Positions 1-64,000 of a DNA stretch of 64,000 bases are shown in pieces (the first letter of the stretch is position 1; each line of letters begins with the position of its first letter). The stretch comes from Curvularia clavata (taxonomy: Eukaryota): NCBI GenBank assembly GCA_023920165.1, contig CP089281.1:1054001-1118000 (forward strand), given 5' to 3'. The notes beneath the pieces were generated by a model. That model ran no database searches and was not told the DNA's origin. It was given only the letters and a program-made list of their open reading frames with translations. A program made the position numbers and the translations under genes.

Positions 1-1450
1 CGCCTAGTTACTTTTCCCGTCGATCGGGGCGTCCGGGAATGATTCTGTCCATTCTGCTGTTGCGGAGAGCCGGAAAGTGAGCACTATGAGCTCAACATGG
101 GTGGAAACCTCAACGCCATCGACTGATCGGAGAGGGAGCAAACTGCCAGCAACTTCCATGCAGATAACTTTGCTCGATCAGGTAGCTGCAGAGTGGTCGG
201 CAAAGTCAGTAGCACCTAGGTGCATGGTGGTAGGAATCGAAAAATGGGCACGCGCGGCAGCCAAAGAGGCCTTAACTGACCGGAAACGCCGTAGAGCGTG
301 CTGACAGCCAGTTGTCCGGTGGCTGTCTACGCATGTTGTTGGATAGAGGGTGATGCAGGCCTGGCCCAAACTGACTAGCAATTCAGCTAGATTTTGACGA
401 GTGGTGGTGGATGGCTAGAACGTGTATTGGGGGGTTGCCTTGGGGAGGAGTGGTAGAGAAGTGTTCAGCGATATCAATAGCATGGAGCAGAAAGGGGCAT
501 GTGTACGGCGTGGCTTATTGGCTTGGCGATTTGGTGTATTGTAGAGTGTTGGATGACAGCGCGAAAGCGAGATTTTTGCTGGGACAGCTGATGACGAGTC
601 TAGCGCTAAAACATCCTGTCAATAACTCGGCAGCTTAAGGGCGATAGGAAAGCTTTTCACGGAGTTTAGGCACTTCCTTCGAGCAGTTGCATGGCCGTTC
701 TATAGACTAGGGCGGTCGGACTATCAGCCTCTCAGCGATGGCCATCACTAAACTTGCTGCATGCTATCGGCAATCGATGCAGACGTGCAGCTGATGGACA
801 GAGCAATTTCTATTGCCATGCCGGGGGTAATTCCTTGGCGGGCTGAATTAGGCTTCGGCCACCCAGGAACCATGGCGTCCCGTTTTTGTGGCCAGAACGC
901 CGTTCGATGTGGTTACTGGATATTGCATTGCACTAATTAATGCACCCCCCGGCCTATCAAAGTCGCTCGACTTCCAGACCATGGCTTGTCAGCGGTCAAA
1001 TGGACGCGTCCCGCATGGCTACGGGGGACAGTGGCTTTAGCAGACCCGCCATGGGGGCTGTGGCGCGCAGGATTCTCAAGGCCATGACATTCATCATAAG
1101 GGCTCGTTGCTCCCAGGTCTGGCGGCCTTCTCAAGAATACGAGTCTGTCTTAAACGGCTGTTGGGTCGACGATCGACATACACGAGCAAGCCCCGCCAAC
1201 TGGTTGTCACTCTTTGCCCTGTTATCCCCATTACCGTTGTCTACCCCTGGCGACCCGCTAGACAGACCTCGGCCTCTTGGGTGTCTGCTGCAGGTACCCG
1301 GATCAAAGCCTCAGGACAAAGGACACAGGTCGTTCACTGTTTACGCGTGTGCGCGGCCTGTCAAGCAGTAAAAGAAGAAGACGGCCATGGGCTGCATGAA
1401 CGTCTCGCCATTTCCTGGATAAATATAGGATCGCCCGGCCGTTTATTGAA

Positions 1451-2640
1451 ATGGATACGCAAACTTCTGTCAATACTCCCGAGTCGGTAGCCATTCCGTC
1501 GCACCATCATCCCCTGCCAACGCTCAGAAGGGAACACAAAAACCGCCGCCGCTGTGACTCCATATATCTCCCTGTGTCACCACGGGTCGGCTCTGGTATC
1601 CGCGCGCTGCTCCTGTTGCTCATCGCATTTCTGTCCTGCAGTTCCCTGGCCGCTCCTGCTATCGCGACTGGAACCCATGGTGATCAACCAGTGCTACTCG
1701 TGGAAGACGATCTCCCCTGGACCGGATCGGCACTGCACCTCGATCTCAGCCCTCCGCCGCAAGTGCCGCAGTTAATGCCTCCTCTAACGCACGCCGACGA
1801 TACCACCGACGTTCGCGCACCTCCGCCGTCGAAACGCGCCATCAATACCGACTCTAATGCGACCGATGGCGATTTCTCGGTCCCTACGCCCTTTGACTCG
1901 GCGCTGTCGAATAACTTCACCAACTCATGCGCCAAATTCATAAATAGCATGCGCCAAAATGCGGACTTCCAGAACTGCCACCCGTTCTCCCTGCTATTAC
2001 AGGTACTACTTTGGTCGATAATTCTGTGCCTAGGAAAAAGTCTAACAGCCTCCAGACATCGAGCGGTTTCTTTGACGCCTCCAAATCTACACTGCGTATC
2101 ACCCAGACCCTCGACGCGACCTGCTCAGTGAACGCGACAAAATGCAAACCAATCATGGACAGTTTTGCTGCACAACTTTTGTCGTCCTCGGCATGCAAAG
2201 CCGACTACGACAGTGACAACCCTATGGTGCTACAGGCCTATAATGGCCTGATTGCTTACCTGCCGTCATACCAGGCCAGTTGCTTGCACGGCAAAGATGG
2301 CAACTACTGCTTCGCAAGCGCCGTCACCAACACCACGTCACCTGGAGATGCCTATCCATACTACCTACCCATTGGACAAGAACTCCCAGGTGGATCACGA
2401 CCAACTTGCAATTCATGCTTGAAACAAGCGATGGGTGTGTTTGCGTCTTACAGCAACAACGCTACACAGCCCCTTTCGAAAACATATGCTTCGGCTGCGC
2501 AGCAAATTTCGATAGGATGTGGCTCGAATTACCTTGATGTCACAGCTGCTCCTCTCAAGAGTGCTGCATCCGCGACCAGCGCATCACTTACGCCAACAAT
2601 AACTCTTATTTTAATGTTTGTACTCTACTTCTTCCAATGA
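1451..2640 (+). CDS. Uncharacterised Cys-rich secreted or GPI-anchored-like fungal protein (DUF7729-like); 2 exons, intron 2003-2055
   Basis: ORFs 1451 and 2011 join in frame across GT(2003)..AG(2055), giving CHPFSLLLQ|TSSGFF. Internal hydrophobic signal-like segment, about 10 spaced Cys, S/A-rich linker and hydrophobic C-terminus (ITLILMFVLYFFQ). Confidence 0.75.
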
Positions 2641-4096
2641 AGGAGCTATACCCCACATGTACTTTTCTTGTAGATATTTTGTTTTACAACCAGTCGGCCT
2701 TAGAGAGCAAAGAGTTGTTAGCGATGGCGCATGGGTGCTTTTAGTTTTATATACCATCAAACGTTGCAGAGGTGGACAAAGATCCTCTGTGATCTTGGAA
2801 CCCAGAACACTGGGCTTTTTGTATATGTCAAAGACCGTGTGGCACATTCGTCATCATGGTCATGCACTCATGAGCGATGTCACACGAAGGCCCTTCCTGG
2901 CTGGGAAAGTGGCTACATGATTGAACAATGAGAAAACATTCAGACTATAGTTGAAAATAGCCGCAAACAATGTTTCGTGAACACATGTCTGTGCCGTCTG
3001 GTGATGGACCTATTGGAGTGCTACACTTGTTTCCACAGAGTATGAAGGCCCATCACATTGGACCCAGGAAGCACAACGCTCAAGCCACGCAATCTATCCG
3101 CTGTGGTCGAGCACTTATCCAGGCTCGTCCCGCCCGAAATTTGCAAATCAGATCGTTGTCATTTCGATCTAAAACGAGGTTTCGGGCAGGCGGAAACCAT
3201 GGAACCACAATTCATGCTAAGGATTCGGCGACGATGATATGCGGGCCTGCGGGCAGCACACACGTCATGGACGCGTGCGCAATCGTGGATCAAGCCCGGC
3301 ACAAGGTATTTGGTTTTGGTCGGCTATGTGAGTCTGCTATTTCTGTGTCCTGAAACGTGTTGTATGCTCGTCACGTGGAGGTTATACCCGAGGCGTCGTG
3401 ATCTGACATAACGAAACCCCTGGGTTGTTAGATGATGGGCAAAGCGCTTCACGGCCCTACATAATATCGCCGTGTCGTACGCCGTGCCAACAGTCCCAAC
3501 AGCAATGCGTCCGCTGTATTCTGTCAGCCGTTACGATGAGGCGCATCAAGAGCGCCCCAAGGCGAGACCCGCAAATTTCCGCCTGTTGGTTGTACCAATG
3601 CCCTATCGATACAGCCCCGCGTACGGGTGGATCCTACGACCATCCTGTCATCTCCAACGCGGCCATCCGGACATGGATGATCCGCGCGGTCGCGGGTCTT
3701 CACCTGTGACAGGCCCGTCTTTTCCTTGCTAGTATGTCAAACGCTTCATCGCCTCGGAGAGCCTGACCACTCATCGCTCGGCTGTGTCCCATGCCCATTT
3801 CTAGACCTGAGACACCCAGCTTCGCCGCGAGAGTTTACTATGCGCGTCCCCATCTCCTCTCCCATTCCTTCATTTCATCACTAGTGACCTATTAAAAAAG
3901 AGCGATATTAATCGGGCTGGGACCGACCTGCTTGCTCTCTGTCGTTGCGTAGTCATTCTCTTCGTCCTCTCCCCACGCTCTCTACCAGATTACACGCTCC
4001 CTACCAACGGGTCTATCCAGACACTTCCATTCATTCCAGTCTCTCTAGCAACGCTACACACGCTCGTTATCACACAATTTCCCTGTTTCGACCATC

Positions 4097-6245
4097 ATGA
4101 CGGCCAACATCACCACTCAGCACACTCTGGCCATCACCCCTTCGGCGCGTGAAGATATTGTCAGCGCGCTGCTCAACGACTATGGCAATTCCTTCGAACC
4201 TGGAGACCCGTCCCCTTCATTGTATTCCCCTGCGCCGGCGACCAAGGAACTCCCCCCACCTCCACCACGGTCAGACAGCATTGCGCGCAAACCTCTACCG
4301 GCTTCAGAGCGAATGGACGCCAAGTTTCAACTACGAGGTAAGTTAGTCCCTAATGTCTGATACAATGGAACCAACGCGACTGTGGACCTCAATTCCATGT
4401 GCTTGTTGCGAACCATAGCACGGGGCCACATTGACCATGTCCTGGTTTCACGTCATCACATACATCGTAATGTCTTTGTTACCTTATTTGCAGCCCGCCA
4501 ACCACAGCAACGCAACAAACAACAATCTTTACTCGAACCAAGTATACTGACGTCCAGCAGATGATCAAGACGCACTCGTGTCGCCAACTAGCTCGGTCGA
4601 AGGCTCACCACGACAAAGGAAGCGGATTGTATCACGCAGCCTGTCTCGTGGCTCTAAACCGGCTTCTCTGAAGTTGACCATCAGCAACGGTTCAACAGCC
4701 ACAATTCCCTCTTCACCTGGTGTTTCAGTGCCGTCCCAATCTGTTGCTTCACCAGACTCTATAGTAAAAGAGCTTCCTCCGCCACCTCCGCCCAAGTCAG
4801 AGCGAAGGGGCGAGGATATGGGAAGCAAAACATCAAAGCAAGCTAGAGAGCTTGCGCGAAATGATTCCCTATTATCACAGGGCAAGTCGACTGATGCCAC
4901 CTCTTCACCAATTGTAAAACGCAAGGCTGTTCCAGAGTCTGGCGCAAAGAGTTTCAAGAGTCTGGCCGAATTAGGAAATGGACCACGAGGAAGAAAACCC
5001 GCCCCCACGGCTCCTACGTCCGCACCAAGGACTGAAAATGTCCAAGTTCAAACAAACGTTACTAACATGAACAAACCTAAACCTCAAGAGAATCTGCCTG
5101 ACACCCAAGCGCAGCTCCCACCAACACCAGATGAAGAGAAGGATGAGCCTGTGTCTTTGGCGCAACCAAAAAAGGTCTTCGGCCTGCCCTCGAATCCCCG
5201 TGTCAACTCTCTCGGCTCACCTGTGAATGTGCGTAGCAACGCAGGATTGAGTGTCTTGAAGGTATATATCTACCTCCCTTTTCCAGCACCAGTACTCGTC
5301 AGATAAGACGCTTTTGCAACATGGCAGAGCTTTTAGGGTACTTGGAGCCCTCGTCCATCATTCCGAACTTGACAATTAACTTGACCCGTATAGGCACAGA
5401 GGCCAGCTCCTCCGATCCCTACAATGGATATCCACCCAACTACCCCAGAACCAACACCTTCTCCAACACTGAAGCCCATCATGGCGAGAAAGGATTGCGA
5501 AATCTCTCCCGTCTCGCCCTTGCCTCCTCCAAGCAATCCGAGGTCCTCCTCTGTCTACGAGTCGTCTCCAGTTGAAGCTGAACCCCAGCAACAGCCGCCA
5601 CCGTCAGCACAGCAGGTCATCTCAGCAATCACAAACCCCGCTCCTCCGTATGCTCCAACACCACCCATCAACGCCCAACCACCAGCTCGCATCACTTCAC
5701 TCGAATTTCCCGCAAGGACCGACTCGCGCCCTATGAGCGCGCCCTCACGTCCAACATCCATCAGCATGGAAGCATCGAACCTGTCACCCTTTCCGGGCCC
5801 TTCCGTCCCGTCATCTCCCGTCGCCCAAGGAAGCGATAACAACAACCCGCAGATTACCATTGAATCCGATGAGCCGGTAGAACCTGCCACGCCTCCCCCT
5901 TTCGTGCCCCTGACCCAGCAATCCATCTCCCTGCCCCTCTCGCTCATCCCCCAAATCACTACCAAGCATCTACACTGCTACACAGGCCACGCCCAGAATA
6001 TCTGGTCCAACAACTTGTTCCAGCCAATGGGGTGCATGGTTTGTCAGGACAATGGCAAAGAGCGCAAGTGGGCGTGTACGTGGTGCCAGTTGAGAATTTG
6101 CAAGGGGTGTAGCGATGAGTTGGTGGCGCTTCCTGGGAAGAATCTGGCGGCGTTGGTGGAGAAGAAAGGCGGAGTGAGCAAGAAGATGGCAGAGCACGGT
6201 GGAAACACAGGCGTCGCGGTGTACAATGGCGAAGAGAATATGTGA
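4097..6245 (+). CDS. Pro/Ser-rich protein with C-terminal Cys/His zinc-finger-like domain; introns 4338-4560 and 5262-5393
   Basis: Three ORF pieces splice in frame at canonical GT/AG sites with branch sites. KELPPPPP occurs twice. C-terminus HLHCYTGH..CMVC..CTWC..CKGC. Confidence 0.75.
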
Positions 6246-6508
6246 AATGAGAAAGAATGAAGAGTAGGGCAGGTTCCGTCTCCATGCATGACGGTATGAT
6301 AACTGTGTTCGGGCTAGTACCAATACGCAAAGGGCTCTTGCAGGAATATGAGGAGCGTTTCATTTTTTTTCTTCATTTTACATTTTCCTGATCTTTGATA
6401 CCACAAGATTGATATTCAATCGCTCCCATCTCAATTTTCAATTGTTCAATAGCAATAAATGCTTATCTTCATAGAAATCTTTCTACACATTCAACGTCTA
6501 TATATCAT

Positions 6509-7813
6509 TCATGCCCGTGCCTCCCTCTCTTTAACCTCCCTCAACACTCCCACAACCCGCGGCAACACCGTCTCCGCATTCTCACTCAGCCTGATCCCTC
6601 TCTTCCCCGTCTCGGTATCCTCCAAATCCCCGAAAAAAGCATCTTCGCCCCTCACACCACCCATATTCAGCACGCCAATCGGCAAGTGCATTTCCTTTGC
6701 TTTCTTGACCAATCTCCACGCAGAGTAAGTAGCAAGACTACTTCCAATGACAAGTAATCTCCCCGCTGCCTCGACGGCCGCCTCAGCCGCATCCTTGGTC
6801 GCTGCGGGTATCGACTCGCCAAACATGATGACAGCGGGTTTGAGCACGCCGGCTTCGCTCGAGGGATCCCACGCCCCGTCCTTGTCGACCTGGACACGCA
6901 ACGTGCCCCCGTTTGCGCGTTTCGGGGGTTTCTCGAGACACACGGGGCACGCGGGATAGCGGAAGGTGGTGTAGGGTGCGTCGGGTATGTCGACGTCACC
7001 GTCTGGGTTCGTCTTAAGGCCCTTTTTGCGGCGCTCGATTGGATTCTCGGTGTCCAGGGCGCCCGTCTGCAGCATTTCGGCGAGGAAGGCGGCCCAAGAG
7101 GGGTTTAAGGTGGCGAGTTGGTCCTGGAATACACGCCGGGAGTACTCGTTGCGGCAGGTTATACAGACCAAGTTACGCAGGCAACCATGGAGTTCTATAG
7201 TGGGAAGATGGGGATGAGCAGTTAGGTGGAAGGAGTCGACATCTGTAGGGGTTGTATTAGCATTGATGTTTTCTAGGGTTTAAGGGAAAATGACAGAGTT
7301 CTTCTTGGATTGTGTGCCAATGTCTACCCAGTTTTCCTGCAGAAAGGGAACACACATACTCTGCGTAATCACCCTGTCCACCACACCCAACCGTCCCAGC
7401 TCCCCACAGGCCTCATGCGCCGCATTCGCCTTCGCCCGGTCCAGATTTGTCCAGCCGATGAAGCTCCTCGCCCAATACCTTTTCCGCGCCTCGTGGCTCT
7501 CGCAAAATTCATTGTAGTAGATGGGCCGGTATGTCTTGTTGAGCGTATACGTCCCGTTTGCGCCGCGGTAATCCGCAAGTCCAGATGCTACCGAGATGCC
7601 TGCCCCGGTAAGGAGCAGCGTCTTGCCTGACGACTCTGTACCATTGCGATCGAGTCCGTGTGGACGACGACGCGACGAAGAAGATAATGAAGGCGACAGG
7701 AAATCTACCAGCGCTGCAATAGCTCCGCTGGATGTTGTGGCGCTCGCGGGTATGATCCTGGGCGCGGGGAGGGGATCGGTGTAGGGAATGCGGAGGAGAG
7801 GCGCGCGGAGCAT
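6509..7813 (-). CDS. NAD-dependent deacylase, sirtuin family (class II, SIRT4-like); intron 7243-7359
   Basis: Motifs LTGAGISVASGLADYRG, RKRYWARSFIGW, ITQ|NVDSFH across the intron, ELHG, CxxC..CxxC, KPAVIMFGE, GSSL. Confidence 0.92.
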
Positions 7814-8957
7814 GGCTCAGTCGCCAGCATGTAGGAAGAGGAGAGAGAAGGGAAGATGTTCACCCTGGCTTTTCTGCCTTGTGCTATCGTTCAATCATCC
7901 TCGTCGTGGCGATGGCTATGTTCTCGCCGCGCCCGGACTGCCAGTCGTCAAATGTGGTTATGTCATGGTACTCTAGCGCCGAATCGGCCTTGCGCGCGCG
8001 GCTGCGGGCGCGTGCACACGATCCATCGTGTGCAGGGTGCCGGACGGGTAGGCGTATCGTTGCCGCATGCAAGGGATTGTTATTTTTAGCTGAGGCTCTG
8101 CGAAGACAATGCGTGGGGTCACGTTGGGCTGTCTGCCCTCTTTTCTGTGTGTGTGTGGGCATGTTTACAAGTCCGTGGTGTAATGCTTCAGGTTAGAAGA
8201 GGCTGTGTATGCGGCGCGGGGCTGTGTGCTTGTGTAACAAAGACGACGCTCGACTTGACGACAGAGGGATCTGAGAATGGGACGTTTATGATTCATGGGT
8301 GATGACGAGTATGCTATTGTTTTGGGTACGGCTCCAGATCCGCAGTACCACTGGCTCACTCACGTCAGCGGGTTAACCAGTTGCTCTGATAAGCAGTTAG
8401 GTGGAAAAGTGAAAATCGTTATTCACAGACTGAAACAAATGTGCTCTTCAAGCAACGGGCGAAAGGAGAATAAGAAATAATATTGAAAAAGAATCTTAAG
8501 AAATACGAAAAAAGGTATACAAGACCATCTCCTCATAACGCAGAAATGATCTCAAACGTTCGCAAACATATATCCAATGAGAAGTAAGAAGTTAAAAAGA
8601 ATCGGAAAAAAATAAAATAAAACAAATGCGCATGTTGCTTCAGGGCTCAGCGCAAGCGAGTGTCCTGCTTATCCAATTCCTATTACCGTTGTCCGCTGTT
8701 CCGTGCGAACAGATCGAGTGTATAGAACGACTGCTGTACTAGCAGTCTAAGTCCAACCGTATAGGTGTATATCTTGAAGAAAAGCTACCGTATGGTAGTG
8801 ATGGGTATCGGTGTGTTTCGGGAGGGTATAGGTACAGAAAAAAGACGGCCTTCCAGTGGAGGCAAGACAGAAGAGTCGTAAGGATCGTGACAATGAGATA
8901 CCGAGTTAACGAAAAAAAGAAAACAAGGCCGAAGCCTAAAGCGACGACGTCAGCCGC

Positions 8958-9804
8958 CTATTGCTGATGCGATAGCTGGTGCGATGAGTATGCCATCGAC
9001 TGACTGTGCATGGGCTGTTGCATGGGCTGTTGCAACGGCTGTTGGATCGCTTGCTGCGTAGGCTGCTGGATTGCTTGCTGCATCGACTGCTGCATAGGCT
9101 GATGCATAGCTTGCTGCACAGACTGCTGCATGTGATGCGGATGCTGTTGCATCGGGTGCAGCATGGACTGGATGCTCGGGACGCGCTGCTGTTGCTGTTG
9201 TGGGTAGCTAGGGTACGCAGAGTAATGGGGCTCGGGGATGGTGGATATGTGAGACATATCAACATGTTGTTGATCCTCATGTTCTTCTTCGAGGTCAGAA
9301 ATGCCTATTCCGCTGTCTTCATAGTCGTGGTAGGTACCATTCTCGAGCTTCTTCTGCGCCGACCTCGAAGCCTGCGTGAGATTCTTGAGTCCCTTCTCCA
9401 TGCACTTGAGTTTGGTCAGTACAGTACGATAAGATATCAGTTCAACGACAAGTACCCACCTTTTGCTCAACAAGCTGCCATTTCTCTCCAACACGGGCAG
9501 CGAGCAAACTCCACATTTCCTGTCGCATTTCCATGTAGGCCTGTGCGAGTACTTCCAGCTTGACGCCATCCCATTGCTCTGCATTCTGCCTCTCCATCAA
9601 CCGCTCATGGCGCTTTCGGCAGGCATTTGGAGTCTTGGATGGAAAGTGCTTAGGTCCGATCTGGTTCCAGTTGAGTCCCTGGGCTCTAGCACGGATGAGC
9701 GTTTCATCATCCTTGGTAGACCAGGAAGAGCTCCGAGTTCCGCCTGCGGCCGATGCAGTTGACACGGAATGGCGATGCGCCGGTCCCTTTTCAATCTTAG
9801 GCAT
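8958..9804 (-). CDS. Myb/SANT-like DNA-binding protein with Gln-rich tail; intron 9405-9459
   Basis: WSTKDDETL..GLNWNQI..FPSKTPNACRKRHERL Myb-like repeat. Second degenerate repeat (W..LAARVGEKW..VEQK|CMEKG). Q/M-rich C-terminus. Confidence 0.85.
9005..9160 (-). repeat. Degenerate 12-nt coding tandem repeat encoding (QQxM/I)n
   Basis: Translation MQQSVQQAMHQPMQQSMQQAIQQPTQQAIQQPLQQPMQQPMH, with recurring tgcatgggctgt-like units on the + strand. Confidence 0.8.
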
Positions 9805-11635
9805 GTCGACCAATGGAATGGAGAGACAAGGAAGAGAAGACAGTCAAGGAGATATGGAATGATGTGATGACCAAGTAGAAGAAGACGAGGACAGTAAGAA
9901 AAGCGACCGGGTAGCGGATTATGATTAGAGTAGACCAAGCCGTTGGAGAAGGAGAATGTGCCAGAGGGAAAACGAAAGTTTGGAGATATCCTGACGACTG
10001 AAAACGAGAGAACTGTTGTTCGTACCTTTTGCAGCTGTGTTGTCTGAGGTTGAATCAAGGGGCATGGCCAACGTCTTTATACGATAAGCTACGTGCAGAG
10101 CCTCCATCCACAACAAAGGCCAGTAGGCCATTCGGAGAATTGTTTTGAAACAAGGACATGTTTCTGTAATCGCCGCACCGATCTCCTACGTAGCGAGAAT
10201 GGTATGTGTGTTAGGCGGAGAGGAGGCTGTTCACTGGGTCACGACTGCAAGCGCCATGAAAGAGGGCCAGGGGCGGCCAAAATGGGGCCTGTGAGTGGTC
10301 GCCGCACAAAACGTGAGCGGTTCGTCCCCTCAAGCAAGGGAGGGAGCCTGCAACGGAAGCGCCTGTTTGAGAGTACCTAGCGTGCAGGCAGATGCGGCTG
10401 TATCTAAGAATAAGTCGAGTACCGAATGGAGGGGTAGCGGTAGAGGGGGGAAAGCGATTAGGGGCGGCTAATCTGGCGCTGATTCGACTAGGCTCCAAGG
10501 CCCAAATAAAGACCTTGGCTGGCGATGAACGCACCAGGGGCGCCTCGTTTGGTCGGATATCTGTAGGGCGCTGAAGTCATCAATACTTTGTAGGGCTGAG
10601 CTCGGGGACCTGCAGAAGTGTGCATGTTACAGGGTGCAACGACAGCAACAGGAACAACGTGGAGTTGAGTGGCAGGTCAGCAATCCATCGCAGCAGAGAA
10701 CACGACGAGGCTGCGAGAACAGAATAGCAGTCGGACGCACACCGGCCGAAGCAGTTTGCCTTGCGATCCACCGGCAGCGGCCATGCGCGAGGCGCTCACA
10801 GTGACGATAGGCGCGGCCACAGAGTGGGCGAGTGTTGGTGTTTCATCGACCAACATGGCAGCGGGAACGCCCGGCAAGCGCCCGCGAACTGCTGCCGGCG
10901 GCCCGTTTCTGTGCCTCTGTTGTGCAAGATAGCGGAGACTCGTCTTGCCGTGATAGCCTTGGGAAAATCCATCGTCTGCTATCGAATGGGCGTCCACGGC
11001 TGCCGCGCACATAGTGTCGATACCCACGCCGTGCCTGCGCGTCTCTATTCTAAGCATACGCAGATGCAGAGCATAGACGACAGGCACATGGCAGCGCTGC
11101 ACCACCTGTGCCTGTACCTGTGTCGGGCACCAAACTCCCGCATCCGACTGTCGCACAAGACAACCGTTCGCTTGAGGGCCTGATGCCGCAGCATGGCCTT
11201 GTGGCCTTCTCCCCGCATAGCCACGTTCCTCCACTGCCTCAGCCCCCGCCTCGGCATCCGAACTCACATAATCGATAACAGCATGCACCAAGCCCCTCTA
11301 CACCTACACGGTCGTCGATCTTTCAAACTTCCATTGCATTGCGGAACAAGCGCTCTGCAGCGACTTGCACTGAGTGAGCCAAGTATAGCGTCGAGTATCG
11401 ATTCCACCCCGTCATCCGATTCTCAGTTGATCATATACGATTCTTGATTTACCCATTTCGAGCCACAAGCCGCGGTTCCTTATTCTCTGATACGAGCCAG
11501 CCACTGCTCGCGCTCAGAGAGTGCCTTGCCTTGCATGGCGCATTCACCCTGCGACGGAAGTGGCATGGTGCAATCATGTAGCCCCCCTGACAGAAACCTA
11601 ATTTGAACAATTCTTCTTCCTCTTTCCCCGGTCCC

Positions 11636-13575
11636 TCAACTACCCTTCCAGTCACTACACCAGATAAACGTCCCGCACCGCCACTGCGTACCAACCTCCT
11701 TGTGCCCCGACGGTCCAATCGGTCTTGGACAAATCCAGAATTGGCGTCCGCAGTTGACTCCAGGCTTCTTCGTTGTAAGGGAAATACAGGGTTCGCCGTG
11801 CTCGCACCGGGGGGCTACTTTCTTGGAGAAGAGTTTCGTCCAGCCTTCCTTGGATGCTTCTTGGGATGCCCGGGGATCAGGGTCAAAGGGCTCGGGAGCC
11901 GTGGATTGTGGAGAAGGAGGGGGCATGTCCGCGGTAGTTTGGCTTGAAGAATCCGTCGTCGTAAAGGATGACTTGTCGGATGGAACACCATCTGTAGACT
12001 TGCTAGTTGTCTGAAAGAATCCTTTTAACGATTGTTGTCCCTTGTTCCCTTTGGTTGTAGTAGCTAGGGTGCTGGTTTTACCACGCTTGACTGGCTTTAC
12101 AGGAGACGCAGAGGCTGATGCCCGTCGTTTTTCGGGGGGCTTGAGGGGACTTTGAGATGATGAAGGTTGGCCGTTCGTCTTTGCATGCATGTCTGCTTTG
12201 GAGGCCTCGATTGCCAACGCCAAGTCTCTATCCATCTCTTCTTCGGCTTTGCTTGCAGTACTTGTGACCTCAGTCTCTGCTGGAACATCTGACTCGGTCG
12301 CCGTAGGCATAGGTGCTGGGGGAGCCTTTGATGCCGGCTTCTTGCTGAACATGTCTCGAATACTCCTTCTCTTGGTAAATTCTGCAAGAAGCTTCCCACT
12401 GAGAGCCGGGACATCCTTTACTGTGTCGTAATCGCGTTGCCTTACACCGTCCTTAAACATACCTGCCGGGTTCATTAGATCTAGTAAATGCATCTCTTTT
12501 TCCACAATCTCCGTTCCTGATTTTTGCAACACTGGTACTTTGTCTTTCAGAACTGCATATACTGGACAATGATCAGAACCCATCAGCCCCTCTTGGATAT
12601 TTGCATCCTGAAACCAATCTTTAATAGTGATGCTACACAAAATGAAATCGATCCGTGACCCAAAGTTACTCGGCCTAGCATTGATCTTCTGTTCCCAATG
12701 TGTGAACATGCCTTCCCGGTCAGGGTGAAACTCGCGACAAAGATCGTAGAGTACCGGCTCTTCCCGTCCCTCATCTCGTTGTCCAGGAACCTTTCCATTG
12801 AGCAGGAGCTGGTTAAAGATGCGCCTATTCGGTGTGCTTAGATAATCCTCGTGTGTCATACCCTCCGCCCGCATATGCTCTTCTGCCTTTGCAGTATCAA
12901 TCAAGTCCCTCGAGACATTCAAGTCTCCAGTGAGAATGACATTCTTCCCCATTTTCGTCAAATTCCTTATCCGTGTTTCTAGAGCCACGAGAAAGCCAAC
13001 GCGGAACCCGTCGCGTAAGCCGTTGCTATTGGCCGGGCTGTAGACGCCAAAGAGGACAAAGGCTGGAAATTCGAGAACCAGGCAGCGCCCTTCTAGGTCT
13101 AGACTTTCGGCATCGAGATCGGGCGGAAGATTTGAAAGTTGCTCGCTAGTAAGGTAGCCACCAATGCTGGCCGACTCAGGGAGCTCGCGATAGGGCGTCG
13201 TTGAATTGGGAGGGCAAAGCGCGCCTAGGATACCCTCCTCGGCACGGATAGGGGCACATACAGATTGGCGTGTGTACACGCCAACGCCGGAATATCCTGG
13301 ATTACATTAGCACGAGAATATAAGTCTAAATTGTCAAGTGCTGTGCAAGGTGGCGTACCCTTCTTATGCTTGGGCAGACTGAAGTAACAGTCCCAGCCTG
13401 GTACGAGAACCATGTCGTCCGTCAGGTCCTTACGCTGGATCTTCAGCTCCTGCATGATGACAATGTCGGTCTCCAAGATGTCGAACATGGCATTGAACGT
13501 GCGGTTTGTGCTCCATGGCTTGTACCCAAACGGGTTGCGGATGCCATTGACATTCCAAGTCGTGATGCGAACCAT
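11636..13575 (-). CDS. APN2: AP endonuclease 2 (ExoIII family, C-terminal GRF zinc finger); intron 13297-13358
   Basis: MVRITTWNVNG, QELK, KKG|YSGV, GDLNV, GSRIDF, GSDHCPV, PIP-box-like QQSLKGFF, CEH..GRQFWICPRP..C. Confidence 0.95.
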
Positions 13576-13904
13576 GATGTGCAGAAGAACAGTTACGGAG
13601 GGTTGCAGCGAGCATGCATAGAGACAAACACCTTCATCCTCTTCCTTCTCTCGTTAAAGCTAGAGAAATAGCCAACGTTTGCGCGCAAGGAGGCAAGAAC
13701 GCGCGAACGCGACCAATGCACGACGTCACATTACCTGGGGGTCGGCAATCTCCGTATCAGCCCATCCGAGTTGCGCGTGCCAAGCCCTGTTTCGTCAATT
13801 CCGAGCTGGCTCCTCTGTCACAACCTCACTGCCCACGCCCACACCAATTGCGACCACACCCCATCTCCACTCCACACCAAACCGCCGAGAGCTGATCCCT
13901 CGCC

Positions 13905-14593
13905 ATGTTCGCCGCTCGATCTGTCGCCCGCGCCGCCCCGCGCCAGGCCCTTGCCCGCGCTCCTGCCCGCGCCGGCCGCCGCAACTACAGCTCCGAGAGC
14001 CCCAAGCAATTTGCCGGTGCCGAGGACAACGAGTTCAACCGTGAGCGTGCTCACATTGCGCAGCACGCCGGCGAGTCTGGCGAGTTCTGGCGCAAGCTGT
14101 CGCTCTAGTAAGTTGCCTGGCTACTTTTCGGACAAGGATGAGGGGAAGCGGGATGAGGGAAGGGGAAGAGGAGGGACAAGGTCATTACGACTCCTGTGGG
14201 CAAGGGAAATTGGATTGCACCAGGAATTGGGATGGCGCTGGGGTCAATTGCAGTAGCATGGATGAGCCCGGAAAGCTCTGAAGCGGTGTCGTTTCCCAAC
14301 AACAGTTACTGACTCTGTCTACAGCGTTGCTGTCCCCTGCATCATCGTTGCTAGCGTCAACGCCAAGGTGAGGTGGGATGCCCATTGGGAGCACGTCGCC
14401 CACGAGGAGCACGAGAACCCCCGCTCCGAGAGGCCTGAGTACCCCTACCAGAACATCCGCACCAAGAACTTCTTCTGGGGAGACGGTGACAAGGTATGCT
14501 CCGCATCTGCACATACACCTCAGCCTTTGTCTGACCATATAACAGACCCTCTTCTGGAACGACAAGGTCAACTACCACAAGAAGGACGAGTAA
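13905..14593 (+). CDS. COX13: Cytochrome c oxidase subunit VIa; introns 14108-14324 and 14494-14545
   Basis: Arg/Ala-rich presequence, FWRKLSL|YVA, EYPYQNIRTKNFFWGDGDK|TLFWNDKVN. Confidence 0.95.
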
Positions 14594-14796
14594 ACAGTTG
14601 CACGTCATGCTTCACAACATTGATATCATTACCATTCTCAAGCCAAAACCATCCATCTAGAGCAATTGCCCGGCTGAATGTGTACATAGTACGACGAGAG
14701 CACAGGCTGAGAGTAGACCAGCAATAAATTTTCCTTTGTGTCTGCAACTTGACTTGTGACACATCTAATACTCGTATGATATTTTTGAGTGTTCTC

Positions 14797-17350
14797 CTAA
14801 TCTTCCAGTGCTGCAAGGCCCTCCTCCCAAACACTGTTATGCATCATCGCCAATTCCTCTGCTACCTTCTCATCTCCCCTCAATTTCGCAATAATCGCTT
14901 TCTTCATCAACTGCTCGCACTCTCCGTCCAAGTACCCCGCTTTCTTGAAGCAGTCCCGTGCCCGCTCAATGTACAGCTCCGCTTTGGCAATTTTGGCAGC
15001 AGAAGAGCGATTAAATGACGGGGACGAGGTCTTGGGAGTTGTAGGTGTTTGAGGCCGGTTTGCGGACACATTGGTGGTAGAAGACAGAGAAGCATTGGGA
15101 TTAGCAAGGCCCATGTATGCATCGGATAGGTGAGAGTACAAAGTCCCGATCAGCATATTGTCTCCACCTTCCAGAGCCTATTATACCACACATCAGCATT
15201 ACCAGTCCGTTTTTTTTGTTCACCACGGCAAAGGAATCATAACACGTACCTGAGGAAGCACACCTTCTATCAATCTTTTTGCCTGCCAACACTCGCCGAG
15301 CGAGTTCAAGATTGCACCTAGACATCCGACTGAGTACCAGAGTCGGAAGCCGAGCCGTGCTCGGAAGCTTACGCTGGCTGCTCTGAGTGCAACACTGAAG
15401 CCTCGCTCTGGTTTGCCTACTTTGATCCATAGATCAGCCTGCATGAGCAGTACAGTAATGCGCTGTTGTATGTCGGCATTGTCTTCTTTGAGAGACTGCG
15501 CAAGAGACGAAATGCATTGGTAGGCAAGGGGGAACTGAGCTGTGGACACAAGATAGTCAATGTAGGTATCATGTTGGACGAAAGATAGTTCAGCGTCAAG
15601 AGGTGGCGTAGAGGGAGAGTTGGTCGGTTTGAGCGTTTCAAGGAGCTGTGTAGCTGTTGGCCAGTCCGACCTGTGAGTCATATATCAGTATTGATAACGT
15701 GAATAGTTGTCTGGGAAGAGTACCTTCGGATAGCTTTTCTTAGCTTGATGAGCCCAATACATAGAACGAGAAACTGATTAAACTTGAGTGATTTATGTAC
15801 TGATGAATCAACAGCCTCAAGCATCGAGATGGCTTCGTCGTAACGGCCGCTTTGGCTGATGACGAATGCCTTGCGTCCGATGGCACGGAGACGTTCCTCA
15901 ATAGGACATGAGTGGACGTAGCAGTCGAGCAGAAGCTCACAATGTACATTGGAAAGGTGTGGCAGGCCGAGTCGGTGATAAAGTGCTGCTGTGAGAAGCA
16001 TTTGGCTGCCGTAGCTGTTGACATTCTCTCTGATATTGAGATGTGTGGATTGGTAAATGTGCTCAAGTGCTCGTGGGATGGAGTCGCCCTTATAAGAGGT
16101 TAGCACTTGCGTTCAAGATGTCACGACCGTAGACGTACTGTTGCAAGAGATAGCTTAGCCTCGCTAAGCAGACTTGCGCTGAGCAGATTATACATTTTGG
16201 CTTCCTTTGCCTTTGCCTTCAGGAATGCTAATGCGTCTCGCTCGCTGCCGAGCATGCTCATGTAGCCAGCACCTCTCATCTGCTTTGGATACGCTTTCGC
16301 CATGTGGTTCAACCAGCTAAGGCTAAAGCTCAAGCAGGTCATATCTTGGTTTTCGCGAGCTGTCGCAATCGTCTCGTTGATAGCAGCAATGGCCTCCCCG
16401 AAACAACCAAAATCTGCCTGTAGAATGGCCATGTGCAGGAGGGCGTATTGGTAGTGTATCTTCTCGCGCGTTTGAATAGCATAGTCGTAGTAACGATGCA
16501 GGTTGTCAAAAGCAGATGTGTAATCACCCGCCTTCCAGGCATCGAAAAAGTGCACCAGATGCGCTTGGCGGTGTACTTGACCTGATGAGCTCACCATGCT
16601 CCGCAGCTGACTCTTCATCTCATCTGGAACGCGGTCTCCAAGCTTTTGTAATCGATCAATTTGGAAGTCCAGTATTCGGTCCAGATCGTCCAGGCTTGTA
16701 TCCAAGCCCTGCTCTTCCTGCCCCTCAAGATGTCCGTATGCGATTTCATACACATCATCACCGGCTCTTAATCCCATCTCAGAAACAACCACATCGACAC
16801 CGCTTGAAGCTAGACCGGCGAGTCGCTTGGTCCATTGTGCCGTTGGAGCTCTGTACTTGATAAATGATGACCAGAGCTTCATTGAGTCGTCGAATTGGAG
16901 CCTGGTAAACTCCAAGTGTGCTCTGCGAACGAATGCACCCAGTGGTGATGTTCTAGACAGGTAGATACGATCTGGTACATCCTCCTCTTGACTCGATGGT
17001 GGCGGCGCAGTGACGATCTCCAGAATACTATCAAAGAGAGCATGCAGCGCATCGAAAGAATTTATCTCCCACATTTGCTTGAGAAATAGATCCAGGAGTG
17101 TCCGACCCGGCATATTCGATGCATGTTCCTGCAATACATCTTCGAATGCATCGATTGAAAACGATGCGTCTTGCTGGTTGGAGGTAGAGGGTTGTGACCG
17201 TGCGCTAGATCGAGTTGAAGGCAGGCTGTCTGACAAGATGAAGGAGAGAATGGGAATTGTCGCAGAAGAAGGCAGAGGCGAGGTGCAGTAGAGACGAGTC
17301 AAAACAAGAAGACTGATCTTCTGGGCTGTGAGGTAGCGAGGTGTAGTCAT
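14797..17350 (-). CDS. APC5: Anaphase-promoting complex subunit 5 (multi-exon)
   Basis: N-terminal RYLTAQKISLLVL, SPLGAFVRRAHLEF, AFDNLHRYYDY, YQYALLHMAILQADFG..EAI..ARE..D..CL (ANAPC5 motif). Consecutive ORFs 16121, 15678, 15220 and 14797 are separated by short introns. Confidence 0.9.
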
Positions 17351-17745
17351 CCTTGTCGCTTTTAGGCTTGTTGTAGGTAGCTGCAACAAAAACAATCCGC
17401 GGGTGGTGCGTTCCTCGGACTACTGCGCCCAGAATTCTTACGGAGATTTGTGGCTACGCGACAACCGCATTTCACGCTGGCGAAGTGAATAATGGCCTAT
17501 CTGTTGACTGTGAGAATCTCAAGTTGAGGTCATTTGGTGCAGGTGGTGTTGAGGACCAGCAACCGAGGCGCGCAGCGCGTGCCTGTCGCGAAGTCATAGG
17601 TTTGGCATTAGCAGCACCACACAACCCATAGCAACGTAGGACAAAGAACAAATGCAGTAGGAAAACCTGGAAGAGTAGGTGGCTGGCGATTTGAACAGTT
17701 GATAACAAGTAAGATTCAGTTTAACAAAGTTTGTATTATACACAT

Positions 17746-18598
17746 CTATGTAATTGGTTGACGAACACCTTCACCAAGTCCAGAGTCCTTCCTGCTGGCA
17801 CTCTTTAGATCACCCTCGCTCGACTGCAGCCTCGGGACCGGAGCGCTTTTCAAGAACTCGTCCTCACTTGTCGCATTGGTCGCCCAAATTTTGCTAATGC
17901 TGAGGTCGTATGGCCCCGGTATCCGATCTATCAGAGATATGCCCACTGTCCGGACCTTCTGCGTCAGCATCTCTCTCTGAGGCTCTACGACCTGCCCGTG
18001 GTTTGTGCGCACAAACTCGCTCCACTTGATCAAGATCGTCTCCCATTCGCCAGGTGTTTTGGAGTGGAGCAAGTGCTGGTGGATGTCGGTGGGAACAATC
18101 GACTCTGTCTGGACATTTACGAAGTACTTGCGCCCATCTGATTTGAACTGGATGGCGAGGAAGCCATACATGCTCACATCCCACAGCGACTTGCCGAAGA
18201 TGGTTGCACCCCGGTCAAGTGTCCTCCACCCAGCATATCCGGTCCTTTGAATGTGCGGTTGATTGGGTGGCAACTGTGTGGATATAGTGCCGTGAAAGCG
18301 GACGTGTGGTGGTTCGTGCTGGGAAGGAGGATGGTAGTCCAAACTTGCGGTAGAGTAGCCGCCAATGTCTTTATCACTCATGCGCTTGCATCGTTCGAGG
18401 TCTTCGGGTTGATTGAAGAGAATCAAAGGAAACGGCTTCTGAGGCGACTTGAGGCCCTCAAGCTTGAGCGCTGCAAAGGTTAGTGGCAGCACACACAGCG
18501 TGCAGCTTCTGACACTCACCATAGTTGGAGAGCCGCTTGAACTCGTCCAGACTGCGCTTGAAGAAACCAGGTGCAAAACAAGCTGGAGTCGGCCGCAT
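17746..18598 (-). CDS. CIA30: Complex I intermediate-associated protein 30 (NDUFAF1 family); intron 18471-18519
   Basis: Exon 1 reads MRPTPACFAPGFFKRSLDEFKRLSNY. Motifs SDKDIGGYS, RTGYAGWRT, SDGRKYFVNVQT, FVRTNHG. Confidence 0.92.
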
Positions 18599-18919
18599 AT
18601 TTGCGTGGGAGCAGTGCAATGTCTCGGAGGCGCAACGGCTGCTCTCAACTTTGGTTCACGCTCACACGACGCAATGCACCTATGACGCCGCGGTGGTGTC
18701 GCCGGCCGCTAGCCGCATTGGGCTTACATTTCAAAAATCTGGGGACATTCCATGTACCAGCGCATCCGCCACACTCATCGCTGGACAACTTTCGCACGCC
18801 AGGTACTTAGTCAAGACACCACCAATCCATCGAGGCTTGACCAGTCTACCACTCCTGCGCGCCTCCCGCGATACCGGTAACCACATTGCCCCGGCCCGCA
18901 ACCAACTTTTCGTCTCCCA

Positions 18920-20110
18920 ATGGCGCTGCAAGAAACCGTCAGATCTCGAGGTATTCGAGACAGCACCACCGAGCCACTGCCGCCCACGTCGCGCGAGTTG
19001 GGAGAAGTCATTCCGCCCAAACGACCAGATGGCACATTGGTATTAAAAGAAGATCCCAAGTCTGGAAAGTCATGGGCGCATTTTGTCGCCGGAGGGTATG
19101 AGGCAAAGTCTTTCTACAGCAGCAGCAGAAGCTAACATCTGCACAGTCTTGGTGGCATGGCCTCTGCGACACTGACTGCTCCACTTGACGTACTCAAGAC
19201 TCGCCTTCAATCGACGTTTTACCAACAGCACCTTGCTGCCATGCGCGCCGCTCGAGGATTGCCGCCTATAGAATCCATGTCCTTTGCCCGAAGCTCACTA
19301 CTACACATTCGAGAGACAGGAGAGATCCTGTGGCAAGTCCCCAAGGCAGAGGGATGGCGGGCGCTGTTCAAAGGGTTGGGGCCAAATCTTATCGGCGTGG
19401 TCCCCGCTCGTGCCATCAACTTTTTTGCCTACGGAAACGGCAAACGTTTGATTAGCACACACTTCAATAACGGGCAAGAGGCTGCATGGGTACATCTTTG
19501 CAGTGCCGCTACTGCTGGTATTGTGACTGGAACTGCAACGAACCCCATCTGGCTGGTCAAGACGCGGTTGCAATTGGACAAGAACACACATGCAGACGGT
19601 CGAGGTCGACAGTACAAGAACGCTTTTGATTGTACGATGCAAACCATACGGAAAGAAGGCGTGCGTGGGCTGTACCGCGGATTGACGGCCAGTTATCTGG
19701 GAGTGACGGAGAGCACACTTCAGTGGGTGCTGTACGAGCAGATGAAGCTGTCATTGGCACGGAGAGAAGAGCGTGTTCTCGCCAGCGGCAGACCACCGAC
19801 AGTGTGGGACCAGACTGTTGCTTGGACCGGAAAGCTGACCGCCGCTGGCTCAGCCAAGTTCGTGGCTGCGCTCATCACATATCCTCATGAAGTCATTCGC
19901 ACGAGGTTACGACAAGCACCTATGGCGGACGGTCGCCAAAAGTACACTGGCCTTATCCAATGCTTCCGATTGGTCTGGAAAGAAGAAGGTATGGCGGCGC
20001 TTTACGGCGGTCTTGTTCCTCACATGTTCCGTGTGGTGCCCAGCGCCGCAATTATGTTTGGAACGTACGAGGGTGTTCTGAAGCTTCTTGGAGAGAGCAG
20101 CAACATGTGA
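18920..20110 (+). CDS. RIM2: Mitochondrial carrier, pyrimidine nucleotide transporter RIM2-like; intron 19096-19146
   Basis: SWAHFVAGG|LGG, three Px[DE/W]xx[KR]xR carrier repeats (PLDVLKTRLQ, PIWLVKTRLQ, PHEVIRTRLR), GLGPNLIGVVPARAINF. Confidence 0.9.
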
Positions 20111-20608
20111 AGACTCCACGTTTGTGATTTCTGTGTGGACGTGTACAACACTTACTTGCATGAAACGGCGTTTTGCAAAAGGGGATATCTGATCAGCATT
20201 TTTGGGCGTCCTCATATCACCACTCAGCTCCAGTCGAGCTTGTACTTGTATAATGCGGATTAGGAGATGTAAATGACATTATGACATGTGCAAAAATGGG
20301 TTTCAGCGGCGTCCTTCCAGCTTATAGCACGAGGGTTGGACTCTACTATTGATGAATTCATGTTATGAGAAGATTTGCAAAGGAATCAGAAACTTGGGTT
20401 CCTGATCGCATGTAAAAGCGTAGCCTTGGTGTTCCCAAGTCTGTCGAGTCTCAATGACAGCCTTAATACATTTCTCGGAGGTCCGACAAACTTAGCGTGA
20501 CTTTCCCGCCCAGAACATCGACTTTTGACATCGCCGCCCTCACTACGAGAACGATCCCCCCACACGCACGCAACACACGCGCGGGGTGCCACACCGAAGC
20601 CGCCCAGC

Positions 20609-21951
20609 ATGTCGACACAAATACCTTTTCGCACAGCTCGAATACCAGCGCTGCAGCGGCAATGCCTCTTCCTACGCCAGCAGTACCAAAACCGAGCACA
20701 CAACCTTTCGCTATGCCAAACCGTCATACCGGCGACACGCGCATTCTCCAGCACCCCGTCGCGCCCCTCAAAACGCAAAACACTTGGTCAGGATAAAGCT
20801 CAAACGAGGGCGGCGGCAGAGGCACAGGTTGCGCCATCGCCAAAGGTCAACTTTGAACGGGCGCAGTCGAGTGTGGATGCTATGGCCGAGGATATTGGAT
20901 TGCTGCAGAATACCATCATCAGAGCGCCATTTAGTGAGCTAAAAGGCATCGGAATTCGGGGGTTAACAAATTATTACTGGGATCTGGTGAAGAGCAAGGG
21001 AACAGCACTGTATTCGTAAGTGATTTCTACAATTGAGGAAGACGGTGATAAAATATTGGTCGACGAGAGGGGAAGGAATGAAAAATAGATTTTGAAGGAA
21101 ATCCTTGGAGAGAAGACATGGGAGGATTTGAGGAAGACCAATTGGCCTAACAACGAGCTTATTGCGTACACTGCTAACGACAACATCAAAATGCAGACGA
21201 TACTACTACCGCGCATGTATCCAAAAAACCGGCTGGACCAAATTCTTTCCCGTCGACCTGTTCAACAACCGACAATACATAAACCTAGCGCAGAAGAACT
21301 ACGAGCAAATCTTCCTCAACTTTGCAAAGTACATAAACCCCCGCTCGTCTCCTATCTTTTGTAACCAAAACATCCCACTAACCCATCAACAGAGGCAACA
21401 TGGCACCCATAAAGCAGATCTGCCTTCCCCCTTTGACTAAGAAACTCGAATCCCGCATCGCCGCCCGGGGTCCTGTCCAACTCCAATGGCGTCTACACGG
21501 CCCTTTCAAATCCAGCCGCGTTGTCTCGCACCGCGCCGCACCAATAGGTGAAACCATGCCCGACACAGCCTACCGACAAGTCGTCGTGCGTCTCGTATCC
21601 GAGCAATCTCTCCGCACGATTCCGCTTTCATCAACTTCCACTGCCCCTCGCCGCACTGTCCATCGCTTACCCTGGGTCCCGGACGCCGCGCGCCAACAGG
21701 CTGAGAAGCAGCGCCAGCGGGAGAAGAAGATAGAAGATGAGGCGGGTATTGAGGCTGTTGAGGTGGCGGAGGAGGAGAATGTAGTGCCCAAGACGGTGGT
21801 GGATTACCTTGTTCTGCAGAAGCGAGTGATTCGCGGTAAGGAGGAGGAGTGGAAGGTGTGGGGGTTCGCGGAGGAGAGTACCCCGAAGATTATTGAGCGC
21901 GATCAGGAGTACTGGCGAAAGATGCTGGATGTTCAGGCGGGTAGTGCGTAA
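20609..21951 (+). CDS. Mitochondrial Tim44-like domain protein (Mba1/mL45-like); introns 21016-21196 and 21329-21392
   Basis: Presequence ending RAFSSTP. YEQIFLNFA|KG, RVVSHRAA, YRQVVVRLVSEQSL, DYLVLQKR..EEWKVWG, typical of the Tim44-like fold. Confidence 0.7.
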
Positions 21952-22467
21952 AAGGTTGGTTTTGGGCCTTCCTTTCCAGCTAAGCTCGCGTGTACAAGTG
22001 TGTTGTGTATGACTATGCCAAGCCCCCTGTAACCATTATCTGTGTATATATGATTGAGGCGCGAAGTATGAGCCATACGCTTGCCTCGCATGTGAGACCG
22101 TCTCGCAACAAAGTCCGCAGCTCACAATTTTTCTACATCCGAGTTCAAAGAAAAAACATCACTCTTAGATCAGACACAACACGAGAGGACAAAGAATCAG
22201 TAGTCGAACGGGGAAGAGAAAACATTTCATTTGAGCTCTGCTCGCTTGTAGCAATCAATGAAATGAAATCAAAAAAGCCCATATCATTCAGCGCATAGTA
22301 GCATTCTGCTAGTGCGCGAAGCCCTTCTGTCGGATCTTGAACTCCTGCCCCTTCACTCCGTTGAACGGGAGCTTCTAGGAAGCCGCACCGCGTATGGCCC
22401 TGCCGCAGCCAGATCGAGGGCCGAGTCTTCGAGGGTGCGCGCAAGGTGGGCCGTCACAGCAGGGAGA

Positions 22468-23053
22468 CTAGAAACCGTGGACCTGATCACCATGTCAGTT
22501 TCCGCTGGACAAAAAATTTCGACATGAGCCTCGCATCATGACTCACCTTGATAGTCTTAGCATCAAGGCCCAGGCCTTCCTTCTTGTCGGTCAAGAAGTC
22601 CTGGACATCCTTTCGCTGGTCGCCCTGCAGCTGGACGACCTCGCCCATCTCTGCGTCAGTCACAATGGTTCCATTGCAGGCAAACTTCTTTTTGATCACT
22701 TTGAGGATCTTCTTCTGGTCGAATTTCTTGGGCAGGCCTTGCACCGTCGTCAAGGTTTTGCGGCCATTGCGCTCTGCCGCATGTCAGCTGAATAAAAGGG
22801 GGAGAAAAAGGAAAAAAAGGGACAGATGGCTGTTTGAGGGAGATTGCATCACTGTGCAGTAGCGGTGAGGAGAGAGAGGCACATACGTTGGATACGAATA
22901 TGAATGTAGTCCTGCTGAGTCTGCTTGACCTGGCCGGTATCTTCATCCGCTTCCGCGAACGGGTCTGCGCCGTATAGTCAGCTCCTGCGTCTCGCGACAT
23001 ACAGCGGCGGGCAGCGACGTCTTACCGAAGGTCTTGAGGTTCTCGATGGACAT
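22468..23053 (-). CDS. SUI1: Translation initiation factor eIF1; exons 23053-23026, 22964-22887, 22773-22547, 22482-22468
   Basis: Spliced product MSIENLKTFDPFAEADED..YIHIRIQQRNGRKTLTTVQG..KKKFACNGT..QLQGDQR..IKVHGF*. Confidence 0.97.
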
Positions 23054-24843
23054 ACGACTGTCGGTGGGCGCGCGCGTGTAGGTGGGGGTGTTTGTGTGGG
23101 GTTATGGATGCGTGGTAGCCGTGTTGGATACTGTACTTGGGTGTGCTGAGAATGGAGTTGGGCGGGAGTCTGTGGTGTTGCAGAGGAGTGTTTGCTGCAG
23201 CGAAAGGGTCGAGTGAGCAGGCTGGGCGAGAGAGGTGGGGATGCGGGAAGGGGAAACCGAGCCCCGCTATGGTCTGTGCGCGGTGAAGGCACCGCAGGCT
23301 GCTATGGCTGCAAACGAATGCACGCGCGCAGACGAGGGTGTGTAGGTGATACGGAACGACACGGCAACACATGAACCGAAGATGGTGTGGTTTGGAGCTA
23401 GTCGACATGTTTGGTCGGCTGCTCATCGCCAAGATTGGATTAAACAGTTTACATGGTACAGCTGTGCTACCTTGGCACCGGCTACGGACAATCTACCCTC
23501 GTACACATGGTGCGATCTACGAAGGGGGCGCGGCAGCAAAGGCCTCGGTGCCGGATCCCTGGCCGGCTCGAACAGGCGGCGGTGGAAGCAACAAGGACGA
23601 GTAAGTCTGTGGCACAGCATCAGTATCAAAGACAAAGGGGCCAGGCCAGCAAGCCGTCTTACCACGACAAGCGACATGACTGGAAACGAGTTAGCATTGG
23701 GGGCCGATCTCTAACATGGGGAGTGGGAGCCTGCATACTGGACATGCCAACCTGAAAGTAAGCAGGCGTAGTCGACGTCTTCTTTTGTTCGGCCGTCTCA
23801 GCCAGCCAAGCCTGGACGGCGAAGACTACAGAAACCCTGCGGCTGCGTCAGTACTGCAACGTCGCACAAAGGCGCAGGCGACTCACCAGCCGATCATCCT
23901 ATGCAGTGCCGTTCCGTGTCAGTCAAGGCCCATTGGAGACGGGTGCAGAAGACAAAGTCATCAATCATCGGGGCGTTGCATACTTGTTGCGGGTGAAGAT
24001 CTGGGGGGGAGACTATATCAGCCATGCAGCACGGTGGCGGCTAGGGCAAGGTCACTTACAGCAGCCATGGGCAGCGTGCTCGAGAGGGTGCCTGGAGGTG
24101 GCCATCAGTACGAGGCGTGCAGCCAGGGTGCCAAGAGAGTGCTCACTCGACATGTCGCCCTCATCTTTGCTCTTCTCTGGCTCGGCGTAGGGCACGACTG
24201 TAGACAGACATCAGCCACGTGACCCGGGTTCAATGTTGAGCCCCTATGACGGGGGCGGCCGGTGCGAGCAGCGAGGGCTGGCCGGCGGGTTAGTCACGTA
24301 CTGAGGTCGGCGCGGCGCATATCTTTTTTCGAGGCCATTGTGTCGTTTGAGGGGGGCCCGGCGGTGTGGGCGGTTGGCCGATTTATCTACCGTGGTGGAG
24401 ACTGGGTCGACGCAGTGCAGTGGACGATGCAAGACGCAAGACGCGAGTGGTGTCGTGGGCTGGATGCGCGCCAGGCCCGGCGTGGCAGCGAGCGGCGGCC
24501 GGGATTGCCTGATAGCATTTGGGCCGGCGTGGACCGTGAACCCCCATGCATGCTTGCTTCGCTCCATCCTACCACCGGATCATCGTCTCCGCTGCTGGCG
24601 ACGTGCTACTACGTCCTCTAGCCTCCAGACCTCACCTCCAGCCCTCCGCTCCTCGCCATCTCTCCTCCCGCTCCGCCATCCCTCCTGTCCGGTGTGCCAT
24701 CGTGTGCCGCGAGCACATGTCCTCGCCGCCCGGCTGCCCCCGTCTGTCTCGCTCTCCCAGCCCTCTCGGCCCTCTTCGCCCCGGCACGCTCCCTGTCCCC
24801 ATCTGAATGCGCCTGATTCAACAATGAAGTCGCCCCCTGTGCG

Positions 24844-27800
24844 ATGACTTCTCGACCTGGCCCGGGGATTCACGAATCTCTTCAGAATCGTGGTAGCGGC
24901 CTGCCTCCTCGGTCCCAGGTGCACCGCCGGCCGACCAAGCCCATCTCGACGCTTGTTCAGCCCGACTGCATCGATCCAGCCCTTGAAGACGACCGCCCGC
25001 CCACACACAATGCTGCAAATGACCAGGCGCGCCCTCCGCCTCGAGGACGCCCGCCCCTCTTCTACACGGCCATCCCCAACTATGCCCTCGACCTGCCTGT
25101 CCACACCTTCCCATATCAGCCGACCGCCAACCTACCTCTTCCCCCACGCCCTGGCTCAATACAACTAAGAGATGCCTCCCAGCAGCGTCGCATATGGCCC
25201 GGCGGCTCGGGTGTCAAAGACGCTCCCAAGCCCGGAGCACCTGAGGTCGTCGTGCCGCCTGTTCATTTTCCCGGTGGCAAGGCTGCTGATGTGTTTCCGT
25301 GGACTGGTAATAATGCCGAGGACAACCTATCCGAGGCGCTTGTCAAAGTAGGCGTCAGTAACAAGCCGCAGATTATGAACGAGTCCAATACCGCTCGACC
25401 CTCGCTGATAAACAATCTCAAAAACAAATCTGGGCTCAGCACCCTGTCAACACTGTTTGTAGCCGTCTTGGAGAAGAGGCAACATACCGGCCGCCTACAA
25501 GCACCCAATACCTTCAAGCCGCCCCCGCGACTGACACTGAGGGATTCTACGCGTGAACAGTGGCTGCATGATTTGGCAAACCCTACCACAGGTCTCCGCC
25601 GCCTTAGCCGCACCATACCCCATGGCCTCACTGGCAAGGTGCTGCTGGAACAATGCCTCAACAAGAACATACCTCTTCCGCGAGCCTTGTGGCTGGCAAA
25701 GTGCGTGGGCATCAACGAGCTGCGCGCTCACAAAAGAAAGGGACAGGCTGGCACAGTGACATGGGGAAGAGGCTGGACAAGTTCTGTGGAGCAGTTTGTG
25801 GACAGTGTTATTGGCGGCATAGGGCAAGGTGATTGGAAACCCCGCATCACCTATGCCCTTCAGTTGGCTACTCACCTCTACAAAGAACACCTCCTGGACG
25901 ACGACCACTTCCTCGACTGGATAGTCAATGGCTTGGATACATGCGCCTCAGAGCGTCTATTTATCTGGCTACTAGTGGTTTCCATCTCCCACTATTGGGC
26001 CGATGTTACGTGCTGTCGCCGCCGCGGCAAGCGTTTGGCCGAGTCGCTGCTCAACCAGCTTGACAAAATATATCGACTCGAGGAACTCGGTCCATACATG
26101 GCCGTCTTGCAGTATCTGGAAAATACTGTCGTCAGGCTACTGGCAACACGGCCAGCCTGTCTACTACTTCCAGTATCGTGGCAACGGTACGGCCCACTGC
26201 TCCATAAGCTTGCAGAGAGGCGGAACCACACACACGTTACCCAAGCGATTCGAAGGCTCGATGAAAGAAACTACAGGCTTCTAAAGCCACCCCAGAAAGC
26301 AGCCTCTGCTTCACAAACACCAGCCGGCCGAGTCTACCACATCCTGGACTCTGTCGACTACAATAAACCAATCCGCATCGAAGAACTGTCATACGACTGC
26401 ATGGAGATTATTGCAGACGCGCCACGTTTGATTAGTGTTCTCCTCCGCTGGACTTGCACATACTACCGAGAAGGCGTACATCGAGTATATCTGGCTACTC
26501 GATTACTTCGTAGATGGAATCATGTCGGCGCAGATGTGTACGACGCAATCATCGCGTATTTTCGCGAAATGACCTGGGTTACCACTGGCGATCCAACCCT
26601 TCTTTTCAAGGTTGTTGCGGAATTAGTTCGTTCCAAAACATTCGCACTTGGGCGTTACCTGCAGTGGCTTATCGCAACCGGATCTGTCGGCCTTGGTGCA
26701 GATTTGTCTTTGGTAGGTTGTTTCATAAAACTCATTGAATTATGCTAATTCGTCACCAGCCAACCTCCTGGCCTCTGCGTCTCGTCACCGAGATACCCCT
26801 TACTGGCCTGCCCGATCAAATCCGTACCCTACGAAGCACTCTTCTTCGTGGAACAGCACACTCCGCCGAATCAGAGCAGAGAGCTCTAGCCTACGCCAAG
26901 CACATGATATCCCAGACTTTGCCTGCTTTGTTTGGGCTCTACAGCTCTACCGCACGCGTGGAGCAGGTTGAGTTAGACAAACTTAGTCCGACTATGAAGT
27001 TCGAGCTGGGTATCTGGTTACGCCGACAAGTTGCTCAATATGCAGAAGTCAATCAGCAGTAAGGCCTTTTACTAACGCGGGCGGTAGTTTGCTAACTTTC
27101 TACAGCGTACCTACCAAGGACTCGTCCGGTGAAGAGACTGCTGCAGTGTCCTTGTTGACGGCGTTGGAGTTCCATATCGTAAGATCCTATCTTGAACGTT
27201 TCGGAGATCTTGCTATACTCGCGGACATTGTTGGCGTGGCAACTTCATCCTTGGACTCGAGTGTTCTCGCTTCCACTGCCGACACGATTAACTATCACGC
27301 CAAAGCCTTTCGTGCCATAGGTGCCTTTGATCCTTTGTTTGCCAGAGTCGCAGCGAGATATGCTGCATTACGAACGATGCGATTCCCCGATCGCGAGCTA
27401 CTGCTCAGCCTTGCCAGTCTAGCCCGCACCGCGCAAACCGATGGCCAGCTCCCACAGTTTCTCAATTATGACTTGAGCCAACTGACTCAGCGTAACTCGC
27501 TTGTTGCCTGCTCGCCCGCTTCTGATAACATGGGTGAAGTCATGCAGACAGGGTCTTCCTCTGACGACGAAATCGAACGTATCCTGTCCAGTGGTACCAG
27601 TATGGACCAACAAATGATGGGCCGAGTCCTCCGCAAGATCGTGAGCAATTTGGAGGAACATTCTGGCAAGGGTTCTGTGCATCTGAGCAGCCATCACGGC
27701 TGGTTCCATCGACTCCGCTGTTTCGATGAGCCAACGTTTGACATGGTTGTGAATGAATGGCTGCTCTCAAGCCTAGTGACTCAGAGAACCGATAGCTTGC

Positions 27801-29608
27801 GAGTAGCTCTACCCACTCTTGCTGGCTCTGGATGTGTTGCTCTGACTTCTTTTTTGGAAACTTTGCGAGCTTGCGTTGCGAGATTCAAGAGCAGTCCGTC
27901 CGAGGGTAGCTTCCAGAGCGCCCTGAGGGGTATGCATATTATCCTCCCGTCCGATGCACTAGCCCAGACTTGTTCACCTCAGGATGCATACCGATATCGC
28001 CTCGAGCAGCGAAAGCTGTGCTTAGAAACTGAAAGGCATTTCATGCAATGCATGGGCGAGCTGATTGGACTCGGTTCAATGATTTCCTCGCAGAGGATCC
28101 AGACACAGCTCGCAAGCTTGCTCCACAGTAGGCCGGTTCTGTCAATCTTGAACACTCACATTGTTACTGATCCAGGATGCCTGAGCAAGCTGATTAAAGA
28201 TGCCCCAGGCGATTGCTTGAACCAGTCGCTAAATGCCCTTCTTGATCCGAATGACCATTTACAGCTATCGCGAAAGACCCCTGAACAGCAGGTAGTCGCC
28301 GTCTTTGCACTTGCTAGCGAGTTGTCATTGCCTATCTGTCAAGCAGCGATTGAGCGAATCTTTGCCTCTCGGACAAGCGCATCTGAAGGCTCCAGTGAGA
28401 CGCTATCTGCTACGCTACTCAATGCCATTAAAACAGCAGTGGAAGAAGAACAGCCGTCTGGATTAGAGCTTCTTGCGAGCTTGGATGCTTCACTAACAGG
28501 CCAGATACGACAAAACGCAGAACGCGAGATTATCAACGCCTCGGCTTTCCTGGCTGCGTCGACCACCAAAGGGGAAGATTTGGAAATAGTTTCGCCCAAA
28601 ACAGTCCAGAAGTTCCTCGCCGTCATCGATCTGACCCCGGACAAGAGCGTGGAGGCTACAGAGCAATCTGTCATGCTTCAGGCTTTGATTGAGAGGTTCA
28701 AAGGCATGACTCAAGCGCTTGACGACAACAAGATTTCGGTCTTGGATGTCTACGCTTGGTTGTCCGCTTTGCTCCGCTTGACAGTGTCACACGCTTCTAC
28801 TATGCTGAGCAATGCTACCCATCCGTATCAAACCGCGATGATGAGTGCTATGGCAGCCCTGCTCACTCACCCGTCCTTGGAACTATACCCAACAATCACC
28901 GAGCACGTGTTCGACGTCACCGTGTTCCTCTCCGATTACATCTCGGATGATGTTCGGTTCCATGTCACTCGCCTGGACGGCGCCCGACTTGCTAGCGACT
29001 CACGTTGCGTCTTTATTCTGGGGGTAACAGCGCCTGTTGACGGTTGGCTTGTGCTGGCCAGACCCGTCAACGCTCCTCCAACTCAAAGCTCATCGCAGCC
29101 GCCTACCCCAACACCAGTGCAAGCGCAACCATCACCATACCCAAACTCACAAGCATCGACCACAGGATCTGGGACACCCCAACAACGTTACGCAAGCCAG
29201 CAACAGCAGCGACAGCAGCAGATGCAAGCCACTCAGCAAGCGCAACAAATGCGCAACATGCAACAATACACACAGCATCCCCAAAACAAGATGCTCCCTG
29301 CCCAACTCCAACGAACACCCGCAGGCCAGCCCGCCCCAACACAACTCTCACAGATGCAACAGATGCAGCAGATGCAACAGCGTGCCATGCAGCCCTCACC
29401 CGTCTACTCACAACGTCCGACTCCTGCAGCGAGTCAGAGCCAGGCGGCTGCGCAGGCGCCGAGCAAACTGCAGTTGAAGCAAGAGAGGGAGATCCGACAC
29501 TATCCCTTTGTCCAACCAAGATGGGAGATTCTGGCCGAGAGTTCCGGAAACCCAACCGGAAACGAGACTGCAATCAACTTGAGCCTCTTCGGAGCACGCA
29601 GGGTATAA
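24844..29608 (+). CDS. SRB8: Mediator kinase-module subunit 12; introns 26713-26759 and 27059-27105
   Basis: Med12 N-terminal motif FKPPPRLTL..REQWLHDLANP..LRRLSRTIPHG..PLPRALWLAKCVG. About 1550 aa with a Q-rich C-terminus. Confidence 0.93.
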
Positions 29609-30398
29609 ACACAATCGTCGACTTGACGCACTCCTCACCCCATTCCACCCCCATAGCTTACTGGAGGGAAGGGGTTCTGGCCACCTTCGCTTCATGTATG
29701 TTGTTTTCCCATACCCTCGTTCTCTCATTTGTTGCCAACAGATGTTATTCTTCTGGGTCTGTTCTCTTCCCTCTCTCTCACACAAAGCATGAAGCATGGC
29801 GTTATCCCGGGTTAATTGCTATGATCTACTTTACGACAATCATCGCATTACACCGGAGTTTGTTTGTTTGTATTTTTCTGGCGTCTTTTTTTATCGTTAC
29901 CATATGGGCGAGAGAGATGATGCGCGCTAGTTCGTTCATCTTTTTGCATGTCGCACCTCTTTTTTTTTTGTGGTCGCTGGGTCTGATATTAGGTATTGGT
30001 ATGTTTTGGGCATCTTTTTTAAATACTTGGCAAAGCTCTGCTGCGATAAGAGAAAATATATACGAGCTTTTTAGGGCGTTGAACATATGATGGATTTTGC
30101 GTGTCTAACTCAGTTTTTGGTACGTATACTGTTCTTAAGCCATAGGTAGCATTGCTAGTGTAGATTGGGAACAAGAGGAATGAGACATGGAAATTTATAT
30201 TGTTTAAGTTATGCTGTTGTGTTTTCCTCCACGAGTTCGATGCTGTGATGAGGGCTGCTCGAGCTGTTGCATTTGCCCCATGATAAAAGCTACTGATGCC
30301 GTGTTCCGTTTTATCCTTCGTGAGATCGTACCGTAATCTCGAGGCATGGTATTTGCCACACACGAAACTTTTCCCTAGCGAGTTTTCGTACTGTCCCA

Positions 30399-31739
30399 TT
30401 ACTCCTTCAAGCAGTTCGCGACATCTCCAACAGTGCAGAAATTATCAAACATTTCACCCAACACGAAGACCTCTTTCATGCCAACTCTTCCCTTTTCTTG
30501 GGACTCCTCTCCACCCCTCGTCTCAATTACAGTCCACATATCAAACACCCTACTCGTGTCGTTATCATCCAAATCCTCCTCGGGACCCTCGTTCACCACC
30601 CCATGAGGCTCATAAGAATCAATGGCCAAACACATTGCCACCGCCTCATCGACCAAGTTCATGTCCGGATGTATGGCTTGCATTTCCTCGTCGGCGTACC
30701 GGTCTGTCGGATGCCGTACAATAGGGGGCGTACCATTGCCAAGCGTGTACGTGATTCTGCGGGGCGAAGGCTCATCCTTTGACTCCAGGACAGGCGACAT
30801 GAAGCTGTGTGTCGGGGCATTGGGTCTAGGAAACACGGCAGAGTACCGGTCAAAGATGTGGTGGTGTTCGACAATGTTTTCCTCGTCGATAGAGCGGTAG
30901 TGCGCATCGTAAAGTTCGCGGTCGCGTTGAGTATGTACGAACAAGACGCCGATGGCGCCGAGTGGGAGGTAGTGTTTTGAAATTATCTCTTCGCCTTCGG
31001 CGAGTTTGGCTTTGCCGGTTTCAAGTGGAGGGCGCGGCTCGGGAGGTATGACGCCGGGTCCGCCGTTGAAGAGAAATTGTGCCCAAGGCTTGACGCCGCT
31101 GATCCACGGCCCCATCTGGTATACTATTTGTAGGGGAGAGAGTTGCTCGCCCATGGGATCGTACAGCTCGACGTCCTGAGTGTCATGAGAGCCGACTGTT
31201 CCCCGGAGACCCCAGGTGACTTGTTGGATGAGCTCGAGTATGTCCTTGAAGGTGCTGAGAAAGGCGTCCATCTTGTCCGAAGCGTGTTTGAAGATGTGGC
31301 GGACATCGTGCATCCAGTGATTTTTCTGATTACCACCCTCCTCTAGTATCTTGTCCAACTCGCGATAGCCGTACCAGTGTGCGCTCTCCTGCCACAGATC
31401 GACCATGTGAAACCACACTGCATGCATGGCTTCCGTGTCTTTGGCGAAGAAATCGGCGAAGTAGTCAAGAAACAGCTTTGCAGCGTCCCAGAATTTGGGT
31501 GCAAAGGTTGACACACATGATTCACAGGGCCAGGCGACCAACAAGGAGTGCTTAAAGGAGGGGTGGGTGCAGCGAGGGTACGTGAGAAGGGACTTGATGT
31601 GCTTGTAGGTGGTGGAAAGGTGGATGATGTTCTCATGCTGCCAACGGGGATTCCCGAAGGATTGATAACTTACCGATATTTCTGGAGCGCTGTTGCAGTC
31701 CGAGATGATAACCATTGGAAGTGGCGGCGTTTGGGCCAT
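30399..31739 (-). CDS. Uncharacterised protein (~446 aa, single exon)
   Basis: Long uninterrupted ORF with coding-like codon usage and ATG at 31739 (MAQTPP). No family recognised. Confidence 0.65.
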   Translation of the reverse strand: MAQTPPLPMVIISDCNSAPEISVSYQSFGNPRWQHENIIHLSTTYKHIKSLLTYPRCTHPSFKHSLLVAWPCESCVSTFAPKFWDAAKLFLDYFADFFAKDTEAMHAVWFHMVDLWQESAHWYGYRELDKILEEGGNQKNHWMHDVRHIFKHASDKMDAFLSTFKDILELIQQVTWGLRGTVGSHDTQDVELYDPMGEQLSPLQIVYQMGPWISGVKPWAQFLFNGGPGVIPPEPRPPLETGKAKLAEGEEIISKHYLPLGAIGVLFVHTQRDRELYDAHYRSIDEENIVEHHHIFDRYSAVFPRPNAPTHSFMSPVLESKDEPSPRRITYTLGNGTPPIVRHPTDRYADEEMQAIHPDMNLVDEAVAMCLAIDSYEPHGVVNEGPEEDLDDNDTSRVFDMWTVIETRGGEESQEKGRVGMKEVFVLGEMFDNFCTVGDVANCLKE

Positions 31740-31982
31740 GGCGGCTATACGGGTTAGCACACTCAGGTGTGAGCCGTGGTTGGGGAGAAGTAATGTTTGA
31801 AAGGTGGTGGTAAGAGGTGGGAGGTTGGTGCCAAGACTGCAGCCTTACTATTGTTGCTATGGTGAAGGTGGGTTGCAAACGGACTCATGACTGTGCCCGC
31901 AAAACAAGAGTCCCATTAGTCAGACGCCGGTGCTAGCTTACAATACTTTCGCTTCGCCTCTAACTATTATTCATGTTTCCGC

Positions 31983-33541
31983 CTACCATTTAGACATGCG
32001 GCTCAGCGTGCTCATCCTTCCATGTTGCATGTTGCTCAACAGCGCTTCTTCGAGAGCCGACTGACTAATTCCGGCGTCTGTGCAATGTGAGATAACGTCA
32101 TTGTATCTGGGATTTGAAACTCACCATCAATATCACTGAAACTGCTTCCCATACTAGGAGTGCCTTCGCTGCCTTCTTTTCTGGATCGCGGCCCAGTACG
32201 CCGCGGGCTCCCTAGCCGACCCAACGCTGCACGGTGATCAAAGTTTGGGCTCATAGGACTCTTTGCTACTGATGGAGGTCCTCCTGAGCTAGTCATTGAG
32301 GATGCTGTCTCTGTGGTAAGAGACTGTACGTCGATTGACTTTTGTCTCGATGGAGGATCATTCCTGGATCGATGAGGCTGTGGAATCTGTTTCTGCGGCT
32401 TCGTGTCAGCATGAGACTGTGCATCTCGCGTAAATTTACTACTGCTTGGTTGTGTTCTTGCAGCAGACGCAAAGGGCAGACTCGTCTCATGCGAACCAGA
32501 ATCATCAAATTCTTGCGTGCCATCTCCCTCCTCAAACGTGGAGAGGTCTCGCGGACGCTTCTGCTGAAAACGTGGAGGCCGCTTGAACAATTGACTGCGG
32601 TGGACTGGATGGCCAGTATCCGACAAAGAGGACGAGCTGGAAGATGACGAGTCGGGAATCTCGGGCGAAGCGTCCTCATCGTTCCGATAGCTTGGTTGAT
32701 TTGAAGCTTGAGCTCGTTCCTCAGACTTGCGGCTTGTCAAGTTGGGACGTTGGGTAGACCTAGTTGACAGTGTCCGACCAGGCGTCTGAGCATGTGCTCG
32801 AGACTGCGTGATCGTGGTCGTAGACGGCGTTCTCGAAAGGGAAGGAGCTATAGATTATGAGATCATGCATGTCTAGAGCTTTGCGGTAGCTCATGTCTAA
32901 GATACTTACCAGGTGTTACAACCTCTCCTCCACGAAAGCTTGGGCTTTCTTTGGGACGACCAGCCAGGGCAGATGTTGTTCTTCCAGCTATTCATGGTTA
33001 GTGGTGAAAACTGTGTCTTAGTTGATACGCACCTCCAGATCCGGCGCTGCCACCTCTTCGCATCGCAACACCACCCACAGCAGTCATGGTGCTGCCGCCG
33101 GTCGGTGATGGCGATGGATTCGCATTCGTGATGCTAACCTTCTTCATCTGGTTTCGGACATGATCAAGATGCCGTTCGTATAACCATGCTGCCTGCTGCA
33201 GAAGGAAGGTCGGCGGGACCTGGAATTTGTCCGCTCTAAAATGAAATAAGCAAGGCTGGCTTCCTATGCAAGGTGCGCATGCTCACAATTCGACCCCTGT
33301 ATCATGTCAGTAGCTGGTCAAGGAAGCATTCCATAGCTTTCTTACAGTTCAAATCACTAGTCTTTGACGATTTGGATATAACTTTCCAGAGTTGCCGGTC
33401 CTTCTCAGCATCCCATTGAGCCTAGTCGATGGTCAGATGATACCTCAAAAGGCAGACAGGGACTCTTACTTGCGGCGGATCTTCAAAGTCACCCCGAATA
33501 AACGGGAGACGTATGAGTGCCGTGAACTGAACTGAAGACAT
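31983..33541 (-). CDS. ATG29: Autophagy protein Atg29-like (multi-exon, small 5' exons)
   Basis: Spliced N-terminus MSSVQFTALIRLPFIRGDFEDPPQ|AQWDAEKDRQLWKVIS..VPPTFLLQQAAWLYERHL. C-terminus SMGSSFSDI|DAGISQSALEEALLSNM. The exact 3' end is uncertain. Confidence 0.85.
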
Positions 33542-33964
33542 TTGGAGATGATTATTTGTGCTTGTAAGGATGTAGATGGATGGAGGGAAGGGGAGTGAGG
33601 TGTAGTTACGGGGCTAGGCTGTCAAATCAAGTTTAGTGTGACTGAGTGTACGCGCCATGACTGACTGGGTTGAGGCGGCTTAGAGTGAGGGAGTAAGAGC
33701 AATCGATGAAAAGCACCTCAAGTCGATTTTTGTTAATTCAGGCAAGTACATCTGTCTCGCTGTTCTCTTGTGAAAGTTGCACTACTTTTCCTGGAAACTT
33801 GTAGGCCGGTGCAGCTCTGGTAGCTAGGCAACTTCCGCAAGACGCCACACGCATGCGCCACAGACGCCCCGCCAATTGCTCATGCAGGGCATAAAATACT
33901 CGACATGCACAAGCATCCTTACCAGTCATCCCAGCAACAATTAAACACCCCAACAACAGCCAAG

Positions 33965-34923
33965 ATGTCTACCAAAACCGTCACAAATATCGACATTCAA
34001 GGCAAGCTGCCAAAAGTCGCATCGGGAAAAGTGCGTGATCTGTATGCGATTGACAATGATACTCTGCTCTTTGTCGCTAGCGACCGTATATCAGCATATG
34101 ACGTGATTATGGAAAACGTGAGTATTCCCTACTATTCTATTTTCCGATCAATCATCTTAATGATCACCAGGGCATACCAGGCAAGGGCGCTCTTCTGACA
34201 GCAATGTCCATCTACTGGTTCAACTACCTGCCTACCAAGGTGCCAGGCCTGAAAACGCACTTCATCAGCAACGAGCTCCCCGCAGCTATTGCAGACCAGG
34301 CAGACCTCAAGGACCGCAGCATGCAAGTGCGTCGTCTGCAGATTCTGCCTATTGAGTCTATTGTTCGTGGGTACATTACCGGATCTGGATGGTCAGAGTA
34401 TACCAAGTCGGGAACTGTCAACGGTATCAAGATGCCAGAGGGCTTGATTGAAGGTCAGAAGTTGCCGCAGCCGCTCTGGACGCCGAGTACCAAGGCAGAG
34501 GTCGGCGGCAAGGATGAAAACATTAGTCCCGAGAAGGCGAGGGAGATGATTGGGGATGAAAAGATTGCAAGCAGGGTAGAGGAGCTTTCGCTGGCTATCT
34601 ACACAGCTGCTGCGTCGCGTGCGGAGGAAGTGGGAATTGTCCTTGCGGACACGAAGTTTGAGTTTGGTATTGATGAAAAGGGTGAGGTGGTGCTGGTTGA
34701 CGAAGTCCTGACGCCTGATAGCTCGAGGTTTTGGCCAAAGGACACTTGGGAGAAGAATCTGGGCAAGGCGCAGCCGAGCTTTGATAAGCAGTTTCTAAGA
34801 GACTGGCTGACAAGCAATGGGCTCAAGGGTAAGGAGGGCGTTGAAGTCCCGGCTGATGTGGTGGAGAGGACAGCAGCGAAGTATCGGGAGGCATATGAGA
34901 AGCTTACGGGCAAGACTGCATAG
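33965..34923 (+). CDS. ADE1: SAICAR synthetase; intron 34118-34170
   Basis: [63 protein letters not shown]. Confidence 0.97.
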
Positions 34924-35157
34924 GCAAGGCGGGGAACGTAGATGACGAGAGACGAAGCAAAAATCGCCACATATAGCTAGGGATCAAGAGATAGAGATTG
35001 CTAAGAATATGGCAAATATCGGACATGAATTCAGTTATATTACGTTATGGGTGGTTGCTACAAGTGTATATAGAAATCGTGGATATCGTTGCGTAAATGG
35101 CAGTCATTTCAAAACGGTCACCTCCAACCTCAACCCCTCCTCCTATAGGATCTGAGC

Positions 35158-36012
35158 CTATACAGAGTAGTCGCTCTTGACCCGGCGCTGAGAGTCAGTC
35201 TCCAAGAAACTTCCGCGGCTGCGGTTGGACTTTGTGGAACGGCTTCGGCGCATTCCCGAGTTGTCACTGCCCAGACGACCACCGAGGCAGAACATTACGG
35301 CAGCGAGGAAGAAGCAAGCTACGGCGGCCCATGTGAATCCCATGAGGTAACGACCGACACGAGCTTCGAAGCCGGCGGACCGGAACGCATCGCGACCCTT
35401 GACGACCCATGCACTGGTGTTTGTTAGCATGATTTGGATTGGCTGTAGCAGACATCAAACTTACGTCATGAGAGAAGCAGCGAGGATCTGGAAGAAGAGG
35501 GCGATGAAGGTCATGAGAGAAGAGAGATATCCTCCGAGGCGGCTGAAGAGAGCCAGGAGACCCGAGAGTAGAGCAACGGCGGCGAAGAAGAGAGCAATGA
35601 GGTAGAAGGCGAACATGAAGCGAGACAGGTAAAAGTACTGGCTCGTGCCAATGAAGGCATCGGGAATGTTCTGCTCAGTGCCAAAGTTCCTTGGAGGGTC
35701 AAAAGGAAGGGCCGGAACGGGAGAGCCGCAGTTGGCATTGCGTCCGTTGCTGGGGTTTTCACCGCAGATGGCGAAGAAGGTCCATCGCGAGGGATTACGG
35801 GCGTTGGGAATGCCGTTGGTGGAGGCTTGGAGGAAGTAGAACTTGTCAAGAGGGTACTTGTTGACGCCTCCAGTCAGGATAGTAAGAAACTGGAACAGAA
35901 GACCGCCAGCCACAAGAATCAGCGAGCTGATGGCAAGCAAGGGTCCTGTGTCACATGTCAGCACGTGGGTGGTAGCAGAAAAAGGAAGAGGAAACCTACT
36001 AGCTGGGCCCAT
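35158..36012 (-). CDS. SUR7/PalI family tetraspan membrane protein; introns 35946-35999 and 35414-35464
   Basis: Four hydrophobic helices. SRWTFFAIC..C..PALPFDPPRNFG and YFYLSRFMFAFY motifs. Confidence 0.88.
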
Positions 36013-36534
36013 GATGGAGAGATTATTCAATTAGGGTGCTGTCGCAGTGGAGAGGGGAAGACGAGCGATTCAAGGCCAGGGATTCACGGCGCCTGTACTG
36101 AAAGAGACGAATTGTGGGATGCGATCCAGCTGCGAGCCGAGCGTGCGATTAAAAAAGGCCTGGGGAGCTGGTTTATGAGGTCTGGCCAACCTATGACGTA
36201 GCCGTGGGAGAGTCGGCTCTCTGGCGTCGTCGCTAGCTTCATGACCTCACTAGGTTACAACACTATTAACACGCTTTGCATCATCCCGAGGCACTCAACA
36301 AGGAAAACAGCGTGGGCGGCTTGGATGGAAGCACACTTGCCGACAGCACTGCGTCTTCTGCCGTCGTGGCAGAGGTGTTAGGGTTTGTGTTTCTGAATGC
36401 ACGAAGGAGCTGGGAGGGTCCCTTGCGCGGATAGAAGCGAGATCGCTGCAACCAGTCTGTGCCCGCCCATCGCGCCCTGTCTGGCTGACCTCCACCAAGT
36501 CCTCGACGTCTGAGTGCCTTGCAACCTTATCGCC

Positions 36535-37555
36535 ATGTCCACCGCCGTATGGCCGCCCATTGACGAGGCCGCCCTCGTCCACGAGCAGGCGGCATCGCAA
36601 GCGCGTGAGCTTGAGTGGCTCCTGGTGCAGCTACACGGCACGTTGCAGTCGCTCAAGGCTGGCCTCGACGAATGCGCTGCCCTGCTTGCACCCTCTGAGA
36701 ATGGCTCCACGCTTGTCCTGACTTCGGTGCGCTCCGAGAGCCTTAAAGGGCTCATTACGCGCATTGGAACGCGCATCACCAAAGGCGTACGTTACAGCCT
36801 TGTGGCTGTCTCCACCCCATTGATACTGAGTGTCTGTAGAACATCAAGCTCCGTCTCCCAAGCCTCCCACCCCCCAAAGGCTCGTCGACCTGGGACCTCG
36901 TTCTCTCCTCTGCGCCGCATGCGCCTACTCTCGTCGTCCCTCAGCTTACCTCTGTGCGAACTGCCATCAACAGCTGCTTAGACGTCATCGACGTCGCAAC
37001 CTGGGGAGGCGATGCGACCAACGCCGAATTCGTCGCTGGCCAACTACAACTCCTACACGACCACATACTCGAGGCACAGGCCGCGCTCAAGGGCCACTCG
37101 CATGTGCAGCCATCGTGGTGGGAGAATCCCGTCGACGAGAATGTGAGTGGCACATCTACTCAGATCAGGAGCAATACTGACAGCGACAGACGTTTGATCC
37201 CGCACTGCCCGCAAATGTTTCTTTCCACTTATACGTCTTTGACGCTGCCCTAGTCCTCGAAATCCGCACCCTGGAGCCTCATCATGCTGGAGACAGCGGG
37301 TCGCTCACTGGCTTCAGCATCCGTAACACCTTTGCATCAGCCCTCGGCGCAACACGAGCACCTGTACACGACGAGGCCGACCGTACCTTTACGTATAAGA
37401 ACCGTGAGGTCCGCGTCAAGGAGAAGATTCGGGTAGAGAGCCAGGATCCAGCTTTGATCTCCGCCTCGGCCAAGCTCAATGCACTCGGCCACACTGTCAT
37501 GCTCAGCCGAAAGGCCCTCGACATTGTGATGGGCCGAGACGAGCAGATGGACTAA
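36535..37555 (+). CDS. RAV2: RAVE complex subunit 2 / Rogdi family protein; introns 36787-36839 and 37143-37189
   Basis: RELEWLL..L, STLVLTS..SESLKGLITRIGTRITKG, C-terminal KEKIRVESQDPALISASAKLNAL. Confidence 0.8.
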
Positions 37556-37814
37556 CTCCGCGCAAGTTTGTCTGTACCCAATTGCGCCATCGGCCATTGG
37601 ACGGCGTGCCACTCAGAATCCTCCTTTTTCCGCGGGGATGTCACTAGTGCGATCGCGCCATATCGGTTCGTCGCTATCGGAACATCAAATGCCTATGGCC
37701 ATTATCAATTCCGCCGCCGAGGAGTAATCACTTTCAGAATTATCTTTGCTCATAAAATAATACCCCTCCTTGAGAAATTGGGAGTTTGCATTCTTTTGCA
37801 CCATTCCAATCATC

Positions 37815-39506
37815 ATGGCACCTGCACTTCTGACTGCAGTCGATGCGACATCGCACATACATCTTATCGTCGGATCCAACCCACTCGCCGGCGCGCGGTG
37901 CACACGCTCAATAGAGGTCGGCGCGAAGCCCATATTACTTGCGCCCGAAGATGCTACACTTCACTACGGTCTCGCTAAACGCATCGAAGCGGGCGAAGTA
38001 CAATGGTTAAAGCGAAGCTTTAGGGAGGAGGATCTGACTACACTTGGACGTGCAGAAGTAGACGGCGTAGTAGACGCTGTATTTGTAACTTCTGGTGGGA
38101 AGAATGCATCAGGTAGGCAATGGCAGTCTGCTCCCCGTCATTCCTTCCTCTGACTCGCCACAGCAACCCAGATCTCGAGCCTTTGCCGAAGACTTCGCAT
38201 ACCAGTCAACGTCGCCGATGCTCCCAACCTATGCTCCTTTACACTTCTCTCCACACATACCGACGGCCCTCTTCAGATCGGAGTCACGACCTCTGGGAAA
38301 GGTTGCAAGCTTTCTGCGAGGATCCGGAGAGAGATTGCAGCCTCGCTCCCACCACAACTTGGTGATTCAGTTGAGAGGTTAGGCACACTGCGAAGACGCA
38401 TATGGGAAGAGGATCATGCGGCAGAACTCTCACAAGATTTGGAGGCAGAAGAGGAGGACAGTGGGCAACCGGCGACTTTCAATAAACTAATTCTGGAAGA
38501 GAGTAAGGAGGCAGCGCGAGGACGTCGTATGCGTTGGCTCACACAAATATGCGAGTACTGGCCATTGCGTCGTCTCGCAAGCATCACCGACGCAGATGTG
38601 AATATGCTCTTCCGCGAATTCGCTAGCAGCAGCCCCTCCAAAGTCGGACCCACGGCCACTACACCAGAACGAGCGGGTCGCATTCTTCTCGTGGGCTCCG
38701 GTCCCGGAAACCCAGACCTCCTTACTCGCGCCGCACACAAAGCCATCCTCTCTGCCGATCTCATTCTTGCCGACAAACTCGTCCCCGCACCTATCCTTGA
38801 TCTTGTACCTCGCCGTGCAACCGTGCACATTGCACGCAAGTTCCCCGGCAATGCAGACAAGGCGCAAGAAGAGCTCTTAGAAATGGGGCTCGAGGGACTA
38901 AAAGCCGGCAAAATAGTGGTACGAATCAAGCAGGGCGACCCGTACATTTACGGTCGCGGAGGAGAAGAATACGATTTCTTCCGTGCCCACGGCTTCATTC
39001 CTAGCGTCTTGCCCGGCATCACCAGCGCACTCAGCGCTCCCCTTTTCGCCGCGATACCAGCCACACATCGCGGTATCGCAGATCAAGTTCTCATCTGCAC
39101 CGGCACAGGGAGAAAAGGCGCTCCGCTCGATCCTCCGGACTTCGTCGCTTCCCGCACTCTCGTCCTGCTCATGTCTCTCCACCGTCTCTCTGCTCTCGTA
39201 GACAGCTTAGTCGCAAAGGGTTATCCTGCTGACCTCCCGGTCGCCGTTCTCGAACGCGCGTCTTGTCCTGACCAGAGAGTTATCAGAACCACGCTCGAGC
39301 ATGTATGTGCGGCGGTCGAGGAGGAAGGGAGTAGGCCGCCGGGCCTGCTGGTCGTGGGTAATGCGTGCAAGGTGCTTATGAAGTATGAGCAGAGATGGGT
39401 AGTTGAGGAAGGGTTCCATGGTTTGGATAATCTGGGGGGTGAGGGCGAGTTGGAGATCAGTAGGCTTGTTGATACTGTTGCACCTGTTGCTGTTGCTGCG
39501 GCTTAG
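37815..39506 (+). CDS. MET1: Uroporphyrinogen-III C-methyltransferase with N-terminal siroheme-synthase-like domain; intron 38113-38163
   Basis: PVNVADAPNLCSF, LQIGVTTSGKG, LVGSGPGNPDLLT, IKQGDPYIYGRGGEE, PGITSA, PATHRG. Confidence 0.93.
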
Positions 39507-40095
39507 ACACAACTAAATGTGATTGATGGTTCAACATCTCTGTTCGATATGTCTTGGGTCATCACTTAAGAATTGTCCCAGATGCAATTCAAGTACGAAG
39601 AGAGCGAGACTGAAGTTGTACTGGTTTTCATTTCATGCATCATTCACTCCATCGTATCCCATCATCCATATCTCATCATCTCTCTGCACATACAACTCTC
39701 TCTCCTTCCTTCCCCCGCCCCACAACTAACAATCTATCTATATATGCGAATCGAAACATCTTTTTTATCCCCACTTTCCATCCCAGCGCTTGCGTCATTA
39801 GAAAAGGAACCTAGTATTACAGATAAAGAAAGAAAAAGAACCATGCGCCGTCTTTGACGAGATAGAAAAAAAAAGACGTAGAATCATCAACTGAAAAAGA
39901 GACCAGATGCGCCGTACATGAAAGGGAGACAAATCTCTCCTTTGGAAAAACCCCCGTAAATCCGTAATGGCGCGGTGTATATAAAACCGACTCTTCTGTA
40001 GTTGAAAAAAAAAACGCCGATGCTAGAAAAATTCAAGTTCGTCTGCGTATGAGTGTGGTGCAGTCATTCAATCATGGACATGCTTCGAAAATGTC

Positions 40096-42810
40096 CTAGA
40101 CCTGACTCGTCCAGCTCTTCCTCTTCATCTCGCTCTGCTGCTCCTCCCAGATAACCAATTCACGACCGCTTCGGTCGCCGCCTCGACGCACACGATCGAT
40201 GCCGAGATGCTCGAGGCCATCGCGTCCGACGTGGATACCGAAACCGTATCTGATTTTGCCCGGGTCGGTGACAGAGTCGTGCTTGCCATCTTTCTTGGCT
40301 TTTTCTTGCAGCGCGGGGTCTGTGGGCGAGTCTGGGCGCAGGTTGTTGCGAGACGGGCGAACGAGCGAGGCGACAGAGCGGGCCCAGGTGCGCTCGGCGT
40401 AGGTGCTGCCCATCAGGCGGGCGACGAGGTCGGGTTTGGTTTGCGGGTGAGCGAAGGCGCGGTCGGTGAGGATGGGGGATTGGTAGACCCAGCTTGTGAT
40501 TTCGCAGAGTGTGTTGCTGCGGTGGGGTAGTGCGGCGCGACGGCGGCCGGGGAGCAGAGCGAAGAGGCTGATGGCGTAGAGAGCGAGGAAGACGCAAAGG
40601 GCGTAGTAGCCGGATAGCTCGGCGGCGACGCGGACTTTGTCAACGTTGCCGTAGTATTGCGTCCAAAAGCAGCCTCCTGCGAGGACAGGCAGGCACATGG
40701 ATGCGAGTGAGACGAATGAGAGGACCGCCGATTGGAAGTGCTTGTTCTCGAGTGCTGCCAGTGTTGCAGACAGGGGCAAACGGCAGGCGTAGTCGACCAA
40801 CAGAGAGGCTTCAGCAGTGGCTCCACCTTTGGATGCGAGCGCCATGTACGGCTGTAGCACGCGAACAGAGTAATCGAGCGACAAAAGCGCCAGGAAGAGA
40901 AAGTGGGCGATGAGTGCTGGAATGAACGAGTACAGGAAGTTGGAAGCAGAGAAGCCGTCTGATCCTGTGCGAGCAAAGACTCGAGGCAGGAAACCGAGAC
41001 GAACGGCGTTGTTGACAAAGCTAACGACCAGAAAGGCGACCAGCAAGACGCAGGCAATGACGATCCATGCAATGACTGATGTGTCCTTGAGATACCATGG
41101 CAAGTACCGCAGTCGGACCCCTGGATTGCGAATGTCCATGCGAATCGAGAAGTCGTTGGCTTGAGCTGTGTCGGGCTTTGAACGGGTGGGTCTTTGTTCT
41201 CTGATGCGTCCGTCCTCGACCGAAACTCTTCGAGTCTCCGCACCTTCTTCACCGATGCCGTAGAAAACGTCGTTTGGTCGGTTTGTTGTGGTCCAGTAAC
41301 CCAAACGATCAGTACGATTGCCAACATTGTCCCAGTCGCCCTTGGTGAACGTCTCGGAGTTGTTGTAGTCCACTAGGTGGTTTGAGCGCTCCAGGAGGAC
41401 GATGATGTCAGCCAATGATCGTGGATCCCACTTTAATCCAGTCGGGTTGCGCATGAGAAAGACCGTGAGGTAGATTAGAGCGAGGACCAAGAGGATGTAG
41501 AGAACAATGACAGTCCAGATAACACCCTGCACAGCAATATATCTCCACACAGCCCGTGCCAGGTTGTAGCGTACGTTGAATGACGCAGCAAGAAGCGGTA
41601 CAGTCCATGTGAACAGCCAGGAAATAACAAAGAAGACGCCGATGCCGGGGTGTCCAGCGCGGAAATGCTGAAGATTTGGCACCAGGAATTGCATTGGATA
41701 CAGTCGGAGGAACACAGCGTCCGATCGTTGGTGGAACGAGTCTGAAGACATCGAGACGAAAGGTACAATGCGTTGGAGAGCCGTCTGAATTTGGATGAGC
41801 CATAGGAAGAGCAATGTGCCCAATAAAGTTGGGAGATATCGGAAAATGAAGTAGCGACCGTCACCAAAGGCACCGTAGTCCCATAGCCCATATCCATCAT
41901 TACGATTCGAGTAGATGGCAGCGAAAATGAGTGCAGCCAGCATGACCAGGCACAGGAGTAGAAACGAACCTAGCCATATCGGACGAAGGATGGCAGGGAT
42001 GAAGTTGAGGGGAGCATTTGACTGCGAGTGTGCGACGAAGACGTCCTTTTGTGTTCGAGAAGGAGAGAGTGACTGTCGTCCCTGTTTCCGGGATGGACTG
42101 TAAGGCGTATCTGGTTCAGTAGCGATGGGTGCTGGGGCAGTGGCCAGCGGTGTATACGAATGCCTTAAAGACTTTCGTGGGGGCGTATGCTTGGACATTC
42201 TTTCCTGTGTCTTCTGTTCCAGTGCCATGTATCCCAGTCCATTGTCGGGAATGATTCTTTCGACTGGGTAATCGTCGTCATCGTCATCCTGGGCTGTCGG
42301 TCGCACCTCTGGATATACTCTTGAGCCTCTGACGTCCTCATCTCGCGTCAGCTGGTCAATGGCGAAGCGAATATATGGCGTCGTGTCATGGCCGGGTGTG
42401 GTTGCCGGGGATCCGTTCTCCATCTCGCGGATCAGTTGGGACCGCCTTGACGGCTCCTCGGCAATGGTAGATACGGCTGGTGACTGGGGGCGGTCGTGGG
42501 TGAAAGAATGCGGCGGAGGCTGAAGCTGTTGCCTGGGAATACCGACACCTCGTAGTGATGTTGTAGGAATGTCGGTGTGTGGGATCAATTGCTCATGACT
42601 CTGTGCTGGTGTCTGACGATGGGATGGTGGTGTCTGGTAGGCAAGCCTCCTCTCTTCGCTAGAGCTGGACGCGTGATCGGACGCGCTGTAGTACCCTTCG
42701 GAGGCAGACAGAGAAGCAGCAACACTCTGCTGTGAGTTCTGGTGGGACAATTGGGGTTGCGAGACTGGCATGGGCATGAGTGACTGCGGTGACACCAGAT
42801 CAAGTAGCAT
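40096..42810 (-). CDS. Multi-pass membrane protein with two DUF3433-like repeats; start uncertain
   Basis: 918-aa ORF with a disordered N-terminus and two TM clusters (F.YLPT..PF..M; FLYSFIP..QPY..L), plus TGLKWDPRSLAD and RLGYW motifs. A possible extra 5' exon starts at ATG 42856. Confidence 0.8.
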   Translation of the reverse strand: MLLDLVSPQSLMPMPVSQPQLSHQNSQQSVAASLSASEGYYSASDHASSSSEERRLAYQTPPSHRQTPAQSHEQLIPHTDIPTTSLRGVGIPRQQLQPPPHSFTHDRPQSPAVSTIAEEPSRRSQLIREMENGSPATTPGHDTTPYIRFAIDQLTRDEDVRGSRVYPEVRPTAQDDDDDDYPVERIIPDNGLGYMALEQKTQERMSKHTPPRKSLRHSYTPLATAPAPIATEPDTPYSPSRKQGRQSLSPSRTQKDVFVAHSQSNAPLNFIPAILRPIWLGSFLLLCLVMLAALIFAAIYSNRNDGYGLWDYGAFGDGRYFIFRYLPTLLGTLLFLWLIQIQTALQRIVPFVSMSSDSFHQRSDAVFLRLYPMQFLVPNLQHFRAGHPGIGVFFVISWLFTWTVPLLAASFNVRYNLARAVWRYIAVQGVIWTVIVLYILLVLALIYLTVFLMRNPTGLKWDPRSLADIIVLLERSNHLVDYNNSETFTKGDWDNVGNRTDRLGYWTTTNRPNDVFYGIGEEGAETRRVSVEDGRIREQRPTRSKPDTAQANDFSIRMDIRNPGVRLRYLPWYLKDTSVIAWIVIACVLLVAFLVVSFVNNAVRLGFLPRVFARTGSDGFSASNFLYSFIPALIAHFLFLALLSLDYSVRVLQPYMALASKGGATAEASLLVDYACRLPLSATLAALENKHFQSAVLSFVSLASMCLPVLAGGCFWTQYYGNVDKVRVAAELSGYYALCVFLALYAISLFALLPGRRRAALPHRSNTLCEITSWVYQSPILTDRAFAHPQTKPDLVARLMGSTYAERTWARSVASLVRPSRNNLRPDSPTDPALQEKAKKDGKHDSVTDPGKIRYGFGIHVGRDGLEHLGIDRVRRGGDRSGRELVIWEEQQSEMKRKSWTSQV

Positions 42811-45284
42811 GCGTACCGTTTGTTTGCTTAAGTTGGAATTCAGGCTCCCCACTCATATCTTCTTGGGTCGACTAGTCAAGTGGAGTCGCAAAGGAAGGTT
42901 AGCATTACAAGTGCATGCGATAGCTGGGCGGTGACAAGTTTTCTACTTGAGATGGCTGGGTGTGACTTTCGGAATCCTGCTGCGTGGCGGGGGGCTGGGG
43001 AGGTTGGGCGAGTGTTGTCTCAACACCACCGTCATCACATTGGTGCGACGCAGAGGCAAATTCACGGACGCAAGCGAGGACGCCGCAGGTTCCTTTTTAT
43101 CTACAGCTTGTTATTCGCAGGCGTGAGGTTGCGGTATGTCTGCTGTGTTGTCAATCGTACCTTCCCCGCGGCGGCGATGCGCTAGCCACAATCTTGACGC
43201 GTCCGAGCTTACCTGCCCTGCCTGCATCTCCCGCCCCATCCTCTCGGCACCAACAACCGCCTTTATCACCATCTCCATTTCCTTTTTACTCCCGCCATGT
43301 ATCTGCATGCACTCAGGCCCGGCGCCATGATGCAGGAACGCGTACTTTTCCGCTCTCCTCCAGCCGCCCGTTCAGTGCCCTCGCGCCTTCGTCCTAGTCC
43401 GCCGTTTATACCAAACGTAAAATAAAGTTCAAAGCACATCTCGGCCCTTAATTTGACAGGTAGGAGCAAGAATATCAGAATAGCATCCAGAAGAATTCTT
43501 GACTTTCATCCTGTGTATCGTGGAGAGGATCCATGGCCGAAAAACATGATGACTGTGTCGTGGGGTGGAGGCTTGACTATATAGCAAAGGTTCTTTTGTA
43601 TTGCTGAGATTGTCGTCCTCGCCAGTCGCAGGCTCACTATCGCGAGTAACCAGCACAGAGAGTGCAACGCTGTCTGTTTGTTGGATTAAGAGCCATATCA
43701 CGTGGTTAATCATCACGTGATCAAAACGCTTCTCTACAGTATACAGACGATATCCACCCTCTCTTTTCTGCAGCCATTACCAATTCTTTGCTCATCCTCA
43801 CTGTTGTCCGCGCGGGTTCCTCGGGGCAAACAAAACCCCATCGACATAGAGCAACTGGGGCTCCTGTTCTCCCAACCGGATTTGTGTTAGTAAACGTCGC
43901 GTTGTGTGCGCTGACTCTCCATGTTGTCATGTCGACCGCCAGGAAGCCAGATCCCGATAGTGTCTTGTCCGTGCAAATCTGTCCTGGTCATCGGTGGTGT
44001 TTTTGGGTGCGTCGCTCCATGGTGCGTGACACTAGGACTTGAAGGCTGCGAGGCTCACTACTAGACACAGTAAATCGGCACGGATGAGCTTAAGAATGTC
44101 CATCAGCGTGACTTTCTGTGTCGTCTGTTCGATCAAGTAAGCCGCAGCCCGCCACGGCCCGGAATTCAATAGTCTCGTGAGCCTGTCCAAATGCAGGTAT
44201 TAAGGAATAATGCCACCTTACCGCCTTAGCCAGCCTCAAAACCTTTTAGCTGCGCATTGCAACTGCCAAGAAGCGCGTGCGGCTGGACACACAGCCACTT
44301 TTGACCGCTACATCGGCGACCTGTACTACAGTACTACAGTGTTGTTACTCTCCATGTGCTTCGAACGCGACGCTCCTCCAAGTGGCGATTATCCTGATAC
44401 ATTCAGCCCTAAATTCCAGATATCCCCTCGGGGTAACATTGGCTCCGTGCTGACATAGAGCGGGGCTCCTGTTGAAAAACGGCCCCTTCCTTCCAAGACA
44501 TGCCTTTGCTGTCATTTCGATTAGCAACGCCACTAAATGACTTGTGGTCTCGACTCGTTTTCAGCCCCCAAAAATACACGCTTTCCGCTTAGCTTGGCCC
44601 GAGACAAGTGTTGATCCATTGTAAAGAGAAGGAAGAAAGACAATAGGCAGCTATTTTACCGCCCTTTGTGCCAACCCGATGCGCACAAAACTGCGGCTAG
44701 CATGTCGTGTCGCCTACACTTTCCCTCGTGTGTGTTGGCGCATGTGTGGTTTTGTTTCTCACATGTTATAAAAAGGGCTGTGCTGGGGCTCAGATGCCCA
44801 GCTCGTCTAGTGCCTCGAAAGGCGCGGGTCGGGTGCCAGGGATGTTGCTCCTTCAGCGACTTCCTTTGAGCGTTTCTGCATCAACTACGCAATCAAGCTT
44901 CTGACGGGACACCAAAATACCATAACCTCTGCCAGCCACCGCAGGGCAATGACTTGTTTATACTCGATCGGGTGATGCGGGAGCTCGGTTGGTGCGTGGC
45001 GCAATCTGTGTCCTATCGTAGCCGTGCAGACGAGGTTACGCCCCATTCAGGCGTTCACTGTGCATACTTGGGTATTTCAAAGGGCCCACTTCTTCCGTGT
45101 GCTGTTCCTTTTTGAAGTGCCTGGCTCGCTCTGCTCTTTATCACATCCATCGTCTCCCTACTCGATTTGCTCTCGCTTTGGTCTTAATTTCTTCTTCCTG
45201 TTTTCACTTAGACTCTATCAACCAACACCAGCATAATCGGCGCCTGTATAAAGCCTATTCTGTATTATACCATATACATCTATC

Positions 45285-46325
45285 ATGTCTAATGCGTCTT
45301 TCTATGACTTTCATTGCCCGCTCGGAGGATCATGGTAAAAGCTGATCTTAAGCACTGTAGAGACCTCAGGACTGACATTCACTAGGTATGCTTGTACTAC
45401 CGGGAGTAATTTCGTAGGGTGCTGCACATCGAATCCGTGCTCATCGTCGGGCTGCTTCCAAGGCAACGTTCGAGCAGGTGCCTTCAACAAAACCCAGTGG
45501 GGCAACTTTCCTGATGCATCCTGCGGAGCTGCCAGCAACTTTTGGTCATGCACTGCCGGTGACTCTTTCTGGGGATGTTGCAAGTCGAACCCTTGTAACG
45601 CGACGACACCAGCAACATGTCCATCAGGAGATTTAACGCCTGCGTTTTTGGACCGACCTGACCTAGTTGAAGCATACACATCAACAGGCAAGGAAGATGA
45701 CTCGGGCAAGACTAACACGGGAGCTATCGTTGGAGGTGTCGTTGGAGGTGTCGTAGTAATTGCTATCATCGCTGTCATCTTCTTCGTCCTCCGCCGGAGA
45801 AAGAACAAGAAGGCAGCGGGAGGTGATATGGGCGCAGCAACCATGATGCCTATGATGAACAAAGAGAAGGGCGACCAGGGTGGAGCAGCAGGGCAGTATG
45901 GAGGTCAATCACGTATGCCGGTCCAGTCGCTCCACGGCCTGCTTAACAAGCTAACTTTGGGAACAGCGCCACCTACATACTCTGGCCCCGTTCAGAATAC
46001 TTACCAGGCGTCTTCTCCTGGAAAAGGACACGAGTCGTATCACCAGTATGCCAGCCACGCAAGTGAGCCACAGGAGCTTCCCGCAGAGCTTGCCTCGCCC
46101 CATGGACAAAGGTTTTCAGAACTTCCCGCTGGCGCTTCAAATGTCATGGACAACCGACGATTTTCTGAACTTCCGGCTGAAGGCGCAGGCCCTGCAGGGC
46201 CATCAGAACTCGAGTCGCCATATACTACTCCATACGTCACTCCACAACCTCTGCAAGGGGAATTCTCCAACGATATGGCAAAGCGATCTAGTCCTCAAGG
46301 GCTTGGCCTCTCAACTGGTAAATAA
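45285..46325 (+). CDS. Cys-rich single-pass membrane protein, paralogue A; introns 45335-45385 and 45913-45966
   Basis: Spliced MSNASFYDFHCPLGGSW|YACTTGSNFVGCCTSNPC..FPDASC..FWSC..FWGCCKSNPC..CPSGDL. TM GAIVGGVVGGVVVIAIIAVIFFVL-RRRK, PPTY, three ELPA repeats. Confidence 0.8.
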
Positions 46326-47443
46326 TCACCATGAATGTACATCAATCATTAGGGGATGAAGCGTGGTTTGCGACGGGATTAACATTTGATCACCTTTTCT
46401 GTTTTGCATTTGGGCGGTTTCGTCCTTGTACATCTTTACTTGCTTCTATTTACCTTTGTATATACCCGATCGAGACACGATGATAATCCCAAAAATCTGT
46501 TACATTTCCCCATCCGATTTCCCGTTGCAGCTATCCCGTCCAACAGTCGGGTACTCCGCCCAAGGTCTGGGCAAGGCGTGGCAATGGCGACCTTGCATCA
46601 TCCGGGCGTACCAAGACCCCAGGAATAGGAGCACCAAAAATGTCAGCTTCGTCTACGTAATGTGACATCTGACTGCGGTGCGCACTACCTACTGCAGCGC
46701 TAACCACCAACGCGGGGCATTCTCCCTCCTCACCAACCAAACCACACCACACCGCGCTCAGCTTGCGCCCTCGGAGCTACCCGTAACCATGCTCGTCACG
46801 CCCAAGAGATGCAGGTCTCGTCTGTTTGCCAGCTTGTCAGCCCCCAGCTTCCCGTAATCGCACGAATTACAACCCGCATCCTTCGTGTTAGTGCTTAGGC
46901 CATGCTGCACGCCTAACATCGTTTCTGCTCCTACGCAATGCAACAGAACAGCGGCTGGAAAGGCCCCTCCCCACTATTATCCGGCCCAGCACGCGTGGTG
47001 TGAATGGTTCCGTGGCAGCGCACAACCGCAGATAGGGACCTTTTTCGCTCTAGGTGCGATGAAGACGAAGCTCGGCGGTCGACAAGATAGCATGGCTGAG
47101 CCCACTTTGCATGTGCTGCGTCTTGGTTTTCGCGGCTATTCTGCCTCGTAGGATCAGCTTTGCATGCTTTATTTCCTCTTTCTGCTACGATACATGGTGT
47201 CTTTTTTGCGGCTGCGGGCTTGGGGGGGTTTTCTCCGCTCCAGACCAACATCTTTTTTCCTTCCTGCACTTCTCATTAGCCTTTTGTTTCCGCCTCCCCG
47301 AGGATCCCTTCTTTCGTTTCATGCCTTCTCCATTGACGTGACGCACTTGTGGATGGCTTGATCCCACGCACTGTCAGCAGATAGCACGCCTTCTTTGGAT
47401 GCTTGCACTTGAACTACTAGATTGAACTGCTTCTACGTACAAG

Positions 47444-49093
47444 ATGTCGGCCAATCTCACCGCACGGCAGGAGTTCTCTCCCTCGTGCCCCTCGGGAGGG
47501 ACCTGGTGGGCGTGTGGATATGGAACGTGAGTATACCCGTACTCTCTATCTTTTGCTTGTGCTTGTCCAGTGTCTAATATCAACGCAGCTACTTCGTCGG
47601 CTGTTGCGCAAGAGACCCGTGTGAGATCACTTGCGCTCAAGGCAACCTTTACCCTGGAGCCTTCGACCCAAAGGCATACGGCACATTTCCTGATGCTACA
47701 TGTGGCACTGGAAGCAAGTTCTATACTTGCGCTGCTGGCAGTGAGTATTTCGCAACTCTGAATGTCGACATTCATGTCGGACTTTGGTTCACGCACGTCA
47801 TGATGATGATGATGACTGACCAATATCAGAAACATTTTGGGGCTGTTGCAAAACAAATCCATGTGCCCAGAATGGCTGCCCCGATGGCGACCTCGAGCCT
47901 GCAATCCTAAATCGTGACGACTTGCTCAGCGCATATCATGCTACTGGTGGGTCCACAACGATTGGCTCTCCCAGTACCTCCACTGCATCTGCTTCACCAA
48001 AGAAATCAGATGACGGAACACCAGTCGCAGCTATAGCCGGTGGCGCAGCAGGTGGTGTATTTGCTGCCGCTGCAGCCGTCGGTATTGTTGTATGGTGGTT
48101 GTGTTTGAGAAGGAAAAGGAAGGCTAAAAAGGAGCATGACTATGAGGAAACAGGACCCAATGGAATCCCTGGTGGTGCTATGGGTGAAATCCACCAACAC
48201 CACCATAAGAATTCTGAGTGTAAGTCGACTGTGAATGCCTTAAAAAGGACATTGTCAATCCAAAGATGAGGCACTGACATATGCGAACAGCACCACCATC
48301 CTACACTTCCCCAAATCCAAACTTCACACACACTTTCTATGGCCCCCAATCGCAGGACAACCCGTACTCTCACCCAAACTATGGGCAGAGCCCAGGTGAA
48401 CCATACCTGTCGCCTCTTGGCCACAGCCCCCACGACAGCGTCACAGCACACAACTATCAAGGACCGCAAGAGCTCCCTCTCTCCACTCCTTCAACCCCCA
48501 ACACGCCTGGGAAATTCCGCAACCACAAGAGCATGTACAGTCACGCACGGGGGCCCTCGGAGCTCTCCGGCGACGAACCCCACAACGAGCTTGACTCTTC
48601 TCACCCCGCGAGCCCCGAGCTAAGCGGCAGCAGTCCCGGCCGAAAATGGAGCTGGGACGACAATAAAGAGAAGCTGCAGTATCCACAGGATCAGAATCAA
48701 GCACATGACGCGGAGGCCGGTGGTATTGTGATGGGGAAACCAGGAAGATCGCCTCCGATGCCAAGGTGGCAGGAGGCAAGATGGGAGGAGCAGCGTATTG
48801 ACGAGCGAGCAGCGTATGCGGATCCGAGACAGAGGTTGTTGCAGGCGGTGAGGAGGGAGAGGGAAGAGGAGGAGAGACATCAGCGGGGGCAGCATCGACG
48901 GGAGGACGAGGAGCGGTACCAGCGGAGTCAGCGGGGAGAAGAGGATGAAGAAGAGAGAGGGGAAGATAGCAACAGGAGGAGCAATGTGCAGCATAGTGGG
49001 AGGCCACGGTCGCCTCAGGGACTGGGGCTTCTGGATGTTTTGGACCAAGGGCCGACGGATAGGAAGAGTGGGGAATCGGGTAGGAAATCATGA
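47444..49093 (+). CDS. Cys-rich single-pass membrane protein, paralogue B; introns 47527-47588, 47741-47829, 48220-48290
   Basis: Spliced MSANLTARQEFSPSCPSGGTWWACGYGT|YFVGCCARDPC..FPDATC..FYTC..|TFWGCCKTNPC..CPDGDL. TM AAIAGGAAGG..WWLCL-RRKRK, PPSY, EL[PSD] repeats. Confidence 0.8.
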
Positions 49094-49364
49094 GAGAAGA
49101 GGTTGAGGTGGGGTGAAGGAGGAAGGACAACTGTAGGCTAGGTCTTCCGTGTTCTTTTTTTTGTTTTCATGACGCCACGTTTGATAACCCCTTGATTAAA
49201 TGAATGTAGGATATTTTTGAGTAGAAAAATTTTGGTCGATTTGTCTAGTCTCGTGCAATGTCTAATCTCAGGTTTCAAAAGAGAAAAAAAGAGCTAGTAA
49301 GACGAGAGAAAAGGCAGTTAGGTAAGAAGAGATATATTCCTCTCTTTCTAACTGAAACCCCCAT

Positions 49365-50902
49365 TTAAAATACCGTTCCATCGCTCAGGATAATAATCGG
49401 ACTACTCTTCGTCTCCGGCCTCTTCATCTTCGCCACCTCTCTTCCAGACTTCCACGTTCCCGCCTCCAACAATTGCGCCATACTCAGCTCCACGCCCTCC
49501 ATGCGCTGCAACACAAGCTGATACAATTTATCTACCAGCACGAGCGTCATTGCACGCCACTCGACAATGACGTCATCTCCCGCACTAAAAGCAGGAAGAC
49601 CAGATCCGTCAGACGAGGCGCTGAGACCGCGCTCTAGCGACGCGGGCTTAAGACTCAGCACGCCAAGATCGACAAAGAGGCCGCCGTTGCGGTATTCAGG
49701 CAATGCGGTGAGAGAAGACGCGTTGGTCCATTGGAGAGAGAGGACGCGTGTAAAGGGGACCATCAGGGAGTAGGCGAGCCATTGGGTTAGCTTGTGGAAG
49801 GGTTGGATGAAGGCGGTTTCATCGTCAGCATTTGATGATGAGGCTTGGGTTTTGAGGGTGGATAGGGGCCACGCGTCGCCAAGGGGTTGGCCGCTAATGT
49901 TTGTGCGGTCTTGAGGCCAGATGGGGATGAGCAGGGTTTGTAGAATGTCCCAGAAGATGAGCATGTCGAGGGTTGAAGAAGAGGAGCTGTTTTTCATGAA
50001 GTCTGTAGTTGGGGATTTGCGTAAGTACACTACGATGAGTTTTATAAAGGGATGGAGGCTTACCGACGACATTTCCAGGCCGACCTTCCTTGCCAAAGAC
50101 ATCAGGATGCGAAAGCAGTGATTTCCCCAGACTGCGAAGCAGATTGGCGCGTGACTCTACACCCAGCATGGGATTCTTCTCCGTGATCTGAAATCCTTCT
50201 GCTAGTGCTTCCGTCTTGAGATCTTGCAAGCCTCGTCCTGCAGAACACGTGAACTTGTCAGCAAAATCTCCCATACCAAGCGAACAAGCGAACAAAAAAG
50301 TAAACATAGTAACCCACCATCCACAATCGGCCCCCTCTTCTCATCTTTCTGCGCTGCAAAGCTCAGATTCTTAAACATATACAAACTCGCCACAGCAATT
50401 CCCTCGCTTCTCTCATACTCTTGCTGCGTCCCCGGCTCAACATACCGCCAGTGATCGCCCGCGCCAGCATCCAACAGCACCGAGACGAAGAATAAATCAA
50501 TCAGTCTGCGCGTCGTCTCCAGGTCATCACAGCCCGACTGCTTCCACTCGTCGAGAAGCGTAGCTACGCGTGGTACATTGCCGACTTCAAAGTGCTGCCA
50601 GCGGCCGTGTGGTGGGATGGTGTGGAATTTGTCAGGGCCGTAGTCTCGCTTTTGAGATGGTACAAAATTACCGCATCAGCAACATATCATGGAAATTTAC
50701 AACAATATTGCAAAGAGTAATTGAGAGCATTTTCTGTCAAACGAACCTTAATAACAGACGTCACGAAATCCGCTGCCTCGCCCAGTTTCTCCTCGTGCAC
50801 GTCAAAATGGCTCAGTTTGCCTGCTTCCGCTGCTTCGCCGACAATCTTTGCTCGCTCGCGGACGGCACGAAGGGAGAGGAGGTATTTTACTTTGTCGTCC
50901 AT
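49365..50902 (-). CDS. URC4: DUF1688 protein, uracil catabolism protein 4 / Urg3-like (multi-exon)
   Basis: YLLSLRAVRER, IPPHGRWQHF, SVLLDAGAG, RSEGIAVASL, LGDAWP, PFHKLTQWLAYSL, LPEYRNGGL, VEWRA, LEAGTWKSGR, SDGTVF*. Confidence 0.92.
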
Positions 50903-52020
50903 TTTAAATCTGAAAGGAATGCAGTTTTCGGAGGAGAGAAGAACAGACGGGAATCGTTGACGTTTGACGTTGGAGAAGTGCGGTGTTGTTGAAGGTAGCA
51001 AGTGGGGTTTAGCGTCGGAGTATAGCTCAATCAACTAGCCTGAATTAGGTAGCTAAACTTACAAGAACCCACTTTTACGGACGCTGCTCGTGACCGTGAT
51101 AAGACGAATATCGGCGGCTGCCGATGCGTTGTCGTGTGTGAGCTGCCAACGCAAGATCCGACTGTTGTTCTTGGCATCAAGCAGAGCAGTCTCCACGTGT
51201 CCTTGCGCCACAGAACATCGACTAAGGAATGCTGAAGTGTATGAGCTGAGACATGGAGAATATACATTTCATTACAGAGAGTTAATCGTCAGTTTGCGGA
51301 GCGGTACCGTTGAGCTCAGGATAGCAGTCACTTGCAACCTCTCCCAGGACAAGAGTAGGGAAGAGTCGACCCGCCACCCAAATTCCACCACTTCAACTGT
51401 ACAACACCATTCTCCGCCACCCCCCTATGCTGACCCACGTCCGATATCTTCTACTCGTAAAAAAAACGAAAGTCGCGTAAACATGTGCGACTTTTTCTTG
51501 CCGCAAACAGAACAATACGACTAGCTCTCCCTCAACACGGAGGCCAAAAGGAAAACACGACAAAAGGAATACAAGCGGCTATTGCCTCGAACAAAGCATG
51601 CGGCGCAGATAAAGCGCCACCCACCGAGATGAAGGAGACTGACAAAGGAGCATACAAGCAGAAATAAGGATGAGTGAAGGTGCCCAGAGACAAGCGGGAA
51701 AAATGCTGTGCCAAAAATACACGCGCCGAATCGGGACGCGGACAAGGATCCACCGAAGAAAAAACACCCGAAGGTAGACCAAGGGAAGCCCGGAGATAAG
51801 TGGTGCTATCCGTACTTACTGCTAGCACCTGCCACATCGCGCGTAAGAGGTATCATAGCCCGCAATTGCCAGAGATGAAGAAAACCCAAAAGCAAGTGCT
51901 GCAGAGACCAAGAACTGCTTTTGAAATGGTATGTTGAGACTAAAGAAAATACCGTGGTTCGGATGCGGCGTTTGTCATTAATGTTAGGGTCAATAGAGGC
52001 GTAGAAAAATAATGCTGAAA

Positions 52021-55000
52021 TCAATCATCGCTGTTGAGTGATCGGCCGGGGTCGCTAGTCTGAGGAGTTCGCAGCTGTGAAGAGCTGCTGAAACTAGACA
52101 GCTGCTTCTCTGGTTCCCTTTGGCTGTTTGGCTTTCGCTTGAAGAAGCTCATGATTTTTCCCGTTGTTGTTGTTGTTTTTCTGCCAGGGCTAGAACAAGT
52201 GGGCGACACAGTAGGCGAATCGGCATTTGGAGGGGCCAGAGATTCCGGAGTGGACTCCTTTACTGGTACGCGTACATCTGTGTCACCGTTCCTGGCATCC
52301 CGGTTGTGTCGTCGTCGTGAGCCCATTTGTCGCCACCAGCTTGAGTCACGTGACACATCGGAAGGTGCTGTATTGCCGTCTGCGCTCAGCTTGTGGTTCG
52401 AGTCCCACGGCTGCAGCTTCGAGTCATCAAGATTTCCGTTCTCGCTGTGGGACAGATCAACTTGGGAGTGGCTCTGAGGAGAGGGTTGCTTTATTGGATA
52501 GGGATCGAGGGCTTTCAGACGTTAGCTTCTGTACCTTGGTATGTCCAAAGTGATGTTGTAAACTCACCTTGGCTGCGTCTAGCATGTGACGGGGCCGTGA
52601 CAGGTCTGCCACTGTCCCTGTCCTTTCTCATTGAAGTGGGGCTTGTCAACGTATCCTTGCGATCCGCCTTTGAACGATCCTCCGGACTGGGCATCTGCCC
52701 TTTCGAAGCCTGTTCGGACGCGTTTGGCGTTTGGGTAACCAAAATTGCTGTGAGACTTGGGTCCCTACTTCCTCGTCTCGATGAGGTGGCATTCTCGCTA
52801 GAACCCATGGCTCTTTGCCCCGGCACAGGGGTAGTCGACGATCGCCGCGAACTTTTATCAATGATGGAGGACCTTCTGGAGTCTGATGTCCCAGAAATTG
52901 GCTGTATCGAGCCAGTGGACCCTCGGCGAGCCGCTTCTTCAGGAGAGATGGTCTTGATGGCGCTCAGAGGTATCTTGATGGGTGGCTTGTTCGGTCCTCC
53001 AGAAAACGGACTTGGGGTTGGATCAACAGCAAATCCTGACGTGAGCAGCCCAAGGTTCATATTCTTGTTCTTCCTCTTCTTTTGTCGCTCCTCGTCTATT
53101 CTGTTCTCCCAGATGGCCTTGTTGGTCAAAATCTCGTCGACTGCAAATTGCATGGCGGGTAGGATATCCGTGACGGCTTCGAATAGTGGCCTAGCGAATA
53201 TGTTCATAAAGCCAATCTGCGATTCTGCGAGCTTAACGATATCTTCGCGGACCGGCGGCCCTCCAAAGAGACACGAAGGCATCTCCAGTTCTGCTTCCAT
53301 AAGCCCTTGATTGCTGAACTCATCCGTAAGAATGTTAGCCCACTTGGCGGCGGTGTCAAACTTTCGCGCCTATTAAAAAAATGTTGATTAGCACAATGCC
53401 CTACACGGGCTACGCTAAATGACTCACCACATTACAAATGTCGGCACATTTTATGAGCAGACCACAAGTCAGGTCTTTTTGCTCTTCTTGAACCTTTGCA
53501 CTCCACCCGTCTACCATTCCTTGGTCATGCGCAACTTTTTGCTGTAGATTTCCCAAATCGCTCATGTACTTGAAATGAAGACCCATGTCGGTTGCAAGGA
53601 TGTTGTTGATCATCAGCTTACGCATCGCGGTATCAGAAAATGCCTTTGGCCAGTATCGTCGCAGGATCTGGGAATAAGCAGCGCAATGGAAGGACTCTAG
53701 AACAGAGCGGTCGTTATATAGCTGGGCCAGGGGCGCATTTAGTGCGACGAGGAACGCGTTGTTGACACCCGGGTGGCCAACGTCGTGTCCAATGGCCGAA
53801 ATCAGTAGCGTGAGTGCATCGAACGGCTTGAGAAGTTGGGCGATTGGCGATTTGGGTGCGGAAACGTTACGCGCGTCGGGCGGATACGTAGGCAGGGTAC
53901 CTATTCGGACGAGGAAATGGAAAAGGGCTTGGAGGACATCGACAACATGGCGGAAGTTGTGGTACTTGACAAACTCGTTGTATGCCGTGCGACTGGCCAA
54001 GAGGAAGACAATCATCTCATCTAGAAAGTTTGTTAGCAGAAAAACGATCAGGTGGCCTGCGCTGCTTGCCTTCAGTGATTGCCCATCTCTCGAGCTCAGG
54101 CATTTGTAGTGCATGCTTGAGCATTACCAAAGCGCCATAGAGTAGTTCGTCGTCAGTGAAGTCATGCGCGGAGAAGGCCCAGGCGCCGACTGCGTCTTCA
54201 ACGAGTACCTTTCGGTCGTAGTCGAGATGAAAGTCCCTGCGATTATTAGCCATATCCCTCTATGTCGCAGCGTGTACGCACATAGAGTCAAGAGAATCTC
54301 CCACAGTCTCGGGATTGCAGATGCCGGTCATCAGGTTCGACACCATAGCCTCGCGCAGATAGGCATAGGGTTTCGCGTCGTCGACGCCGACCCAAGACAG
54401 CTTCCGGTTCCGCTTAGTGGCCAGAAAACTGGCTTCTTCCCGGTTAAATTCTTTCTGCAACCGATAGGCATGGACAGCGAGTCCCAGCATGCGGTCTCTT
54501 GACATGGGACTTGTCAGTACATCGACAGCGCCGGCATCGAGATAACGGGTTAGCCGGACCGTGTCGCCGAGCGGAAACGACATGTGGAGACCAGGCGAAG
54601 GCAGTGGACCCGACGATGATGGCTCCTCTTGCTTGACGCCTGACAGCATGACTACAGGCACGATGAGCTTTGAAAAGTTTCGCGACGAAATTTCGGAGGA
54701 GATGTGGGTAAGTAGGTGCATGGCGTAAATGTCGTCAGGTTCGCCAGTATCCATACGGTTCATACGCGACGAGGTGGGCGAAGGCGTGCGCGGCTCACGA
54801 GACAGACGTTTCATGCGCTGCTCTTCGTCGTAGGGGATATCTATTATGACAAAGGTAGGAACGCCGCTCTTTGTGTCATCGAGCAGCTGGCTGATCTTTT
54901 GCAGACAGGCCCGGCCTGTGCTGCAGATGTGTACTAGACGACGAGGTTAGTAGGGTTTACGGCGCCGAGTGGGCGGCGCGCATCGTACCTTCGGTGGAGA

Positions 55001-55187
55001 TGGAGAGCATAGCTTCGACGTTGTTATGGACCTCACGAGGCGATGTCTTGCCCGTGGCAAAGTAGCTCTGGCCTACATTTCCGGTGCTCGTCCTGGCGAC
55101 AAGCGACTTGGACAGGTTCTCCTTGCGCACATGCTCGTCGTTGGCCCGGCGGTCGATGTATACTACATTACACGCGCCATGATCCAT
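52021..55187 (-). CDS. PDE2: High-affinity class I cAMP phosphodiesterase (PdeH/Pde2), about 6 exons
   Basis: YHNFRHVVDV, AIGHDVGHPGVNN, YNDRSVLESFH, ILATDM, IKCADICNV, QIGFMNIF. Confidence 0.95.
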
Positions 55188-56878
55188 TTTCTCCGCCTAT
55201 GTGCGGCGACCAGCCAGCACTGGTCTCCAGCGCAGAGGGGAGGGTGAAGTAGTGAAGTCGCAAAATGGGGTGTGGAGAGGCGAGCAGGTGGTGGGTCGCA
55301 GTGGGTCAGGAGTGAAGATGTTGGGACAGCGTCACGAACCAAGGGCTGAGGGGGGGTTGGCGGCAGCGTCGTCGTCGTCGTGGCAGCACAGTGGGCGCAG
55401 GAGAGATGCAAGTGATGCAAAAGGCTCTAGCAGCGTGGGGAATTGCAGAAACGAAATGGCGGCAACGCGCTTGTTGGGGCTCGATGCAGTCTGAAACGAC
55501 GACGTCGATGGGAAGCTCCAGGGATGCTAGTGAAGCTGCGAGCGCACACGACACTAGAGACGGCGACTGGTTTACGGCAAGACAAGAGGAAGGCAGGGAC
55601 GAGGCGAGCGACAACGGTGTAGGCGGCGGGCGACGCTGGCGCGGCAGGCGCGATGGCGGGCGGGTGCAGAGGGCGCGCCTGCCTCGATATCGTGGGCGTG
55701 TTGTTCGCTCTTGCCGTCCAGGTGCGGGCGGGACGAGAGGGCTCGCGTGTACTCGGCACAAGGGCGGTGCGGGCGGCGGATGGTGGAGAGCGAGGAGTAG
55801 GGGCAGTGTGAGAAGAAGCGCAGCGGCGTGTAGGTGGAAACGAGGGTGGTGGTCGTGGTCGTGGTGGGCGGTCGTGTGGATGCGACCGTGGTGGTTTGGA
55901 GCGGGCTGGAGAGACGCAGGGGCTTTTGGCTCAGCGTCAGAGTCGCATGCAGCGCACTCGCAGAAGGGGCTGCACTGTGAGCGGCATGGGGGTCGCGGGC
56001 GGATGGTGAGGAGGATGGGCGCAGGCGCAGGCGAGGGCGAGGGCGAGCTTGACGTGGGAGAGAGGGAGATGGGATAGGGTAGGGCTACTCGAGACGGAGC
56101 GAGCAGGGCGCGCCAGCCAGTCTCCACCCGCGCCTTCAGCACTGCACTACACATGTACCGCCGTCTTTCTAGAAGCCTGCCTGTCCGCTCGGAAGCTCCG
56201 CCGCGTCATGCCCCCGGCCAACCCCAATGTTTCAGCCCGAGCAGGCGTTTGTCTGCGTCGGCGCTGCCCTGCGCTGCCCGGCGCTGTCCTGCTATGCCCT
56301 GCCATGCCATGCCTCTCCCCTCTGGCGTCGCTCGCCCTGTGTCGCCCGCCGTTGTTGGCGCCGCCGTCGCCTTGTGCGCCAGCAGAGCCAGGGCGGCCAA
56401 CGGCACGCCCACCAGGGAGCCGCTCGCGCACGCTCGCGCAAGCTTGGCTGCAGGACGGCCCAAGTCCTGAAACGCATCCCCAGTACCCAGTCAGTACCCG
56501 TGGCCTCGTATCGTGTGTGTGTGGGTGCGGCACACACAGCACTCGACATGCTCCTTCTGCCTGCTCCCGCCTAGCCCCCCGCTGGCCCTACTGCTGCTAA
56601 TACCTGCACTGCCTTCTGCTACACTACAGCACCGCGCCCTCGGTCTGACATGTCCACCCCTTCCCGCGCCTCGCCACCACGCCCGTCGTCATCTCCCGCC
56701 AGCATCCCAGCCAGCGAAGCCTTCTGGAAAGTGGCGACTCGTGCGACCACGACAGAGCGCCCTCTGCCATTGTGGGGAGCGACAGACAACCCCCCTGTTC
56801 GGTCCGCTCTGCACGCGAAAGATGCTTGCTGATCAACGACTGCTGATCGCGAGCCTGAGTCGGAGCCCCTCCTAGCCC

Positions 56879-56908
56879 CAGCCATTCAGCCATTCATTCA
56901 GCCATTCA
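56879..56908 (+). repeat. Short tandem repeat (CAGCCATT)x3 with CATT insertion
   Basis: cagccattcagccattcattcagccattca read directly. Confidence 0.7.
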
Positions 56909-57014
56909 ACCCTCGAGCAACGGCCGCCATGGCATTAATTGTCAGGGCGCCTCCGCAATCGCTTTGTCCTCGCATTCATCCGCCCCTGCCCGTGGTTCGT
57001 CTGTACGCATAGTA

Positions 57015-58640
57015 CGCCATGTACGACATGCACTATTACATGGCCCTCGTCTGCCAGCCTTGCCCTCGTCCTTGCCCTCGCCCTCGTCGCCTGGCTAGCG
57101 CATCGCTCTAGCCACTAGGCCGGCATGTGCGCCTGCTCGATGCCGAAGCCTCGGCTTCGCTACACGTAAGCACACGCAGTGAGGTCACTCCACCGCTGCA
57201 CCCAGCGGCAACTACACTAACTCACACACACTAGCCAGGCATAAACCCCCCTCTTCACCTTTTGCCATTCGCCCTCTGCCTCCTAACCCTGTCCGGCATC
57301 TCGCTCTCGCCTTCATGCCACCCTTGCCCGCATCGCTAGCTGGCAAGATAAGACCTTGACAAGGCTGCTGATCTTACTTCTTGGTCAGCTGAAATCCGGG
57401 GTCGACGCCTGCCACACGCTCATCAACTGCATCACACAACCCTCCAAGCTCTCGTCCCGCCTGCTGCGCGACTCAGCCTATCCCCGCGCCAAGCCCACCG
57501 CTCTCACCCTCCAGCCAACAGGACAATTCTCGCCGTGGCGCCCTCATGTCAAATGACGCCCAACTGTGGATTCGCCATAGATTAGTATATTGCTCGACCA
57601 TGCCATTGGGACCACATACCCAATCGTCATGGAACAGACTGCTGGGTCGTGAGTGATGTCGACTGCAATCATTCAGGCAATACGCCCTCTACGTGCTAGT
57701 ACCACGGTCTCGATTCCTCTCCACGTCCACATCTACATCTGCATACACCCCTTTACCACCATCCTCATGCACCTAGACACAACTGATGCCTTGAATTTGC
57801 AATGTGCACACCTCTGCCTGGCATCCGCGTAATCTATGTAGCACGCATGTCAGCAGCCGATGACTTCCTTGTCATCACTCTTTGTAAGCTATTTGGGTGG
57901 CTTGCCTTCATACCATTTGCAGTACCAAATCTCCACATTGGCCGCCTATGATGGACAGACTTTCAAACGTGTAGGCCCAGGATTGAGCCCGGCGTTATGA
58001 CACTAGAAGCACCTGGGATCCAAAGACCCTATTCCCGCGCTCTCTCGTTCTATTGGTATACCTTCAACGATAAAAAAGAAATTTAGAAACAGCAGGGATG
58101 GCAACCTCACGCGCTCAGCTGGGGTCGGGCGTCCTTCCGAGCCCTCTGCACCGGGGTTGTGCACTTTCCACCCCCCAGGGACATGGGAAACAATGTCTTT
58201 GTTAGGGAGGAAAGCCAAAAAAGAAAACACTGGCACCTGTCACTTTTCCCTCGTGCCAAACTTATTCTCTAGTCCCGGCCCTTGACGCTACGTGCCGCAA
58301 CAGCGTTATCGTGAACCTAAATACCCAGCTAGGAAACTGACATGACGCGTTTCGCAAGTCAGTACCCATCTCAGCCCTTTGTCTTCATGTCATGTGTGGG
58401 GACAAGGCACTTGCTCGTTGGCCTGAGAATCATGTTCCAGTAAAGAACCCATGCCGCTGGCTTGAGCACACTGGGCCAAAGTTTGTTGGGGAGGCCTCTG
58501 CTTCCTGTTGAGAGTGAGTAGGATTCTTTCGCCTGTTGAGCTTTATACGACAGTGTTGACCGGTTCGTGTACCCGATGCCCCAGGATACTGTTCTGGTCA
58601 GCATGTCCCAACTCCAAAGACAAATCACGCCCATTTGTAA
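57015..58640 (+). ncRNA. Candidate long structured ncRNA, possibly telomerase RNA
   Basis: No credible ORF. Many stems pair fully only on the + strand through G-U pairs. CCTAACCCT at 57282-57290. Boundaries approximate. Confidence 0.4.
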
Positions 58641-58749
58641 AAGCAAAAAGACGTTATAAACGGGCTGAGCGTTTGGTGATTTCTTATTTCATATCCATCG
58701 GTGTACACTTATCATACAAGCCTCTCAATTAGGCTATCCTACAACGGCT

Positions 58750-61700
58750 TTACACTCCGCCCTGTTTCTCAACCACATGCGCACACCTGCCACAAACATC
58801 CTCCTTTTCTTCCTTGACAAAGCGCCAGCATCGCGGGCACTTTTCTCGGCTTGGAGGATGCACAAGCACTCTTGGTTTTCCAAGCAAAGTACTTACTCCC
58901 CCTTCTTCACTCACGACCACAGCCTCCTCTTCAGCCCACGCCCAGCTTTGCTTCATCTCCTCTGCGTCTTCCGTCACAAAGCCTAGCTGCGAACTCGAGC
59001 TCGAAGACGGAGCATCAGGCACCATGCGAATCCTCACTTCGCTGACTACGAACAAACCCGCCAACTGCTCCTCAATGTCTGTAGCCTGAAGACCAAGCGG
59101 ATGCATGGCCTTTGCAAACGACTCGCTAAAAGCCTCAATACTGTCTGCACCCAGGTAGACAGTCGCCGCGCACTCGAGACTCGATCCAATCTTCTTCTCC
59201 GCGCGAGCCCTCTCCTGAGCAATCTTGATGGCCGCACCTAACGCACCTACAACACCATTCATATGTTCCAGGTTCTTGGATTCCGCCTCAGCAAGCGGCG
59301 GAAGACGCGACCACACAGCCCGGGCAGGATGAATGCTGTTTTGCTTCAAGGCAGCCGGAACATGGTCCCAGACCTCTTCGACGAGCAACGGACACACAGG
59401 CGCCAACATCTGCAATAGCTCATAGAAAACAAGCCCCAGAACACGCTGTAGCGTCTGGCAATCAGACACGTCGCCCGTGTAGACTCTATCTTTAAGCGTT
59501 TCAAAGTAAAAGGCGCTCAGGTCCATGGATATGTACTTGTTGAGCGTGTTGATGGCCTTGAAAAACTCGTACTTTTCAAAGTGGCCGTGGGCTTCGCTGC
59601 TCACCTGCACCAGGCGGTGGACTGCTAGGCGATCGGCCAGGATACCAAAGTCAGCTGTGACAGGGACCAGATGGTTGAAGGATGTAAAGGGCGGTGGGCA
59701 CGAGGGCAGCGAAAAGATGCCCAGAAGCCATTTGAAAGTGACACGGTACTTGTGCAGGGCTTGGTTCACAGACATGAGCAGCGGCTGGCCAATGGTCACG
59801 TCGCGCATGTAGTCGCTGCTTGCAGCCCACAGACGCAGTGCATCGGCGCCCATGGCATCGTACGCTGGTGTGTGCTTTGCAGCTGCGTCTTGTTTGACGC
59901 CCTTTTGCTTCTTGCGCTTGACCGGCGGGAGCAGTTCGCCAGACATGATTTGAAATGGGGAGATGACGTTGCCGAGGGACTTGCTCATCTTGCGGCCCTC
60001 AGAGTCGAGCGTGAAGCCGTGCGTGATGAGCGTCTTGAAAGGTGCTTTGGCCATCCCGGTTGAGTAAGGCTGCGTAGCGACGTGAGTGAGGAGCGAGGAC
60101 TGGAACCAGCCGCGATGTTGATCGGTGCCTTCAAGGTAGACATCAGCTACAGGCTGGTCCTTGTGCTGTGGAAGAAGCGTCCAGCTGGTTCCGCTGTCAA
60201 ACCATACGTCCATGGTATCTCTGCCACGGACATAAGTGCCACTGAGGTGCTTGGGCTTCCAAGCTGGGTCGTCTGGCGCATCTGTCCACCAGGCGTTGAT
60301 GCCACGCTCCTTGATGACTTGAATAATGTGCTCGATGATTTCTGAATCCATGGTCGCTTCTAGTGTATCGCCTTCAACCTTGTACAGAGCAGGGATAGGC
60401 ACACCCCAGGCGCGCTGGCGCGAGATGCACCATTGACTGCGCCCTTGGATGAAGCTCTCCAAACGACTTCGACCGGATTCAGGTTTGAAGTTGACATTGG
60501 CGATTGCCTTCATCGAGGCGTCCTTGATGCCCTCGACGTTTGCGAACCACTGCTCTGTAGCGCGAGTGATGACGGGCTCTTTGGTTCTCCAGTCGATAGG
60601 GTACTTGTGCCGGTAATTCTGCTTCGCACGCAGCATACCTAATTTCTGCAGATAGTTGCACACGGCGTTGCTGCCTGATTTCTTGATATCAGTAACCGGT
60701 AAGCCTTCCAGCAAGTCTGGCTGCTCGGGGAAAGCATCTTTGGTAAAGGTACCAGCATCGTCTACAGGAGCAAAAGCCGGGATGTTCAGTGACATGCAGA
60801 CATTGTAGTCGTCCATGCCGTGACCAGGAGCGAGATGCACTAGGCCTGTACCTGACGAGTCTGTGACAAAGTCTGCGTGTATGATAGGTTGCAGTCCGTC
60901 CGCTTTCTGGAACGGATTTTTATATTGGACTTGATCAGCGATATCCGACCCACGCAGCTCTGATACAACAACCTCCAGCTTGCGCTCGAGAACCTTTTCA
61001 TACTCAGCTACTCGTGACGCGGCAATGAGAATCAGTTCATCGTTGTTTCCAGCATCCTTCACCACGCAATACCGCATATCACGGTGTACCGCAATCGCCT
61101 TGTTCGCAGGTAGAGTCCACGGCGTAGTCGTCCAAATAACAACACTGACCTCCTCGACACCCTTCAGCGCCCCATATCTCAGCGCTTCAGAGAGCCGCAC
61201 CGGATACCGCACAAACGCCGCTAGACTCTTATGCGCCTCATCATACTCGAGCTCCGCCTCCGCAAGCGCTGTCCTCGAACTTGGGCTCCAATACACGGGC
61301 TTGAACTGCCTGTAAATCAACCCTTTTTCAAACATCTTCTTAAACACCTCCAACTGTCTGAGCTCAAATCCGCGCTCCATAGTCTGATACGCATGATCCC
61401 AGTCGCCCATGACCGCCCATTCTTTAAACCCTTTCTTCTGCTCTTCAATCGTCGTCGTAGCCAGTTCCCGCGCCGCCTCACGCACGCTCACAGGATGCGT
61501 TTGCGCTGCATCTTTCTTCTGTGCTTGCAATGCCTTGACTTCAATCGGTAGGCCATGGCAGTCCCAACCAGGTATGTACGACACGGATTTCCCCTGCCCG
61601 ACTTCGAATCTGCATATCACGTCTTTTGTAATCTTGTTCAGCGCATGCCCAATGTGCAGTGGTCCGTTGGCATACGGCGGTCCGTCGTGCAGAGTGAAGC

Positions 61701-61947
61701 TGGGTATGGAGGCTGCATTGTCTTTCCGTAGTGCGCCACCAGCGTCTGTAGACTTGTTCTCTAGAGGATCTGGGTGTCCGCGACATACAACCCGGTCGGG
61801 GCTGCGCTGCCACGCATACAGCTCATCGGTGCATCGGCGCAGGTACTCGCGGTTCGCAGACGCTAGGGGCCGCGGCGGGAAAGGCGATTTTGGGAGCCGC
61901 AGCGTCGAGGACCATGACGCGCGGAGGATGCGAGTCGGGGTTAGCAT
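58750..61947 (-). CDS. ISM1: Isoleucyl-tRNA synthetase, mitochondrial (bacterial-type), single exon
   Basis: LHDGPPYANG, HIGH, PGWDCHGLPIE, WTTTPWT, WCISRQR.WG, EGTDQHRGWF, KMSKS, C-terminal CPRCW..CGRC zinc finger. Confidence 0.97.
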   Translation of the reverse strand: MLTPTRILRASWSSTLRLPKSPFPPRPLASANREYLRRCTDELYAWQRSPDRVVCRGHPDPLENKSTDAGGALRKDNAASIPSFTLHDGPPYANGPLHIGHALNKITKDVICRFEVGQGKSVSYIPGWDCHGLPIEVKALQAQKKDAAQTHPVSVREAARELATTTIEEQKKGFKEWAVMGDWDHAYQTMERGFELRQLEVFKKMFEKGLIYRQFKPVYWSPSSRTALAEAELEYDEAHKSLAAFVRYPVRLSEALRYGALKGVEEVSVVIWTTTPWTLPANKAIAVHRDMRYCVVKDAGNNDELILIAASRVAEYEKVLERKLEVVVSELRGSDIADQVQYKNPFQKADGLQPIIHADFVTDSSGTGLVHLAPGHGMDDYNVCMSLNIPAFAPVDDAGTFTKDAFPEQPDLLEGLPVTDIKKSGSNAVCNYLQKLGMLRAKQNYRHKYPIDWRTKEPVITRATEQWFANVEGIKDASMKAIANVNFKPESGRSRLESFIQGRSQWCISRQRAWGVPIPALYKVEGDTLEATMDSEIIEHIIQVIKERGINAWWTDAPDDPAWKPKHLSGTYVRGRDTMDVWFDSGTSWTLLPQHKDQPVADVYLEGTDQHRGWFQSSLLTHVATQPYSTGMAKAPFKTLITHGFTLDSEGRKMSKSLGNVISPFQIMSGELLPPVKRKKQKGVKQDAAAKHTPAYDAMGADALRLWAASSDYMRDVTIGQPLLMSVNQALHKYRVTFKWLLGIFSLPSCPPPFTSFNHLVPVTADFGILADRLAVHRLVQVSSEAHGHFEKYEFFKAINTLNKYISMDLSAFYFETLKDRVYTGDVSDCQTLQRVLGLVFYELLQMLAPVCPLLVEEVWDHVPAALKQNSIHPARAVWSRLPPLAEAESKNLEHMNGVVGALGAAIKIAQERARAEKKIGSSLECAATVYLGADSIEAFSESFAKAMHPLGLQATDIEEQLAGLFVVSEVRIRMVPDAPSSSSSSQLGFVTEDAEEMKQSWAWAEEEAVVVSEEGGVSTLLGKPRVLVHPPSREKCPRCWRFVKEEKEDVCGRCAHVVEKQGGV

Positions 61948-62289
61948 AATAGCATTGTGGGCGGACGGAATCGGCGGGGGAAGTTTGGCTGTTGGTGGGC
62001 TGGGATATTTTTTGGGGTTCGGAGGCTGAATGCGGTGATGGTTCGGTGATAGTGCGGAGATAATAACTTCACCTATGGAGGAAGATTGTTAGTGTATTTG
62101 TAAAGTCGGCTTGATTGCTCAGAGATGTTCATGATGGGTGGGAACATGGTGTGTGTTTATGGTATCTACAGCATAGTAATCGTCAGTCGTTTCTGTCCAT
62201 CGTTAACAACTGTATCCCGAACGCCTCCAGCCGAACCCCAATCTAGTAAGAGCAACAGTTCCCAAACGCCTCACGCACACTGCATCGTC

Positions 62290-63899
62290 TCAATAAACAG
62301 TCAAAGAGCTAACAGCCCCATTCTTGAGCACTTCAAACACCATGCCTGGAAAGCCAAATAGCTCCACGTTACCCACGTCTGTGGCACCACCCTCCATGAC
62401 ACTACCGGCATTAGCAAACTTGCTCTTTTTCCCCGAGCTGTCTTCCCATCCCCCAAGTAGTTCGCAGCTGCTGCCTGGACTGTCTCCCCAGCCTCGATTT
62501 AGCGCCATACCACGCTGCTGTAATCGCTCTTGCTCCTCGTTCTCGTAGTATGGTTTGAAGACCTCTTTCAGACGCCCGGAGATATCGCCGAAGCCCATTT
62601 CGGAATTAAGCGGCTCGCGGTACATGGCTGAGGGGACGTGTTCAAGCGTCCATCTACTTCTCCGGTGTCTGTTGAACTGATATGAGCCCGGGACGTTACC
62701 GTGGAATATTATCTTGGTTGCAGTAAGGTGGTTCAGGGGCTGTGCACTGAGCTCCCCTGCTTCCTGCAACTCAGCCTCTCGCCTTTCGGCAGTCGGCGAA
62801 GGAGGAGAAATCTGTGTAGCCTGGGAGATGAGAATGTCGAATCCATGGTGGTAGTAGTTGTAGAAATGCTCTGCGGCAGCAATCTCCCGCTCCTGAGCCT
62901 CCAAAGCTGCTTCGTCATCGTCTTCCCATGCATCCTCATCGTCGCTCCTGATGGCTGAGCCAGGATCTGAGTCTTCATCAGGTGTGAGACCGCCAGGGGA
63001 AAGATCTGATGCATCACTTGTTCTCCGGTCCTTATGGATAGACAGGCGGTGATCGTTCTTGCGATATATCGAGTCGGGGGCTCCCAACTCCATGATGAGA
63101 TCTTGGGGCGTTGTCTCACTGAGGATAATCCAGAATGGAGGGCTAGAACGCCTGACGAGCTCGATCCTGCCTTCACCATGTACTCTGACCGTTTCAATCT
63201 CATCTGGCCCACTTTCTTTCGCTTTGGCTAACATCAACGACCTTGGGTTCGCAGGGGGAGCGGTGAATAGAGTGGCCCGAGCCTTTTGCCATGATTCTCC
63301 GCTGAAGACGGCCATGGAAGTTGCGGGGCCAGTAGCAGACGATGACAGGAGCGAGATAAAGTCCTTCTTAGGGGAATATGCAGAGTTTTGAACAGGAAAG
63401 TTGAATGCTATGCCTGGGTAGGATAGGTTGTATGTGCCCATTGCATTTGGATCCTCCGACTTTGGCGGCACGTACTCTCCGCCATAAGTCGGCCCCAGCA
63501 GCTTGTCGTAAACATGCCTGAACCTCGGACCCGCTGGGCCTGCTGAGAAGCCCCCATCTGCAGGCTTGTACACTTCGATGTCCTTGTACACCAGCCGGGC
63601 TTTGGCAAAATCCAGCACTTCGATAAGGCGTAGCCGCTGGTCAGGGCCGTCAAACTGTAAGCGGAGGCCGTTGTCGGGAAGGACTACTTGTATTGGGGTT
63701 GAGATGGGATGAAAGTCGTCGTGGTAGAGGTGGAAGCGCGGGAAAGTCTTGACTTCGGCTTTGATGGTCGTCAGTACTTCGTGTAGTGAGCACCCAAGGG
63801 CTGTGTTTCAGTCAGCATGGTAACGCGCAAGGGCTACGTCGACCAACTCATGAAGCCTATGCTGCGCCCTGGCTGCAGCTGCATGTTTCCATCTTCCAT
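62290..63899 (-). CDS. UPF0183 / PHAF1 (C16orf70)-like protein; intron 63801-63847
   Basis: PGRSIGFM|TLGCSLHEV, NGLRLQFDGPDQRLRLIE, LGPTYGGEY, LSYPGIAF, ETTPQDL..ELGAP, FYNYYHHGFDIL, HGNVPGSYQFN, FPGMVFEVLKNG. Confidence 0.88.
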
Positions 63900-64000
63900 G
63901 GTGGGCCTTGTATATGGATCTCAGCGAAAAAGTGTATGGAGAGAGTGTAACACGCTTGTTAGTCGATATGCAGCTACCTAGCTCGCGGATAGTAGGGATA

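Follow-up and report, generated by a model that had tools for sequence, protein, structure and literature searches.

The gap at positions 57015-58640 of the window, by which we mean the whole 64,000-nucleotide stretch of DNA analysed here, lies between genes for a cAMP phosphodiesterase (PF00233; PDE2) and an isoleucyl-tRNA synthetase (PF00133; IleRS), both on the minus strand, and most probably, with a likelihood of roughly 70%, gives rise to a spliced long intergenic non-coding RNA (lincRNA), presumably made by Pol II from the PDE2 upstream region and having at most a local, transcription-based effect. The observations behind this reading are spliced contigs across the gap, the lack of a conserved open reading frame, folding at chance level, the absence of about 1 kb from the gap of relatives, and a telomerase RNA (TER)-like locus on contig C1 of the same genome. 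The original prediction had taken the gap for a candidate TER or another long structured RNA. The main value of the present analysis is a correction, since the TER candidate in the gap does not hold and a locus on C1, whose anatomy is described below, is probably the real TER.

The coordinates of all features are collected in Table 1. A PDE exon matched PF00233 with an E-value of 3.7e-46 in a Pfam search, and three PDE2 introns are skipped by contigs within this stretch. The PDE2 mRNA contigs reach 56079 (X1), 56120 (X5) and 56036 (X22), placing the length of the 5' UTR at about 0.9 kb. Blocks of this UTR, for example 55912-55999, are conserved in the related loci L011, L013, L016 and L017. 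Contig depth falls across the adjoining segment up to 57112, which would represent the promoter region. The words TTCnnGAA and CTGATC are repeated there at 56160-56175, 56703-56745 and 56826-56848, and are common to L011 and L013; we take TTCnnGAA in the divergent promoter to be heat-shock-element-like. A second copy of the gap was not found elsewhere in the genome, and the gap is thus not a recent repeat.

Table 1. Features of the PDE2-IleRS interval and of the telomerase RNA-like locus (window positions unless a contig is named).
Feature	Position	Strand	Details
Window	G000:C8:1054001-1118000		Genome of 32.4 Mb in 8 contigs
PDE2-type mRNA, long 5' UTR	55186..56120	-	Coding start near 55185; spliced contigs X1/X5/X22
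Putative divergent promoter region	56121..57112	.	Short conserved blocks 56431-56483, 56703-56848 (blastn, L011 and L013)
Exon 1	57113..57178	+	Contigs begin at 56901, 57159, 57183
Intron 1	57179..57234 (56 nt)	+	GTGAGG ... ACTAAC ... TAG; one X1 contig, 20 letters on the short side
Telomere-like 9-mer	57282..57290	+	CCTAACCCT; chance level, not conserved as template
Conserved non-coding block	57345..57409	+	AAGATAAG, GCTGATC, TCTTGGT(C/A)AGC, C(C/T)GGGGT
Exon 2, bulk	57460..58513	+	Covered by X1 and X5 contigs; lineage-specific
Minus-strand intron	57834..57913	-	GTATGA ... GCTGAC ... TAG; one X5 contig, depth 4.7
Intron 2	58514..58584 (71 nt)	+	GTGAGT ... TTGAC ... CAG; joint in X1 and X5 contigs (two studies)
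Exon 3	58585..58749	+	X1 and X5 contigs run on from 58585 into IleRS
IleRS gene (flanking)	58750..61947	-	ORF; PF00133 E 2.7e-110, PF08264, weak PF06827 match
C1 TER-like locus	L002:4887-3151 = G000:C1:5696386-5694650	-	RF02462 match and surrounding anatomy

Transcription of the gap was followed in assembled Logan contigs from 4 of 24 runs, which carry no strand, ends or level; that X1 and X5 are RNA runs is a guess, though the PDE2 introns are skipped in both. The plus-strand transcript that the original prediction called for is supported by RNA contigs with two GT-AG introns. Because canonical splice signals were observed for each intron on the plus strand, the transcript would, judging from these motifs, be a plus-strand one divergent from PDE2. 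At the end of the conserved block of exon 1 stands GTAAGC (57166), which may be an upstream donor, and the branch site and acceptor of intron 1 are similar in L013. Exon 3 probably overlaps the 3' end of IleRS convergently; the X22 contig of IleRS ends at 58712. Against the lincRNA reading it must be said that intron 1 was seen in a single contig with a short side of 20 letters, that the evidence consists of assembled contigs only, and that the intron on the minus strand shows that some of the cover may be IleRS read-through. That intron hints at antisense or read-through RNA across the gap, with both strands transcribed.

Conservation was assessed in 27 loci, from metagenomes or WGS, that a search with the IleRS C-terminus had retrieved, many of them short or rearranged. 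Blocks within 57113-57409 were matched in three of these loci (L011, L012 and L013; 61-66% identity), and PDE2 coding sequence was detected by tblastn in five of the 27. The full PDE2-IleRS order is retained in L013, while L011 extends to the PDE2 5' UTR and L012 ends just beyond the second block; L017, and L016 as judged from its match to the PDE2 5' UTR, have the gene order without the conserved block. PDE2 and IleRS are neighbours in L013, L017, L018, L019 and L021, with differing gene orders and orientations. Only two blocks inside the gap are shared, namely 57113-57172 (L011 and L013, 83-91% identity) and 57345-57409 (L011, L012 and L013). The second block lies about 1,400 nt from the IleRS stop here, versus 319-446 nt in L011-L013, where blastn found no counterpart of the bulk of exon 2 and where the gap is shorter by about 1 kb. 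Since only these two blocks are shared and about 1 kb is missing in the relatives, the part of the gap with most of the predicted helices is lineage-specific. A 38-nt match of 57794-57831 to L008 and L009 (E 0.005) lies far from IleRS in those loci and was taken as chance.

The statement that the gap holds no real open reading frame proved correct, for none is long or conserved and none of the four tested gap ORFs matches Pfam. With a length above 200 nt, two skipped GT-AG introns and no conserved coding capacity, the transcript also agrees with the prediction of an unannotated plus-strand long non-coding RNA. A small or decayed protein-coding gene would account for the two canonical introns, and L013 has a 77-codon ORF across the putative splice that has short words in common with broken frames in the window; but ATG ORFs on the spliced plus-strand RNA do not exceed 58 codons, no Pfam match was found, indels that break the frame set the window, L011 and L013 apart, and no spliced ORF common to these three was found, so that a coding gene is regarded as very unlikely.

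As predicted, the 9-mer CCTAACCCT resembling a telomere template is present in exon 2. The exact 9-mer occurs in 419 copies genome-wide, telomeres included, versus 340 for its reversed control, and C1 alone has 37 non-terminal copies, in keeping with the caveat attached to the prediction that such a word may arise by chance. Two relatives cover the site (L012 stops short of it), and both are altered, reading CCCAACCCT in L013 and CCCACCCCT in L011; the expected conservation of the template thus failed.

A search of the whole genome with the Ascomycota telomerase model (RF02462, Telomerase_Asco) returned one match, at G000:C1:5695333-5695417 on the minus strand (47.2 bits, E 2e-11), under a stricter filter, to which weak copies can be lost. 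Direct cmscan of the fetched C1 stretch, serving as positive control, recovered the same match with 47.2 bits; direct cmscan of window positions 55500-60000 found no RF02462 match at E<=5, so this check, which had been proposed for the gap itself, came out against it. The model was likewise not found in L011-L013 at E<=2.

The surroundings of the C1 match display a TER-like series of elements. A boundary-like helix closes a few bases 5' of the template-like TAACCCTA (C1 5696386-5696379), a pseudoknot core with candidate core-enclosing pairings lies about 960 nt downstream of this template, and a three-way junction folds as P5/P6/P6.1. The 3' end shows a hairpin, seven consecutive U, AUAAGU (5694688) and a branch site GCUAAC with CAG. 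The order of the elements is that of the Neurospora TER (PMC3592445), and the 3' signals are those of the Aspergillus TER (PMC3603654, PMC4299874), as far as the available portions of these sources describe them; the template of 8 nt and the P6.1 loop of 4 nt, not 5, differ slightly from the described Pezizomycotina TERs. The locus is divergent from a long ORF. On this sequence anatomy, it is probably the true telomerase RNA of the genome.

Within 57015-58640, no hairpin of 4 bp with a NUNGN loop, as expected of P6.1, was found on the plus strand; the only Watson-Crick hairpin of 4 bp with NUNG lies at about 57146, that is 5' of the 9-mer, and no Watson-Crick P6.1 was found 3' of it. A U-run followed by the AUA(A/C)GU cleavage site is absent from both strands of the gap and present once at the C1 locus. 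The caveat of the original prediction that no clear Sm site, 3' cleavage splice site or P6.1 could be recognized therefore holds, as none was found. Moreover, no meaningful similarity was found between the gap and the C1 locus.

The transcript of the gap is like the Pezizomycotina TERs (RF02462; Qi et al., PMC3592445; Kuprys et al., PMC3603654; Kannan et al., PMC4299874), in so far as the consulted parts of these papers characterize them, in its size, its intergenic and non-coding nature and its 5'-proximal stretch complementary to the telomere, but differs from them in having no pseudoknot match, no downstream P6.1, no U-run with AUA(A/C)GU and an unconserved 9-mer; the missing features occur together at G000:C1:5694655-5696386 on the minus strand. 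A telomerase RNA or second TER copy in the gap could still draw on the 1.5-repeat 9-mer near the 5' end of a 1.5-kb plus-strand non-coding transcript, and on the genome-wide filter, by which a weak second copy could be missed. Nevertheless, direct cmscan reported nothing where the same tool scored C1, neither a U-run with RUA(A/C)GU nor a Watson-Crick P6.1 follows the 9-mer, the 9-mer is changed in both relatives, C1 bears no meaningful resemblance to the gap, and the 3' intron (58514-58584) is fully spliced. This reading is left with next to no probability, with the TER-like locus of the species mapping to C1. Among the papers listed by literature searches, none concerned the gap locus.

All five helices that had been given positions, including 57262-57270/58096-58104, pair as described with correct G-U counts, and the named hexamer and pentamer stems are present. 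The claim that the gap is packed with helices did not withstand comparison with shuffled sequence. With pair spans of up to 150 and 20 dinucleotide shuffles per strand, the minimum free energy (MFE) of the whole of 57015-58640 has a z-score of -0.04 on the plus strand and +0.48 on the minus strand; the C1 TER reaches -2.05 versus the plus-strand -0.04, so that the test separates the two modestly. Among 38 sliding windows of 150 nt, the lowest z was -1.64 (plus) and -1.79 (minus). Helices of at least 10 bp with G-U pairs number 4 versus 1.8±1.2 in shuffles, 3 of 30 shuffles being equally high, and those of at least 9 bp at any distance number 78 versus 68±9. Helix counts are a weak test alone, the C1 TER likewise not being enriched over shuffles. 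The long-range helix 57262-57270/58096-58104, proposed to enclose a core, does pair as written, yet it carries no weight because the count of helices of at least 9 bp is within the shuffle range. Closure through G-U pairs, proposed to mark the plus strand, fails to do so, as the minus strand holds more G-U helices. The 5' arm of the helix 58554-58563/58594-58603 coincides with intron 2's branch region and is hence missing from the spliced RNA, and most of the predicted helices fall in the lineage-specific 57460-58513. With the MFE z at -0.04, the word structured in the proposed structured lncRNA is unsupported.

The second conserved block, which is single copy in the genome, can fold into two 7-bp stems, a lower and an upper one, with an internal loop between them. 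When registered by hand, the lower stem is paired at 7 of 7 positions in all four sequences, and the upper stem is intact in three, with one mismatch in L013. The fold z-scores range from -1.03 to +0.37, and RNAalifold chose other lower-stem pairs with a positive covariation term for the four sequences. Rfam returned no match for the block, and scans of the window with cut-offs of E<=5 and E<=10 yielded irrelevant sub-threshold matches only. The hexamer AGAUAA, invariant in the four sequences, fits the H-box pattern ANANNA and adjoins the hairpin.

These features could suggest that 57113-57409 holds a conserved, structured module of RNA, for instance an H/ACA-like element with a single hairpin or a regulatory hairpin, in a host transcript whose 3' part varies freely. 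The block is retained in all three syntenic relatives that match the gap, and the stems and the hexamer are kept as described, but there are four sequences only, two of them nearly alike, the folding is weak, RNAalifold prefers other pairs, the left strand of the pocket is unconserved, no rRNA target is shared, ACG is found in three of four sequences and Rfam has no match; the module is considered unlikely. An equally doubtful extension would make the first two exons (57113-57409) a clade-conserved, splicing-dependent hairpin module flanked by an H-box, divergent from PDE2 and tuning PDE2 or IleRS. As a likeness, the single-hairpin H-box structures 1, 3 and 4 and the H/ACA snoRNAs of Gao et al. 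(PMC8216456) have an ANANNA-type hexamer beside an internal-loop hairpin, as at 57346-57403; compared in these general features, the block differs from them in its narrow distribution, unconserved pocket, lack of a shared rRNA target and weak folding. The words phosphodiesterase and isoleucyl are absent from the main texts of the fungal structured-RNA screens PMC8216456 and PMC5640933.

Two snoRNA classes were considered for the block and rejected. An H/ACA guide RNA has ACG in place of ACA in three of the four sequences and an unconserved left strand of the pocket, and no target was shared in the genome's own SSU and LSU rRNA, the best score of 11 being reached by 4 of 30 shuffled rRNAs. For a C/D snoRNA, inspection revealed no box C, and the sequence preceding CUGA is unconserved.

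In L013 a C-to-A change converts GTCAGC to GTAAGC, a better donor, at the cost of one hairpin pair. Several invariant words presumably resemble GATA-like GATAAG and CreA-like SYGGRG sites. The conserved 5' blocks may best be read as splice donors and promoter-type DNA sites. A reading in which the blocks act solely as DNA, being distal regulatory sites of PDE2 of GATA-like, CreA-like or HSE-like (TTCnnGAA) type, and the RNA amounts to noise of transcription or to read-through from IleRS agrees with the fit of the invariant letters to short factor-site patterns (both CCGGGG and CTGGGG fit SYGGRG), the series of blocks along the PDE2 upstream region, the patchy X22 cover and the existence of the minus-strand intron. 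The splicing of intron 2 on the plus strand in two studies and the similar branch site and acceptor of intron 1 in L013 speak against it, and it is considered quite improbable; it partly overlaps the lincRNA explanation.

According to that preferred lincRNA explanation, the transcript would start near 57.1 kb, at a distance of about 1 kb from the start of PDE2 and in the divergent direction, be spliced twice, and end overlapping the 3' end of IleRS on the opposite strand. It would most likely be the product of the PDE2 upstream regulatory region, and any effect would be local, through chromatin at the PDE2 promoter or the overlap with the IleRS 3' end and not through a folded RNA; it plays no part in telomerase, and its fold is unexceptional. 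For Neurospora, PMC5738166 reports 1478 lincRNAs and 1056 antisense transcripts, conservation being poor for most, and gives 1.6% of the lincRNAs as spliced and 3% as conserved in Sordaria. Like these lincRNAs and natural antisense transcripts of Neurospora crassa, the gap transcript is non-coding, intergenic and largely lineage-specific, with a probable overlap of a neighbour's 3' end; in view of those two percentages, its two introns and short conserved blocks are atypical. They could indicate that a module of functional RNA, or else a small gene in decay, is present. The gap transcript appears to be a lineage-variable, slightly atypical lincRNA of a known kind, and greater weight would be due only if the short block turned out to function through its RNA structure or to regulate cAMP turnover as a switch.

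Two minor observations concern telomere-related sequence. The window holds two telomere-permutation 9-mers, the second of which, AACCCTAAC at 36377-36386 on the minus strand, is expected by chance. Repeats of (CCCTAA)n are present at four sampled contig ends, and the same sequence of about 50 bases was seen outside the telomere repeats at four sampled contig starts (positions 1-52 of L003-L006), probably representing sequencing adapter remaining in the assembly.
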